The position numbers were made by a program, and so were the translations under genes. A stretch of 64,000 nt of DNA from an uncultured Chloroflexia bacterium (GTDB lineage: Bacteria > Chloroflexota > Chloroflexia > QHBQ01 > JADMIH01), in the NCBI GenBank assembly GCA_963797095.1, contig CAWCNY010000003.1:192001-256000 (forward strand), given 5' to 3'. Positions 1 through 64,000 of the stretch are shown here, in pieces. Each line of letters begins with the position of its first letter. The first letter of the stretch is position 1. Under the pieces are notes generated by a model that worked only from the letters and a program-made list of their open reading frames with translations, did not search any database and had not been told where the DNA came from.

Positions 1-361
1 TCCTGGCCGCACGCCAGCGCCGCTCGCCCGCGATCAGGCCGTATTTGCCCCCACCCAGGCTGGTAACCACCAACGGCTGGATAACACCGTGCTCTCGGAT
101 GGAGGCGGCAAGCTCCTCAAGCTTTTCGGGGTGGATGGCCTGTCGGGGCTGGCGCGGGTTGGGTGTGATCGCCTCGACTGGCACTTGCAATAGGCCGTTT
201 CCAAATGGCGCTGGGGGCAGGGCAACATCAACAGGTTGCACAGGTGTAGCCGCACCGGCACGGTCTTCGGCTGTGGTCTGCTGCCCCGCGTCTTCAGCGA
301 CGGAGGGGGGAATGAGCGCGCCGAGGCCGCGCCCCAGGCCGCCACGCTTCTTGCCCGTCAT
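1..361 (-). CDS. parB: ParB/Spo0J chromosome partitioning protein (5' part; runs off the window)
   Basis: Manual translation from ATG 361: MTGKKRGGLGRGLGALIP...NPRQPR...LAASIREHGVIQPLVV...LIAGERRWRAAR (GERRWRA arginine patch); start overlaps the parA stop. Confidence 0.95.
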   Translation of the reverse strand, partial: MTGKKRGGLGRGLGALIPPSVAEDAGQQTTAEDRAGAATPVQPVDVALPPAPFGNGLLQVPVEAITPNPRQPRQAIHPEKLEELAASIREHGVIQPLVVTSLGGGKYGLIAGERRWRAAR

Positions 362-1245
362 GACGCGGCGCTCCTTTCGGCGCTAGAGCCTGGCGCGGGA
401 AGCGAATCTGAGGAGCGGGCCGCCACCTCGGAGGCGAGGGCAGCGTAGGCCAGCGCACCCCGCGAATTGGGATCATATTCGAGGATGGAGAGGCCGTAGC
501 TGGGGGCCTCGCTGAGGCGCACGCTTCGAGGCACAAGCGTAGCAAACATCTCGCGCGGAAAGTGCGATTTGACCTCCTGCACCACCTGGGCAGAGAGATT
601 GGTGCGGCTATCGTACATGGTCATGGCTATTCCCAGGATGCGCAAGCCTCGGTTCAACCCTTTCAGGACAAGAGAAATGGTGTTTGTCAGTTGCAAAAGC
701 CCCTCCAGGGCCAGGTATTCGCATTGCAAAGGTATTATGACGGCGTCGGCGGCGGTGAGCGCGTTGAGCGTCAGCAAGCCGAGCGATGGCGGGCAATCGA
801 CCAGGATGTAGTCGTACTGAGCCGTAAGCGGCTGCAATAGTGTGCGAAGGCGATACTCACGCTCTCCCTGTTCCTCGCCCGCAAGCTCAACTTCGGCTCC
901 TGCAAGTTCCACAGAAGAAGGTAGAAGGTCGAGCCTGCCGCCGAACACCGGGCGGTCTATTGGCGTGACCGCTTCCGAGACATCGGCGCCATCCAGCAGA
1001 ATGTCGTAGAGAGCAGGCTCCTCGCGGTGTTTGTCAACCCCCAGGCTGGAGGTGGCGTTGGCCTGCGAGTCGGCATCGACCAGCAGCACGCGCTTGCCTC
1101 CGGCGGCGAGGTAGGCGGCCAGATTGACGGTGGTGGTGGTCTTGCCGACGCCCCCTTTCTGGTTGGCGAAGGAATAGATATGCCCCCTGCGCAAAGGGCG
1201 GCCTACGATAGGTTCGACACTTTTGCCGGAGAGGTTTTCGTCCAC
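358..1245 (-). CDS. parA: ParA/Soj ATPase
   Basis: Deviant Walker A NQKGGVGKTTT, DADSQANAT, DCPPSLG and QCEYLALEG motifs; directly upstream of parB. Confidence 0.96.
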   Translation of the reverse strand: MDENLSGKSVEPIVGRPLRRGHIYSFANQKGGVGKTTTTVNLAAYLAAGGKRVLLVDADSQANATSSLGVDKHREEPALYDILLDGADVSEAVTPIDRPVFGGRLDLLPSSVELAGAEVELAGEEQGEREYRLRTLLQPLTAQYDYILVDCPPSLGLLTLNALTAADAVIIPLQCEYLALEGLLQLTNTISLVLKGLNRGLRILGIAMTMYDSRTNLSAQVVQEVKSHFPREMFATLVPRSVRLSEAPSYGLSILEYDPNSRGALAYAALASEVAARSSDSLPAPGSSAERSAAS

Positions 1246-1253
1246 TGAGGGTT

Positions 1254-1282
1254 ATTCTACCCAATTCGGGGCGGGGGAACAA
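1254..1282 (-). promoter_or_regulatory. Putative sigma70 promoter of parAB (near-leaderless)
   Basis: TTGTTC-N17-TAGAAT on the minus strand, ending 8 nt before the GTG start. Confidence 0.45.
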
Positions 1283-1296
1283 TCGGGCGTGAGGAC

Positions 1297-2763
1297 GTAA
1301 GTGTTCAGAGTGGAGGTGGAGCAATTTCCACTATATGCTATGGGCATGACTGTTGAAGAAGAAGTTGCCCAGCTGAGGGAAGAGAATAGGCAGCTACGTG
1401 AACAGCTTGAGCAAGCATTGGCTGTGATTGCTCAACTACGTGCAGAACTGGACAAGTACAGAGAGAACAAGAGCAAACCACCTTCCTTCGTCAAGCCCAA
1501 CAGTGCCAAACCCAAAGACAAAGCCCAAAAGCAGCCCCGCCGCAAACGAGCCAAAGACCAAAACGGTGCTCGTCGTCGGGAGCAAAACCCCCCCCAAACG
1601 ATACAGCATACAGTGCAGCAGTGTCCCACCTGCGCCTACCCTCTGCAACACCCCCAAATCGCCCAGCGCCGTCAGGTGATAGAACTGCCTCCTCCCCTTC
1701 CTGTAGAAGTTACCGAGCACCAGTTGTACAAGAGTTGGTGCCCTCGTTGTGAGAAGTGGCATCAGGGGCACGTTGACCTGAGCACACAGGTAATCGGACA
1801 AAGCAGAATGGGAGTACGCATTGCCTCCCTCATAGCTTACCTACGTACCACATTGAGAATGCCGGTCCGCCTCATCAGGGAGTACCTGTTGAGCCTGCAC
1901 AATCTGACCATCTCCACTGGAGAGATAGTGGAGTTGCTGCATCGAGTGGCAGTGGCTGAAAAGGTGCAAGCGGCTACCGAGTCAATCAAGGAACGGGTGA
2001 GAAAGAGTGCTATCGTGCATGGCGATGAAACAGGGTGGCGAGAAGGGGGACACAACGGCTACATCTGGTGCTTTTGTACACCCGATGGTGAGCGATACTA
2101 CGAGTATGACCACTCACGAGCAGGGGCTGTAGTCAAACGGATACTCGGCTCAGAGTTCAAAGGCACCCTTGTGACCGACTTCTATGTAGCGTACAACGAC
2201 TTGCCATGTGAGCACCAACGCTGCTGGGTGCATCTGCTGAGAGACTTGCATAAGCTGAAAGAAGAGCACAAAGAGGGTCCGGATAACGAGGCAGTGCTGG
2301 GTTGGGCTGCTCAGTTACGCAAGCTGTACGACCAGGCTCAAAACGCCTTGAAAGGTAAGGGTCGTTGGGGACGATGGCCTCCCACCCAGCAACAACGAGA
2401 AGTGCTCTACATAGAACTGGTTGAAGGTGTGGCACAACTGGCAGGGCGGTACTCAAATGCCAAAGAACATGGTGCTCACCCATGCCACACATTGTCCAAA
2501 CGATTGATGCTGCACCAGGACAGCCTGTTTCAGTTCGTGCTACAAGAGGGCTTGTCGGCTGACAACAACCTGGCCGAGCGCTCGGTACGTCCTGTGGTGG
2601 TGATGCGTAAGGTATCAGGCGGCTCTCAATCCGAGCGCGGCTCACGCACTCGCATGACGTTGGCCTCCTTGTTTGGCACCTGGCGTGCTAAGGGTCTCAA
2701 TCCCTTCTCAGAATGTATGCTCCTCTTGGTTCAACCCTCTACACCATTAGTCTGAACACTTAC
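1297..2763 (+). mobile_element. IS66-family insertion sequence, single-ORF (ISBst12-like) type
   Basis: Perfect 13-bp TIR GTAAGTGTTCAGA (1297-1309) / TCTGAACACTTAC (2751-2763); 8-bp target duplication GTGAGGAC at 1289-1296 and 2764-2771. Confidence 0.95.
1346..2755 (+). CDS. IS66 DDE transposase
   Basis: N-terminal coiled coil, KPPS, CxxC...CxxC zinc ribbon, HGDETGW, LVTDFY, HQRCWVHLLR, DNNLAERSVR; exact start uncertain. Confidence 0.95.
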   Translation: MTVEEEVAQLREENRQLREQLEQALAVIAQLRAELDKYRENKSKPPSFVKPNSAKPKDKAQKQPRRKRAKDQNGARRREQNPPQTIQHTVQQCPTCAYPLQHPQIAQRRQVIELPPPLPVEVTEHQLYKSWCPRCEKWHQGHVDLSTQVIGQSRMGVRIASLIAYLRTTLRMPVRLIREYLLSLHNLTISTGEIVELLHRVAVAEKVQAATESIKERVRKSAIVHGDETGWREGGHNGYIWCFCTPDGERYYEYDHSRAGAVVKRILGSEFKGTLVTDFYVAYNDLPCEHQRCWVHLLRDLHKLKEEHKEGPDNEAVLGWAAQLRKLYDQAQNALKGKGRWGRWPPTQQQREVLYIELVEGVAQLAGRYSNAKEHGAHPCHTLSKRLMLHQDSLFQFVLQEGLSADNNLAERSVRPVVVMRKVSGGSQSERGSRTRMTLASLFGTWRAKGLNPFSECMLLLVQPSTPLV

Positions 2764-2771
2764 GTGAGGAC

Positions 2772-2813
2772 GAGTGGCGAGTGGCGAGTGGCGAGTGGCG
2801 AGTGGCGAGTGGC
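2772..2813. repeat. Heptamer tandem repeat (GAGTGGC)x6
   Basis: Six perfect 7-bp units between the IS target duplication and the stop of the next gene. Confidence 0.95.
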
Positions 2814-4162
2814 TACTTTACTGATAGAACCAAGATGGAGTTGGAATATAGGAGCAGCCTGGTGCCATCTGGGGACCAACGTGGGAGGCTGCAGAGGCCG
2901 GGATTGCCCGGTGGGAAGGTCAGGTCGTCGAAGGCTGCGTATTTCATGGAGGGGATGTCAACGATTGTGAGGTTAGTTGTATACGGTGCGCATCCCTCCG
3001 GTTCGCAGCCACCACCCCGGTAGCTGAAGGCCAATCGATGGCTGTCGGGGCTCCATTGTGGGTTGCTCAGGTACAACGGCAGGATCAGCCATTCCTTCAG
3101 ATTAGCACTTACCAGGGCGAAACCAACCCTGTTGCTCAGCAGTAACCAATTGCCATCGGGCGACCAACTCATGAACCTGTTGAGTGCACCGGCCTCAGGC
3201 TGCTTGGTGACTTGGAAGCGCTTACCTGTGGTCAGGTTGAGGAGATAAGTAGTCTCAGGATCTGAGCCGTAATGCGGTGTCATCATCGAATCTTGCTCGG
3301 TGCTATATGCCAACCAATCGGTGCCTGGCTGGGCAGCAGCGCTCTCCATATAAGGGATGTTGCGGTTATCAAGCACGCGACCGTCCGACGAAAGAGTGAC
3401 CAGGCGCTCACCGCCTATGTATCGCTCGTATCCGGCATCGGTGAACTGGATGGAAGTAGCACGGTCAGCATCCCACCAGCTAATGCGCCAGACGAGCGGA
3501 AGCTCCGGCTGCTCTACAAACTTCGGCGGGCGCCCTGGCTGAGTGAACGTGAGGCGGTCGAGATAGCCCGGCAACCGCGTGATACCCCTGTCTTTACCAA
3601 TGTGCTGCACATAGAGGGTATTGCCAGGTTGAGGCAACTGGTTATCAAAGAGGCCATCAGCCATTTCTGCGTACTGATGTAATAAAGCTTTATCAGTGCC
3701 GTCAAGTGTCGACCAGTATAGATTGCCCGATGTGGTGGCATAGAGAAGCGATGTGCCATCAGGTGCCCATGCCATTGAGGTAACAGGCTCAACAGGCACC
3801 AGGGTTTGCTGGACCTCAAAGTGAATGTGGAGGCCATCTTCCATGGTGAGGATAGTGGCCGGAGTGATCAGCGTGGCCGGTTGAAGGCTGGCGGGTGTGG
3901 GTGTGAAAGTTGGCTCAGGAATGGTAGGGGTCGATGGGGTGGGAGCGAAAGTTGGATAGACACTTGTGCCAACGGGAGCGGGCATAAGCCTGCGCGCAAG
4001 GGTCGGCTCAGGCGGCTGGAACCTTGCTACAAGCGTGGGGGTAGGCACTATTGGCCAGGATCGCCCCGAAGATGCTTCATCACCCCGCGATGAGCATCCC
4101 GCTACAATAGCCACAAGCAAGGTCAGAAATAGCAAGCCTATGGAGAGGCGCAATGCAATCAT
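2813..4162 (-). CDS. Lipoprotein with Pro/Thr-rich linker and TolB/PD40-like beta-propeller repeats
   Basis: Signal peptide with lipobox VAG-C; PT-rich stretch; repeated WAPDG/WSPDG motifs. Confidence 0.75.
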   Translation of the reverse strand: MIALRLSIGLLFLTLLVAIVAGCSSRGDEASSGRSWPIVPTPTLVARFQPPEPTLARRLMPAPVGTSVYPTFAPTPSTPTIPEPTFTPTPASLQPATLITPATILTMEDGLHIHFEVQQTLVPVEPVTSMAWAPDGTSLLYATTSGNLYWSTLDGTDKALLHQYAEMADGLFDNQLPQPGNTLYVQHIGKDRGITRLPGYLDRLTFTQPGRPPKFVEQPELPLVWRISWWDADRATSIQFTDAGYERYIGGERLVTLSSDGRVLDNRNIPYMESAAAQPGTDWLAYSTEQDSMMTPHYGSDPETTYLLNLTTGKRFQVTKQPEAGALNRFMSWSPDGNWLLLSNRVGFALVSANLKEWLILPLYLSNPQWSPDSHRLAFSYRGGGCEPEGCAPYTTNLTIVDIPSMKYAAFDDLTFPPGNPGLCSLPRWSPDGTRLLLYSNSILVLSVK

Positions 4163-4326
4163 TATTGATCTCCTACCAAGTGAGCGGTCTTCAATATCAT
4201 AATATTACAATGTGTTAAGGATAAAAAGGTTTTATATAAATACTCCTAAATAGCGGCCATTGCTCGGTTATAATGAGGCGGCTTCGCAATCATCCTTCAG
4301 TTTCCTCTCTCGAGGGTACGACCCTA

Positions 4327-5289
4327 ATGTTACTTGCGTATATTGACTGCTACGCCGGGCTGTCAGGTGAAACGCTCCTGGACGCACTGGTTAGTGCAGG
4401 TCTATCCAGAGAGCAGGTGGATCGCGCACTGGCTGGTTTACCAGGAAAAGTCACTCACACAGACGAACAAAGGGCACTTCTGAGGCTGGACAGCTTCAGA
4501 AAGTCGGTGGCGGCCTCCTCACTGTCACCTATTGTGAAACAGGCGGCAGGCGCTGTGCTGGCAAAGCTGATTGAAGCCACAAACGCGACCTACAGCGAGG
4601 AAGCAGACACTATTTTGCGCGCCATGGGCTGGCATGAGTGGCGCGAAAGCGAGCTACGGGCGGCTGTGGGCGCGGTACAGGCGCTAGCGCTGTTGCGGAT
4701 CGACCGGGTGGAGTGCTCGCCGTTGCGGGTGGGAGGCGGATTGGTGGCCGGGAGCCAAAAGCAAATACGAACGCCCAGTCCCGCGCTCTCGCCTGTTACC
4801 GCCACTCTGTTGTGTGGGGCAGCTGTTCCCGTATACGGGAGCGAGCATGATAGCGAGCTGGTCACTCCGGTTGGTGCGGCGTTGGTGACGACCCTGGCAT
4901 CGGCGTTCGGGCCTCTGCCTCCAATGACCATACGCGCAATAGGTGACGGCAGAGAGCAGGCAGGTAAGAACGGCTCGATCAGGACGACCAGGCACACGCG
5001 GCTATTCATTGGGGAGAGTGCGTCGGTATTTGTGGGGCCTGCTATTCCTCACAGGGAAGCGTCGCCGCGAGCCGAGATCAAGGTGGAAGCCACGCCCCCG
5101 CCACCTCAGCCCGGTGATACTCCAACCGAGGCAACCCGAGAAACTGCGGCGGACGCAGACGAAGTGGACGAATTTACCACTCAATACGCGGCGGAGCATG
5201 CCCCCGCCACCCCCTATATATCTCTAGTCGAAGAATGGGTCTCATTGAGCATCAAGGGGCACCAGCAGAGCGGGCGGCAACGGGTATAA
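4327..5289 (+). CDS. LarC-like (DUF111) protein, N-terminal domain only, divergent
   Basis: AYIDCYAGLSGETLLDALVSAG, CSPLRVGGG, SPVTATLL, ELVTPVGAAL and FGPLPPM match the LarC N-domain pattern; no His-rich insert or C-domain. Confidence 0.7.
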   Translation: MLLAYIDCYAGLSGETLLDALVSAGLSREQVDRALAGLPGKVTHTDEQRALLRLDSFRKSVAASSLSPIVKQAAGAVLAKLIEATNATYSEEADTILRAMGWHEWRESELRAAVGAVQALALLRIDRVECSPLRVGGGLVAGSQKQIRTPSPALSPVTATLLCGAAVPVYGSEHDSELVTPVGAALVTTLASAFGPLPPMTIRAIGDGREQAGKNGSIRTTRHTRLFIGESASVFVGPAIPHREASPRAEIKVEATPPPPQPGDTPTEATRETAADADEVDEFTTQYAAEHAPATPYISLVEEWVSLSIKGHQQSGRQRV

Positions 5290-5416
5290 AGGAGCAATCA
5301 TAGACAAGATAATAGCGTTTGGCAGCGGCGGGTGTCCTCTATGACATCCGCTTCCTCGTATTGCTTGCCGGATTGAACAGGTCTCGGGCATCCGGGTTTG
5401 AAACGCAAAAGAGCGA

Positions 5417-5445
5417 TTGACAGCCAGGACGAACGACCTTACGAT
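5417..5445 (+). promoter_or_regulatory. sigma70-type promoter of the caspase-KAP gene
   Basis: TTGACA-N17-TACGAT; AGGAGG Shine-Dalgarno before ATG 5535. Confidence 0.65.
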
Positions 5446-5534
5446 CTGGAGACAAGCAGCCTCTCCAGGCTACTATTGAACATGCGCTGCAAGAGAAGGT
5501 TGTCCAGCGCCAGGCCATTCGAGGAGGCAACAAG

Positions 5535-8500
5535 ATGCAATTCACCAATGGATACGCTCTTGTAATAGGAGTGGACGAGTATATTAGCGCCTCTAGCAGT
5601 GAAGTTTATTTGCCCGTAGCTCGCAATGATGCGGTCGCTCTCGCCGAGGTACTTACAAATGAGAAGGCTGCTGGCTATCCAGACCGGCAGGTCACTGTAC
5701 TGACAGGAAGGAATGCTAACAGGATAACGATAGCGAAAGAATTCGAGAAGCTTCAAAGCATCGCCCCCTCAGACAGTACGGTGCTAATCTTCCTTTGCGG
5801 ATACGGGATAGTACGTGGACAAGAGTATTATTTTGTTGCTTCAGACGCAGCACCCGAGCTCAATGAGTCGTCACTACTGAGTTCAGCCATTGCAGGACAG
5901 GAGTTGGCGCAAAGGATCTCAAGCCTGCAAGCTCAGAGGGTGGTCATGATGTTTGATACAGGCTTGCTATCGTCCTGGTCCGACACATCACAAGAAAAGG
6001 TACAGCTGCCCCCACTCTTCGGTGATGAGTCCCTACCACCGCCAGATTTTGTGCTCGACAATTTGCGCGCCACGGGTGAAGGTAGGGTCATTATTTCAGC
6101 CTGTGGCCCAGGCCAACACTCATATTTCGATCAAAGTTCCGGTCGCAGCTTTTTTTCGCAGGCGTTGGTGGAAGGCCTGAGCGGCAATTCTGCTATTAAG
6201 CCCGACCAGGGCTACATTACCGTGAATAACTTGTGGCGCTTCGTAAGCAAAAGAGTAGGATCTCTTGCCCGACAATTCAGCGCTACCCTGAAGCAGGTGC
6301 CATCCATAACCGCTTCAACTCTCGACCCGTTCTTTCCTGTAGCCTTATTTCATGGTGGGGAGGGCATAGTTCCAGATGGGTCAAGTGCAAGCAAGGTAGA
6401 GCAGATTCAGATAGAGCAGTCAAGCCCTACCGATGATAGTGAAGCTAAAGACTTGCGGCCCCTAGATTCAGCGGTGAAGCAGAGCCAACCACGGCGTAAG
6501 TCAGGCAGCAGGAGAAGAGGCGCGGCAAGTAAGGATAGCGACACACCGAGTACGGCTGTTAGCGCCGATACAGATGCCACCACCGATGAAACCTCTCCGG
6601 CACCAACAACCCGCCCCGCTTCCTGGTTGCCGATCATCAATGCCGATACTGCCAATGCGGGTCTCACTCAAGGACAGCCACTCACCGACTTGCTTGACAT
6701 TACCCCCGATGTGAGGGCTTTCGCGACCCTTATCGCCTCCAAGAGACTGGCGCCTCCACTATCGATCGGGTTATTTGGGGAATGGGGGTCGGGCAAGACC
6801 TTCTTTATGCAGCTTTTGAAGGAAGAAATAGAGAAGCGGGCCAGGGCCGCCAGGGATTCGGGGAAGCCGCAGAGCCAGGTCATGTTCTACAAGAACATCA
6901 GGCAGATCGAATTCAATGCCTGGCAATACATGGAGGGCGACCTGTGGGCCAGCCTGGTATCTCACATCTTCGATGGACTGGTGAACAATGACCGAGCCAG
7001 CAATGAAGAACAAATAGAGGAATGGAAGAAGGAACGCTTGACACGGCTGGATCGCCTGGGCGTGCAGAAAGCAGCCGAAGAAGCCGCCAGGGTAAAGCAG
7101 GAGCAAGCACAGGTAGCTCTATCGGCAGCGCAAGCCGAACAAGACCAGGCCCAGCGAGAGCTAAGAAACGCCGAGACGAAGGCATTGGAGATCACCCCAA
7201 GAAACATTCTTGAAAAAGCCTTCGGTCAAGCAAATGTGCAGGACGGATTGACGGCGTTGCGCGCCAAGCTCGGACTCGACCCGGACCTGGGAGATGATAT
7301 CGAGAAAACCTTCTCCGAAACGGAGGCAGCATACAACCGGAGCCAAACGCTGGCAGGCTCGCTGCTCGGCGGCGGGAATCGCATCTGGTGGCTGCTCCTT
7401 ATCCCTGCCATATCGGTGTTAGCAGGAGTCATAGCCGGGCTGCTCACCTGGGCGGCAGGCAGCGAATGGTTTGCGCAGACCGCCGCCGTGATCACCTCGA
7501 TTGGCGGGCTGATCGCCGGGGCCATCGCCTGGCTTCGCAAGCAGATCGGCTGGGCATCGGGGTGGCTCGCGGACGTGGAGAAGCTAAGGGACGACCTGGA
7601 AGCGAACATCAAAGCGCAGACCGAACCGGAACGCACTGAACTGGCAGAGCGTGAGGCAGATGTGGAGGCAGCCCGCAAGAGGTTGGCCGAAGCCCAGGAG
7701 GCGAGGGCCAAAGCCCAGCAACAGGTAGCGCAGGCCGAGGAGGACCTGAGAAACGCGTCACCGGAGAAGCTGCTGACAAGTTTCCTGGAGGAACGGGTAG
7801 AGAGCAGCGACTACCGCAAGCGCCTGGGCATACTGGCGTTGATCCGCCAGGACTTCCAGACCCTTTCGAACCTGATGTCGGAGGGGAACAAAGACCTTGA
7901 AGACGTAACGGATTTGAAGAAGGAACAGGAAAACGACACAGGACGAATCAATCGTATTGTGCTCTACATCGACGACCTCGACCGCTGCCCGCCTGAAAAC
8001 GTGGTGAAGGTGCTGCAGGCGGTAAACCTGTTACTCGGTCTGCCCCTCTTTGTGGTGGTGGTAGCGGTCGATGCGCGGTGGGTGCGAGGCTCGCTATTAT
8101 CCAGGTACAAGGGGTTGCTACAAGACGAGCTCATAACACCCAATATGAACAGCGGTGCCAACGATGAGCAAGCCAGCATCCAGGACCTACAGGCATCGCC
8201 CCTGGACTACCTGGAGAAGATATTCCAGATCCCGTTCTGGCTCAGCCCGATCAGCGAGGATGGGCGAAAGACAATGCTCAAAGATCTTCTTGCTCCTACA
8301 CCTGCTGCGATCCGGCCAGAGACGCCCCCTACCAACGGCAACAGCGACAAACCGTTGCCTGAGAACAAGGCTGACGAGAGCACACCAGGTGCAAATGGAC
8401 CCACGGCAGTCGTCAATATAGCCAGGGATGGGAATGGGCCAGAGGCAACGAACGGGGCTGGTCAACCCATCCCGGAGCCTGCGCAAGCTCCACGCCCACC

Positions 8501-9026
8501 AGAGCAGGCGGATTCCAAAGAAGAGGAAGTGGATATGAATCCGGCGGCAATGACTATCCAAAAGACAGAGTTGGACTTCGTTGAAGAGTTGGCTCCCCTC
8601 CTCGGGCGCTCGCCAAGAGCTTTGAAACGCTTCGTCAATACGTATATGCTCGTCAAGGCCAAGCTCGGTGACGTTGGCATCCTGCTGGGCGAAGCCAATG
8701 ATACGCAGTATAAGATAATACTTGTACTGGTGGCCCTCGTCACTCACAGCCCTGAGGTCACGCCTCTGGTTTTTCAAGCGGTTGATTACAACGCGGGATT
8801 GCAGAGCGCCCCCGCTTCGGCGACATGGAAGAGCATACAGTCCTACGTGGTGGCGCAAAGTAAAGAGAATAAGCGCTCGCCCGATTGGGAAGCCGAATGG
8901 AAAAGGGTGTCAGACTGGCTCGATAAACACGAGACAGAGCTACAAACGGATTGGAAGAACCTCAACATTTGGGTCCAGCGCATCGCACGCTACGCATACG
9001 TGGCCGATCCAAGCTGGCTCAGTTGA
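5535..9026 (+). CDS. Caspase-like (peptidase C14, dyad lost) domain fused to a KAP-family P-loop NTPase with two TM helices
   Basis: YALVIGVDEY...NDAVALAEVL caspase start; IGLFGEWGSGKTFFM Walker A; IEFNAWQY; IVLYIDDLDRC Walker B; DYLEKIFQIPF; SPRALKRFVN; two hydrophobic helices between coiled coils. Confidence 0.88.
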   Translation: MQFTNGYALVIGVDEYISASSSEVYLPVARNDAVALAEVLTNEKAAGYPDRQVTVLTGRNANRITIAKEFEKLQSIAPSDSTVLIFLCGYGIVRGQEYYFVASDAAPELNESSLLSSAIAGQELAQRISSLQAQRVVMMFDTGLLSSWSDTSQEKVQLPPLFGDESLPPPDFVLDNLRATGEGRVIISACGPGQHSYFDQSSGRSFFSQALVEGLSGNSAIKPDQGYITVNNLWRFVSKRVGSLARQFSATLKQVPSITASTLDPFFPVALFHGGEGIVPDGSSASKVEQIQIEQSSPTDDSEAKDLRPLDSAVKQSQPRRKSGSRRRGAASKDSDTPSTAVSADTDATTDETSPAPTTRPASWLPIINADTANAGLTQGQPLTDLLDITPDVRAFATLIASKRLAPPLSIGLFGEWGSGKTFFMQLLKEEIEKRARAARDSGKPQSQVMFYKNIRQIEFNAWQYMEGDLWASLVSHIFDGLVNNDRASNEEQIEEWKKERLTRLDRLGVQKAAEEAARVKQEQAQVALSAAQAEQDQAQRELRNAETKALEITPRNILEKAFGQANVQDGLTALRAKLGLDPDLGDDIEKTFSETEAAYNRSQTLAGSLLGGGNRIWWLLLIPAISVLAGVIAGLLTWAAGSEWFAQTAAVITSIGGLIAGAIAWLRKQIGWASGWLADVEKLRDDLEANIKAQTEPERTELAEREADVEAARKRLAEAQEARAKAQQQVAQAEEDLRNASPEKLLTSFLEERVESSDYRKRLGILALIRQDFQTLSNLMSEGNKDLEDVTDLKKEQENDTGRINRIVLYIDDLDRCPPENVVKVLQAVNLLLGLPLFVVVVAVDARWVRGSLLSRYKGLLQDELITPNMNSGANDEQASIQDLQASPLDYLEKIFQIPFWLSPISEDGRKTMLKDLLAPTPAAIRPETPPTNGNSDKPLPENKADESTPGANGPTAVVNIARDGNGPEATNGAGQPIPEPAQAPRPPEQADSKEEEVDMNPAAMTIQKTELDFVEELAPLLGRSPRALKRFVNTYMLVKAKLGDVGILLGEANDTQYKIILVLVALVTHSPEVTPLVFQAVDYNAGLQSAPASATWKSIQSYVVAQSKENKRSPDWEAEWKRVSDWLDKHETELQTDWKNLNIWVQRIARYAYVADPSWLS

Positions 9027-9083
9027 TGGTAGTCGAAAGTTCCTGGTTCCTGCCTCTTACTATCGTCTACGATCCATCGTCGT

Positions 9084-9113
9084 CCGACTACCGACTACCG
9101 ACTACCGACTACC
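9084..9113. repeat. Heptamer tandem repeat (CCGACTA)x4
   Basis: Four perfect units between convergent stop codons. Confidence 0.9.
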
Positions 9114-9117
9114 ACCG

Positions 9118-10155
9118 TTACGACAAAATACCCCTGCGCCGCAAGTAATGCAGCACAAGGTCCTCGAAAGGCTGGTCGGTGGTGACCTGGATGTAATTGA
9201 TGCCCCGTCGCCTGCAGAAGTCCTCTATGCCCGATTGCCATGCCTCGAACTTCTCGCGGTAGAGGTCGAGCACGCCACCGTCGATCGACACCTCCTGGGT
9301 AGCGCCCGTTTCGATGTCTTTGAGACGCAGGTCGCCGATCAAAGCAAGCTCCGGGTGCACCTCGGCAGGGGCGAGGATGTGGATCACATTCACCTCATGC
9401 CCGGCGGATTGCAAAGCCTTTAACCCTTCTATGCCGCCACCCTCCACCAGCAGGTCGCTTAACACAAATAAGAGGCCGGGATATTTGGCCTGGCTGGCAT
9501 ACTGGCGTAGCACCCGGTCAAGGTCGGTCGCGCCTTCGGTACGCACTCCTGCGATCCAGCGCAGGAGCGACACGGCGTGGCCCTTCCCTCGCACCGACGA
9601 GAAACGCTGGAGACCGTTGGCATTGAAAGCGGTCACACTGAGCCTGTCGAGGTTGGCGAGGGCCACGTAGCCGAGGGCGGCTGCGGTGCGGCGTGCATAC
9701 ACCAGTTTGTTTTGAGCGCGGAGATCGCCTGCGGGAGCCGAGGGCACGACCACGCCCCCGATAGACTTCACTTCGGTGTCTACGGGCGCGACCGGGGCCG
9801 AGATCGTGATGGTGCTGGGGTCGCCCCAATCCATGGATTTACTGGCATCCAGGAGCAGGTGAACGGTGATATCTTCTTCTTCCTGGAAGAGCTTGATGAA
9901 CAAGCGCTCCATGCGAGCGTAGGCATTCCAGTCCACGCGGCGCAGGTCGTCACCGTGGGTGTAGTTGCGGTAGTCAGCGAACTCCACCGACTGGCCGCGC
10001 TTGGGGCTGCGGCGCTCGCCCTTCATCCTACCCGCCTTCAATTTGCGGCTGATGAGCGAGAGCCGCTCAAGCTTGCGCATGAAATCGGCGTCGAAAAGCG
10101 CTTCATAGAAAGCTTGTGCTGCCTGAGATGGGCCGGGGGTTGTTGGGGTGGTCAT
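9118..10155 (-). CDS. DUF58 domain protein (MoxR-associated, vWA-like)
   Basis: GQSVEFADYRNYTHGDDLRRVDWNAYAR, LLDASKSM, VLSD motifs. Confidence 0.92.
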   Translation of the reverse strand: MTTPTTPGPSQAAQAFYEALFDADFMRKLERLSLISRKLKAGRMKGERRSPKRGQSVEFADYRNYTHGDDLRRVDWNAYARMERLFIKLFQEEEDITVHLLLDASKSMDWGDPSTITISAPVAPVDTEVKSIGGVVVPSAPAGDLRAQNKLVYARRTAAALGYVALANLDRLSVTAFNANGLQRFSSVRGKGHAVSLLRWIAGVRTEGATDLDRVLRQYASQAKYPGLLFVLSDLLVEGGGIEGLKALQSAGHEVNVIHILAPAEVHPELALIGDLRLKDIETGATQEVSIDGGVLDLYREKFEAWQSGIEDFCRRRGINYIQVTTDQPFEDLVLHYLRRRGILS

Positions 10156-10218
10156 GGGTTCTTATTGCGTACTGCGTACTTCGTATTGCTTGTTCCGTCG
10201 CTCGTCACTTGCCGCTCG

Positions 10219-11061
10219 TCACTCGCCATCCTTCGTCCCGCACCCCATGAAGATCACGTACATAGTTATCACGTCTGGCTCACGGGCGCGGTCGTCGGCG
10301 GCGATTAACAGGTCTAGCTCTTCCTGTGTGATCTTGCCTTCTGCGAACAGGTACCGAAGGGTTTCGCGGCCTGAGGCGGGCGACATTACCTCTATGCCGT
10401 ACTCGTCGCTGTGGACGCCGATCAGATCTAGCCTGGGGTTCGTAAAACCGGCTTCGCGCAATATGCGGAGGAGTTGCCTGCCGATGTTGCGGTTGCCTCC
10501 CTTTTGCTTGTGCTCCTCGATAAAGCGCTCGGTGATCGCCTTCACTTCGGGAGGGTCTTCCGGGTCGAACAGGTGCATCTTGTCGTCTATGTCGAGAAGG
10601 ACCAGTTTGCCGCCGGGCTTGAGAAGACGCCCAATCGCGCGGGCGGCAGCCACGGGGTCGGGGAGGTGTTGGAATACCAGGCGAGCATAGGCGAAATCAA
10701 AGCTTGCTTCGGGCAGGTCGCTCGACATTGCGGAGCCTTAAATCAGGTGTAGACGGTCGCCGCCCCGGTTGCCCAGGTACGCCCGCGCGCGCTCGATCAT
10801 AAGCGGGTCGATATCGATGGCGGTGATAGCGCTATTGGGGAGCATATCGAGTAGCCGGCCTGTGACGAAGCCTGGACCGCTCCCCACTTCAAGCACTGAC
10901 ATGCCGTCCCGCAGGCCGAACCATTCTAGATTACGGGCCTCGCGCTCCCAGAACAGTAGAGCCTGGTCGCGCAGGCGCTGGATTTCGAGGTCCACCCCAC
11001 CGGGCATGTCGCTCACCTTATACGCGCTCTTATCGTCTCTGGTTTCATTGGTGGTTTGCAT
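10219..11061 (-). pseudogene. Class I SAM-dependent methyltransferase with in-frame TAA at 10738-10740
   Basis: ORFs 10738-11061 (VLEVGSGPG) and 10219-10728 (FDFAYARLVFQHL, LKPGG) share one frame, separated by a single stop: HLI*GSAMSS. Confidence 0.8.
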
Positions 11062-11138
11062 AGCAGTATCTCCTTCTCTTCCGGCATCTTGACAGGAGTT
11101 TAACTATACCATACAATCAGGCAACCTACATCGCAGGA

Positions 11139-11867
11139 GTGCTAGCCGTGCCTTCGGATCGAACCGGGAAAAACGGTCGTGCTAACCTTACTATAAAGGA
11201 ATTACCACCGGATGGTCGACCTCGTGAGAAGTTAAAGGCTCTGGGCGCGAGCGCGCTATCGGAAGCCGAGTTGCTGGCGATCATCCTGCGCGTAGGCACG
11301 CACGGTGAAAGCGTTGTTGACCTCTCCACCCGGTTGCTCCTGAGCTACGGTGGCTTGGTGGGCCTGTCGCGTATATCGTTCGCCGAGTTGTGCGAGGTGC
11401 ACGGGCTGGGCGAAGCCAAAGCCTGCCAGTTGAAAGCCGCCCTAGAGATGGGTAGAAGGCTGCTGCTGGCGCAACCGGAGGAGCGCATCCAGGTGCGCTC
11501 GCCCGCCGACCTTGCCCCACTGCTTATTCTTGAGATGGCTCCGCTGGACCATGAAACGTTGCGCGTTGTCCTCTTAAACACAAAGAACCAGGTGATAAAG
11601 TTCACCGACGTGTACCACGGCTCGCTCAACTCGTCGCTGGTGAGGGTGGCCGAGGTCTTCAAGGAGGCCGTGAGGACCAACGCGGCGGCGATCATTGTCG
11701 CCCATAACCACCCCAGCGGCGACCCCACGCCCTCGCCCGAAGACGCCCGTGTAACTGAGCAGATCGTAGCGGCGGGCAAGCTCCTGGAGATAGAGGTGCT
11801 CGACCACCTCGTAATAGGCGAGCGCACCTGGGTCAGCCTGCGCGAGAAGCGATTAGGATTCAAGTAA
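11139..11867 (+). CDS. radC: RadC family JAB-domain protein
   Basis: RPREKL...[11 protein letters not shown]; [15 protein letters not shown]; LDHLVIG. Confidence 0.95.
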
Positions 11868-11887
11868 ACTAACCACCATCTCGACCG

Positions 11888-11922
11888 AAAAGGGCCGCGC
11901 CTCTCCTATGCGCGGCCCTTTT
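11888..11922 (+). terminator. Intrinsic terminator (potentially bidirectional)
   Basis: AAAAGGGCCGCGC-9 nt loop-GCGCGGCCCTTTT. Confidence 0.85.
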
Positions 11923-12120
11923 ACGTGTAAGCGTGCGTATCGAAGTCTAATCATTTCTTAATCTTTTTTTTCACTCAGCTTAAAGTTGCAAGGGTAAACT
12001 AAGAATAGAACACCTGATCCAAAGCCGGATGGGTGGGTCTGATCGTTGCTCCAATAGAAACATGCTCCATGGAGAGAAACGCAAATCAGGTCTCTTTTGG
12101 TCCTCGAAGGAATAGTTTGA

Positions 12121-14362
12121 ATGATCTTAACTAAGGAAAATGCAAGAACGGCGGTGCAGCTAGGACGCCTGGAGTTCGCGACGATACTTTCATGGTTCAG
12201 CCTGGGGGTGCCCCTCGCCGTGTCGGCCATACTGAACCTTTGGAACCTGGCTCAGAACGGTTACAGCAACCTCTATTACTCTGTGGCCGTGCAGAGCATG
12301 ACCCGGGGCTTCCACAACTTCTTCTTCGCCTCGTACGACGCGGGCGGCTTCATTACCGTGGACAAGCCGCCTGTCGCCCTCTGGATACAGGCCATCAGCG
12401 CCAAACTCTTCGGCTTTAGCCCCCTCAGCATTCTCCTGCCTGAGGCTCTGGCCGGTATCGCGTCGGTGGCCCTGCTCTATTTCCTGGTGCGTAGGTTGTT
12501 CGGAACGCTGGCTGCGTTCGTGGCGGCCCTGGCCCTGGCCCTCACGCCTATTGCGGTGGCCGTAGAGAGAACCAACAACACCGATACCTTCCTGATGTTC
12601 ACCCTGCTGCTGGCGGCCTGGGCTATCACGGTAGCCACCGAGAAGGGCAAACTGGCTCTGCTGGCCCTCGGCCTCGGGCTGGTGGGAGTGGCGTTCAACA
12701 TAAAGATGCTGGCCGCGTTCATCGTTTTGCCCGCATTCTACCTGCTCTACTTCATTGCCGCCCCTATCAAGTGGCATATGCGCGTGTTGCACCTTGCGCT
12801 GGCAAGCGTGGTGGTGTTCGGGGTTGCCCTCTCCTGGCCTCTTGCCGTCGACTTGACGCCTGCCGGCCAGAGGCCCTGGGTGGGCGGCAGCCAGGTCAAC
12901 AGCGAGATCGACCTGGCCCTCGGCTATAACGGCCTGGGCCGCGTGGATGGAAACGAAGGCATGGGCAGAGGCAATTTCGGCGGCAACCCGATCCAGGGCG
13001 TTTTACCTGGCATAATCCCCGGCTCCGGTGGCAACAACGGCAACAACGGTGGGACCAATCAGCCCTTCGGAAACAGATGGCAATAACGGCAATAACGGCA
13101 ATAACGGCAATAACGGCAATAACGGCGGCAACAATCTACCGTTCGGCAATGGACGGCGCGGCCTTGGCGGCGGGCAACAGCCACAGGGCGGCCGGCAGCC
13201 GCAGGGTGGGTTCCCGCTTCCTTTCGGCGGCAATACTATCCCCTTCGGCAATGGTAACGGCAACGGTAGCGGCGTAAGAGGTGGGTTTGCCGCCGGTGGC
13301 GGCCCCAGTGCCAGCGGCGGTCTGTTCGGCGCGGGCCAGCCGGGAGCTACCAGGCTCTTCACGGGCGATATGGCGGCTCAATGGAGCTGGTTGATCCCTC
13401 TGGCCCTGATTGGGGTGGTGGCGGCGGCCCTGGGTCTCAGGCGGAGGTGGCCTCTTGAGAAGAAGGCTCAGGCGCTGTTGCTGTGGGGAGGCTGGCTGGC
13501 GATGTATGGCGCGGTGTTCAGCATCGCTTCGGGCATCTTCCACCCCTACTACCTGATAATGCTGGCTCCTGCCGCAGCGGCCCTGGTGGGGATCGGGGTG
13601 TCGGCGCTATGGACGGCCTACAGGCGGCAGGAAGGCTTTCAAGCATGGCTGCTGCCCGTTGCCCTGCTGGCAACAGCCTTGTGGCAGAGTTGGATACTGG
13701 TCAACTACGCGCAGTGGAACCCATGGCTCACACCTGTGCTGCTGGGCGGCAGCCTGGTGGCGGCGGGTGGACTGGTGGCGGCTCGGCTGCTGGCCCGCGT
13801 GATAGGTCACAGGACATGGCGGCGTTGGGCGCTTGCACCCCTGGCCGCCGGAGGAGTGGCCCTCCTGCTCGCGCCCATTGCATGGTCGGTGACGCCCGTG
13901 TTGGCGGGACCAAGCAACGCCAGCCTGCCGATGGCCGGACCTGAGGCACTCAATCAGAACGATCCCACTAGCTGGACCAGGCTGAATATCTCGGAGGGCG
14001 GCGGCCTGATCACCTACCTCCAGGAGAACCAGGACGGTTACTTCTACCTGTTGGTCGTTGGCAACTCGCAGCAAGCATCGTCTATCGCGCTCGAAACCGG
14101 GCAGCCGGTGCTGGCGGCGGGCGGCTTCATGGGGAGCGACCCGGCGTTGACCGTTGAAAAGCTCCAGGAGATGATCGCCAACAAGCAAGTGCGCTACGTG
14201 ATGGGCCTCAACGGTCAGGCGGGCAATTGGATACAGTCCACTTGCTCTGCCATAGACTCCAGCGAATACCAGGGCGTGAGCGGCTTCAGCGGCTCGTTCA
14301 GCCTCAACGGCTCGCGTCTGTACGACTGCGCGCCGCAGGCCTCGAATGGGGTAACTTACTGA
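12121..14362 (+). CDS. GT39/PMT-like (YkcB/YycA-type) membrane glycosyltransferase, +1 frameshift near 13075
   Basis: YYSVAVQSM, ITVDKPP, GVAFNIKML and RPWVGGS in ORF1; IFHPYY and GGFMGSDP in ORF2; total length 3n+1. Confidence 0.85.
13079..13126 (+). repeat. 9-bp coding repeat (GGCAATAAC)x5 encoding GNN
   Basis: Direct reading; lies in the Gly/Asn-rich loop. Confidence 0.9.
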
Positions 14363-14472
14363 CGAGTGGCGAGTTGGGGCAGTCTTGTGCCAATGTTGTC
14401 GCATAGAACCCACGAAAGTGGCCCAGGTGCGAGCGCTGCCCGTGGGTATCCTGCGCCTCGCCATCCCAAATA

Positions 14473-14762
14473 GTCCCGGAGGGACGTAAGAGCATAGCCC
14501 AGGGTGCAAGTCGGTCGAGCATAAGCCACCCAAGCCAAGTCCCATAGGGACGTAAGAGAGTAGCCCAGGGCGTAAGCCCTGTGGCAAGCCCAGGAAAATG
14601 CCATAGCCCCGTAGGGGCGCAAGAACAAGCACTTCGGTCCTGTATGATGCAATGCTGCCATGCTCTTACGCCCCTACGGGACTACTTATCTGTGTGGCGT
14701 ACGATCCCCAGGGCTTACGCCCTGGGCTATATTCTGCCGTCCCTCCGGGACTTGGCTTGGGT
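14473..14762. repeat. REP/REPIN-like palindromic cluster
   Basis: Units GTCCC(GGA/ATA)GGGAC-GTAAGAG..TAGCCCAGGG(CGTAAGCCCTG); 14528-14581 is an imperfect inverted copy of 14709-14762; inner GCCCCGTAGGGGC pair. Confidence 0.8.
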
Positions 14763-14819
14763 AGCACCCCACGCTCTCTACAGCTTGGAGCCTGTGCCTG
14801 CCTCTCTTGCCTTATTGCG

Positions 14820-15446
14820 CTACCAGCTATAGCGGTACCGTTCTTCCTTCCAGGGATCGCCGCGCATGTGATAGCCCGCGTCCTCCCAGAAGCCCGGCTC
14901 GTCCTCGGCAAGAAACTCCATTCCCCGCACCCACTTGGCGCTCTTCCAGAAGTAGAGCTGAGGTACCACCAGGCGCATCGGCCAACCATGCTCGTCCGTG
15001 ATGTCTTCGCCGTTGTTCCGGTAAGCAAAGAGCACGTTCGGCGCAAGCAGGTCGTCTAAGGGCACGTTGGCGGTGAAGCCCTGCTCGGCGTGCACCAGCA
15101 CATACTTCGCTTCGGGCTTCGGCTTCACGCGCTCGTAAATCTCGCGGAAGGGTATCCCCTCGAAGGCGTTGTCGAACTTGCTCCAGCGCGTCACGCAGTG
15201 GATATCGACGGGCTGAGTGGTGGCATGGGGAAGGGCCATGAACTCCTCGTAAGTCCAGGTCATGGGGTTCTCGACCAGGCCGAACACGCGGAAGTTCCAC
15301 TTCTGCAAAGGCGTGTGCGGCACGCCACCATAGTGCAGAACAGGCCATTTCTCGGTGAGGGATTGACCGGGCGGGAGGCGCTTCGCCAATTCTTCTCTGC
15401 TGAATTTGCGCTCCGGCCTCACGCGATTGAGTATGTTATCCAGCAT
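14820..15446 (-). CDS. Sulfite oxidase-like molybdopterin oxidoreductase (YuiH-like)
   Basis: RLPPGQ..KWPVLH, DIHCVTRWSK, EHGWPMRLVVP.LYFWKSAKW, GFWE..GYH.RGDPW.EER. Confidence 0.92.
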   Translation of the reverse strand: MLDNILNRVRPERKFSREELAKRLPPGQSLTEKWPVLHYGGVPHTPLQKWNFRVFGLVENPMTWTYEEFMALPHATTQPVDIHCVTRWSKFDNAFEGIPFREIYERVKPKPEAKYVLVHAEQGFTANVPLDDLLAPNVLFAYRNNGEDITDEHGWPMRLVVPQLYFWKSAKWVRGMEFLAEDEPGFWEDAGYHMRGDPWKEERYRYSW

Positions 15447-15646
15447 TGTTTGTCCTTTCGAGAGGGTTTGCGATATGAGAAATATGAACTACTGCTCACT
15501 TCTTATTGCTTAGTTAACGATCCCTGATGTGCAACATGTTGAGATCTATAGGGAGCTATTTGATGAGGATATTATACGGCAAAGTTGTTACGTCTACATC
15601 CTCGAACCCACAAATAAGCAGTACGAAGTAAGCAATATGCAGTAGC

Positions 15647-16111
15647 TCACGTTTCCCGCCCACACACCAGGCCGAGGGCAATTCCGAAAGCTACATGGCG
15701 GGTAATCTGCCCGAAAAAGGTCTTGCGGTCGAGGAGGAGCGCGAGTTGGCCGCTTTTCATGCCAGCGTGAATGCGGTCCACGATAAGGCCCGCAGGGTAG
15801 AGAACAGTATTCTCAGCCATAAGAAAGAGAATGCCGCGCAACCAGCTGGGGCCGGGCAGGCGCTGCCTGGCGTAACGCACATAAACGAATGCCATCATTG
15901 TCGAGAAAGCGTAGTGCCCGGCCACCCCCTGGATCTGCCACAGGGGCGTGCGCGTGGTGAACATCTGGCCGACCAGCTTTATATCGTTGAACCGCCATGA
16001 GCTTAGCTTGTTATCCAGCCACATCGCCGCCAGAAAGGCGCTGCCCGCAGCAATCCCACCTTTGACTATCTCGGAATCTTGTCCATCAGTTTTTGATCTA
16101 AATATGCTCAC
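15647..16111 (-). CDS. Small membrane protein, unknown function
   Basis: Hydrophobic helices with a terminal HVAFG; GTG start overlaps the UbiA stop (GTGA). Confidence 0.65.
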   Translation of the reverse strand: MSIFRSKTDGQDSEIVKGGIAAGSAFLAAMWLDNKLSSWRFNDIKLVGQMFTTRTPLWQIQGVAGHYAFSTMMAFVYVRYARQRLPGPSWLRGILFLMAENTVLYPAGLIVDRIHAGMKSGQLALLLDRKTFFGQITRHVAFGIALGLVCGRET

Positions 16112-16989
16112 AATATGATGCCTCCTATCCATCCTACGGAAAGGACCAGCGCCCCGGTTTCCAGCAGCAACGAGCCTAGCTTGAGGTTGGGGTCGCGTCC
16201 TCTGTAGATAAGAGTGCCTGCAAGCATGAATAGTGCCCCCGCGATCGCGCCGGGCAGGTACCACTCGATCCGGTAGTTGAGGAAAGGCCATAGCGCCAGC
16301 GTCAGGAGCAGACCCACTGCGCCCGCGGCCAGCGCCAGCGCCACCGAGCGCGACATACCCAGCCTGTGGGCCAGCCCGCGCACGCCCGCCGTTGTATCAG
16401 ATGCAATATCGGGGATTGTGTCGGCAAGATGCACCACCAGCACCATTACCGCACCCACAGGCAGCACCCAGAATAGCCGAGGAGGGAAATCGCCTCCGTG
16501 GTGAGCGCCCGCCCAGGCCCATAGCGGCAAAGTGGGGAAGGCCATCGAGAAGGGCAGCCACGAAAAGGCGGTATACTTCAGTCCCACGTCATAGAGGAGG
16601 CCGCCGCCAATCCCCACAGCCGTCAGCACCAGCAGAGGCAGGCTGAAAAGCGCCGCCAGCAACAGCGACAGCAGGCCAAACCCCGCGCCAACTCCCCAGG
16701 CCACGCGAGCGGGAATCTGCCCCGAAGCAACGGGCTTTTCCGGGCGGCCCTGGTCGATATGGCGGTCGTAGTAATCGTTGAAAGCCGAGATCGAGAACTG
16801 GCGGCAGGCCTCGATAACGAGCAGGTAGAGGAGCGTGCCCGGCGGGGGCAATCCACGCGCCGCCAGCAGCACGAACGCGCCGACGGCCAGCACCGTCATC
16901 AGCGAAGGCAGGGGGTGGAGCAGCCGCCAGTAGGCCGCCACGCGAGCCTGCGGGGTGATCTCTACATCTATAGCGCCTTTACCGCCCAT
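16108..16989 (-). CDS. UbiA-family prenyltransferase
   Basis: NDYYDRHID..RPEKP.ASG first Asp-rich motif; DTIPDIASD..AG second motif; multiple TM helices. Confidence 0.9.
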   Translation of the reverse strand: MGGKGAIDVEITPQARVAAYWRLLHPLPSLMTVLAVGAFVLLAARGLPPPGTLLYLLVIEACRQFSISAFNDYYDRHIDQGRPEKPVASGQIPARVAWGVGAGFGLLSLLLAALFSLPLLVLTAVGIGGGLLYDVGLKYTAFSWLPFSMAFPTLPLWAWAGAHHGGDFPPRLFWVLPVGAVMVLVVHLADTIPDIASDTTAGVRGLAHRLGMSRSVALALAAGAVGLLLTLALWPFLNYRIEWYLPGAIAGALFMLAGTLIYRGRDPNLKLGSLLLETGALVLSVGWIGGIIL

Positions 16990-18418
16990 GATCGGTTGAA
17001 AGGTCAGCAACTGTCGCTGCTATAGCTCTAAGGGATATGTCGTCGGACTCGGTGATGCCTAGCTCGGCGGCGGCTTCGGCCAGGATCGCCAGCGGGTCGT
17101 CGGGCGGGCGTTCAATTCGCGGCGGCGTCTTCTCGGCAACCGTTATATGGGGTCGACCCGGCGGGTTGGCCTTACGAGGGGCTTCAGACACAAGTTGCAC
17201 ATCAGGCACAACCACCTCGGCCTGCTCGCCCTTGAGTGCCAGCATGAACTCGAAGTACCCACGTGCCGCGCCCTCCAATGTGTGGTGCTCGGCCACGTAG
17301 CGGCGAGCAGCGCGGGACATCGCCTCGCGGACGTCAGGACGTCGGGCCAGCAGCAGTAGATATTCGAGAAGCAACTCCTCCTCGATCTCACCAATATCGA
17401 TCTTGCCAGCCGCATCGTCCGGCAACTCCTCGAACGACCCCGTGCGCGACACCAGCACAGGCACGCCCGCGCCCATGATCCTGAGGAGTGAGGCGGAGGT
17501 CTCACCGGCTGTGGGCCAGCGCAGGTTGAGGCACACATCGGAGGCCGCCAGGTAATAAGGCAAATCGCCCGACGACACGTATCCCGTGGTCTTCACGCGG
17601 TGCGATAGCTCAAGCATCTCCACCTGCTGCGAGGGGTCGTAGTTGGTAGAGCGACTCCCTACCAGCAGATAGAGCGAGTTCGGCACCTCCATCAGCAATG
17701 CTTTGAAGGCGCGCAATGTGGCCGACACCCGCTTGTACGGGTTCAGGTGCCCCACCGACGTAACCAGAAAGAGGCCGGGGTCGAGGCCAAGGTAGGCGCG
17801 CGCTTCCTCTTTAGGGATCAGAGTAGGGAGCGGTACGCCCATCGGCACCACCCCAACAGGCACATCGGGCCGCACCTCGCGCACCAACCTCTCCATGTAA
17901 TGGCTATGCACGATCACTCCTCGCGCCGCCCCGATCGCCTCGTCGCTGAGCGGGTACTTGAACAGCGCCTCTGGGAACTGACCCAACAGCACGCGCCGGG
18001 CGGCCTCCCGCCCCTCCTCGCCGTAACTAACCTCCATCAGCGCCACATACTCACGACGCCTGCCGTCGTTCAGCGCCATCCAGATGCGCAGGTGGTGCAG
18101 GACGAATTCGTGCATGACCACCACGCCGGGGTGCTTGAGCAGCGCCTCGTAGATGTAGGCGTGCGCGGGCGAGTTGCCCATCTGGTAGATTACCGAGTGG
18201 TAGCGGGAGGCAAGGCGGTCGAACTCGCGGCCCTGGAGTATGTCAAAGTGAGCCGGTAGATCGGGGTTGGATGGCTTGTATCCCTTGTCGATGAACAGGT
18301 CAATATCCGGCGCGCTGCCGCCAATCCGCGCCTGCCACATGGCCGCAAGCAATTCCTCGCTGTAGTCGGAGATACCCGACTGGATCGGGTTCAGCGGCGA
18401 AAAGAAGGCGATCTTCAT
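16979..18418 (-). CDS. GT4 glycosyltransferase
   Basis: FFSPLNP..SGISDYS; GHLNPYKR; NLRWPTAGETS. Confidence 0.9.
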   Translation of the reverse strand: MKIAFFSPLNPIQSGISDYSEELLAAMWQARIGGSAPDIDLFIDKGYKPSNPDLPAHFDILQGREFDRLASRYHSVIYQMGNSPAHAYIYEALLKHPGVVVMHEFVLHHLRIWMALNDGRRREYVALMEVSYGEEGREAARRVLLGQFPEALFKYPLSDEAIGAARGVIVHSHYMERLVREVRPDVPVGVVPMGVPLPTLIPKEEARAYLGLDPGLFLVTSVGHLNPYKRVSATLRAFKALLMEVPNSLYLLVGSRSTNYDPSQQVEMLELSHRVKTTGYVSSGDLPYYLAASDVCLNLRWPTAGETSASLLRIMGAGVPVLVSRTGSFEELPDDAAGKIDIGEIEEELLLEYLLLLARRPDVREAMSRAARRYVAEHHTLEGAARGYFEFMLALKGEQAEVVVPDVQLVSEAPRKANPPGRPHITVAEKTPPRIERPPDDPLAILAEAAAELGITESDDISLRAIAATVADLSTDHGR

Positions 18419-18426
18419 ACGCGTGA

Positions 18427-18852
18427 CTATACCTCACCACCGCCGGTGTCGGGCACATCCGATGGGCTTGTGAGGATCAAAACCCAACCGAGGGCAAGCA
18501 CACCCAGCGATAGCAGGCTGAAGAAGGACCACGCCTGCGAGTTGCCAAACGAGGAAACAGAAACCACTATGAAAGCGTTCAAGCCGATCATCGCTCCCGC
18601 GATCAGGCCACGAGCCAACCGGTCGCGCCACCGGACGAGCGGCTCGCTCCATAGCAGTTGCATCCCCTTCGGCTGGTCGCTCCTGTCTCTGTTGAGCAGT
18701 ATAACGCCCCCGGCATACATCGCCCCTGCCAACAGGAAAAGCACGAAGTCCTGCCAGCTTGACGCCTGCGCGAATAGGCGCACCAACGGGATGATCAGCA
18801 GAAAAATCGCGTTATAGGTCAGCGCGTACCCAATCTTGCCCGATCTCGACAT
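18427..18852 (-). CDS. 4-TM membrane protein, unknown function
   Basis: Four hydrophobic segments; in-operon position. Confidence 0.6.
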   Translation of the reverse strand: MSRSGKIGYALTYNAIFLLIIPLVRLFAQASSWQDFVLFLLAGAMYAGGVILLNRDRSDQPKGMQLLWSEPLVRWRDRLARGLIAGAMIGLNAFIVVSVSSFGNSQAWSFFSLLSLGVLALGWVLILTSPSDVPDTGGGEV

Positions 18853-18878
18853 AACCGTACCTTCCTGCACGTGGAACC

Positions 18879-19916
18879 CTACTGCGCCGCGCCCAACAAC
18901 GAGTTTACCACAAGATCCCATGTAAGGTTCGCTACCTTCGATCTGCCCGCGTTGCCCAAACGCTCGGCCTCCTTTGGGTCCTGCATCAGGCGCACGATAG
19001 ATCGGGCGATGGCCTGAGGCTCGGGTGGGGTGACCAATCCGCTAACACCCTCCTCAATGAATTCGAGCACACCGCCCGCATCAGCGGTGGTGATCACGGG
19101 CCTTGCAGCTGCCAGCGCCTCCACAGTGCCATACCCATAGTCCTCATCTATCGGCGCGTAATAGACGGCACGTGCATTTGCATACAGCCGAGATGCCTCT
19201 TCGTCGGGCGCGAAGCCGGTGAACTGCACTCGCTCCATGATGCCTAAATCACGCGCGTTACGCTTCAAACCATCCGCTTCTGGGCCTGTCCCCGCTATTA
19301 TTGCGCGCGCTTCTGGCGCATGGGCCAATGCGCCAAGCAGCAAATCTATGCGTTTAGCAGCATCCAGTCTGTTTAGCGACAAAATATAGTCGCCATACGG
19401 CCCCGGCTTGAGATCCAACCCGGAACGAACAGGCGGGTAGAGAGGCACACCGTCCAGGCCATTGAAACGCTTGAGGCGTGCAGCCACGTTGCGCGATATA
19501 GTAAAGATGCGCTTGCTCTCGGCCAGCGCTTTGGTGTCCATCTCGAACATGGTGCGGCGCACCCGCACATCCTCCTGCGACCCCGTGAAGTCCGACATGC
19601 GCGTGCCGAACCAGTCATAAATCTGGCGGAACTGGTGCACCAGCCACACCACCTTATTAGGGTGCTTCACCACATACGACGGCCACTTGGTGCAGATCGC
19701 CAGGTCAACCTTCTTGCCGTCGCTCTCCGTTATGTCAACCAACCGCCACGCCAGCGCGCTGGATATTATCTGAGCGCGGGGATACCACTTGTAGGGAAGG
19801 GCAATAATATCTACCTGGTGCCCCCGCTCCACAAGCGCATCGCGCAGCCCGTCCACCAGCACCTCGTTCCCTCCACGTATAAAAGGTACCTGGGCTGTGC
19901 AGATGGCGATACGCAA
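18879..19916 (-). CDS. GT4 glycosyltransferase
   Basis: QVPFIRGGNE; NRLDAAKR; DEDYGYGTVEA (EX7E). Confidence 0.92.
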   Translation of the reverse strand: MRIAICTAQVPFIRGGNEVLVDGLRDALVERGHQVDIIALPYKWYPRAQIISSALAWRLVDITESDGKKVDLAICTKWPSYVVKHPNKVVWLVHQFRQIYDWFGTRMSDFTGSQEDVRVRRTMFEMDTKALAESKRIFTISRNVAARLKRFNGLDGVPLYPPVRSGLDLKPGPYGDYILSLNRLDAAKRIDLLLGALAHAPEARAIIAGTGPEADGLKRNARDLGIMERVQFTGFAPDEEASRLYANARAVYYAPIDEDYGYGTVEALAAARPVITTADAGGVLEFIEEGVSGLVTPPEPQAIARSIVRLMQDPKEAERLGNAGRSKVANLTWDLVVNSLLGAAQ

Positions 19917-19934
19917 ATTGTGCTCTCCTTAATG

Positions 19935-20005
19935 GACGAGTGACGAGTGACGAGTGACGAGTGAAGGCACAGTAAGCAATACGCAATACGAGGTACGCAA
20001 TATTC
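19935..20005. repeat. Heptamer repeats (GACGAGT)x4 followed by degenerate AATACGC units
   Basis: Direct reading of the intergenic gap. Confidence 0.85.
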
Positions 20006-20438
20006 ACTTGTCACCCGTCACTCGCCCCTCAATCTCCGCCTCCAACTCGCTTACCCGATCTTCCAGCGATTGCCATTCGCGAGTCAGGCGTTCGTGATAG
20101 GCTGCCATTTCTACCAGGGTGCGGGCCACCGCCGAATTATAGCGGTTCTGCTGCTCGACTATCGGGTTGATGTACCATCGCAGGAGCACGCGCACTGCAC
20201 GCTTTGTGTACGCACCAAGCCTGCCTACCAGGCGGGTTTCCCACGTTATCGGCAGGTGGGCCGACACGAACCAGCTATCGTTGACCGCCTCTACGCTCCG
20301 CTTCAATTCGGCCAGGTTGAGCGCGTGCGGATCGTCGGGATCGTCAACGGTGAACCGTGCGCGGCGCTCGCGTATCTGCTCGCGCAGTTCATCGAGGATG
20401 GCCGCCACGTCAGGCTCTTGCTGCGGCTTATCAGACAT
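20004..20438 (-). CDS. Coiled-coil hypothetical protein of the glycosylation cluster
   Basis: LLRWYINPIVEQQNRYN motif and heptad-rich C-terminus, similar to the tail of the neighbouring GT2. Confidence 0.75.
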   Translation of the reverse strand: MSDKPQQEPDVAAILDELREQIRERRARFTVDDPDDPHALNLAELKRSVEAVNDSWFVSAHLPITWETRLVGRLGAYTKRAVRVLLRWYINPIVEQQNRYNSAVARTLVEMAAYHERLTREWQSLEDRVSELEAEIEGRVTGDK

Positions 20439-20450
20439 TTACTTCACCCA

Positions 20451-21738
20451 TCAAGCGTTCCGTCTCGCATGCCTCATCTCGCTCTCCAGACCCTCGATTC
20501 GAGCGCGCAGGTCTTCCAACTCAGTAGAGATATCGTCCCCCGGCATACTCACACGCGAGAAGAGTGCGGAATTGAGCGTGGACTGGACCGCCACGCGAGC
20601 CTGTAGCTCGGCCAATTGGTTGGCAAGCTCGCGCACAGTACGCGCTAGCTCCGCGTTATAGTCGATCTGCTTCTCGAAGGCAGGCCACAGGTAAAGCCTG
20701 TTCAACAGGTTTCCTATACGACCACGCATCCCAGCAGGCTTGCGGGTGCGCCCATGCGCCTGCTCGTACACCTGCCAATTCGACATCACCCCCGACATGT
20801 GCGCTTGCATCTCTGCCCACTTCTCGCCCATCAACTCAGGCGATTTGCTATCCGTCTCGGTCTGCTCGGTATTCACAGTGGCTGGTCCATCGAACAGCGC
20901 GAGGGAGGCTTTGCGGTCCTCCTGCTCCATATCGCCCGTTACCCTGGCGGCCTCGGCGGGCAGGAAGTCCATCATCAACTGCTCAGGCGAGTAGTGCTTC
21001 ACCACGAAACGAAGGCGGTTTGCATGGTAGAAGTTGTAGTAAAGCGCGCCTTTTCGGTCCAGGGTAACGGTCTCCTCATGGTAGGCAAGCGCATCGGGCT
21101 GGTAGATGGCGCTCAGGCCCTCTTTCTCGGCCCGCCAGCAGAGGTCCACGTCCTCGTAATAGAGCGGAAAGAAATCGTCATCGAAGAAGCCAAGCGAGCG
21201 CCCCACGTCGCGGCGCATAGCCATGGCCGCGCCCGTCACGAACGACACCTTCTTGGTGAGGTTGTACTGGCCCCGGTCGCGCTCGCCCCGCCCGATGTGG
21301 TTGGTGGTGGCGAGCGGGTAATTGACGACCCCGCCCGCGTGCTGGATGGTCTTGCCGTCGGGATAAAGCACGCGGCTGCCCGCGATGCCGACCCCCGGAT
21401 CGGCAAGGGTGGCGACCACAGCCCGCATCGCATCCCTTGTCGAGGCGCACATCAGGGTTGACCGTACACACGATCTCGCCCTCGGCCATGAACAGGCCCA
21501 CACTCGCCCCGCCAGCGAAGCCCTTGTTGTCGGGCAGGTCAAGCGCCTCCACGCCGGGGAAGCGTTCGCGGATCAATTCCACGCTGCCATCGCTGGAGGC
21601 GTTGTCTACCACTATGATCTCCACCTGCGGATAGTCAAGGGCCTGCAACGATTCAATGCAGCTCAAGATGTGAGCCGCGGTATTGTAGCTCACTATCACC
21701 ACAGAGGCAGAAGGCAAACGGTGTCCATCCATAGTCAC
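20451..21738 (-). CDS. GT2 glycosyltransferase with coiled-coil tail, +1 frameshift near 21435
   Basis: VVDNASSDGS, NKGFAGG and NPD in ORF1; IQHAGG, VTGAAM and YYEDVDLC in ORF2; extra G in AAG-G-GAT; length 3n+1. Confidence 0.87.
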
Positions 21739-21858
21739 GCGACATTATACAATGCAGCGCGCGCAAAGACGAAGGCCGGGAGGGGGCAGGTGTCAAATAG
21801 CGAGATTTAGAGTATGCTGGTATCCTGAACCAGATCCTTGCTGGATGAGGGAAATCCG

Positions 21859-22170
21859 ATGGAAGTTCAATGCACACATGTGACACCGGTTTATGTGCGC
21901 GATGTAGAGCCAAGCGCTCTTGGCTGTGAGGATTGCTTGAAAATCGGTAGCTGGTGGGTACACCTGCGCATCTGCAAAGAGTGCGGGCACGTAGGCTGCT
22001 GCGACAACTCGCCCAACCGCCATGCCACCAAACATTACCACACCACGAAACATCCCATCATACGCTCCTTCGAGCCGGACGAAGAGTGGGGCTACTGCTA
22101 CCAGGATGACGCTTACTTCGAGTCGATGGGCCAGCCTGAGAACAAGGCAGGGGTGCACTATGGCGACTAG
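21859..22170 (+). CDS. UBP-type zinc finger protein
   Basis: CTH..GCEDC..WVHLRICKECGHVGCCDNSPNRHATKH. Confidence 0.93.
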   Translation: MEVQCTHVTPVYVRDVEPSALGCEDCLKIGSWWVHLRICKECGHVGCCDNSPNRHATKHYHTTKHPIIRSFEPDEEWGYCYQDDAYFESMGQPENKAGVHYGD

Positions 22171-22221
22171 ACCCTGACCGAGAAAACCCACAAAACAGGC
22201 GCGCCTTGGAGGCAGCTAACG

Positions 22222-22441
22222 ATGCCAACACAAAGGAACATTATGCGAGACTTAGTTGCGCGCTATGGCTTGAACGAAGAAGGGGTCATCCAGGAGTACG
22301 CCGCCGCTGAAAGACGTGCCGAAGTAAGGCGCAAGAGTAATTAAGTACAACGTATCACCGGAGGCTTACGCGCGCGCTCTTTGGCAAGATGGCGTTCGCA
22401 AGGGTTGGTTCGATGGTGATCATGTTCAAATAGCACGCTGA
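22222..22441 (+). CDS. Small hypothetical protein with probable +1 frameshift near 22341
   Basis: GGAGG SD then MPTQRNIMRDLVARYG...RRKSN*; removing one T continues KYNVSPEAYARALWQDGVRKGWF. Confidence 0.4.
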
Positions 22442-23700
22442 ACGCATCGCCTATATATCTCGATAATCCGCCCGATCTTGTGGTCCCACGTGTGCTCCGC
22501 TAACACCTTGCGACGGCCAGCCTCGCCCAGCATGTGGGCGGCTTCGGGCCTACGCAATAGAAGCTCTATGCGATTGGCGAGCGCCGCCACATCTCCAAAC
22601 TCCACCAGGTAGCCGTCTACCCCATCTGTGATCACTTCGGGCACGCCCCCAGCGTTCGCCCCGATCACAGGCACGCCGTTCAGCCATGCCTCCAGGTACA
22701 CGATCCCGAACGAATCGGTACGCGACGGCATACAGAAGATATTCCCCGCCGCTTGCAGGTCCTTCTTGTCGGCGTCCGAGATAAAGCCAAGCCACCTGCA
22801 CTTCCGACGCACTTCATCCGGCAGAGCCTCGTAATACGCCCTGAACTTATCAAGCATCGTAGATCCCGCCATGATGAAGGTGGCATCCACGCCCCGCGCC
22901 CACACCTTTTGCATGGCCTCAATGGTGTGGGCCGTGCCTTTGTCGTGTGCCGCCGCCCCTATGTAGTACACAATCGGGCCCTCCACCCCGTACTTCTCCC
23001 TGAACCGCCCGCCATTGCCGCCCACCACCTCCCACGGATTGACCCCCACACCCACGCGCTCCATCTTCTTTGGCGACACTCCCAGTTCGGCCAGGTAGTC
23101 GCGCTCAAGGCGGGTCTGCACGATCACACGGGTAGCCCTCTTTTCGAGGTCGATCTGGTGGGGCATCGTATAATAGCGGCTGATCGAGTCGTCGCCCGGC
23201 TCGCCCAGGTGCGTGAACGGAGTGATCATGTGCGGTATCCCCGCCCTCTCCGCGTAGTCGGCGGCATCAGCGATCATCAACTCAAAGGGAATATTGGTGG
23301 TATGCACAAGGTCGAACGCGCCCGGCGGCAGGGCACGCAAAGCGCGTCGCAGGGAAGGTATCCAGGGCGTGAGCCGCGACATCCTGTACAAAAGCCTCAC
23401 GCTGTTCGGCCCCAACTCCGCAAGTTCCGCCATCGCCCTGCGCCACCCCCTGTAATATATAGAGGGAAACGGCCAATGCTTCACTCGAAACCGGCGGATC
23501 GCCACCCCGTTGTGCATCTCCCGCTCGGTTGGTATTCGCTTCGCCTGGCCCGACCAGAAGTAATCGAGGTCCCAGGCGTCGGTGGTCCACACCTCCACCC
23601 GGTGCCCATCGCGGGCCAGGCGCTCGGAAAGCTCCTGAAAATATAGCTCGGAGCCGCCGATGTAGGGGTAATATCGTTGGATGATGTGGAGGATGCGCAT
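22426..23700 (-). CDS. GT4 glycosyltransferase
   Basis: MRILHIIQRYYPYIGGSE; DKG; DSFGIVYLEAW; GGVPEVI.DG. Confidence 0.92.
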   Translation of the reverse strand: MRILHIIQRYYPYIGGSELYFQELSERLARDGHRVEVWTTDAWDLDYFWSGQAKRIPTEREMHNGVAIRRFRVKHWPFPSIYYRGWRRAMAELAELGPNSVRLLYRMSRLTPWIPSLRRALRALPPGAFDLVHTTNIPFELMIADAADYAERAGIPHMITPFTHLGEPGDDSISRYYTMPHQIDLEKRATRVIVQTRLERDYLAELGVSPKKMERVGVGVNPWEVVGGNGGRFREKYGVEGPIVYYIGAAAHDKGTAHTIEAMQKVWARGVDATFIMAGSTMLDKFRAYYEALPDEVRRKCRWLGFISDADKKDLQAAGNIFCMPSRTDSFGIVYLEAWLNGVPVIGANAGGVPEVITDGVDGYLVEFGDVAALANRIELLLRRPEAAHMLGEAGRRKVLAEHTWDHKIGRIIEIYRRCVQRAI

Positions 23701-23844
23701 GACGCGTGGCAGAGGAACCCACGATAGTTCCCCCGGGCACGAACAGTACCAATTATGCCAGATAGGAGCCTGGAACGTCCACGTGCTACAATGTGCCCCG
23801 GAACAGATCGATTCATAAGCACGCTGAATCGCAGGAGGCAACCG

Positions 23845-24384
23845 ATGATCAAAGCGCTCGGATGGCGATTAGCTCACGCACGCGTCGCGGGTCCGCTAAT
23901 AATAACGGCGATCTTCCTCTTTTGCTCGACTTTCGGCCTGGCCATAGGCACTCTGCTCAAAACCGAACACACCCGGTTCACAGAGCTACCCGTCTACCCC
24001 AATACCCAGTCCCTGACCGCTCTTTCGCCAGGGCGCATTGGCTCGCTGAGCACGCCCACTGCCACGCCCATCACGCCGCCTGTAACGCTGACCAACTTCA
24101 CGTTCGCCACCTCAGACACACACGAGCAGGTACTCGCTTTCTACAAACAGGCGATGGAGCACGATTTCGGCATGCAGCTGCAAGGTGGCGACGCCACCAC
24201 AAACGTATCAGATGGGGTGGCGATCATGCGCTACTTGCGGGCCGCCCTCTACCGGAACTGGACCGTGAGCAACGACATAGTGCCGAGTTTGTGGGTGCTT
24301 GAAAGAGTGACTATCACTGTGGACTGGCAGACGCCGGGCGTAACGCGCGCCACTGTCAGCCTGGATGTGCAGCCACTCCCCTAG
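23845..24384 (+). CDS. Membrane-anchored hypothetical protein
   Basis: AGGAGG SD; one TM helix; LPVYP...EQVLAFYK pattern; PT-rich loop. Confidence 0.65.
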   Translation: MIKALGWRLAHARVAGPLIITAIFLFCSTFGLAIGTLLKTEHTRFTELPVYPNTQSLTALSPGRIGSLSTPTATPITPPVTLTNFTFATSDTHEQVLAFYKQAMEHDFGMQLQGGDATTNVSDGVAIMRYLRAALYRNWTVSNDIVPSLWVLERVTITVDWQTPGVTRATVSLDVQPLP

Positions 24385-24394
24385 CCAACCACAA

Positions 24395-24772
24395 TCAGCC
24401 GATCAGGCGCGCCACCACAACCCCCAGGTAGGCGGCCACCAGCGATCCGGCCACGCTGATCAATATATTCCAGAGGGCGGGCAGCAGATCTCCCCCTTCG
24501 AGCAACACGATATTGTCGTAGCTGAAGGTGGAGAAAGTCGTGTAGGCCCCCAGGAAGCCGACTCCCAACAGGAGGCGATAGCCTGGATCGGCCACGATCC
24601 GGTTGCTGATCAGCACAATCACGAATCCAAGCAAAAAGCTGCCCGTGATATTGATCAGGAGGGTGCCGAAAGGGAACGCGGCACCGAAACGTCCTGCTAT
24701 ATAGTTGGTAAGCCAGTAGCGCACGTTTGCACCCAGCGCGGCACCACCGCCGATCAGGAGGAACTCACGCAT
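24395..24772 (-). CDS. crcB: Fluoride efflux channel Fluc
   Basis: GGGAALGANVRY, FPFGTLLINITGSF, GFLGAYTTFSTF. Confidence 0.96.
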   Translation of the reverse strand: MREFLLIGGGAALGANVRYWLTNYIAGRFGAAFPFGTLLINITGSFLLGFVIVLISNRIVADPGYRLLLGVGFLGAYTTFSTFSYDNIVLLEGGDLLPALWNILISVAGSLVAAYLGVVVARLIG

Positions 24773-25181
24773 TGCCCGCACCTCCTGTCTGCTTGTGCGG
24801 GTGAAGGTAAGAATGACCTTCAAGGTCTTGCACCGTGATCAAACCGCCGTTGGGGCGGACAAGCTCTTCCAGTTGCGGAAGGAAAGCACCCACGCGCTCT
24901 TGTGTATCGACAATCAGAATTACCAGCGGTAGGCGTTGCTGGAGGTCGGCGAAGCCCGCCCTGTGTATAGACCGGCTGGAAGCGCTGTAGCCCGCCACGC
25001 CTTTCACGACGGTAGCGCCCGCGCCGCCCTCGCGCACCATTTCCAGTATTTTCAGGTATAACGGACGATGGCCCCAGTGGTCCGTCTCCTGAATATAGAC
25101 CGTAAGTTGTTGCATCTTCGTAAATCCTTCATGGCTAGGGTCGCCGGGAGGGCTGCCACCTGTCATATTGTTGTCTGACAT
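24765..25181 (-). CDS. DUF190 (PII-like) protein
   Basis: LTVYIQETDHW..RPLY, GATVVKGVAGY, LPLVILIVD; usual crcB neighbour. Confidence 0.85.
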   Translation of the reverse strand: MSDNNMTGGSPPGDPSHEGFTKMQQLTVYIQETDHWGHRPLYLKILEMVREGGAGATVVKGVAGYSASSRSIHRAGFADLQQRLPLVILIVDTQERVGAFLPQLEELVRPNGGLITVQDLEGHSYLHPHKQTGGAGNA

Positions 25182-25249
25182 CGCTTTGCTCCGGAAGCTA
25201 GATGCGCTACTTACGAAAATAGCCTCTACGAGCATCACCTTGGATGTCT

Positions 25250-25314
25250 GTAGAAGCTATCGGTTCAGGGAACGTTGGCGTCTTGCAATTACGCCCGGCG
25301 AGCCTCATCACCTA
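25250..25314 (-). ncRNA. Fluoride riboswitch (crcB motif)
   Basis: Minus strand GGTGATGAGGCTCGCC...AACGTTCCCTGAACCGATAGCTTCTAC matches the GGnGAUGnnnYUCGCC...GAUrrCUYCUAC pseudoknot consensus; lies upstream of DUF190-crcB. Confidence 0.88.
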
Positions 25315-25457
25315 CGCCTGAATTGTAACAGCTTTCACAATAAAGTGTCAACTTCGTAATTGCCGGCAATATGTGGGCAGTAATCGCGTTGCGACCTACC
25401 AAACGGGTACGATATAATCGACACATGGGAAGCAGCCTCTAATGTTGGGCTGGTTCG

Positions 25458-28400
25458 TTGGCAGACCGTATCACCCGGAGGTCTCAGTTGTCACGGCGAA
25501 CGATTCGCCTCAAAACTACATTGCCGGTGCGTATCGCTCGTTCCGCGAATACGCCACAACAGCCGTCCCCGGACGGCAACGACACCAATCCAACCCCTGA
25601 GGAAACGCCGGACACTCCCGTCCCGGCAACTCCGGTGCCTCTCCGCAACGCCCTCTTGCCACTGGCCGGAGGTTTGGGCGCGCTCGCCCTCGCGGGGCTG
25701 GGCGAGGCGCTCGTAGAGGCGCAGGATAAAAGCATCCTGAGCCTGCTTCTCTACCTTGCCGCGATCGGGCTGTTCGCCTGGAGCGCCACCTTCCTCACCG
25801 CCCCGCCCGGCGACCTACCCTCGAAAGACCGCCCCCCGGAGCGCCCGCGCGAAGGCGATTGGACCGCGTGGGCTATCTTGGGCGTGGGGCTTGCCGGCGC
25901 CCTCGTCCTGAACCTGATTGCCTTTCTCATGCTGCGCGACTACCTCGGCTCGGAGCCTGGCAAGTGGCTGTGGCTGGCGAGCCTGATAGTAGTAGCAGCC
26001 ACCGGGATCGCGCTCCACAGGAGATTTAGCTGGCCTGCGCGCTGGCTTGGCGGTGTGTGGCCCCGCGCCTCGTGGAACAGGTGGTTAGTCGTCGGGTGCA
26101 TCGTGGTCATCGGCGTGGCTGCGGTGGCCGCGCGCTTCGTGTCCCTCGACACCGTGCCGTTCGGCATCAACGCCGACGAAGGCGACCGCGCGGCCACCGC
26201 GATCCAGATCCTGCGCGGCACCAACACCGATAGCATGTTCGGCGATGGCTGGTATCAGATCTCGATGGTCTATTTCACCATGCTGTCCTGGCTGCTCAAG
26301 CTGATCGGCATCGGCTTCGTGCAGGCGCGCATGTTCGGAGCCACCGCCAGCGTGATCGCACTAGCCATCATCATCTGGATAGGCGCGAGGCATTTCAACT
26401 GGCGCGTGGGCCTGATGGCGGGTGGCATATTTGCCCTCCTCGGCATCGCCCTGCAATTCGCCCGCGAAACAAGCGAGTCGGGGCCGACCGCCACGCTGTG
26501 GGCGCTCAGCATCGCCTGCTTCCTCGAAGCCGCGCGCACGGGCAGGATGTGGGCCTGGGTGGGCGCCGGCCTATCGGGGGGCTTCTCGATCTATTTCTAC
26601 CCCACCGGAAGGCTCTGGGCCGCCCTGGCTGCTGTGGTCTGCATCTATCTATTCGTTCACGGCCTGGGCGGCAGGCGAGCAGCAATCGCTCGCGGCACGG
26701 TGGTGGCCGCCCTCGCCGCCATAATGATAATGTCGCCTTTCGGGGCCGATATGTTGAGGGCACCTGAGAACTTCACTCTGAGGGCCCGCGATACCTCTAT
26801 CTTCACCCAGGATAACCCCACCCGGCTGCACTACTACGACCCTGCATGGTCCACGTCCAGATTGCTGGTCGAGCAGACTATACGCGGGGTCGGTGCCATC
26901 AACCAGTTCCTCGACGATGGCGGCTTCTGGCCCACCGACAAACCGATAATGAGCGGCTTGCTTGCCGTGCTCATGCTCATTGGGCTGGGCTGGGTCTGCC
27001 TGCATCTGCGCGACCCTCGTTATGCGATAATCGCGGCGTGGTTCTGGTTCGGACTGGTGGGCGTAATCGTGACCGTCGAGACTCCCAATTTCCAGCGCAT
27101 GGGCACAGCTATCCCCACGCTTGCTATCATTCCCGCCCTTGTGCTGGAAAGCCTGATCAGGCGGGTGCAAGCGCTGGTAGCCGGACTGCGCATCGACTGG
27201 GCGCGATACGGCACAATCGCTGCCACGGCAGCAGCCGGGTTGATAGTGGTCTGGATCGGGTTGAGCCAGGTGATCTTCTATTTTGACGACTACGGGAAGC
27301 GCGACAGGTGGCCGCAGCCCACCATCCAGGGCAACGCCGTCAACGACCAGGGCACCGACACGCTCACCATCACCCTTGCCCGCAGTTTCCACATGGTCAA
27401 TTCGGGCTGGGTGCAATTGCTCGCGCCCTACACTCCACACGGTGGAATGCGCTACCCCGGCAGCGACCTGCCACTTGCCGAGCCTGCCGACACGAGTTCT
27501 CGCCTTCATGATTTACCCCGACCAGAAATACTACCTCCCCTATCTGCACGATCTCTACCCGTCCGGGTCGGCACAACCTTATACCAATCCCTCCGAGGGC
27601 ACGGTAGTGACAATGTATCGCGTACCACAGGATGAGTGGGCCTCACAGCAGGGCGCGATGGCACAGCTCAACGGCGGAAATGCCATGCGCGTGCCAACAT
27701 TGGGGGCGCAGCCGCCCGGCCTTTCCGGCTACCCGGCTCAGATAAAATGGACTGCCGGGCTGCGCGTTCAGGCCTATTGGAACTACGCATTCCGCATCGG
27801 TCCAGGCCCCTCTCACCTGGTGATAGACGGCATGGAAGTGCTGAATGTGCCCATCGGCACTCCTTCCATGGAAGCGACCGTATCGTTGGCAGCGGGCGAC
27901 CACGCGGTGCTCTATGAGGGCACATTCGACTCGGCCCCGGTATTCGAATGGGCACAGAGCGGGGTCCCTGACGCCGGCGGCAACATGCCACCCCTCGCCT
28001 GGCGTCCCGCCCAGACCGAGGAACTAATGTCGCAAGAGACCCAGCCCAGGAGTCTTTATGGCGTGGTGCAGGTACAGGACAGGCCCGAACAGCACCTTCT
28101 GAGCAATACGATTGCGCAGTGCTGTCTGAGCGGCGTTGTAAGCAACGACGGCAGGCCCTACACCGTCACCTGGACCGGAAGCCTGGATGCTCCAACCACC
28201 GGAACCTACACTATGACCCTGCTGATGGAGGGCACGGGCCATCTGCTGATCGACGGCAGGCAGTTAATTCAGAGCGTGGAGCCAACGGATAATCCGATCT
28301 CGGCTGAACTTGCGCTTGAAGCGGGTAAGCATACCATCGAGCTAAAGATGGAAGCCCAAAACACGCGCGGCGACATCGAGTTGCGCTGGACACCGCCCGG

Positions 28401-28536
28401 CGGGCAAGACTCCATCGTCCCACCCTCGGTGCTCTCACCTCCCGAAGGGGTGGGCGTGGGCCAGCCCCTCGATCTTACCACCTTCATCGACGTGCCTGTG
28501 ACCCTGGCCCACCAGCCACTCGAAACCACCCGTTAA
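25458..28536 (+). CDS. GT39/ArnT-like membrane glycosyltransferase with C-terminal PA14-like domains, +1 frameshift near 27497
   Basis: About 15 TM helices, PFGINADE, SIYFYPTGR; second frame has WTGSLDAPTTGTYT, LLIDG, LEAGKH and LRWTPPGG (PA14-like); length 3n+1. Confidence 0.82.
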
Positions 28537-28806
28537 CGCCCGAAACGCCCTAACTCCGGTATTTCAAAACCACCTATAGAGGCCAGGCAGATCTCCCTGC
28601 GTACTTGCCGGAAGCGTGGAGGGCAAGGAATTCAGGCACAGGTTAGGCACTGAACTCATGCAGGGCATAGACGAGAAGGACCGGGCACACCTGCTACACA
28701 GCATGGCCCGCATCCAGGAAAACACACAAGCCATCCGAAGCGCCGAGAACGAATCCCCAGCCATAGGAATCGGTCTCCAGTAGGAGCGCCATACATCCGC
28801 AGACCC

Positions 28807-28836
28807 TTGACACCCCGCGCCAGACACAACTATACT
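28807..28836 (+). promoter_or_regulatory. sigma70 promoter of the trpS leader
   Basis: TTGACA-N18-TATACT. Confidence 0.75.
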
Positions 28837-28861
28837 GATCCCATACAATCAAATACTTGAA

Positions 28862-29160
28862 AAGGCTAAGATCAGAGCTAGTAGCCACCGGAGCGAAGCC
28901 ACAGAGAGCCGGGCAAGCTGGGAACCGGCGCAGGCGCGGGAGGTGAATGGGTCTGTGAGCCGTAAGCTGAACAACTCGTGATACAAGATCACCCCCGTCA
29001 AGTAGGCCGATCCGTAAATCTCCAACGTTACAGGAGCAGCAGTAGAGTAAGTAATCACGTATCACGTTTTACGCATCACTGCAAAGAGCGCGGCAGGAAT
29101 GCCGAATCAGGGTGGTACCGCGGGTAAGCCCCGTCCCTTCTTTGGGACGAGGGCGTTTTT
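28862..29160 (+). ncRNA. T-box riboswitch, Trp specifier
   Basis: Stem I AGAGAGCCGG..GCTGGGAACCGGC; specifier GAATGG with UGG at 28948-28950; T-box AATCAGGGTGGTACCGCG at 29105-29122; terminator hairpin plus T-run at 29128-29160. Confidence 0.93.
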
Positions 29161-29206
29161 GTGTACTTAGCCAGAAGACCACCTCCTAATAAACAAAACC
29201 CAAAAC

Positions 29207-29268
29207 CCGGCAACCAGGAACCGGCAACCAGGAACTAGGAACAGATAACCGACTACCGACTACCAGGA
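29207..29268. repeat. Degenerate heptamer array (CCGGCAA/CCAGGAA/CCGACTA)
   Basis: About nine 7-bp units running into the trpS SD. Confidence 0.75.
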
Positions 29269-29278
29269 GGAAACGACA

Positions 29279-30298
29279 ATGACCAAGAAACGCATACTAA
29301 CGGGCGACCGCCCAACCGGGCCGCTCCACCTGGGGCACTATGTCGGCTCCCTGGCGGACCGCATCAGGTTGCAGCAGGAATACGACAGCTACATCCTGAT
29401 CGCCGACGTGCAGGCCCTCACCGACAACTTCGACAACCCCCAGCGCGTGCGCGACAACGTCTTCGAGGTAGCCACCGACTACCTCGCGGTGGGCCTCGAC
29501 CCTGAGATCGTCACCATCGTCGTGCAATCCCTCGTGCCCCAGATCGCCGAGCTAACCGTCCTCTTCGCCAATCTCGTGACCGTAGCCCGGCTTGAGCGCA
29601 ACCCCACCGTCAAGGACGAGATGAGAGAGAAGGGCATGGAGGACAACGTCACCTTCGGCTTCCTCGGCTATCCAGTCTCGCAGGCCGCCGATATCATGTT
29701 CGTCAACGCCAATCTCGTGCCAGTGGGCGACGACCAGGCCCCCATGGTCGAGCTTACTCGCGACATAGTGATCAGGTTCAACAACATCTACGGCGACACC
29801 CTCAATGTGCCCGACCTCATGATCGGCCACGTGCCACGCCTCCCCGGCACCGATGGCAAAGCCAAGATGAGCAAGTCCACCGGCAACGCCATCTACCTCA
29901 AAGACACTCCCGAAGAGGTGCAGCGCAAGGTGATGAGCATGTACACCGACCCCACCCGCCTCCGCGCCACCGACCCCGGCCACGTGGAGGGCAACCCCGT
30001 CTTCACCTACCACGACGCCTTCAACCCCAACAAAGAGGAAGTGGAGGAGTTCAAGCGCCTCTACCGTATCGGCGGTATCGGTGACGTCGCCGTCAAGAAG
30101 GCTCTAGTTAAAGCCCTCAACGACTTCCTCGACCCCATCCGCGAGCGACGAGCCCAGTTCGAGCAGAAGCCGGAGATGGTGCGCGAGATCGTAATGGAAG
30201 GCACCCGCCGCGCCCGCAAGCGAGGCGAAGAAAGCATGCGCCTCGTCCGCCACGCCATGAAAATAGACTACTTCCCGGGAACAGATCTGGAAGTTTGA
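29279..30298 (+). CDS. trpS: Tryptophanyl-tRNA synthetase
   Basis: [14 protein letters not shown] (HIGH-like), [21 protein letters not shown]; Trp T-box upstream. Confidence 0.97.
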
Positions 30299-30410
30299 GG
30301 TTCCGGCTCCTAGCTCAATAATGTCAAGCAACAAGAGGTATTAGCCGGATGGTTCATTGAGTATGCCTGCTGGCATTTTGTATGCAAAGCCGCACTTAGC
30401 TATCAGCCAC

Positions 30411-30965
30411 CTAAGCGGCAGTACGAATGGCGCTTCTGCCCTCCGCCACAACATAGGCAACGGTCAACCATGTAACCACCGTACAGCCAATCACCGGAAC
30501 GACTATCCATACGCTGATTTCACCCACCATGGAGGACGCACTAAAAGCCAGGAACGTGGTCGCTACGATCAGCACCCACAGGATGCCGGTGGCGTAATAT
30601 TGTCTGACATGGAATAGGGCGGCAAGAGGCAAGAAGTGAAGCCCTACAATTGCCATGATGACAGGCACAAGAACGTTCGGGTCGTCCACAAAACTGCTCA
30701 CCAAAGCTATCGCCGCGCCTTCCAGCAGGAAAATCAAACCGAAGAATATCCCCAGACGCAGTCCCTCTCTTTTGCCACGGGCTATTGAATCCGGATCGGT
30801 AGACGATGGCAACTGTAAGGCGGCGCGTAGATACACTATGCAGATAGCTACCAGTCCGATGGCCACAACCACGCTGCTCCCAATCAATATCACTGCGAGG
30901 AGAGTAGCACCGTTGGTCAGCCACAAGATAGATAAAACTATGGCATAAGCCGTCGCCACGAACAC
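30411..30965 (-). CDS. Multi-TM hypothetical protein; 5' end looks degraded
   Basis: Five or six TM helices with IVGLHFLPLA; upstream hydrophobic segment is in another frame. Confidence 0.6.
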   Translation of the reverse strand: MFVATAYAIVLSILWLTNGATLLAVILIGSSVVVAIGLVAICIVYLRAALQLPSSTDPDSIARGKREGLRLGIFFGLIFLLEGAAIALVSSFVDDPNVLVPVIMAIVGLHFLPLAALFHVRQYYATGILWVLIVATTFLAFSASSMVGEISVWIVVPVIGCTVVTWLTVAYVVAEGRSAIRTAA

Positions 30966-31152
30966 CAGCCAGAGCGCGCCGGAAGCACGGCCAATATGAT
31001 AAGCACGCCAACCACCAGGGCTTATTGATCCGGAAGACGCTCCGTTCTTCGTTATGAGTTCGTTACTTGCATGGCTGTACCTTACTCTAAGGAATGCATT
31101 GTACCAGACTTAGGTCGACTGATGCATTAAATCTATCTGCTACAATGAACCC

Positions 31153-32082
31153 GTGAGCAATAACGAATTGTTAGAAACCCTGCACCAACTGCCGCCTCTC
31201 ATGCCGCAGTTTCTGCGCAAGAGGCGGGCGGGGGTGACGGCTCCCTCCGAAATAGCCGCCGAGCTAGGGATCGAACGCCCCCTCGTCTTCGCGATGGCGC
31301 AGCTTGACTACGTCGCAGGCATGTACGGGCAGGAAGGTGCGACCCTCGCTCAACTCCGCGCCTACGATCCCTACGAGGTAATCGACACCACCTCAGCGCC
31401 AATAACCACTCTCAAACAAGAAGGGCTGATCATTGAGGATGGCGACGGCATGATGACCCTCTCGCCCATAGCCCGCGACGCCGTCAATCGGTTTCAGGCG
31501 GCAGGCATCGAAGCGGTAGGCAGCAAGAGACCGCTCCCGCCGCAGGATCTGGAACAACTGGCAAGTTATCTGCAACGCGCAAGCGCAGCGGTTCAGGCCA
31601 ACCCCCTGTTCAAGTCAATACCTGGCGGTCATTTAAGGGGATATGTCGCTGCGAGCAGATATGGGCGCGGCTCAAACGACCCTATGGTCAGGATCGAACA
31701 GGCCATCTTCGAATTGTGGGGCGCAAGAGATGACGCCCACACCACCGCCTGGCGTAATGCCGGCCTCGAAGGCCCACCCTTCGATGTCCTCTCCCAAGTG
31801 TGGTCCGGCGCCGACACCATCGCCACCCTGTGCGAAGCCCTAAAATACAAGCAGACGCCCCAGGACATCGAAAGCAGCCTGGCGTGGCTAGCCGCATGCG
31901 ATCTCATCGAGCGTCACGGCAACAATGTCCACCTCACTCCAAAAGGCGTACTGATCCGCGAAGACATCGAAAGTGAAACCAACAGGATGTATTTTGAAGA
32001 CTGGCCTTTCAACCTGGACGAAGCAACGTGGATAGAGCACAACTTACGGCTCCTCATCGAGAGATTAGAGTCACCGCGCTAA
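31153..32082 (+). CDS. Hypothetical protein with two winged-helix-like segments
   Basis: Two ...L...GLI..../LT..G-type segments (LKQEGLII..LSP; LAACDLIE..LTPKG); TACAAT 6 nt before the GTG. Confidence 0.6.
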   Translation: MSNNELLETLHQLPPLMPQFLRKRRAGVTAPSEIAAELGIERPLVFAMAQLDYVAGMYGQEGATLAQLRAYDPYEVIDTTSAPITTLKQEGLIIEDGDGMMTLSPIARDAVNRFQAAGIEAVGSKRPLPPQDLEQLASYLQRASAAVQANPLFKSIPGGHLRGYVAASRYGRGSNDPMVRIEQAIFELWGARDDAHTTAWRNAGLEGPPFDVLSQVWSGADTIATLCEALKYKQTPQDIESSLAWLAACDLIERHGNNVHLTPKGVLIREDIESETNRMYFEDWPFNLDEATWIEHNLRLLIERLESPR

Positions 32083-32277
32083 GAGCCGAGCCGGTTGTGC
32101 TATTATAGACAGTGAAGCACAAGTATTGATAAGTTGCTACAACGATAGCGAGGCGAGAAATATGGTAACACAAGAGATAATTCGGCCTGATATTCTGATC
32201 CAAGTCGTAATGATCGGCCAATCGCGCTTGTAGAGATTAAGAACCTCAAGAATCTTTCAGCTGAGACAGCGCTACAA

Positions 32278-32622
32278 GTGCTTCAGAATTTGAGAGTCAT
32301 AGATGTGCTGGGAAGCATTCCTTTCGCATTCGTTCTGTCCCAGGAGAAGGGCTTTCTCTGGAAGGATCTATCTCAGAAGAGTTTTCCCACCCAACCCGTA
32401 ACTCCGTTTTCAATGAAGGAAGTTGTGCATCGATATTTGCCTGACCTGGAGGAGAACACCAGAGCTTTTGAGTCGACACTTGAGTTATTGGTACTCGGTT
32501 GGCTGATCGGTCTCACAGCCGTAGATGCTGATATCCAGGGCGAGCCTGAAACCACCCTGAAACAAGCAGGATTCATTGACGCCATAGAAGATGCGCTGGC
32601 TAACGTCCAACCAAGTATATGA
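32278..32622 (+). CDS. Low-GC hypothetical protein, possible partner of the PIN remnant; 5' end uncertain
   Basis: ORF whose stop overlaps an ATG (ATGA) at the start of the PIN remnant. Confidence 0.4.
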   Translation: MLQNLRVIDVLGSIPFAFVLSQEKGFLWKDLSQKSFPTQPVTPFSMKEVVHRYLPDLEENTRAFESTLELLVLGWLIGLTAVDADIQGEPETTLKQAGFIDAIEDALANVQPSI

Positions 32623-33069
32623 TCGTCTATGGCACGTATAGGTCAATCACTACAAAGCCAAATCCAACCACAACTCGAAAGATACCGATCTCAACACCAG
32701 ACCGTGAAGACGATTAGCGAACTGATCACTGGGCTGACGGCCATTAGCCAGGACTATAGCACCCGCCTTCAATCTACAGTCCAACTATTGACATAGGTTG
32801 CACGAACTATTCCTCAGTCTGCTGACATAATGGTGGAAGCCCTACAGTTCAGCCCCCTCTATGGTCTTTCCGTCCAAGACGCGATAATATACGCCAGTAT
32901 AGTGGGCGATTTGAGAGCACAAGACGTTAATGAGGAGAAATGCTTCGTCAGCGCAAATTCTAAGGACTTCAATACACCTGATATAAAGACCGAGCTAGAT
33001 ACTTACAATTGCAGGTACATCAGCAAGTTTGATCAAACGCTAAGCTATGTTCAAAGTCGCACAACTTGA
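32619..33069 (+). pseudogene. PIN-domain protein remnant
   Basis: C-terminus LSVQDAIIYAS...CFVSANSKDF is PIN-like; in-frame TAG near 32792; N-terminal MIVY is out of frame with the rest. Confidence 0.6.
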
Positions 33070-33866
33070 TGCAAGACATCACCGTCACATCCTGGAACGA
33101 ACTCAACGAGCGCCTCTATGAAGGCTCGTGGAACGAGAGGTTGGGGCGCTTCAGGTCGCCCCTCGCCTACCGGGGCATGCAAGACGCTGCGTTCGACCTG
33201 ACCACCAGCCTGGCCCGCCTCGGCGGCGAGTACCTCAAGCACGAAGACGACCTGATCCGCAACCTCCGCAAGTACGCCTTCCCTCAGATAAGCAACATGG
33301 GCGACTCGGTGTGGCACTGGCTTGCCCTTGGCCAGCACCACGGCCTCCCCACCCGTATGCTCGACTGGACCTACTCCCCCTTCGTCGCCCTCCACTTCGC
33401 CACCGCCGATATAGAGCTATACAACCGCGACGGCGTCGTATGGTGCGTCAACTACCTCGAAAGCAACCGCCTCTTGCCCAACAGCCTCAAAGGTGTGCTC
33501 GACAAATACGACACCAACATCTTCACCGCCGAGATGCTCACCGAAGCCGCCGCCTCCTTACCTGAGTTCGAGCAGCTTTCCGAGGACGAATTCGTGGTCT
33601 TCCTCGAACCCCCATCCCTCGACCAACGGATCGTCAACCAGTACGCGCTCTTCTCCCTTATGTCAAGCCCAGGGGCCGACCTCGATGAATGGCTGTGCCA
33701 GCACCCCCAACTCTACCGCAGGATAATCATCCCGGCCAACCTCAAATGGGAGATCCGCGACAAGTTGGATCAAGCCAACATCACAGAGCGCGTGCTATTC
33801 CCCGGCCTCGACGGCCTGAGCGCCTGGCTCAAGCGCTACTACAGCCCCCGGATCCCTCCACCATGA
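33066..33866 (+). CDS. FRG domain protein
   Basis: AYRG, LGQHHGLPTRMLDWT.SPFVALHFA, RIVNQYALF, LFPGLDG. Confidence 0.92.
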   Translation: MMQDITVTSWNELNERLYEGSWNERLGRFRSPLAYRGMQDAAFDLTTSLARLGGEYLKHEDDLIRNLRKYAFPQISNMGDSVWHWLALGQHHGLPTRMLDWTYSPFVALHFATADIELYNRDGVVWCVNYLESNRLLPNSLKGVLDKYDTNIFTAEMLTEAAASLPEFEQLSEDEFVVFLEPPSLDQRIVNQYALFSLMSSPGADLDEWLCQHPQLYRRIIIPANLKWEIRDKLDQANITERVLFPGLDGLSAWLKRYYSPRIPPP

Positions 33867-35005
33867 GGTTCCTCTCCTGGCCCGAAGTCTGCAAGCGCCG
33901 TCTCTCCCGCCAGCATTTGCTGAAACCTGCCCCTCTCACCGACATAGCGCAGGTCGTCGGCGACCTTTGTGGAGTACAGGCCCAGATAATCACCGCCGCC
34001 GAGCTTGCCACATGTGCGCGGGTAGAAGGCTCAACACAGGACGACATCCGCAAGGCACTCTGGCATGACCGCACCCTGGTCAAGACCTACGGCCCCCGCA
34101 ACACCCTCCACCTCTTTCCCTCCGATGAGTTGCCCTTCTGGATGGCTGCCATGCGCGCCCGCGCCCTCATACACCAACCCCAATGGCACGAAGCAGCTGG
34201 GCTGAACCCCACTCAAGCCGAATCGCTTCTCTCCGCAATAGGCCAGGCTCTCGACGGCAAATGCCTCACGCGAGAAGAGCTTGCCGCCCAGGTCTCCGAA
34301 CGCCTGGGACCCTGGGCCAAAGAAAGGCTCTCCTCCACCTGGGGCGAACTCCTCACCCCCGCAGCCTACGCAGGACTTCTCTGCTTCGGGCCAAGCCAGG
34401 GCAGCAAAGTGACCTTTGTGCGCGCCGACCAATGGATCAACCACTGGAAGGAAATCGACCCTACCCGCGCCCTCAAGGAAGCCACCCGCCGCTACCTGGC
34501 AGCCTACGGCCCCGCCACCCATAGGGATGTCGGCCATTGGTTCTGGCTCAAGCCCGACCCCGCCCGCCATCTGCTCGAATCGCTAGGCGACGAGATAGAA
34601 CAGGTCGAATTCGAAGGACGACAGGCATGGGTCCTGACCAACGACGCCGAAGCAGAACAAACCCCCGGCCATAAAGCCCCTGCGGTACGCCTCCTCCCTC
34701 AATACGACACCTGCGTGCTGGGCAACGGCCCGCGAGACCGCATAGTGCCCGAAACCGCCCGCAAGCGTATCTTCTCCTACGGGCGCGGACGCTTCGAGGG
34801 CGCGGTCGGCCTACCAGTCCTCCTGATCGACGGCGTAGTTGCGGGCATTTGGGATCGCAAAACTCGAGCCAAGTCCGTCGAAATCAGAGTAGAATCCTTC
34901 ACTCAACTAACACCCCACCAGCAAACTCAGTTGGAATTGGAAGCCCACCGCATCGGCCATGTCCTCGATCTTCAACCCACCCTCACCACCGCCAACCTCG
35001 ACTAG
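33863..35005 (+). CDS. AlkZ/YcaQ-like (HTH_42) DNA glycosylase
   Basis: CGVQAQ (QxQ), RNTLHL, RYLAAYGPAT..D..W, RLLPQYD, LIDGVVAGIW. Confidence 0.88.
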   Translation: MRFLSWPEVCKRRLSRQHLLKPAPLTDIAQVVGDLCGVQAQIITAAELATCARVEGSTQDDIRKALWHDRTLVKTYGPRNTLHLFPSDELPFWMAAMRARALIHQPQWHEAAGLNPTQAESLLSAIGQALDGKCLTREELAAQVSERLGPWAKERLSSTWGELLTPAAYAGLLCFGPSQGSKVTFVRADQWINHWKEIDPTRALKEATRRYLAAYGPATHRDVGHWFWLKPDPARHLLESLGDEIEQVEFEGRQAWVLTNDAEAEQTPGHKAPAVRLLPQYDTCVLGNGPRDRIVPETARKRIFSYGRGRFEGAVGLPVLLIDGVVAGIWDRKTRAKSVEIRVESFTQLTPHQQTQLELEAHRIGHVLDLQPTLTTANLD

Positions 35006-35046
35006 GAAAATAGGCCCGATACATGCTATTCTATAACTCACAAACC

Positions 35047-35081
35047 AATCCGCAATCCAAAATCTAAAATCCAAAATCAAA
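35047..35081. repeat. Heptamer array (AATCCRM)x5
   Basis: AATCCGC AATCCAA AATCTAA AATCCAA AATCAAA, ending just before ATG 35083. Confidence 0.8.
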
Positions 35082-35082
35082 G

Positions 35083-35869
35083 ATGCCTCACCTTGACACC
35101 AAACAACGCGAAAAATGGCCCGCCCCCAGCTCCGGCCCCTCTCACGAACAGACCGAGCGCGAAGTAGCCACCGCGCTCGACGAAGTTTCCGAACACCCTC
35201 TCAAAGCCAAAGCGCGCGCCGTTCTCGCCCTCCTGCGCGAAGAGTACGGCGAGCCGAACTGGCCCATCCTCGACCCCCTCGGCACCCTCATTGAGACTAT
35301 GCTCTCCCACCGCACCGCCGACCCCCAGACCTGGGCTGCCTACCAGGAGCTTCGCCGCCGCTTCCCCGACTGGCAGCAGGTGATCGACGCCCCCACCGCC
35401 GAAGTAGACGACGCAATCAGTCGTACCACCTTCCACGAACAAAAGGCCCCTCGCATCCAGAAGGTCCTCCAGCGCGTCAAAGAAGAACATGGCAGCTTCG
35501 ACCTCGACTTCCTCAACGACATGCTCCTCGACGAGGCCAACGCCTGGCTGCAAAGCCTCGGCGGGGTCGGCCCCAAAACCGCCGCCTGCGTCCTCCTCTT
35601 CGCCTGCAAGCGCCCCGTTCTCCCCGTAGACACCCACGTCCACCGAGTCGAGCATCCGCCTCGGTCTCATCGGCCCCAAAGTCAGCGCCGACGACGCCCA
35701 CGATCAGCTCCTCGCCCTCCTCCCCGACCCCGACAACGCCCAGGACGTGCTGGCCTTCCACCGCGATATGCTCCTCCACGGCCAGCGCATCTGCGTCTGG
35801 GACCGCCCCAAATGCGAGAAGTGCGTCCTCCGCGAGTGGTGCGACTACTATGCCACCCTCCGACAGTGA
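35083..35869 (+). CDS. nth: Endonuclease III-like HhH-GPD glycosylase, +1 frameshift near 35650
   Basis: LGGVGPKTA, PVDTHVHRV; the shifted frame supplies HGQRIC-X6-C-X2-C-X5-C ([4Fe-4S] motif); length 3n+1. Confidence 0.87.
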
Positions 35870-35920
35870 TTGGGGAGCCTTTGGAGAACCTCACGATTTA
35901 CATGGTATGATTGTTGTCAA

Positions 35921-36211
35921 ATGGAAATCATCCTTACAGACGACATCGAGAAAGCTTTGATCATGGAAGCTAAAGAGCGCGGGACCACTCCTGAAGCGCT
36001 GGCCCTGGAGAGCTTGCGCCGTGAATTCGTGCATCCACCAGCCCAGGATGGTTCGCCACCAATCGAAGGCACGCTTGCCGACTATCTCTCCGAATATGTA
36101 GGGATCCTGCATAGCGGTGAGCATGTCCCCGGTGGAGCGGGGCTCTCTTAAGCGATAGATGATGAGTTTGTAAAGTTGCTTGTTGCAAAGCGGCGGCAAG
36201 GCCACCTGTAA
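35921..36211 (+). pseudogene. Putative antitoxin with premature TAA at 36149-36151
   Basis: RHH-like N-terminus (EAKERGTTPEALA); reading through the stop gives ..KRRQGHL* ending 4 nt before the PIN gene. Confidence 0.55.
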
Positions 36212-36215
36212 GCTT

Positions 36216-36584
36216 GTGATATTGACCGATACAGGGCCGATTGTCGCACTGCTAGACGCGGACGACCCTAACCATGCCCGTTGCCTGGCCCTTGCAAAGC
36301 AGCTACCTGCTGGACCGATGCTCACTACATGGCCTTGCTTCACGGAAGCCATGTACTTGCTTGGCTCGGTGGGAGGCTTTCCATATCAGGCAACGCTCTG
36401 GCGGCTCTTGGCTGGTGGGCGGCTCGCATTGCGTGACCTAACTTCTCCAGAGATTGAGCGCATGGCGTCATTGATGGAGAAATACCGGGACACGCCGATG
36501 GATCTTGCCGATGCCTCTCTCCTAGTTGTTGCCGAGAGTCTTTCCCTAAGACAGATATTTTTGGTCTTACCCCAGTCCAGTTGA
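36216..36584 (+). CDS. VapC-like PIN toxin, C-terminus apparently truncated
   Basis: ILTDTGPIVAL, TEAMYLL, MDLADASL; the final T.D.DF motif is missing. Confidence 0.8.
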   Translation: MILTDTGPIVALLDADDPNHARCLALAKQLPAGPMLTTWPCFTEAMYLLGSVGGFPYQATLWRLLAGGRLALRDLTSPEIERMASLMEKYRDTPMDLADASLLVVAESLSLRQIFLVLPQSS

Positions 36585-36800
36585 CACGACGAGAACTCCG
36601 AAAAAATACCATCCTAAACGGCCTACATTGGATTACCTACACCCCACTCAGCCCTAAGTCCTACCCAAAATCGTGCTAAAATACACCCATAGTACGTTAC
36701 TCTCCGCGTGCCAAACTGCTATATTTTAGAGAGCACAAGTACGGTCTTTCTATGCCGCGCAAGTGCATAATATTGCAGTTTTTGAGAGCAAATTTGAGTT

Positions 36801-38144
36801 ATGAGCGAGGAGAGTGAGAGCATGGAAGCCACCATCAGACGACAGAGACCGCGCTTGGGAATAACAAACAAGATCGCTAGCTGGGCGCGCAACACCCCCA
36901 TCGCCCGCTACCCCGACCTGGGCCTCATTTGCCTGGGCATCTTCATCATGCTCGTCGGCGTCGGCGCTATCGTACCCGTCCGCGCCATCTACGCGCGCGA
37001 CCACGGTGCCACCCTCGAAGAGATCGGCTTCATGGCCTCCGCCTTCCTGCTCGGCCAGTTCCTCTTCCAGCTTCCCGGCGGTTGGGCCTCCGACAGGTGG
37101 GGCCGCAAGCCCATCCTCGTCGTAGGCGTCGCCGTAGGAGCCATCGTCTCCTTCCTCTTCCTGCTGAACGACAACGCGTGGTACTTCGTGGCCCTCCGCT
37201 TCATCGAGGGCATCGCCAGCGGCATAGTCGTGCCCGCCGCCAACGCATACGTGATCGACACCGTACCCGCCAAAGAGCGCGGTGCTGCCTTCGGTTGGCT
37301 CGGCTCGGCCTTCAGCGCTGGCTTCATGATGGGCCCCGCCATCGGCGGCCCAATGAGCGACTGGCTCGGCTACCCCGCCCCCTTCATCTTCGGCGGTATC
37401 ACCGGCCTCATCACCACCTCCTTCCTCTTCTGGAAGATGACCAACATCAAGCCCGGCGAGCGCACAGCACCCGCAGACGATGCCCTCGCCACAGGCGAAA
37501 ACGAGGACAAGGCCACCCGCCGCATACCCCAATGGCTCTTCGCACCTGCGGTGGTCGCCGCCATGGCCTTCATCATAGCCCAGGGCTTTGGCGATGGCCT
37601 CTTCATCTCCATCTGGACGATCTGGCTCGACGACCTCAACGCCAGCACCTCCTACATCGGGCTTACCTTCATCACCTTCTCCCTACCCCTCATGCTCTTC
37701 ATGCCAACTACCGGCAAGTTCGCCGACAGATACAGGCTGTCCCTCCTGATCGCCATCCCCAACGCCCTCCTGACCATCGTCTACTTCTCCTACACCGTCA
37801 CTACCAACCTGGTCCTGATCGCCTCGGTGGGCATCCTCGAAGGTGCGCTCCTCTCGATCAGCATCCCTGCCCTCAGCTCCTTCATAGCCAACCTCTCGCC
37901 CGACAACTCACGCGGCAAGCTACAGGGTATCTTCAGCACTACCCGCACCATAGCGGGCTTCGTAAGCTCCATAGCCACCGCCTTCCTCTACAAGTTCAGC
38001 ATGACCACCCCCTTCCTCGTGCTAGCGATCTCCCAGGTCACCATAAGCGCGGCCGCCGGCCTCCTCGCCTTCTACGTCGAGCAAAGGGCCAGGCGCTCCG
38101 CTCCCGCGACCGCTCCCATAGAGGCAGAAATAGCAGCCGCCTAG
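36801..38144 (+). CDS. MFS transporter (DHA1-like)
   Basis: 12 TM helices; motif A GWASDRWGRK; motif C GPAIGG. Confidence 0.93.
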   Translation: MSEESESMEATIRRQRPRLGITNKIASWARNTPIARYPDLGLICLGIFIMLVGVGAIVPVRAIYARDHGATLEEIGFMASAFLLGQFLFQLPGGWASDRWGRKPILVVGVAVGAIVSFLFLLNDNAWYFVALRFIEGIASGIVVPAANAYVIDTVPAKERGAAFGWLGSAFSAGFMMGPAIGGPMSDWLGYPAPFIFGGITGLITTSFLFWKMTNIKPGERTAPADDALATGENEDKATRRIPQWLFAPAVVAAMAFIIAQGFGDGLFISIWTIWLDDLNASTSYIGLTFITFSLPLMLFMPTTGKFADRYRLSLLIAIPNALLTIVYFSYTVTTNLVLIASVGILEGALLSISIPALSSFIANLSPDNSRGKLQGIFSTTRTIAGFVSSIATAFLYKFSMTTPFLVLAISQVTISAAAGLLAFYVEQRARRSAPATAPIEAEIAAA

Positions 38145-38243
38145 CTCAAACCCAAGTCGCGCAGGGTGGAACCTCTCCCCTCGTTCGGGTGTACTCCTTC
38201 AAACTACATCACAAGGATCTCTTACAACAACCCATGAGGAACC

Positions 38244-38272
38244 GTATGGGGCGGCTTCAAACCCGCCCCTGC
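38244..38272. repeat. Degenerate GTAG-type REP-like palindrome
   Basis: GTATGGGGCGGCTTCAAACCCGCCCCTGC. Confidence 0.5.
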
Positions 38273-38306
38273 GTGCAGGGCTTGCAAGGTCCCAAGGAGC
38301 GCCCGA

Positions 38307-40151
38307 ATGAAGCGACTATTCGCATCGGTCGTTGGATTACTTCTGCTCTGCGCGCCAATCCTCCCGGCGAGCGGACCTCCCCTTACGTGGCCCGTCACAG
38401 CGGCCAACCTCTCAGCCCCTCCCGTTGTGGGTCGCGAAGACCTCCCCAATGGCGTCACCTCCGAGATCGTCCTGGCCGATATGCACCAGCCTGTCGCCAT
38501 GGCCTTCGACCCGCAAGGCCGCCTCTTCTACACCGAAAAGGACACCGGCAATGTGCGCCTCTTCGCCAACAACACCCTCCAGTCCGACCCCGTAATCACC
38601 TTCAACGTCGAAAGCACCAACGAGCGCGGCCTCCTCGGCATAGCCATCGACCCCAGCTTCACGTCCAACCACTACATCTACGTCTTCTACACCTGCGCGC
38701 CCGGCCCCGGCTGCCCCACCCTCGAAAACCGCGTGGCCCGCTTCGTCGAAAACAACGGCGTCGGCTCCGACCCCACCACCATCTTCACCATTCCCCAGAC
38801 CGCCGACCATCACAACGGAGGCAACATCCACTTCGGCCCTGATGGCAAGCTCTACATCTCCGTGGGCGACAACGCCGAGCCTGCCAACGGCCAGGATGTC
38901 ACCGTCCCCAACGGCAAAATGCACCGCATCAATCCCGACGGCACCATCCCCACCGACAACCCCGTCTTCACCCGGACAGGTGCCCTACCCTCCCTCTACG
39001 CCATCGGCCTCCGCAACAGCTTCGACTTCACCTTTGATCCCGTCGTGCCCGGCAGAATATTCGCCACCGAGAACGGCCCCAACTGCGACGACGAGATGAA
39101 CCGTATCGAGGCGGGCTTCAACTACGGCTGGCGCGCCGACTACCCCTGCGACGACCCCAACCCCGATGGACCCGATCGCACCTACAACACTATCGCTCCT
39201 CTCTGGAGCTTGATCGGCCCTTGCTGCCCCGCCCCCACCGGCATCACGGTCTACACCGGCGACCAGATCCCCCAGTGGCACAACGACCTCTTCATGTCCG
39301 TCTTTCAGACGCCCCGCAGGCTCTACCACTTCTACCTCAACGCCGACCGCACTGAATTGACCGCCGCCAACCTCGTCCCCGACATCTTCGCCAACATGGA
39401 CCTCGAAACCGGACCCGACGGCGCGCTCTGGTACATCAACGGCGGCGGCTTCGGCCCCGGCACCCTCAACCGCATAGCAGCAGGCGCTCCCACCACCCCC
39501 GAAACCAACCCCACTTCCCCCACACTACCCGGCCCTACAGCGGGCCCCACTTCCACTCCTTCCGCGCCGCTACCCACCATCCCCGGCACCAACAGTCAGA
39601 CCTTCCCCGAAACAGGGCACACCATTCAGGGCATCTTCCTCGACTACTGGAACAACCACGGCGCCCTCCCCCAGCAAGGCTACCCCATCTCCGACCTGAT
39701 AGCCGAGGTATCCGACCTGGATGGCAAGCCCTACACCGTCCAGTACTTCGAGCGCGCCGTCTTTGAGTACCACCCAGAACAAACCGACCCCCAATACCAG
39801 ATACTCCTATCTCAGCTAGGCACCTTCCGCTACCAACAGACATACCCCGAAGGAGCGCCCATCCAGACCCCCAACACCTCCGAAGGCTCCATCCTCTTCC
39901 CCCAAACAGGCAAGCGCCTCGGAGGCACATTCCTCCAGTACTGGCAAACCCATGGCGGTCTCGCTCAGCAGGGCTATCCCATCTCCGACGAGTTCACCGA
40001 AACATCCGATTTTGACGGCCAACCCTACACAGTCCAATACTTCGAGCGTGCCGTCTTCGAACTCCACCCCGAGAACACAGGTACTCCCTACGAAGTCCTT
40101 CTATCTCAACTAGGCACCTTCCAATACCAGAACAAATACAATAACCCCTGA
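38307..40151 (+). CDS. Secreted PQQ-dependent glucose/sorbosone dehydrogenase-family protein with duplicated C-terminal repeat
   Basis: Signal peptide; ERGLLGIA, HNGGNIHFGPDGKLY, GLRNSF; PT linker; two FP.TG...GYPISD...VQYFERAVFE.HPE repeats. Confidence 0.9.
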   Translation: MKRLFASVVGLLLLCAPILPASGPPLTWPVTAANLSAPPVVGREDLPNGVTSEIVLADMHQPVAMAFDPQGRLFYTEKDTGNVRLFANNTLQSDPVITFNVESTNERGLLGIAIDPSFTSNHYIYVFYTCAPGPGCPTLENRVARFVENNGVGSDPTTIFTIPQTADHHNGGNIHFGPDGKLYISVGDNAEPANGQDVTVPNGKMHRINPDGTIPTDNPVFTRTGALPSLYAIGLRNSFDFTFDPVVPGRIFATENGPNCDDEMNRIEAGFNYGWRADYPCDDPNPDGPDRTYNTIAPLWSLIGPCCPAPTGITVYTGDQIPQWHNDLFMSVFQTPRRLYHFYLNADRTELTAANLVPDIFANMDLETGPDGALWYINGGGFGPGTLNRIAAGAPTTPETNPTSPTLPGPTAGPTSTPSAPLPTIPGTNSQTFPETGHTIQGIFLDYWNNHGALPQQGYPISDLIAEVSDLDGKPYTVQYFERAVFEYHPEQTDPQYQILLSQLGTFRYQQTYPEGAPIQTPNTSEGSILFPQTGKRLGGTFLQYWQTHGGLAQQGYPISDEFTETSDFDGQPYTVQYFERAVFELHPENTGTPYEVLLSQLGTFQYQNKYNNP

Positions 40152-40611
40152 CAAACCCTACGCCAGCACTTGCTCAGGGGGTTGCAGGGGACTCCCGTAC
40201 TATGGTTCGAGGAGTCCCCAACTCTTCCTTTACTTACCCACCTGAAAGGGGGTGCAGGGGGTTTGGGGGTGTCCCCCAACTCTCATCTTCTTTCTACTCT
40301 CCACTCTCCCCATGAAGAACCTGAGTACATGACCGTTTTATGAGGGAGAAGAAACAAACGGCTCAGCCGGTGCTTCCACTCCTGGCCCTCGGCAGGACCG
40401 TGTAAACAACGACGAGCACAACGCCTCCGGGCTAACCCTCGCCTCGACTTGGCCCGTGCTCAATGCCGTCTGTTAGCACATGTCGTGCGTCGGAGGTGAG
40501 GTAGGCTTGTTTTGCTGCATGACGCCACTACTACAGGTGTAAAAGGACACATGGGAAGAGAGTAAGTACCAGGTAGGATATGTTGGCTAACAGGCAGGCA
40601 GAACGATCGGG

Positions 40612-41556
40612 CTACCAACCAAAATAGTCCCCAAGCGAGGCCAGCACTTCGGTAAAATCAAGGAACCTGTAAAACTCATCGTCAACGTTCCCATCGCTAT
40701 CCTCAACCGTCCACCAGGCCGACAGCACAGCCTGCGCCATCGCCCACCCGTAAATGCGCCGGCGATCGAACCCCAGTTCATCCGCCAACTGATCCATGCG
40801 CCGCTTCAGGATACGGCCAGGCTCCGGCTCAAACAATATCTGGGGCACCGGATTGCGAATCAGCGCCCCGATCTCATACTCAGCCTCGCCAACCACACCA
40901 TGCGGGTCAATCGCGAGCCAGGGTTGGCGCTCCGCCGACAGGATATTGTAGTGGTGCAAATCTCCGTGTAACACCACACGCACGCCCTGCGACGGCAAAA
41001 GCTCGGCGTAAAGCCGCTCCGCCTTGTCCACCACATAAGCCGGGAATGGACCCGTGCCGCCGTTGTACCGGGCGCGCAACTCAACCAGACCTTGCGCCCA
41101 CTCCTCCACGCTCGGAAAGCGATGGCCCTCCGGTGCTGGGTGCCGTATCTGGCGCATCACAGATGCCGCGATCGAAGTGGCTTGCGCATCGTCCTCCAGC
41201 GTCGATAGCATCACCCCAGGCTCGATCCTCTCAAGCAGCATCACACCCAACTCAGGATCGTACTCAAGCATAGCCACCGCGCCCACTCCCCCATAAATGC
41301 GGAGCGCATCGGCCTCCGCCGAGAACTCGCGGCTGGGGAAGCACTTGATCACAAGCCGCGTGCCATCCGCGCGCACAGCGGGCGCGACGTAGTTGTACGA
41401 CAACCCGTCGAACGGCGGGCCAATCGCGATAGACCACCGCCTCTCACAATCCTCAAGGATCGCGGGCAGTTCCCGGAGCCACTCGACACCACGAACGCCG
41501 CGTTCGCTGGTGTTCTTATAGATAAATACAGGCGGCAGAAAGAACGGTGCAGGCAT
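40612..41556 (-). CDS. APH(6)/hydroxyurea kinase-family phosphotransferase
   Basis: WLRELP, MLLERIEPG, VLHGDLHHYNIL, WLAIDPHGVVGE. Confidence 0.88.
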   Translation of the reverse strand: MPAPFFLPPVFIYKNTSERGVRGVEWLRELPAILEDCERRWSIAIGPPFDGLSYNYVAPAVRADGTRLVIKCFPSREFSAEADALRIYGGVGAVAMLEYDPELGVMLLERIEPGVMLSTLEDDAQATSIAASVMRQIRHPAPEGHRFPSVEEWAQGLVELRARYNGGTGPFPAYVVDKAERLYAELLPSQGVRVVLHGDLHHYNILSAERQPWLAIDPHGVVGEAEYEIGALIRNPVPQILFEPEPGRILKRRMDQLADELGFDRRRIYGWAMAQAVLSAWWTVEDSDGNVDDEFYRFLDFTEVLASLGDYFGW

Positions 41557-41738
41557 ATTGTCTGAACTTCAGTACGGGCGTAGATCTACGAGAGTATGGA
41601 TCGCTATGCGGAACCTATGAAGGAAATCATCATCCTTCGCTCAGGATGACACATCTCTAGTTGACACTTCAAGCCTGGAATTCCTGCTCCCCGATCTGGT
41701 CTGATACGCACGGACAGACAAGTAAGTTCATCCTCTGA

Positions 41739-42681
41739 CTACACCGATCGCAGACAGCCCTGCGAATCACCCCTCAGCCGCGCAAAATACCCGTTTAGCT
41801 GCTCCCCCGTAATCAAATGCCCCGAATCCGCCATCTGAGTGCAAGTATAACGTGCCGCGATCTGCCCGCGCAATATCGCATCCTCCAACCCATACCCATC
41901 CAGACAATACGACGCCAGAAACCCCACCGCCAGCCCATCCCCTGCCCCGTTCGTATCCACCACAGGCTCCTCCAACACCACCGTCTCAAAATACCGCACC
42001 CCGCCATCCCGCGTCCCCACTGCACACCCTCGACTCCCCATCCCCACAACAATAACCTCAGCCCGACCCACCTCGAAGAACCGCGCAATCAAGCCCGAAG
42101 GATCGGGAAAGTTGGCGCACGAAAAGAATAGAATATCGCTCTGCGCCACGTAATCCGCCCTGTAATCGTCCTTCACAGACACCACGTCCTGCAAATCGCA
42201 CGCCACCATCAGCCCAAGCTCCCGCGCTGGCCCCAGCAGATGCCGCGCCCAATTCTCGATGCTGAAATGCACAAGCCGGGCGCGCCCTAACACCCCCCTG
42301 CAAACCTCCAGGTCAGGCATCAGATTCATCGACCCTCGCCCGTCATAGAAGTTCTTGCGCCCCCCGTCCCCGTACATGATATTCACGCTGCGCCGCGTTC
42401 CCGACGGGTCAACAAACAGCGTAGTCTCGATACGATCCCCGCCCAGTTCGTCGGCGATCATCCGCCCGTTGTGGTCCTCCCCCACATACCCGATGTACGC
42501 AGCACGCTTGCCCAGCCTCGCGTATCCCCGGCTCGAATAGCCGCCCGCGCCACCCACATAATCTATATTGCGCGCAAAGTTGGCCTCCACGCTGAAATCG
42601 ACCGCCCCTCCCGCCGGAAATACGTTCGTATCCACCCCTGCCGCGCCCACCACCACCACATCAAGAGCCGCACCATCGCAT
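41739..42681 (-). CDS. PfkB-family carbohydrate kinase (start probably affected by a +1 base)
   Basis: GGAG, GYVGED..G, VDTNGAGD signature; the ATG after AGGAGG is one base out of frame. Confidence 0.88.
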
Positions 42682-42699
42682 CCAATCCTCCTGAGGCCC

Positions 42700-44571
42700 C
42701 TACACCGGACCCGAAACCGCCGCTTCCTGTGTAGCCAACTCCTCCAGGTCATCCGACGCCGGCGGCTCCTCAAGCGGCAGACCCACCGAATGGCGCGTAT
42801 ACAGGCGGTGATACAGCCCCTCGGCGGCCAGCAATTCGTCGTGCGTGCCCAACTCCGCCACCTCTCCGTTCTCGATCACCGCGATGCGGTCGGCCTTCTC
42901 GACGGTCGATAACCTGTGCGCAATTATCACCACGGTGCGCCCCCTCATCAACCTCTCCAAGGCCTGCTTGACCAGCGCCTCGCTCTCGTTGTCCAACGAC
43001 GAAGTGGCCTCGTCAAGTATCAAAATGCGCGGATCGCGCAGCAATGCGCGCGCGATCGCGATCCGTTGCCGCTGACCCCCCGACAGTTTCACCCCGCGCT
43101 CCCCGATCACGCTGTCGTAACCGTCCTGCAATTCAGTGATAAAAGTATGGGCGTTGGCAGCCCGCGCCGCCGCGCGCACGTCATCTTCCGTGGCGCCAAG
43201 CCTCCCATATACGATATTCTCGTAGATGGTGCCGCCGAACAGTTGTGGGTCCTGCGGCACGATGGCAATCGCCGCCCGCAGGCTAGCCACCTTCAGCTTC
43301 TTCACGTCGTACCCGTCAACCACCACACTCCCGCCCTGCACATCATAAAAGCGAGGGATCAAGCTTGCCAGCGTGGTCTTACCCGCTCCGCTCGGCCCCA
43401 CCAGCGCCAGCACCTCCCCCGATCTCACGTGCAATGTCAGGTCATGCAGCACCTCCGGCCCGCCCGTGTAGTGGAACGTAACCTCGCGCATCTCTATCTC
43501 CCCGCGCACAGGCTGAGGCAGCGACAGGGCGTCGGGTGCATCATAGATCTCCGGCGACGTATCGAGAATGCCAAACAACCGCAATGCGGCCCCGCTCAAC
43601 TCCTGGAAGCTCGCGTACACCCCTGTCAGCGCCCCAATCGGCCCTACAGCGACAATGACATAGATCGGCAGTGTCAGAAGCTGGCCCGGACTGAGGTGGC
43701 CGTTGAGCACCTCCATCCCGCCGAACCACATCACGCCCGCCAGCGCCGAGAAGGTAACAAAACTGATGATAGCGATAAAGATCGAGCGGCTGAGGGTGCG
43801 GCGCATTCCCAGTTGGAACGATGTCTCGACCGCCCCTCCATACCGCCCCACCTCGTACAACTCGCGCCCGAACGCCTTCACGATGCGCGGCGCGGCCAGC
43901 GTCTCTTCAAGCACAGTGGTGGCCTCACCCAGCGCCGACTGCGCTTGCTCCGACACCTTCTGAAGCCTCCCACCGAACACCCGTCCCGCGATTGCTACAG
44001 GCGGCACCACTATCAACACCAGCGCGATCAAATGCCAGTCGATAAGCACGATAATGGTCAGCCCACCGATCAGCGTTAGCACCTGCCCAAGCGGGCCGAT
44101 CAGGTTGTTCGTCAGCCCCGCCTGCACCGCCGTCACATCATTACTGAGTCTCGATGTCAGCTCACCCACCCGCTGGTTGTCGTAGAAGTTCAACGAAAGC
44201 GATTGCAGGTGCGAATAAACCTGCTTGCGCAAATCGGCCACCAATCGCTCGCCCGTAAAAGACAGCAGATAAGATTGCCCGAAGTTGAACACCGATTGCA
44301 CCACAAAGATGCCGACCAGCAGCAGCGCGATACCCGTCATGGCCCCGCCGTCGTGCGTGATCACGGCCCTATCCACGATCTGCTGAATCAGCAGCGGAAA
44401 AGCCAACGTCAGCAGCGATGAAATCACCAGGCACACAGCAGCAAATACCAGTTGTCGCCAGTAAGGCGCGGCCAGCCGCAAAAGGCGGCGCAAAGCCACC
44501 CGGTCGGGCGGCTTCTTGCGATCAGGATTGTCGCCGCGCGCCAACCCGCGAGATCGAGGTCGATTGTACAT
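42700..44571 (-). CDS. ABC exporter, fused permease and ATPase (MsbA-like)
   Basis: Six TM helices; GPSGAGKT; LSGGQRQR; ILILDEATS. Confidence 0.95.
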   Translation of the reverse strand: MYNRPRSRGLARGDNPDRKKPPDRVALRRLLRLAAPYWRQLVFAAVCLVISSLLTLAFPLLIQQIVDRAVITHDGGAMTGIALLLVGIFVVQSVFNFGQSYLLSFTGERLVADLRKQVYSHLQSLSLNFYDNQRVGELTSRLSNDVTAVQAGLTNNLIGPLGQVLTLIGGLTIIVLIDWHLIALVLIVVPPVAIAGRVFGGRLQKVSEQAQSALGEATTVLEETLAAPRIVKAFGRELYEVGRYGGAVETSFQLGMRRTLSRSIFIAIISFVTFSALAGVMWFGGMEVLNGHLSPGQLLTLPIYVIVAVGPIGALTGVYASFQELSGAALRLFGILDTSPEIYDAPDALSLPQPVRGEIEMREVTFHYTGGPEVLHDLTLHVRSGEVLALVGPSGAGKTTLASLIPRFYDVQGGSVVVDGYDVKKLKVASLRAAIAIVPQDPQLFGGTIYENIVYGRLGATEDDVRAAARAANAHTFITELQDGYDSVIGERGVKLSGGQRQRIAIARALLRDPRILILDEATSSLDNESEALVKQALERLMRGRTVVIIAHRLSTVEKADRIAVIENGEVAELGTHDELLAAEGLYHRLYTRHSVGLPLEEPPASDDLEELATQEAAVSGPV

Positions 44572-44748
44572 AGGTCACAACCCGGGAGAAATTTCCAAAT
44601 TACTCGCAACTCGTCACTTGTCACTCGTCACGTTCGGGGAATTACAATCATTATACGGCAGCATCCCGCACCGAGTTTCGCAGACACAATTACGCAAGCA
44701 AACAAAATAACCACCCTAAGCGCCACAACACAACACATCACATCCCCT

Positions 44749-44921
44749 CTAAATATGAAACTCCTCGAATTTCAGATGCAAGTTCGCAGGCGCACAGTCT
44801 GGTTCTAAACATGAAGCATCCTGTATTTTCGATGAGTGCTCGCAAACATTCAATCTGGTTCTAAACATGAGACAGCCCGAATTTCTGATTCACCTTCCCA
44901 GGTGTGCACTCTGCTTCTAAA
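44749..44921. repeat. Non-coding array, exact 56-bp period, three units plus the start of a fourth
   Basis: CTAAA recurs at 44749, 44805, 44861 and 44917; conserved blocks alternate with variable blocks. Confidence 0.85.
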
Positions 44922-44967
44922 AAGAGCTAAATTGGCGGCTTCGCCGCCAATTTAGCTCTTTTTAGAA
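44915..44967. repeat. Perfect 25-bp inverted repeat (hairpin)
   Basis: TTCTAAAAAGAGCTAAATTGGCGGC-TTC-GCCGCCAATTTAGCTCTTTTTAGAA; followed by a CCCCTCCCC..GGGGAGGGG REP-like palindrome. Confidence 0.92.
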
Positions 44968-45106
44968 AGCCCCTCCCCAAAATTTCGGGGAGGGGTTGGG
45001 GTGGGGTCTCGGAGCACCCACATGCCCCCTTACGCACAACTTCAAGATTTGGGATGCCCCATGTGCTGCCCCCAGGCAAACTCAACTTCTCCAAAGGGAG
45101 TGCGCT

Positions 45107-45496
45107 CTATGGTGAATGGGGCCGACCAGTCAAAGGAAGCACCGCATCTACAGGCGTAGGTGAAGGCAGCGGTGTCGAGGTGGGCAGCAAAGGCGTGTCG
45201 GTAGGTACAGCCGTGGGCGGCTCCGGCATATTCGTAATAATCGCCGGCACAGGCGTGCTTGTACTTACCGCAATCGCCGTGTTGGTCGCCGTAGGAACAG
45301 GCGAAGATATCGCCGTAACGGTAGCCGTGGCCTCCGTCTCAGGTATCACAGCAGGCGGCGATGGCGCAAGCGGCCACTTAGTAATAACCGCCGCCAATGC
45401 CGCGATCAACCCACCCGCCAGAAAGATCGCAGCCAGCAACATAGGCAGCCTGCTTTCGCGCTGTCTGGTCTGGCCCATTGCCTGGCGGTTCGTCAT
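45107..45496 (-). CDS. Membrane-anchored Pro/Thr-rich protein, possibly truncated
   Basis: One TM helix followed by a PT-rich linker with no downstream domain; GGAGG upstream. Confidence 0.55.
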   Translation of the reverse strand: MTNRQAMGQTRQRESRLPMLLAAIFLAGGLIAALAAVITKWPLAPSPPAVIPETEATATVTAISSPVPTATNTAIAVSTSTPVPAIITNMPEPPTAVPTDTPLLPTSTPLPSPTPVDAVLPLTGRPHSP

Positions 45497-45695
45497 CGCA
45501 CCCTCACATTTCGGTTACCTCCATTGTACGTCCGAATACGCAACTTCGAAAAACCCATTATGAGTATTTTCGTGTTAGGCGAGGAGTAGCAAGTAGCAAA
45601 CCGACGCAAGTGTGCTATTATTAAGCCTAAAGCAACAAACACCACCATAAGAAAAGACACCAACACCACAATGACGTTGTCAGGGGGGTAGAGAG

Positions 45696-46781
45696 ATGGC
45701 GAAAACATCAAGCAAAGCAAGGCGTGTAGAAGCAAACGGCAAGCACAACGGGGCAGCCGCCCTCGCCGAACATGATATCTCCGTTTCCACAAACGGCAAG
45801 TCCCGCACCACCGAACGCACCTCCCACACGACCTGGGAGCGCAACCCCGGCACCCCCCTCGACCTCGACTGGATCTACTCCACGCGCATCAACCGCAGCG
45901 CCGTCGAGCGCCGCGCCTCCACCCTTACCACCCGCCGCACCGTCAAGAAAGAGTGGCAGGCCGCCTGGCTCCTGCGCGCCATCACCTGCCTCGATCTCAC
46001 CACCCTCTCCGGCGACGACACCCCCGGCAACGTGGTTCGCCTCTGCGCCAAGGCCCGCCGCCCCGTCCGCCAGGACCTCGTCGAAGCCCTCGGCGTGGCC
46101 GACCTGGGTATCACAGTTGGCGCGGTCTGCGTCTACCACAACCTCGTGCCCATAGCCGTCGAATCCCTCCAGGGCACAAAGATCCCGGTCGCCGCCGTCT
46201 CCACAGGCTTCCCCGCCGCCCAGATCAGCTTCGAAGACAAGCTCTCCGAGATAGAGAAGTCGGTGGCGGCAGGCGCTCGCGAGATCGACATCGTGATCTC
46301 GCGAGCCCACGTCCTCACGGGCAACTGGCAAGCCCTCTACGATGAAGTCAAAGCCTTCCGCGCAGCCTGCGGTCCCGCCCACATGAAGTCGATCCTGGCC
46401 ACCGGCGAGCTAGCCACCCTCCGCAACGTCTACCAGGCCAGCATCGTCTGCATGATGGCAGGCTCCCACTTCATCAAGACCAGCACCGGCAAAGAAACCG
46501 TCAACGCCACACTCCCCGTCAGCCTCGTCATGGTGCGCGCCATCCGCGAATACTTCGAGCGCACAGGCCACCGCGTAGGCTTCAAGCCTGCGGGCGGCAT
46601 CCGCACCGCCAAACAATCCCTCGACTGGCTTATTCTCATGAAAGAAGAGCTAGGCACCGACTGGACCATGCCCGACCTCTTCCGCATAGGCGCAAGCTCC
46701 CTCCTCACCGACATAGAGCGCCAATTGGAATACTTCGTCACCGGACGCTACTCAGCCGCCCATCGCCACCCCATGCCCTAA
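45696..46781 (+). CDS. deoC: Deoxyribose-phosphate aldolase (long type)
   Basis: LDLTTLSGDDT, STGFP, EIDIVI, FIKTSTGK, GFKPAGGIR, FRIGASSLL. Confidence 0.95.
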   Translation: MAKTSSKARRVEANGKHNGAAALAEHDISVSTNGKSRTTERTSHTTWERNPGTPLDLDWIYSTRINRSAVERRASTLTTRRTVKKEWQAAWLLRAITCLDLTTLSGDDTPGNVVRLCAKARRPVRQDLVEALGVADLGITVGAVCVYHNLVPIAVESLQGTKIPVAAVSTGFPAAQISFEDKLSEIEKSVAAGAREIDIVISRAHVLTGNWQALYDEVKAFRAACGPAHMKSILATGELATLRNVYQASIVCMMAGSHFIKTSTGKETVNATLPVSLVMVRAIREYFERTGHRVGFKPAGGIRTAKQSLDWLILMKEELGTDWTMPDLFRIGASSLLTDIERQLEYFVTGRYSAAHRHPMP

Positions 46782-46799
46782 GTGCAGTGTGGAGCAAGA

Positions 46800-47243
46800 A
46801 TGAATCGTGCCGATTTCAAGAAACGGGCCCAAATAAGGGTTAGAGATGCCGGGGTTTTACTGAGAGCCGGAAACTATGCAGGAGCATATTATCTGGCAGG
46901 CTACGCGATTGAGTGCGCACTATAAGCGTGTATAGCCCGCCAGACAAAGCAATTTGATTTTCCTCCCGACCGGTCGGAGATCAAGAACATTTACATTCAT
47001 GACCTTCCAAAACTGCTTAAGCCAGCTAACCTCATTACTGAGCATGATAATGAACGAAGACAAAATCCGCAATTTGACAAGTATTGGTCAATAGTTAGAG
47101 ACTGGTTTGAGCAGAGTCGCTACTCCCACGTACGGACAAAATCTGAGGCTCAAGACTTATTCTCTGCTGTGACTGATCCCACGAATGGAGTATTACAATG
47201 GCTAAAGAGATACTGGTGGGCCAATACCTTACCGACAGCATGA
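46800..47243 (+). pseudogene. HEPN-domain protein with internal TAA at 46923-46925
   Basis: Manual translation: MNRADFKK...AYYLAGYAIECAL*ACIA...IYIHDL..L...W.EQSRY...GVLQWLKRYW; absent from the ORF track. Confidence 0.8.
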
Positions 47244-47593
47244 TTGATGCAGGTGCCAATCTAGTTGAACAGGTCAGGAAGAGCGACCTGCGGGTTGTTG
47301 CTGCCTTCTGGCTTTACTTTGAAGAAGCAGAAGAATGGCGTTTGGTCCTGGTTTCCAAGAGATTGCATAAAGATGGCCCTCTGGCGCTCTATGAAGAACT
47401 TAGCAACCTTCTTTATGATGAGGCAAGACGAGAGAGATATGGAATCAGCCTGATTAATACAACCTTCATGGATGCTGGTGACAATCTAGTCCGCTCACTA
47501 GCAAGCGTGCCACATGGTGGGCAGTTACTCGAAAATAGGAGGCTCACGGGCTTCGCTTTCAAAGGCACCTATGTACCCGATATTTACGTATAA
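47198..47593 (+). CDS. Hypothetical protein coupled to the HEPN gene (putative antitoxin partner)
   Basis: Overlaps the HEPN 3' end; AAFWLYFEEAEEWRLVLVS; same low GC. Confidence 0.65.
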   Translation: MAKEILVGQYLTDSMIDAGANLVEQVRKSDLRVVAAFWLYFEEAEEWRLVLVSKRLHKDGPLALYEELSNLLYDEARRERYGISLINTTFMDAGDNLVRSLASVPHGGQLLENRRLTGFAFKGTYVPDIYV

Positions 47594-47643
47594 TTCATTG
47601 GAGATGACATTCAACCATTACCAGGCGCACGAGTAATGAGCAA

Positions 47644-48138
47644 ATGACCCTACCCGAAGGCCACATGAACGAAGCCGCCCTGAAAGGTAAAATCCTGGCG
47701 GAAAAACGTATCCGCGTCATAGTCCTGGGTGTCTTCCGTCGCGGCCACGAGATCTTCGTTGTGGAAGGCTACGATCCCAACAAAAACGAAACCTTCTACC
47801 GCCCCCTCGGCGGCGGTATCGAGTTCGGCGAGCGTGCTGTCGATGCCCTTGCCAGGGAGATGCTCGAAGAAACAGGCTTGCTGATAACGAACACTCGCTA
47901 TCTCGGCACCTGTGAAAACATCTTCACCTACCTCGGAGAAATGGGCCACGAAATCGTGCAGATCTACACAGCAGACTTCGTGGACCCCACCGTCTACGAC
48001 ACCGACTCCATCGAATGCCAGGAAGATGACGAAACACCTTTCATCGCCGTCTGGAAGCACCTCGACACCTTCGGCAAAGACAAAGACGGCCCTTTATATC
48101 CTGACGAGCTAAAAAGGTTGTTAGAAGCAAATGAATAG
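47644..48138 (+). CDS. NUDIX hydrolase
   Basis: Nudix box GGGIEFGERAVDALAREMLEETG. Confidence 0.92.
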   Translation: MTLPEGHMNEAALKGKILAEKRIRVIVLGVFRRGHEIFVVEGYDPNKNETFYRPLGGGIEFGERAVDALAREMLEETGLLITNTRYLGTCENIFTYLGEMGHEIVQIYTADFVDPTVYDTDSIECQEDDETPFIAVWKHLDTFGKDKDGPLYPDELKRLLEANE

Positions 48139-49303
48139 CGGCATCTATCTAATAAAAGATGGTGGCTCACTGGTCGAAATGACCGAGCAGCCATATGCTT
48201 CTGAGGACTTATTGCAGAAGCTTCTGGCGGATCATCCAAGCTTACTTGCTGGAAATCAGATGAATCCTAGAGCCCCAAGAAAATGGTTACTTGTTTCGCG
48301 AGAGACACCCTTGTCCTCAACACAGGGCGGAGCCGGTAGATGGTCCGTGGACCACCTCTTCCTGGATCAGGATGCAGTACCAACAATCGTTGAAGTCAAG
48401 AGAAGCAGTGACACACGTATCAGGCGAGAAGTCGTGGGCCAACTTCTCGAGTATGCCGCCAATGCAGTCGTCTACTGGCCAGTAGAAAGCTTAATCAGCC
48501 AATTCGAGTCAACTCAAACGGCCCAAGGGCAGGATCCATCGGAAATCCTTGCTGAGTTCCTAGGTGAGAACGAAGATGCCAACACATTTTGGGGAAGGGT
48601 CAAGACAAACCTGCAAGCAGGTAAAATCAGGTTGGTGTTTGTTGCGGATTACATACCACCAGAGCTACAGCGAATAGTCGAGTTCTTGAACGGTCAAATG
48701 AGTTCTGCTGAGGTGCTGGCTGTGCAAATCAAGCAGTATGTAGGTGAGGGTTTCAAGACCTTGATTCCGAGGGTCATAGGCCAAACTGCACAAGCACAAC
48801 AAGCTAAAACCGTCGGTCCAAAATCGACTATAGAGTGGGACGAGGACTCTTTCTTCCAGCTAGTAGAAAAGAGAGTTGGTGCCCAGGATGTCGTTACTGC
48901 TAAACAAATATTAGAATGGGCAAAAGCAGCCAATCTCATTATAACTTGGGGTAAGGGTGCAACGGATCCGGGCTTCAGGATAAAAGTGGATCATGATGAT
49001 CTAGAACATGCAATTGCGGGCATATGGTCTTATGGAGCAGGTCAAGTTACGAACCTGGAAATACTCTACGATCAGCTTAATGCCAATCAACACGACACAA
49101 ATACAAAACGCCTGGAGTTCTTAAGACAGTTAGGTGCGATCCCGGGGGTTGGCAGTTATCTTGGCGGGACGAAAATTCGTCCAAATATCCCTTTATCCCT
49201 TTTCCACAGACAGGGATCCCTTGACCAACTGCTCAAAGCACTGAATTGGGCCGTTCAAACAATGAAATCCGCAGTAGATCAACCCACATCTACAGAGAAT
49301 TGA
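48131..49303 (+). CDS. PD-(D/E)xK nuclease-like (NucS/DUF91-like) protein
   Basis: E..LQ.LL...P, VDHLFLD...IVEVK, VVGQLLEYAA; lower GC than neighbours. Confidence 0.72.
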   Translation: MNSGIYLIKDGGSLVEMTEQPYASEDLLQKLLADHPSLLAGNQMNPRAPRKWLLVSRETPLSSTQGGAGRWSVDHLFLDQDAVPTIVEVKRSSDTRIRREVVGQLLEYAANAVVYWPVESLISQFESTQTAQGQDPSEILAEFLGENEDANTFWGRVKTNLQAGKIRLVFVADYIPPELQRIVEFLNGQMSSAEVLAVQIKQYVGEGFKTLIPRVIGQTAQAQQAKTVGPKSTIEWDEDSFFQLVEKRVGAQDVVTAKQILEWAKAANLIITWGKGATDPGFRIKVDHDDLEHAIAGIWSYGAGQVTNLEILYDQLNANQHDTNTKRLEFLRQLGAIPGVGSYLGGTKIRPNIPLSLFHRQGSLDQLLKALNWAVQTMKSAVDQPTSTEN

Positions 49304-49329
49304 CCGGGTAGCAAATAGGAGACAAACCG

Positions 49330-51756
49330 ATGGCATCAGTAGCAGAGATCTTCCAAACAATGGAATACGGCCCGGCCCCCGAAGCCGCCAAACCCGGCCT
49401 CGACTGGATCGCGGCCCACCAGCCCTTCGGCCTCTTCATCGACGGCGAATGGCGCAAGCCCACCGGCGACCAATACTTCGACAGCAACAACCCATCCTCG
49501 GGCAAGCCCCTCGCCAAAATCGCCAAAGGCACCGCCGCCGACGTAGACACCGCCGTCAAAGCCGCCCGCAAAGCCTTCCAGACCTGGGGCAAAACCCCCG
49601 GCCACGTCCGCGCCCGCTACATCTATGCCATCGCCCGCCACATCCAGAAGCACTCCCGCCTCTTCGCCGTCATCGAATCCCTGGACAACGGCAAAACCAT
49701 CCGCGAGACGCGCGACATCGACATCCCCCTCGTAGCCCGCCACTTCTACTACCACTCGGGCTGGGCGCAACTCATGGAGACCGAGCTTCCCGGCAGGGTC
49801 CCCGTCGGCGTGGTCGGCCAGATCATCCCCTGGAACTTCCCCCTCCTCATGATGGCCTGGAAGATCGCCCCCGCCCTCGCCATGGGCAACACCGTCGTCC
49901 TCAAACCCGCCTCCTACACCCCCCTCACCGCCCTCCTCTTCGCAGACATCTGCCGCGAGGTCGGCCTCCCGCCCGGCGTGGTCAACATCGTCACAGGCGA
50001 TGCCCGCGACGCAGGCGAAGCCATCCTCTCCCACCCCGACATCAACAAGATCGCCTTCACAGGCTCCACCGACATTGGCCGCCACATCCGCAAAGTCACC
50101 GCCGGCAGCGGCAAGCGCCTCTCCCTCGAATTGGGCGGCAAATCCCCCTTCATCGTCTTCGACAACTCCGACCTCGACAGTGTCGTCGAAGGCGTGGTCG
50201 ACGCCATCTGGTTCAACCAGGGCCAGGTATGCTGCGCAGGCTCGCGCCTCCTCGCCCAGGAAGATATCGCCCCTCGCCTCGAACAGAAACTCCGCGCCCG
50301 CATGGAGCACCTGCAACTCGGCGACCCCCTCGACAAAGCCATGGACATCGGCGCTATAGTCGGCCCTACCCAGCTTCAGGAGATCACTCGCCTCGTCCAG
50401 ATCGGCCAGGACGAAGGTGCCACCATCTGGCAGCCCTCCTGGTCTTGCCCCACCGAAGGCTCCTTCTACCCGCCCACCCTCCTCACCAACGTCTCCCCAG
50501 CCTCCACCCTCGCCCAGACCGAGATCTTCGGCCCAGTCCTCGTCTCCATGACCTTCCGCACCCCCGCCGAAGCCGTCGCCCTCGCCAACAACACCCGCTA
50601 CGGCCTCGCCGCCTCCGTCTGGTCCGAAAACATCAACCTCGCCCTCGACGTAGCCGCCAAAATCAAAGCGGGCACCGTCTGGATCAACTGCACCAACTTC
50701 TTCGACGCCGCCTCAGGCTTCGGCGGCTACCGGGAAAGCGGCTACGGTCGCGAAGGCGGCAAAGAGGGTCTATGGGAATACGTCCGCCCCGCCTGGGAGC
50801 TATCCACTACCGAGCACCCAGTAACAAGCGACCCTCACCCGGTCAAGAAAAACGGCCACAAACCGCAGGAAAACGTACTCGGCACTCGGCACTCGGCGCT
50901 CGGCACTCCTTCCATCGACCGCACCCCCAAGCTCTTCATCGGCGGCAAGCAGGCCCGCCCAAACTCCGGCTACAGCCTCCCCGTCTACGGCCCCAATGGC
51001 GACCAAATAGGCGAGGTGGGCGAAGGCAACCGCAAAGACATCCGCAACGCCGTCGAGGCCGCCCACGCCGCCTCAGGCTGGGCCTCCGCCACAGGCCACA
51101 ACAAAGGCCAGATCCTCTACTACATCGCCGAAAACCTCTCCACCCGCGCCGAAGAATTCGCCCACCGCCTGGTCCTCCAGACCGGATGCTCCCAAAAAGA
51201 AGCCGACGCCGAAGTCGAAGCCTCCATAGAACGTCTCTTCACCTACGCGGCCTACGCCGACAAGTACGACGGCCTCGTCCACCGCACGCCCCTCCGCAAC
51301 ATCACCATCGCCATGCCCGAACCAATCGGCGTCATGGGTATCGTCTGCCCCGAACAATCCCCCCTCCTCGGCTTCGTCTCCCTCGTCGCCCCCGCCATCG
51401 CCATGGGCAACACCGTCGTCGTCATCCCCTCCCAATCCCACCCCCTCAGCGCCACCGACTTCTACCAGATCCTCGAAACCTCCGATGTACCCTCAGGCGT
51501 GGTCAACATAGTCACAGGCCCCAAAGACACCATCGTCAAAGTCCTCGCCGAGCACGACGACGTGGACTCCGTCTGGTACTTCGGCACACCCGAAGGCAGC
51601 AAGATGGTCGAGCTAGCCTCAGCAGGCAACATGAAGCGCACATGGGTCAACTACGGCCACCCCCGCGACTGGACCTCCCCCGAGCAAGGCGAAGGCCAGG
51701 AGTACCTCCGCGAAGCCACCCAGGTCAAAAACATCTGGACCCCTTACGGTGAATAA
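49330..51756 (+). CDS. Aldehyde dehydrogenase, ALDH16-type (full domain plus second truncated domain)
   Basis: IIPWNFP, FTGST, LELGGK, catalytic FNQGQVCCAG, EIFGP; second ALDH-like half ending KNIWTPYGE; usual deoC partner. Confidence 0.93.
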   Translation: MASVAEIFQTMEYGPAPEAAKPGLDWIAAHQPFGLFIDGEWRKPTGDQYFDSNNPSSGKPLAKIAKGTAADVDTAVKAARKAFQTWGKTPGHVRARYIYAIARHIQKHSRLFAVIESLDNGKTIRETRDIDIPLVARHFYYHSGWAQLMETELPGRVPVGVVGQIIPWNFPLLMMAWKIAPALAMGNTVVLKPASYTPLTALLFADICREVGLPPGVVNIVTGDARDAGEAILSHPDINKIAFTGSTDIGRHIRKVTAGSGKRLSLELGGKSPFIVFDNSDLDSVVEGVVDAIWFNQGQVCCAGSRLLAQEDIAPRLEQKLRARMEHLQLGDPLDKAMDIGAIVGPTQLQEITRLVQIGQDEGATIWQPSWSCPTEGSFYPPTLLTNVSPASTLAQTEIFGPVLVSMTFRTPAEAVALANNTRYGLAASVWSENINLALDVAAKIKAGTVWINCTNFFDAASGFGGYRESGYGREGGKEGLWEYVRPAWELSTTEHPVTSDPHPVKKNGHKPQENVLGTRHSALGTPSIDRTPKLFIGGKQARPNSGYSLPVYGPNGDQIGEVGEGNRKDIRNAVEAAHAASGWASATGHNKGQILYYIAENLSTRAEEFAHRLVLQTGCSQKEADAEVEASIERLFTYAAYADKYDGLVHRTPLRNITIAMPEPIGVMGIVCPEQSPLLGFVSLVAPAIAMGNTVVVIPSQSHPLSATDFYQILETSDVPSGVVNIVTGPKDTIVKVLAEHDDVDSVWYFGTPEGSKMVELASAGNMKRTWVNYGHPRDWTSPEQGEGQEYLREATQVKNIWTPYGE

Positions 51757-51790
51757 TGCCAGTTGGAGCAAGATAAGCGTGCGCACGAAT

Positions 51791-51837
51791 TAGCCCCGGA
51801 GGGGCAAAAGAGAGTAGCCCCATGCGTAAGCGTGGGG
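51791..51837. repeat. Single REP-like unit of the same family as 14473-14762
   Basis: GCCCCGGAGGGGC-AAAAGAGAGTAG-CCCCATGCGTAAGCGTGGGG. Confidence 0.75.
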
Positions 51838-51857
51838 TTCCCGTCAAGGCCCAACAT

Positions 51858-52842
51858 GGGGATCGAGCATCATCGGAGCAGAGAACAACGCTAAGGTGTT
51901 CAGTTTAGTGGACAATTTGGCTGGCAAACTGTATGATCTGGGCCATGAAGAGCCATGAGAGTCCACAAGCGTTCCGCCAACGGGTTCTGAGGCAACAGCG
52001 GATACTTACTCGGCTTCGCCTGGCCGCAACCCACCTTGCCGATGCCCAGTTGGAGCGCACCTGGGCTATCGTTTCGGCTCATCAGCAGGGGCTATCCGTC
52101 CGCCAAATAGCCGCTGCTACTGGCCTCAGTGCTGCTCGCGTCCATCAACTACTCAGTAGCGCAGATGCTCAGCAAATCCCTCGCTGGCTCTCTCGCTTGC
52201 GCGAGGAACAAGGAGAGGAGGGAGCGGCCCAACCTGAGCAGACCAGCCAGCTATCCTTGACTGATGAACAGTCCCCATCGCCACAGCCACAGCCACAGCC
52301 AACTCAAATTCCAGCATCATCCCAATCACTCCGACCGCTCCAATCGTCGGAGTTGGAAGCAGAATTGGAAGCAGAAGTAGCAGTGCTACGCCGGTGTATC
52401 GGTTGGCTCGAGCAACTGGAGCGAGGGGAGATGGTGGTAGTGAATATGCACCTGGAAACCGATGCTGAGACCGAGTATGTGCGCTTCGACGGGGAGAGGG
52501 TGCGTCGGATACTGGAGAGGATAGCAGCAGATGTGGAGAAGTTAGCCCATCAAGGGCGAGAAGGAAGCACACAAGCACCGACCAACGTCTCAGCTCTCCC
52601 ACAAGGGGAACAGACCCAACCACACGCACAGCCACAACGGCAAGAAGAGGACGCACTCGCAAGGCATCGCCACCGACTGGCGGAACCACCTCCCAAGGAA
52701 CGGAACCTCAGTCCCAAAGAAGAACGGGCAGCTCTACGAGCCAAACTAGGTTTACCTCCAAAATAAGATACAGCGCGCTCAGTGTTGTTCACTAAACTGA
52801 ACACCTTAGCGTTGTTCTCTGCTCCGATGATGCTCGATCCCC
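51858..52842. mobile_element. Non-autonomous Tn3-family mini-element (985 bp)
   Basis: Perfect 38-bp IR GGGGATCGAGCATCATCGGAGCAGAGAACAACGCTAAG at both ends, extended inward by 20 bp with one mismatch; no transposase; no 5-bp target duplication (AACAT vs ATCTG). Confidence 0.88.
51945..52766 (+). CDS. Helix-turn-helix protein, sole passenger of the mini-element
   Basis: GLSVRQIAAATGLSAARVHQLL HTH; TGGACA-N17-TATGAT promoter ends 7 nt before the ATG. Confidence 0.8.
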   Translation: MKSHESPQAFRQRVLRQQRILTRLRLAATHLADAQLERTWAIVSAHQQGLSVRQIAAATGLSAARVHQLLSSADAQQIPRWLSRLREEQGEEGAAQPEQTSQLSLTDEQSPSPQPQPQPTQIPASSQSLRPLQSSELEAELEAEVAVLRRCIGWLEQLERGEMVVVNMHLETDAETEYVRFDGERVRRILERIAADVEKLAHQGREGSTQAPTNVSALPQGEQTQPHAQPQRQEEDALARHRHRLAEPPPKERNLSPKEERAALRAKLGLPPK

Positions 52843-53069
52843 ATCTGGGTGCTTTCCCTGCACACGAATTTGTGGCGCTCGCCTTTGCCCAACACTACGC
52901 TCATACGGGCGGCAAGCCGCAGCGAGATGCAATATATCACCTGTACCGATTCTACGGCCCCAGGACGGGCCGCGACATCATGAGCTACATACGCATCATC
53001 ACAGTGGGCAACCTGGCGGGCAATAGCGTCGATGCTCTATTGGACAAGATCATGAGGCGGTTCAGATAG
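52843..53069 (+). pseudogene. 3' fragment of a CMD/AhpD-like gene truncated at the transposon end
   Basis: LGAFPAHEFVALAFAQHYA...YIRIITVGNLAGNSVDAL begins exactly at the right IR; the 5' half is not present left of the element. Confidence 0.6.
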
Positions 53070-53220
53070 GCCATGGTCCTGGTATGTTGTTTACCCGTAT
53101 ATACTCGAATTTACACTTTTAGCCTTCATACTGCTCTATATCATTCACAATTTTATAGATCGCCGTACCGCTACACTCTGTGATGGCGCGAACCCGAACT
53201 CATACACGATCTGCACTTGG

Positions 53221-53254
53221 TCTCCATCAAGTCTCCATATCTGCCCGCTAAACT
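53221..53254 (+). promoter_or_regulatory. Putative OmpR/BaeR-type direct-repeat box with -10 element
   Basis: TCTCCAT-N4-TCTCCAT (11-bp period) then TAAACT; upstream of an operon containing an OmpR-family regulator. Confidence 0.55.
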
Positions 53255-53320
53255 GTAACCAGAAGGCCGGAAACACAGACCGGTTTCAATAAAGAAGGTA
53301 GATAAGAAAGGGGACAGAAA

Positions 53321-53983
53321 ATGAAAACCAGAATCGTTGCAATAATAGCGGGATTGGCAGCCTTGCTCCTGATGGCCGTTGCAGTAGCACCCGGCGTGCT
53401 TGCTCAGGCACCAACACCCACGACACCCACGACACCCACGACCGCCCAGAATGGCAACGGCAACGGGAATGGCTACGGGGCGGGAAACGGCGGCGGGATG
53501 ATGGCCGGCACACGGAATGGAACAGGAATGGGCATGGGCGCGATGATGGGAGGAACGGGCTTGTCGCTAATTGACGTGGCTGCCGACAAGCTGGGGATGA
53601 CCCGCGCCGACCTGGTGGCCACCCTCGGCGGTACCAGGAGCATTGCCCAGGTGGCTGGTGAGCGTAACGTAGCAGTCAGCACCATTGTTGATGCCTTCCT
53701 CGCCCCCAGGGCCGAGCGGATGGACGCAATGGTAACGGCAGGTAGGCTCACACGCGAGCAGGCCGACCTGATGCTTGCCACGATGCGCACGCAGGTCACC
53801 GAGCAGATAAACGAGATCTGGGCTCCGCAGGGAGCTGGTACCGGCACCGGCACTGGCACGGGCACCGGATACGTTGACAGCGACGGCGATGGTGTATGCG
53901 ACAACATGCCTTCCAATGGCAATAGCAACGGCAACGGCAATGGCCGCGGGATGCACGGACCGGGCATGGGGCCGAACCGGTAA
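53321..53983 (+). CDS. Secreted Gly/Met-rich protein with an EF-hand-like motif
   Basis: Signal peptide; GNG and GT repeats; AADKLGMT..L helical core; YVDSDGDGVCD. Confidence 0.8.
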   Translation: MKTRIVAIIAGLAALLLMAVAVAPGVLAQAPTPTTPTTPTTAQNGNGNGNGYGAGNGGGMMAGTRNGTGMGMGAMMGGTGLSLIDVAADKLGMTRADLVATLGGTRSIAQVAGERNVAVSTIVDAFLAPRAERMDAMVTAGRLTREQADLMLATMRTQVTEQINEIWAPQGAGTGTGTGTGTGYVDSDGDGVCDNMPSNGNSNGNGNGRGMHGPGMGPNR

Positions 53984-54016
53984 TGATGAAAGCACCGGAT
54001 GGGAAGCTGTAGATAA

Positions 54017-54067
54017 AACCTCCATGGCAGACGTTGGATGTCCGATCCAACGTCTGCCATGGAGGTT
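54017..54067. terminator. Perfect 23-bp intercistronic hairpin (terminator or mRNA stabiliser)
   Basis: AACCTCCATGGCAGACGTTGGAT-GTCCG-ATCCAACGTCTGCCATGGAGGTT; weak U-tail. Confidence 0.6.
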
Positions 54068-54102
54068 CAACAGGCATTCAAGAAGTACCTAACAGGCATA
54101 AC

Positions 54103-54831
54103 ATGACACAACGTATACTTATCGTAGATGATGACAGGCAGATCGTGCGGCTCGTCGGCTCTTATCTTGAGCAGGCGGGCTTCCAGGTATCGACGGCTTA
54201 CGACGGTGAAAGTGCCCTGCGTGAGGTGCGAAGCGCCAGGCCCGATCTCGTGGTGCTAGACCTCATGCTGCCCGACCGCGACGGTTGGGAGGTAACGCGC
54301 TCCATTCGCTCAGATGCAGCTGTTGAAGCCACCCCCATCATCATGCTCACGGCACGTATTGAGGATACCGATAAGATCATCGGGCTGGAAGTTGGCGCTG
54401 ACGACTATATCACAAAGCCTTTCAACCCGCGTGAGGTCGTGGCCAGGGTACGCGCGGTGCTGCGCCGCACATCAGGAGGCCCGGTTCTACCCAGTGTGCT
54501 CACCGCCGGCGATATTGTCATGGACCTCGACCGGCACGTTGTGAATATCGGTGAGACCCACGTCGAGCTTACCCCAGCGGAGTTCGGCCTGCTCAAAACT
54601 TTCATGGAGAACCCGGAGCACGCTTTCACACGCTCACAGCTCATAGATAAGGGGCTTGGCTACAGCTACGAAGGTATGGAGCGAACGGTCGACAGCCATA
54701 TCAAGAATCTACGCAAGAAGATCGAATCCGATCCCGCGAGGCCCGCCTATATACAATCGGTGTTCGGGGTGGGTTACCGGTTACACCTGCGGGAGGAGAA
54801 ACCGGCACCAGAAAAGAGCACACACAGATGA
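54103..54831 (+). CDS. OmpR-family response regulator
   Basis: ILIVDDD, VLDLMLP, GADDYITKPF, RTVDSHIKNLRKK, VFGVGY. Confidence 0.96.
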   Translation: MTQRILIVDDDRQIVRLVGSYLEQAGFQVSTAYDGESALREVRSARPDLVVLDLMLPDRDGWEVTRSIRSDAAVEATPIIMLTARIEDTDKIIGLEVGADDYITKPFNPREVVARVRAVLRRTSGGPVLPSVLTAGDIVMDLDRHVVNIGETHVELTPAEFGLLKTFMENPEHAFTRSQLIDKGLGYSYEGMERTVDSHIKNLRKKIESDPARPAYIQSVFGVGYRLHLREEKPAPEKSTHR

Positions 54832-56381
54832 ATACTCTGTGGGTAAGGCTGACTGTTGCGTTCACAAGCGCCACGCTTGTCAGCATAGTGACAGTTGCCC
54901 TGGTGACCAACAGCCAGGTAAGCGCCGATTTTCGCCGCTTCTATATGCACAGTCAGGTCCAGCAATCCGGGCTTGTGGAGCGGCTGGGAGAATATTACGG
55001 CAATACCGGCAGTTGGAATGGGGTAGAAGCCGTGCTCGCCGGAACCGGTCAGGGTACTGGTACCGGTCAGGGTGCAGGCCGCGGGGCAGGACAGGGTATG
55101 GGACAGGGGCAGGGGCAGGGGCAGGGGCAGGGCATGGGTATGATGTACGGTGCCCCGGGCTACACGCTGCTCGACGCGGGCAGAAGCGTGGTGTACAGCA
55201 CCACGGGAACGGGCACAGGGAACGCCGCTCACATAAGCCAGGCCGACCTTGACGACGCGCTGCCAATCGCATGGCAGGGGCAAACCGTTGGATACCTGGC
55301 CCTCGATTCACCGGGGCGCGACGATATGGGTATGAGCGCACCCGCCCAGCTTTTCCTGACGCAAGTCAACACCTCGCTGTGGCAGGCCGCACTGTTCGCG
55401 GTGGCATTGGCCCTGGTGCTTGGTCTCTTGATGGCGCGGGGCCTTTCTGCCCCGCTGGATCGCCTGTCGACGGCTGCCAGGCGGATAGCACGCGGCGATT
55501 TAGACCAGCGCGTCTCGGCTGCCGGACCCATAGGCGGTACGCGAGAGGTAGCAGGTCTCGCTTTGGCGTTCAACGATATGGCACAAAACCTGCGCCAGGC
55601 CGAGCAGTTGCGTAGAAATATGGTGGCGGACATCGCCCACGAGCTGCGCACACCTCTTACCGTGCTCCAGGGCAATCTCCAGGCAATCCTCGACGGCGTG
55701 TACCCGCTCGACAAGAACGAAATTGCGGCCATTCACGAGGAGACACTCATACTAAGCAGGCTTGTGGGCGACCTGCATGAACTCTCGCAGGCGGAAGCCG
55801 GACAACTCAAATTGGACATGCAGCCGACCGATATTGCCCCTCTTGTTGAGAGCGTGGTCGCGATGTTCAGGGAAGCCGCGGCAGACAAGCAGATCGCCCT
55901 GGAAATTGATGTTCCCGGTCATAACGAGCGCATGGAGTCCAGACTCTTCGCAGTGGCCGACGCAGACCGTACGCGGCAGATCGTCCACAATCTCCTGGCA
56001 AACGCTCTTCAGCACACCCCGCCGGGAGGCAGAATCGTCGTGCGCGTAGCTCGAGGGGATGTGTCGCGCGTGGATGTGCCGCAGAAAGTTGGCCCCAGCC
56101 TGGATACCCTCGACTCGGCAGACGCCATTAAGGTATCGGTGCTGGACACAGGTGTGGGCATGTCGGCCGAAGAGCTACCTCATGTATTCGACCGCTTCTG
56201 GCGGGCCGACAGGTCGCGATCCAGAGAGCGTGGCGGATCGGGCCTGGGGCTTGCCATCGCCCGTTACCTGGTGGAAGGCCAGGGAGGGCAGATAGGTGCG
56301 GAGAGTGAGATAGGCAAGGGCAGTTGCTTCTGGTTTAGCCTGCCCTCTGTAAAGAGCGTCACTTTGGTCACAGGCTCATAG
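54828..56381 (+). CDS. BaeS-like HAMP sensor histidine kinase
   Basis: Two TM helices, GQ-repeat extracellular loop, HAMP, AHELRTPL, NLLANA, DTGVG, GSGLGL. Confidence 0.95.
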   Translation: MNTLWVRLTVAFTSATLVSIVTVALVTNSQVSADFRRFYMHSQVQQSGLVERLGEYYGNTGSWNGVEAVLAGTGQGTGTGQGAGRGAGQGMGQGQGQGQGQGMGMMYGAPGYTLLDAGRSVVYSTTGTGTGNAAHISQADLDDALPIAWQGQTVGYLALDSPGRDDMGMSAPAQLFLTQVNTSLWQAALFAVALALVLGLLMARGLSAPLDRLSTAARRIARGDLDQRVSAAGPIGGTREVAGLALAFNDMAQNLRQAEQLRRNMVADIAHELRTPLTVLQGNLQAILDGVYPLDKNEIAAIHEETLILSRLVGDLHELSQAEAGQLKLDMQPTDIAPLVESVVAMFREAAADKQIALEIDVPGHNERMESRLFAVADADRTRQIVHNLLANALQHTPPGGRIVVRVARGDVSRVDVPQKVGPSLDTLDSADAIKVSVLDTGVGMSAEELPHVFDRFWRADRSRSRERGGSGLGLAIARYLVEGQGGQIGAESEIGKGSCFWFSLPSVKSVTLVTGS

Positions 56382-56495
56382 CGTGTTGTCCTTTTAACCT
56401 GTCTGCTTTATTGTTGTGCCATGCACACATGTACAGCAGTTGCAGTCTCTCCGTGACATTCCGAGAAGTTCGGACTGAAAGGCAAAATCAATAGA

Positions 56496-58262
56496 ATGAA
56501 AACAGTGATTGTTGGCGGGGTAGCCGCGGGCATGTCCGCTGCGGCACGCTTGCGGCGTCTCGATGAGAGTGCAGAAATTGTCGTGCTTGAGCGGGACCAT
56601 TACGTCTCCTATGCCAATTGCGGCCTGCCATACCATATTGGAGGCGAGATTGAGGACCGCGAGAAGTTGCTCATCGTAACGCCCGACCATCTGCGCACTA
56701 CGCTCGCGATCGATGTGCGCACCGGGCACGAGGTCACAGCGATTGACCGCGCTGCCAGGAGAGTGGCCGTGCGCGAAAAGGCGGACGGCAGGGACGGTAC
56801 GGAGGGTATGAAAGGCAAGGTGTACACCGAATCGTACGATACACTCGTGCTCGCGCTGGGCGGCGAGCCGGTTCGCCCGCTGGTGCCCGGTATCGACCAC
56901 CCGCGCATCTTTACACTGCGCACCATCCCGGACATGGACCTCATCAAAGCACAGGTTGATAACGGTGCCCGGCGCGCTGTGGTGATCGGTGCAAGCTATA
57001 TCGGGATCGAGATGGTGGAGGCGCTGCACCGGCGCGGCCTCTCGGTCGACCTGGTCGAGTTGCAGGATCAGGTAATGCCCTTGCTCGACGAGGAGATGGC
57101 TGCTGACCTCAGCTACCACATGGAGTACCGCGGCGTCACACTCCACCTTGGCACTGCCGCACAGTCATTTGCTGATATGGCAGGGCGCGTCGAAGTATCG
57201 CTCGCTAACGGTGTGACGCTGCTTGCAGATATGGTGGTCATGGCTGTAGGTGTGCGCCCGGCAACCAATCTTGCAAAGGAGGCCGGGTTGGAGCTTGGGC
57301 CTCGCGGTGGGCTCAAGGTCGATGCGCATATGCGCACCTCCGACCCCAACATTTACGCTGTAGGCGATATGGTTGAGGTGATCGATACAGTAACTGGTGA
57401 GCCTGCGATCATCGCGCTGGCAGGGCCTGCGAACAGGCAGGGCCGTATCGTGGCCGAGAACATAGCAGGGAGGGAGAGCCGTTACACCACCACGCAGGGT
57501 ACGGCCATCGTCAGGGTCCTCGATATGGTTTGTGCGGTCACCGGCGCGTCAGAGAAGGCGCTGCAGCAAGTCGGGCGTCCCTACCGTAAGATCTATCTGC
57601 ACCCATCCAGCCATGCCGGCTATTATCCGGGCGCGTCATCAATGCACCTGAAATTGCTGTTCGCACCGGACGACGGCAGATTGCTCGGCGCGCAGATAGT
57701 GGGCTTCGACGGTGTGGACAAGCGTATCGACGTGCTGGCAACTGCCATCCGAGCCGAAATGACGGTTTATGACCTGGAGCAACTTGAGTTGGCCTATGCT
57801 CCACCCTACGGCTCGGCTAAAGACCCGATCAATATGGCCGGATTTGTTGCCTCCAACCTGCTTCGGGGAGACGTAACTTTCTGGTACGCCGAGGACTATC
57901 CAGAAGCTATTGTGGACGCAATGATCGTGGACGTGCGCGGTCAGCAGGAATATGACGAGTGGCACATAGATGGAGCGTTCCATTTTCCACTTACGGATTT
58001 GCGCGGCCGTTTGGAAGAGTTACGCGCGCAGGCGGGCGGACGGCGTGTGCTGCTCTATTGCACGGTCGGCTTCCGCAGCTACCTGGCGTATCGCATCCTC
58101 GTGCAGAGCGGCTTCAAAAGCGTTGCCACGCTGGCGGGCGGCGGGCAGACCTTTGCTGGCTATCATCCCTCTCCACTGGCGACCGGGCGCCCACCAGAAC
58201 CGTTTGTCTCTCATGCCGAAGAGGACATTCATGCGCAATATGAACTGGTGGGAGACATGTAG
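56496..58262 (+). CDS. CoA-disulfide/persulfide reductase with C-terminal rhodanese domain
   Basis: VGGVAAG, SYANCGLPY redox Cys, HAGYYPG, LAYAPPY; rhodanese DVR...YCTVGFRS. Confidence 0.93.
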   Translation: MKTVIVGGVAAGMSAAARLRRLDESAEIVVLERDHYVSYANCGLPYHIGGEIEDREKLLIVTPDHLRTTLAIDVRTGHEVTAIDRAARRVAVREKADGRDGTEGMKGKVYTESYDTLVLALGGEPVRPLVPGIDHPRIFTLRTIPDMDLIKAQVDNGARRAVVIGASYIGIEMVEALHRRGLSVDLVELQDQVMPLLDEEMAADLSYHMEYRGVTLHLGTAAQSFADMAGRVEVSLANGVTLLADMVVMAVGVRPATNLAKEAGLELGPRGGLKVDAHMRTSDPNIYAVGDMVEVIDTVTGEPAIIALAGPANRQGRIVAENIAGRESRYTTTQGTAIVRVLDMVCAVTGASEKALQQVGRPYRKIYLHPSSHAGYYPGASSMHLKLLFAPDDGRLLGAQIVGFDGVDKRIDVLATAIRAEMTVYDLEQLELAYAPPYGSAKDPINMAGFVASNLLRGDVTFWYAEDYPEAIVDAMIVDVRGQQEYDEWHIDGAFHFPLTDLRGRLEELRAQAGGRRVLLYCTVGFRSYLAYRILVQSGFKSVATLAGGGQTFAGYHPSPLATGRPPEPFVSHAEEDIHAQYELVGDM

Positions 58263-58268
58263 AAAGGG

Positions 58269-58297
58269 TGTAACCTTTTCGCGACTCTCTGCATCTA
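58269..58297 (+). promoter_or_regulatory. Putative ECF sigma promoter
   Basis: TGTAACC-N16-CATCTA upstream of the FmdB and ECF sigma genes. Confidence 0.5.
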
Positions 58298-58385
58298 ACT
58301 GATTAGAGGGAAGTTGATGCGCCCACAACAACCAGCAATTGGTGGGTACGATACGTACGACACAGGCGCGATAAGGGACAGATAT

Positions 58386-58619
58386 ATGCCGATTTACGAG
58401 TACAGGTGCGAAGGATGCGGGCATAGGTTCGAAGCGTGGCTGCGCTCTTCGCAAAGCCACGAACCGGCCGAATGCCCGAGCTGCAACGAGAGAGCGATCA
58501 AGCGGATGCCTTCGCTCTTCGGCACGACCAGCACTACCAGGCCGGCAAGCACGTTGGGAGCTATGGGAGCTCTGTCCGGCACGGTCCATAGCTCTTGTGG
58601 ACCTGCGGCGAGCGGCTGA
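58386..58619 (+). CDS. FmdB-family zinc ribbon protein
   Basis: MPIYEYRCEGCGHRFE...CPSC. Confidence 0.9.
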   Translation: MPIYEYRCEGCGHRFEAWLRSSQSHEPAECPSCNERAIKRMPSLFGTTSTTRPASTLGAMGALSGTVHSSCGPAASG

Positions 58620-58701
58620 GCACCTCGCAGGCGGTCGTGAACCGCCCTGAGAGAGTGTGTATGATTAGGAAGCTAGAGACTTATACTCAGAGTTCTCATG
58701 A

Positions 58702-59400
58702 TTGGGGAGGAACCGGCAACTGGACAAGCCCTGGGAAATAGACATCAGTATATACGACGATGAGGCTCAGTTACTGGAGGGATTGCGCCGGCGCGACCGC
58801 TTCGCCTGCACCTGCCTGCTCAAGCGCTTCATGCCGCGCCTCTACCGGCTCGCCTTGCAGGTTACCGGGAACGATGCCGACGCGCAGGACGCTTTGCAGG
58901 AGGGCTTCATCAAAGCATGTGGGCAGATGGAGAATTTCGACGGACGCAGCGAGTTAGGTACATGGCTTTACCGAATTGTGCTCAATGCCTCGCTCATGCA
59001 GCTTCGCAAGCGCAGGTCTGACGCAGTAGCCGCAGTAGCGCTGCCCGATTACGGCGATGAAGAGCAGGTCAGCCCAATTGAGCAGATCCCTGATAGTGGG
59101 CACGATCCGGGCGAACACTTGGTGGCCGGAGAACTACGAGGAAAGGTGGACCAGGCCATATTACTCCTTCCTGACACCCTGCGGGCGGCCTTCGTACTCC
59201 GTGACCTTGAAGAGCTGAGCACAAAGGAAGCCGCAGAAGCACTTGGAATTGGCGAAGCGGCGCTAAAAGTCCGACTGCATCGTGCTCGGCTCGCCCTGCG
59301 GGAAGCACTCGCACCGTACCTATCGGAACATGGCGTATCCATGGGAAGTCCTGCCCTTCGAACAGGCGGAACAGATGGAAAGCAAAGGAGTGAAAGATGA
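58702..59400 (+). CDS. ECF RNA polymerase sigma factor
   Basis: DAQDALQEGF, FDGRSELGTWLYRI, LRDLEELST.EAA..LG, KVRLHRAR. Confidence 0.93.
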   Translation: MGRNRQLDKPWEIDISIYDDEAQLLEGLRRRDRFACTCLLKRFMPRLYRLALQVTGNDADAQDALQEGFIKACGQMENFDGRSELGTWLYRIVLNASLMQLRKRRSDAVAAVALPDYGDEEQVSPIEQIPDSGHDPGEHLVAGELRGKVDQAILLLPDTLRAAFVLRDLEELSTKEAAEALGIGEAALKVRLHRARLALREALAPYLSEHGVSMGSPALRTGGTDGKQRSER

Positions 59401-60173
59401 ATCCCCGGAACGCCGATAGTGCCGGTGCCTATGCAGCAGGAATAGGTGCGCCTTGCGAGCGGGCATACGAATTGCTCGGCAGGCTGAACAGATCAGGCGC
59501 TGATCCTGCCAATCCCGCCGATGACGACGCTGCATTGATGGAAGAGATCGCCGACCACTTCGAACGCTGCGCTCGCTGCCATAAGGACGAAGAAGCCGTG
59601 GAAGAACTGGTGGCTCTTTACAGGTCGTCCACGTCGTCGTACGGCCCTCCATTCCCTCCACTGCCCTCAAGCCTGGAGCAGCGCCTGCTTGATGCAGTAT
59701 GCGGCCAGTATGGTAATAGTATCGAAAGGGAAGGAACAAAGGATATGTCTACAGTAAGACAATTGGAAAAATCGTCAGTGTACGGCTTCGGCACGAGCCT
59801 TAAAGTGTCCATAGACGAGGCAATAGAGCGAGTTACCGCGGCACTCAAAGAGGAGGGCTTCGGGGTGCTCACTACTATCGACGTGAAGCAGACGATGAAG
59901 CAAAAGCTGGATATCGACTTCGAGCCTTACTTCATATTGGGCGCCTGCAACCCTCGCCTTGCACATCGCGCTCTCGAAGCAGTTCACGATGTCGGCTTGC
60001 TGCTGCCCTGCAACGTGATCGTGCACGCACATGGCGGCCAGACGAGAGTGGAGATCGCCGATCCCATAGCTATGCTGGGCATCGTGCAGGCAAGCGAGCT
60101 TGAGGGCATAGCACAGGAAGCGCGCTCCCGCCTGCAAAGGGTTATCCAAAGGCTGGAGGCCGCACCAGCGTAG
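59397..60173 (+). CDS. Zinc-finger anti-sigma-like domain in frame with a DUF302 protein (internal ATG 59745)
   Basis: C...HFERCARC (HxxxCxxC); then EGFGVLTTIDV, ILGACNP, GLLLPCNV; SD-like AAGGA before 59745. Confidence 0.8.
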   Translation: MNPRNADSAGAYAAGIGAPCERAYELLGRLNRSGADPANPADDDAALMEEIADHFERCARCHKDEEAVEELVALYRSSTSSYGPPFPPLPSSLEQRLLDAVCGQYGNSIEREGTKDMSTVRQLEKSSVYGFGTSLKVSIDEAIERVTAALKEEGFGVLTTIDVKQTMKQKLDIDFEPYFILGACNPRLAHRALEAVHDVGLLLPCNVIVHAHGGQTRVEIADPIAMLGIVQASELEGIAQEARSRLQRVIQRLEAAPA

Positions 60174-60292
60174 GGTGCAGGCTGCTGCGTCCGCTGGCGG
60201 GAAACATGCTCTGTATCATATTTACCAAAACAGAATCCGAATTAAGAGAGCAACCTAAAGAGACAACTATACAAGGAAAGGATGTACAGAAT

Positions 60293-60712
60293 ATGAACTC
60301 AACCAACACACAAGTCACAACACAAATCGCATCTGCTGCTGGAGCGAATGGCAAGATCAACGTCGTAACAGATAAGGATTTCGTTGGAGCCGTACTGGAG
60401 GCGGAAACACCCGTACTGGTGGACTTCTGGGCGCCGTGGTGCGGCCCGTGCAAGTACATGGGACCCGTGTTCGCGGAAGTAGCTCCGGAGTACGAAGGCA
60501 AAGTGAAGTTTGCCAAGCTGGACGTAGATGAGAACCCTGACGTTGCAGGCGCACTGGGGATCCAAAGCATCCCAACGCTCATGCTCATCAAGGGCAGGAC
60601 CGTATACGCCGAGCAAGCGGGGGCAATGCGCCCTAACGATCTGCGCTCTTGGATTGACCAAGGGCTGGATCATATGGCATCGGTACAGGCAAACAACGGT
60701 GACAAGGCCTAG
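60293..60712 (+). CDS. trxA: Thioredoxin
   Basis: VLVDFWAPWCGPCK, IQSIPTL. Confidence 0.93.
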   Translation: MNSTNTQVTTQIASAAGANGKINVVTDKDFVGAVLEAETPVLVDFWAPWCGPCKYMGPVFAEVAPEYEGKVKFAKLDVDENPDVAGALGIQSIPTLMLIKGRTVYAEQAGAMRPNDLRSWIDQGLDHMASVQANNGDKA

Positions 60713-60921
60713 GTGCGATCAGCCAACGCTTGTGATCATCTGCGGCGAGGTTACGACGTTAGATGTACCCACGTGGTCCCGCCATTGCCTCGCCACAGAT
60801 AGGCAGGCGCTTGCGGGAAAGTAGCGAAACTAGCAAAGATACAAGGGAACAGTTGGGGTCAGGATACGCAACCCTGAACCATTACAGCTTATCAGAAGAC
60901 TTCGCGCCCAACGAGACGTGC

Positions 60922-60960
60922 TGGGTTGGGTTGGGGACCTGCCAACCCAACCCAACCTTT
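60922..60960 (+). terminator. Hairpin, possible terminator
   Basis: TGGGTTGGGTTGG-7 nt-CCAACCCAACCCA followed by ACCTTT. Confidence 0.45.
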
Positions 60961-61158
60961 GCCGATTGTTAGCCAGGATGTGGAACCTGGTGTGCAAGCT
61001 GCTGTCCGTGCTGTCTCCGTACAGCCCCATGAGCGGGAGAATGAGACGCAACTTGATGTGAATGTCCTCTGGTATTCCGGGCACGATCGAGCTATCCAGA
61101 CACCAGGGTCGGGATGGTGCCTGGTACCTTGATAAGTTAAGAGGACGAAGGGTTGGAA

Positions 61159-61608
61159 ATGGGAAAGCGGGGAGAGGGCTGGGTAATATTGCAGGCACTG
61201 CTCCTGCTCGTCATACTGTTAGTCCCAAGGATCATCAGCCTGGGATTCCCATGGTGGGTACGGGTGTTGGGTGGTGCGATGATAATCACTGCGCTGGTTA
61301 TTCTGTTAGCTGGCGCTTTGGCTCTCGGGCGAAACCTTACCCCATTCCCAAGGCCGGTCCCTGACGGACACCTTATTACGGGCGGCATCTACGGTATCGT
61401 GCGTCACCCGCTTTACGCGGCGCTGATTGTGGGCGCCATCGGCTGGGGCGTGCTAAGCGACAATCTACTTGCCATAGCCCTGGGAGCCGTCCTTTTCCTG
61501 TTTTTCGATTTGAAATCCAGGCGCGAAGAGAAGTGGCTGGCGCAGGCATACCCGGACTACGCGAGTTATCGACGTCGGGTCAAGAAACTCATACCATGGG
61601 TATACTAA
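61159..61608 (+). CDS. Isoprenylcysteine carboxyl methyltransferase/PEMT-family membrane protein
   Basis: LITGGIYGIVRHPLY, REEKWL, Y..YRRRV..LIP. Confidence 0.9.
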   Translation: MGKRGEGWVILQALLLLVILLVPRIISLGFPWWVRVLGGAMIITALVILLAGALALGRNLTPFPRPVPDGHLITGGIYGIVRHPLYAALIVGAIGWGVLSDNLLAIALGAVLFLFFDLKSRREEKWLAQAYPDYASYRRRVKKLIPWVY

Positions 61609-61801
61609 CAAGTAAAGATTTCCTGGTGACCAGACCTAACGCCACGCTAACAATGCTAGCAGGGATGGCAGACCAAAGGCGATACAAGGCCTGTGAGTTA
61701 TGAAGACGCGCGGTCACGTCTATCCGCGCGAAGCGGCCCATCTCTTTCAATCTATACACCAACGCCACGACCACACGGCCACGGCCATGGCAATTTTACC
61801 C

Positions 61802-63982
61802 TCAATCGCCCTCAATCGTCTCACTCATATCAAGCAGATAACGCTCAAAACGCAAGGCGTATTGGTGATGCCTTTCTGCTTCCTTCAGGTTCCCACCAGC
61901 CGCAGCTTGCTCAGCCAACAAAAGCTCCATCTTTCGCCGCTCTCGCAGCCGAGGAGCACGCTCTGGAGATGTAATGAAGCGCGAGCAATAGAGGTAAAGG
62001 TCGCACTCACACGGGCCCTCTTCCGGAAGCCGCAGGCATTCCCCCAACTCAAGCTCTGTCTTGATGAACCGAGCCTTCAACCACTCCACATCTGAAGCGG
62101 ACACTCTGGACGTACGAAGGATCTCGGCGAAAGGGCCCGCTACAGGCATACCAGGCCGCAATTCAGTGCGCAGGGCGGCGCTGTAGTCATCGAGCATATC
62201 CTGGTCGTTGATATGCAAGTAGACCATGGTGTGGTTGGCACTTTCGTGGCCGAGCACCCTCATGATCGTGTTCAGCTTGGCTCCCTTCCTCGCCAGTTGT
62301 GTAGCAACGGTATGGCGGAACCGGTGGGCTGTGACCTTGGCCTTGCCGTCTGGCGTGACGAGACCTGCTCTCTTGCAAGCCATCTTCAGTGACACTTCGA
62401 ACAAGTATGCTGACGAGTAGCGCTTGCCATGATGAGTGAACAGGTAATGTGTCTCCAGTCCCGTGTGATGATCTCTCAGCCCTCGACCTACTCTGGGTCG
62501 AATAGACAAGAGGTACCGGATTGCCTCGGCAGCTTCTTCATGCAAAGGCACCATCCGCTCCCTATTAGTCTTGCCTGGAGGGATACGAAGACGAGGAGTG
62601 CCGTCAGGGTAACTATCCAGGCAATCTACTTCAAGCCGACAGATCTCGTCCCTCCGGGCACCGCTCCATCGAGCGATGAGCAGAGCAGCGCGCTGATAGG
62701 GACATTCCATACTTCGGATAACCTGCATTAGCCGTTCAAGCTCATCGTCGGGGATGTACCTGGGCAAATACATCGCTCGTTTGGGCAGGTCTCCTCTACT
62801 CAGCAGTGGCCGGTTCGGTACATCCATCTCCCCGTTTCTACCCCTACCGCCCTCCCTCGGCTCCATCCAATTAGACCACTCAGAGATCCGCCTGAAGAAG
62901 ACGTTCAGTGCCGACAACACGCCAATCTTGGCGCTCAACGAGTAGGGTCTCTTGCTAGTCACGCCCACCATGCCGTTGAGGTACTCAGCGAACTCCAGCA
63001 GGTCTTCCCGCGTGACGCTAGCCAAACTTTCGAGCTCCGGGTGAGCACTTATCAGCCACCGGACAAAGAGGGTGAGGGCCAGTCCTATGCTCAGTATAGT
63101 TGCCGGCCGATCTACAAGCTGTCGCTCCCTTATGTACCGGTCAATCACAGCCCCGATACGGGGTGTATGCGCCCAGGCCCGCGGGGCTATGCCTTTAGGC
63201 TGGGATCTGTGTGGCTCCCGAGACACCTGGCCTCTGTGATACAGGACCACGTTCAGTACGTGAAGGCCATAGGAGTATTCCACGAGTGCTCGATGATATC
63301 GCGTTTCAGATCCGAAGTAGAGGGCAATATCTGGGCGCTCTCCCAACTTACGGGCGGCCTGCAGGTATTCGTCAAGGTGATCATCGGTGATGTCCTCAGA
63401 GCGAGTGATGCCCGTGTGCAGAAAGATGCGGCCCATGACGGAGCGAAGTTCCTGAACTGCAGCATGCCGGTTATAGCCCAACCTTACCGCCTCTTCAACC
63501 AGCGCTGGCACGCCAAGGTCTATGTCAAAGTATTCCAGTAGCTTCAATACGCGCAGCACCGGCATTGCGAGTATCCATTCCAGGTCGAAACGAGCGTAGC
63601 CACGTGTCGCCAGATACATAAGGTACGGTCGCGCCCTGAATGACACCACGTTAGTGGGTGGATTCTTGTTGCTTTCATTGCGCCCTTGGCCGTAAAGACG
63701 ACCAATTCGCTCTGGTAAGGGCGCGGCGAACCACTTATTCAGATCCGGATATTTCCAGGTGAACCGGGAATACGAGAGATGCAGCTTGTTGAAGTTAGCC
63801 TCTGTCTTCGTATATTCATGGAGGAAAGCAGAGTACTCTGCCAGACTGGCGTGCTTGTATTGGAATTGTGCTTGAGGGGGTTGAGGCTGGGACAGCGAGC
63901 GAAGTATCCCGGTTGAAGAAAGAGCGTCCACAGAGTCGCTTACAGCGGACTTGGTGGGCCTGGGCGATCTGTATGATCTCAC
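61802..63982 (-). CDS. Large tyrosine recombinase (Tn554 TnpB/RIT-like) with Cys-rich C-terminal tail
   Basis: SGARRDE (R), GKT (K), HRFRH, LGH, TMVY catalytic set; tail LGECLR...CECDLYLYC; start uncertain, near window edge. Confidence 0.9.
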   Translation of the reverse strand: MRSYRSPRPTKSAVSDSVDALSSTGILRSLSQPQPPQAQFQYKHASLAEYSAFLHEYTKTEANFNKLHLSYSRFTWKYPDLNKWFAAPLPERIGRLYGQGRNESNKNPPTNVVSFRARPYLMYLATRGYARFDLEWILAMPVLRVLKLLEYFDIDLGVPALVEEAVRLGYNRHAAVQELRSVMGRIFLHTGITRSEDITDDHLDEYLQAARKLGERPDIALYFGSETRYHRALVEYSYGLHVLNVVLYHRGQVSREPHRSQPKGIAPRAWAHTPRIGAVIDRYIRERQLVDRPATILSIGLALTLFVRWLISAHPELESLASVTREDLLEFAEYLNGMVGVTSKRPYSLSAKIGVLSALNVFFRRISEWSNWMEPREGGRGRNGEMDVPNRPLLSRGDLPKRAMYLPRYIPDDELERLMQVIRSMECPYQRAALLIARWSGARRDEICRLEVDCLDSYPDGTPRLRIPPGKTNRERMVPLHEEAAEAIRYLLSIRPRVGRGLRDHHTGLETHYLFTHHGKRYSSAYLFEVSLKMACKRAGLVTPDGKAKVTAHRFRHTVATQLARKGAKLNTIMRVLGHESANHTMVYLHINDQDMLDDYSAALRTELRPGMPVAGPFAEILRTSRVSASDVEWLKARFIKTELELGECLRLPEEGPCECDLYLYCSRFITSPERAPRLRERRKMELLLAEQAAAGGNLKEAERHHQYALRFERYLLDMSETIEGD

Positions 63983-64000
63983 TGCTGGTTCCTCCTCTCT

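Follow-up and report, generated by a model that had tools for sequence, protein, structure and literature searches.

A probable MITE copy with a tripled left-end module in a Chloroflexia genome, and insertion sequences that share its ends

Positions 44749-45066 of the window (the whole 64,000-nucleotide stretch of Chloroflexia DNA analysed here) are very probably a single MITE copy whose left-end module, A, has been tripled; its family would have been spread by a DDE transposase and then orphaned, and the tripling would be a by-product. In this reading the element begins with A, the left end, whose first ~29 nt would serve as terminal inverted repeat. H, the next module, is a long perfect palindrome that has the build of a Rho-independent terminator for both directions; G combines a C/G hairpin with a G-run, and R would close the element with the terminal repeat in inverted form. 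An IS4-superfamily DDE transposase (PF01609) recognising the ~21-23-nt terminal repeat would have spread the family, whose copies would now be orphaned and mostly decaying. They sit just 3' of genes, often between convergent ones, where H would most likely end transcription both ways. An earlier note on this DNA had proposed, among three readings, the body of a novel miniature element, and this is the one that the analysis upholds: we found a dispersed ~200-bp family bounded by terminal inverted repeats, and relatives have a matching IS that encodes a transposase. The family is ordinary selfish DNA, new as a family and of a kind of element already known; no description of it was found in the literature on Ktedonobacter/Chloroflexi MITEs and on repetitive extragenic palindromic sequences, ISfinder lying outside that search.

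Modules and tandem units at the window locus

Three gap-free units of 56 bp are arranged head-to-tail (44749-44804, 44805-44860 and 44861-44916), and all of them fit the pattern drawn up in the earlier note. A repeat search gave their spacing as 56 + 56, with 69% and 76% identity to the first copy; the 56-bp period was absent from the output of Tandem Repeats Finder. We also recovered the 25-nt inverted repeat (44915-44939 / 44943-44967; 100%, 3-nt loop) and the G/C palindrome (44970-44982 / 44983-44995; 13 nt, 92%) that had been described, and the array is indeed AT-richer than its surroundings, with a GC content of 0.435-0.475 over 44600-44999 versus ~0.58-0.63 in the flanks. The extent given earlier, 44749..45010, needed correction at one end: the feature stands, but it runs on to ~45066, where the first ~29 nt of the unit return in inverted form.

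The complete element occupies 44863-45066, with two further A units before it (Table 1). It scores 158 bits with R1, a sequence-only model of the full element, and a whole-element profile matches contig C3 at 236863-237064 (from the inner A onward) with E=9.7e-53. The 56-bp period corresponds to the A module plus a 2-nt CT linker (44749-44750); TTCTAAA stands at each unit boundary, and the same TTCTAAA joins A to H. The four G4 runs at 44987-45006 overlap the G hairpin and form a potential G-quadruplex motif on the + strand.

Table 1. Coordinates of the modules of the window copy and of related features elsewhere
Feature	Position	Strand	Basis or remark
A module, copy 1 (outermost left-end unit)	44751..44804	+	nhmmer 36.7 bits, E=5.7e-9; 80% to consensus
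A module, copy 2 (middle, most decayed)	44807..44860	+	56-bp register; 12.9 bits; 78% to consensus
A module, copy 3 (inner)	44863..44916	+	83% to consensus; first ~29 nt = left terminal inverted repeat
H module, perfect 25-bp palindrome, 3-nt loop, A-tract/G+C core/T-tract	44915..44967	.	inverted-repeat search
G module, hairpin CCCCTCCCC / GGGGAGGGG (44970-44995) + four G4 runs (44987-45006)	44970..45006	+	sequence reading
R module; last ~29 nt (45038-45066) = right terminal inverted repeat	45011..45066	+	alignment of copies
IS-bearing metagenome contigs	L266, L252, L249, L270		
IS right-end hairpin	L352 3039-3076 (G003); L353 about 2925-2964 (G019)		
Secreted-looking proteins	L007 2-1099 = G000 C2:705136-706233; L009 3-1481 = G000 C6:942092-943570		
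Second G-run-rich repeat, G000	C2:339643-340103, C2:957671-958082, C3:759938-760351		

The resemblance of the 56-bp units is more than chance: units 1 and 3 match a profile of the genome's other copies at E=5.7e-9 and better, and the score of copy 2 comes from a small-database search of flanks, in which controls matched at 0 of 600 intergenic stretches. Compared with a consensus of 54 other A copies, the window units are 78-83% identical, versus 64-72% among themselves, and the sequences most similar to them lie at other loci of the genome. Units that are nearer to the consensus than to each other are what independent decay of three consensus-like units predicts; these identities fit an old local triplication and successive insertions alike. 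The tripling would most likely be a by-product of repeat turnover and not a function. It could have arisen by unequal recombination or slippage at the shared TTCTAAA junction, for which the recurrence of this motif at each unit boundary would offer a simple route, or by neighbouring insertions followed by a deletion.

Arrays of guide RNAs of the CRISPR or TIGR kind have many units, each with conserved repeat parts and unique spacer parts. The earlier note had considered such a multi-spacer array here, the variable blocks being its spacers, and the regular 56-bp period, some variable stretches and the existence of dispersed copies agree with it; the remaining evidence makes it almost certainly wrong. 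A search for longer arrays with a profile of the unit returned at most three units, at the window locus itself, and most loci have a single one. The alternation of conserved and variable blocks did not hold up: 25 of the 56 columns vary among the window units, in 23 runs versus 28.7 expected, so that the clustering of differences is not significant (runs test, p=0.077), and the varying columns show no enrichment at family-variable columns (p=0.16). The unit identities, higher to the consensus than to the neighbouring units, are those predicted by decay. The three A units alone fold no better than shuffled sequences (z=+0.18), and Rfam (E-value mode, 43500-46500) returned no family, its best result being a sub-threshold miRNA-like match to the hairpin (25.9 bits, cut-off 90). 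The proposed check of the variable blocks against phages and plasmids was made by blastn with the whole element, which gave no phage match and plasmid matches only in the G/C module, none of them in the units. Among the nine neighbouring ORFs (40612-49303), Pfam identified an ABC exporter, PfkB, an APH kinase, DeoC and NUDIX, and no nuclease or Nop-type domain. The case is a warning that short regular repeats are easily misread as guide arrays.

Each window unit can be read as an 18-codon ATG...TAA frame (44754-44916), open because the in-frame TAG that follows six codons in the consensus is altered in all three units (CAG, TCG and CTG). Given this consensus TAG and no Shine-Dalgarno sequence before the ATGs, we rejected the idea of mini-ORFs: the frames are probably a coincidence. 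Just upstream of the array the heptanucleotide ACTCGTC is repeated 3.3 times, with heptamers and CACAA at 44609-44631 and 44724-44742. Heptamer repeats stand at many other places in the window, among them 2771, 9084 and 19935 (perfect, 4-6 units each) and 50877 (92%); the window also contains a CACAA x3.8 run. Contigs from three soil DNA runs cover 44468-44650 and a few short pieces, none of which spans the array.

The G module (a C4TC4 / G4AG4 hairpin, then TTGGGGTGGGG; window 44966-45008) recurs at 83-87% identity in 33 plasmid or chromid records, at 85 places that are unannotated intergenic sites (loci L143 401-443 and L144 401-444). The hosts are Rhizobium, Sinorhizobium, Sphingomonas (at most ten places per replicon), Shinella and the cyanobacterium Allocoleopsis. 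This recurrence could be low-complexity convergence or a widely shared module; a literature search found no mention of the 20-nt G-run.

A dispersed family at gene 3' ends

Occurrence at a single locus had been named as part of the refuting outcome. We found instead 103 loci in the genome that contains the window (G000; 6.02 Mb in 8 contigs, 58% GC, 93% complete), using separate profiles for the four modules, whose order is always A-H-G-R. A blastn search with 44740-45010 alone gave ~77 places in the same genome, most of them consisting of one unit, the hairpin and the G/C palindrome. Fourteen loci are AHGR, 10 AHG, 10 AH, 25 H alone and 9 A alone, the remainder being forms without H and a few composites; the G module occurs at 50 non-overlapping places. 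Full copies measure 188-208 bp and contain no gene. Their boundaries are sharp: over 54 left and 26 right flanks, the information content drops from 1-1.8 bits to ~0 precisely where the element stops. The first ~29 nt of A return inverted at the R end, so that the copies are bounded by terminal inverted repeats. The whole element folds tightly (z=-8.3).

The copies differ in age. Two of them, C2:536029 and C6:496164, have ends that match at 100% and 97% within unrelated flanks and look like the youngest insertions. Across 16 elements, the left and right ends of one element are 72% identical, and so are ends taken from different elements; since an element's own ends match no better than foreign ones, most copies are old and there is no upkeep of the A-R stem.

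At 9 of the 62 A-bearing loci, versus 0 of 600 control intergenic stretches, the inner A is immediately preceded by an extra A-like unit that points the same way; two extra units occur only at the window locus. Across the genus, the exact pattern of tandem units, which was too strict, gave about as many matches as its control, and three matches read as real tandem units (in G000, G003 and G001). A second repeat of ~185-210 bp, rich in G-runs, lies within or replaces the H palindrome of three elements (Table 1), and it is found twice more in G041, in the spacer that corresponds by synteny to the window locus (L053 150-330).

The H module opens with an A-tract, contains a variable stretch and a near-invariant core (GGCGGC / 2-5-nt loop / GCCGCC), and closes with a T-tract. 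By this symmetry, it reads on either strand as a strong stem followed by a T-run. Among 42 element-borne H modules there are 33 distinct arm sequences, yet 35 of the 42 are perfect over 22 bp, and the arm differences from the consensus are compensated in 200 cases versus 11 uncompensated. As RNA, H and G together fold at -64.6 kcal/mol (z=-11.8), with a stem much longer than that of a usual terminator. With its G+C-rich stem, the T-run behind it and its position at gene 3' ends, H looks like a candidate bidirectional intrinsic (Rho-independent) terminator, judged by its sequence, and the hairpin would most likely end transcription from both sides between convergent genes. At the site orthologous to C2:900594, G041, G003 and G005 have nothing but a plain palindromic terminator with A-tract and T-tract, its stem sequences being different. 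These plain terminators indicate that long symmetric terminators are native to the genus and that H is the element's own version of them. This makes a tidy case in which native bidirectional terminators seem to have given way to a mobile element. That a palindrome of varying sequence is kept nearly perfect is an unexplained feature of interest to students of transposition targets.

We assessed the position of the 103 loci relative to genes with a crude codon-usage caller (4622 genes, 85% coding). Only two loci overlap called genes by more than half. Convergent genes surround 46 of the loci, tandem genes 51 and divergent genes 6, compared with 681 convergent (15%) and 677 divergent spacers among the 4614 of the background, and at least one gene 3' end faces the repeat at 97 of the 103. 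The window copy was scored as divergent: the caller had picked the plus-strand ORF 45054-45563, whose frame reads unlike protein. On the minus strand, the ORF 45107-45496 (129 aa) has an N-terminal hydrophobic helix and a Pro/Thr-rich tail and reads as a real small protein; neither ORF has a Pfam match. Judging from the two translations, the minus-strand ORF is probably the real neighbour, and the element would then lie 40 nt downstream of it. Only if this ORF is real does the window copy fit the 3'-end rule.

The ABC exporter gene lies on the other side of the element (42700-44571, minus strand), and its start is 179 nt from the A units, which lie upstream of it. By co-option, the three units might now regulate this divergent or tandem exporter as a phased array of binding sites or promoters, close to the phased protein-binding array envisaged in the earlier note. 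The distance would suit such a role, the reverse complement of the consensus A contains, by eye, a weak -35/-10-like pair with 17-nt spacing, and Correia elements are described as promoter carriers (Delihas, PMC3184786). We consider this co-option improbable, however: a simple promoter/terminator scan predicted 0 promoter sites in 44300-45300 and flagged nothing within the element, the window units are more decayed versions of the module (78-83% to consensus), family copies lie mainly at gene 3' ends with only 6 of 103 in divergent spacers, and the orthologous spacer of G041 is without the element. The closest named relatives of the neighbouring aldolase come from MAGs of Chloroflexia and Ktedonobacteraceae; its amino-acid identity to the protein of Ktedonobacter racemifer is 75%.

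Of the three elements chosen for orthology, two closely follow genes whose products look secreted (Table 1). These proteins have linkers rich in Pro/Thr and, at the C terminus, three repeats that by eye may be SLH-like. Genomes of the genus each contain over 40 paralogues of the repeat region at the DNA level, and these swamped the orthology checks of L009 and L007.

The loci also show a strand polarity. The top strand of the element is on the negative-GC-skew strand at 61 of 78 oriented loci (skew over ±10 kb; Fisher p=1e-5) and at 63 of 78 when third-codon-position skew is used (p=1.3e-6). Element orientation changes along the contigs in 27 runs versus 39.5 expected (p=0.0009). There is no clear link with the local majority gene strand (raw counts 34:18 and 16:10). 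In G003 and G012 together, polarity was not significant (24 of 41, p=0.36); we therefore regard it as an unexplained feature of this genome and not as an established property of the family.

Relatives, partner insertion sequences and insertion sites

With R1 we detected the family in 8 of 26 genus genomes, the present one included, with 40 matches in G003, 36 in G012, 24 in G005, 11 in G017, 9 in G041, 4 in G011 and 1 in G004. The 14 genomes from the order's two other families gave no match with this model. Many of the genomes searched are fragmented MAGs, and a miss is therefore weak evidence. In relatives the architecture is the same (terminal repeat, perfect palindrome that is longer still, with arms of 32-35 bp, G module, R end) and the sequences have diverged. 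The spacer between the ABC exporter and aldolase genes is syntenic in G041, where it contains no family module and holds heptamer repeats and a different G+C-rich repeat. Presence and absence thus differ at both informative orthologous sites, this spacer and C2:900594. For annotation, one MITE family can now be given as the identity of about 100 intergenic stretches here and of dozens more across at least seven sister genomes.

The conserved terminal repeat was found in at least 126 stretches of metagenome contigs. In four metagenome records (Table 1), this repeat (21 nt) flanks elements 1442, 1443, 1810 and 1814 bp long, one end being the inverse of the other. A single ORF of 445 aa in the 1442-bp IS matches PF01609 (DDE transposase) at 1.3e-8; NCBIfam gave only below-cut-off matches to IS4, IS1634, IS701 and IS1380, and the placement therefore stops at the IS4 superfamily. 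The same repeat bounds an IS of 1646 bp with a 469-aa ORF in G003 and one of 1524 bp in G019, two published genomes. Two further repeat-bounded cases come from the unpublished genomes G021 and G016, and the claim of a partner is independent of both. IS and MITE share only ~23 nt of the terminal repeat, and their interiors are unrelated. The shared terminal repeat with a DDE IS identifies the family as a MITE of an IS4-superfamily element.

Relatives of the partner transposase within the genus are 41-43% identical to it, and its family comprises at least 4005 proteins at E<=1e-20, generically annotated or unnamed, to which the MITE family is now linked. Searched by tblastn against plasmids, it gave one weak match. 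In the window's own genome (assembly 93% complete), identity to the transposase is 23-27% at best, and the only inverted pairs of ends with a spacing of 330-6000 bp are two 412-bp composites. As ISs with the same repeat and a transposase exist in relatives and metagenomes and none was found here, the copies are orphaned in this genome.

The autonomous IS has a hairpin at its right-hand tip, with a ~16-bp stem formed by the terminal repeat and an internal, inverted partial copy of it (Table 1). The IS of G003 abuts a remnant of the MITE made of half of H, G and R, and its inner right end is filled with heptamer arrays.

Target-site duplication was sought at 54 full-length copies from G000, G003 and G012: the best direct repeat averages 2.0 nt, versus 1.83 in shuffled flank pairs. 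The lack of duplication would suit an alternative to a DDE-type MITE, namely a REP/REPIN-like element that a Y1 (HUH) transposase transfers in single-stranded form, and so would the richness in hairpins, the massive compensatory change in H, the top strand falling on the negative-GC-skew strand at 61 of 78 loci and the four Y1_Tnp genes of the genome. Such a mode of transfer is nonetheless highly improbable. The same terminal repeat bounds an IS with a DDE transposase, and the strand polarity was not reproduced in G003 and G012. None of the four Y1_Tnp genes is flanked by family modules, the only one in the vicinity being a lone R 2.4 kb away. REPs, in the description of Di Nocera 2013 (PMC3733652), are short hairpins with a GTAG or CGTC tag, and the family consensus has neither. 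Two of the Y1_Tnp genes belong to IS605-type pairs, with a 130-aa Y1 transposase followed by a 358-aa ORF (C1:424161-425624 and C3:1052855-1054318); the other two are solo genes (C3:965884 and C4:495048).

The flanks are mutually inverted over 4-15 nt in 8 of 54 full copies, a count reached in 2 of 500 shuffles, and the metagenomic IS copy L270 has flanks mutually inverted over 18 nt; several of these are A-run/T-run pairs. Such flanks look like insertion at the centre of a palindrome, a targeting suggested by a minority of the copies. One could go further and see the family as a mobile 'terminator cassette', in which the DDE transposase inserts at the apex of palindromic terminators that are extruded, in hairpin form, on one template strand of the replication fork. 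This would explain together the insertions without duplications, the inverted flanks, the 3'-end preference and the strand polarity; the 22-33-bp palindromes would be kept perfect by a process at the DNA level (arm-to-arm templating) and not by base-by-base selection, and repeated insertions directed at the ends would have left the tandem A units as scars. We hold the cassette idea to be rather unlikely as it stands. Polarity and palindromic flanks are unexplained but testable, and of interest for the study of transposition targets.

Comparison with known systems

The family has terminal inverted repeats, small dispersed copies with sharp ends, an autonomous IS (outside its own genome) and sites that differ in presence or absence. 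Target-site duplication, which the account of Delihas 2011 (PMC3184786) places among MITE signatures, was not detected at the copies examined. Nezha, with ISNpu3-like elements, is an example of an IS-paired MITE (PMC3184786, Table 1; PMC3049150, background). Like such elements, our family is ~200 bp long, gene-less, intergenic, multicopy and tightly folding (z=-8.3), and its terminal inverted repeats are identical to those of a transposase-bearing IS. It departs from them in the undetected duplication, in a partner IS that is absent from its own genome, and in carrying a terminator-like perfect palindrome, a G-run module and, at 9 of 62 loci, a tandem left end.

Pneumococcal BOX elements have the structure boxA-(boxB)n-boxC (Croucher et al. 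2011, PMC3049150). As described there, they share with our family a fixed module order with one module in variable tandem number, an enrichment downstream of genes and, as a proposal, ends that match an IS. They differ in that their variable module is the internal boxB, whereas here it is the terminal A with its inverted repeat, and there is no sequence relation to these elements of another phylum. SPRITEs, to the extent that they are treated in PMC3049150 and PMC3184786, are likewise dispersed near the 3' ends of coding sequences, with an unusually long stem followed by a T-rich tract, and their co-option as terminators has been suggested. A SPRITE, however, is a single ~105-nt hairpin unit; here the palindrome is one module within an element bounded by inverted repeats, and H, with an A-tract as well as a T-tract, is symmetric and could act in both directions.

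REPINs, as presented by Bertels and Rainey 2011 (PMC3116915), have inverted conserved ends that form a long hairpin, undergo compensatory changes and gather in tandem higher-order clusters, all of which recall our family and provide a precedent for the compensatory upkeep of a long hairpin. Unlike REPINs, the family element is larger and has distinct internal modules, its terminal repeat is common to a DDE IS, and we found no association with a RAYT. Palindromic REP units are the insertion targets of IS1397 and ISKpn1 (Tobes and Pareja 2006, PMC1525189); the mutually inverted flanks of 8 of 54 full copies and of L270 (4-18 nt) are similar to this, although the transposase is of another family and the targets look like A-tract/T-tract terminator palindromes and not like REPs. 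By function and anatomy, the family is closest, among the systems covered in PMC3049150 and PMC3184786, to IS-paired MITEs, with a BOX-like modularity and a SPRITE-like terminator core.
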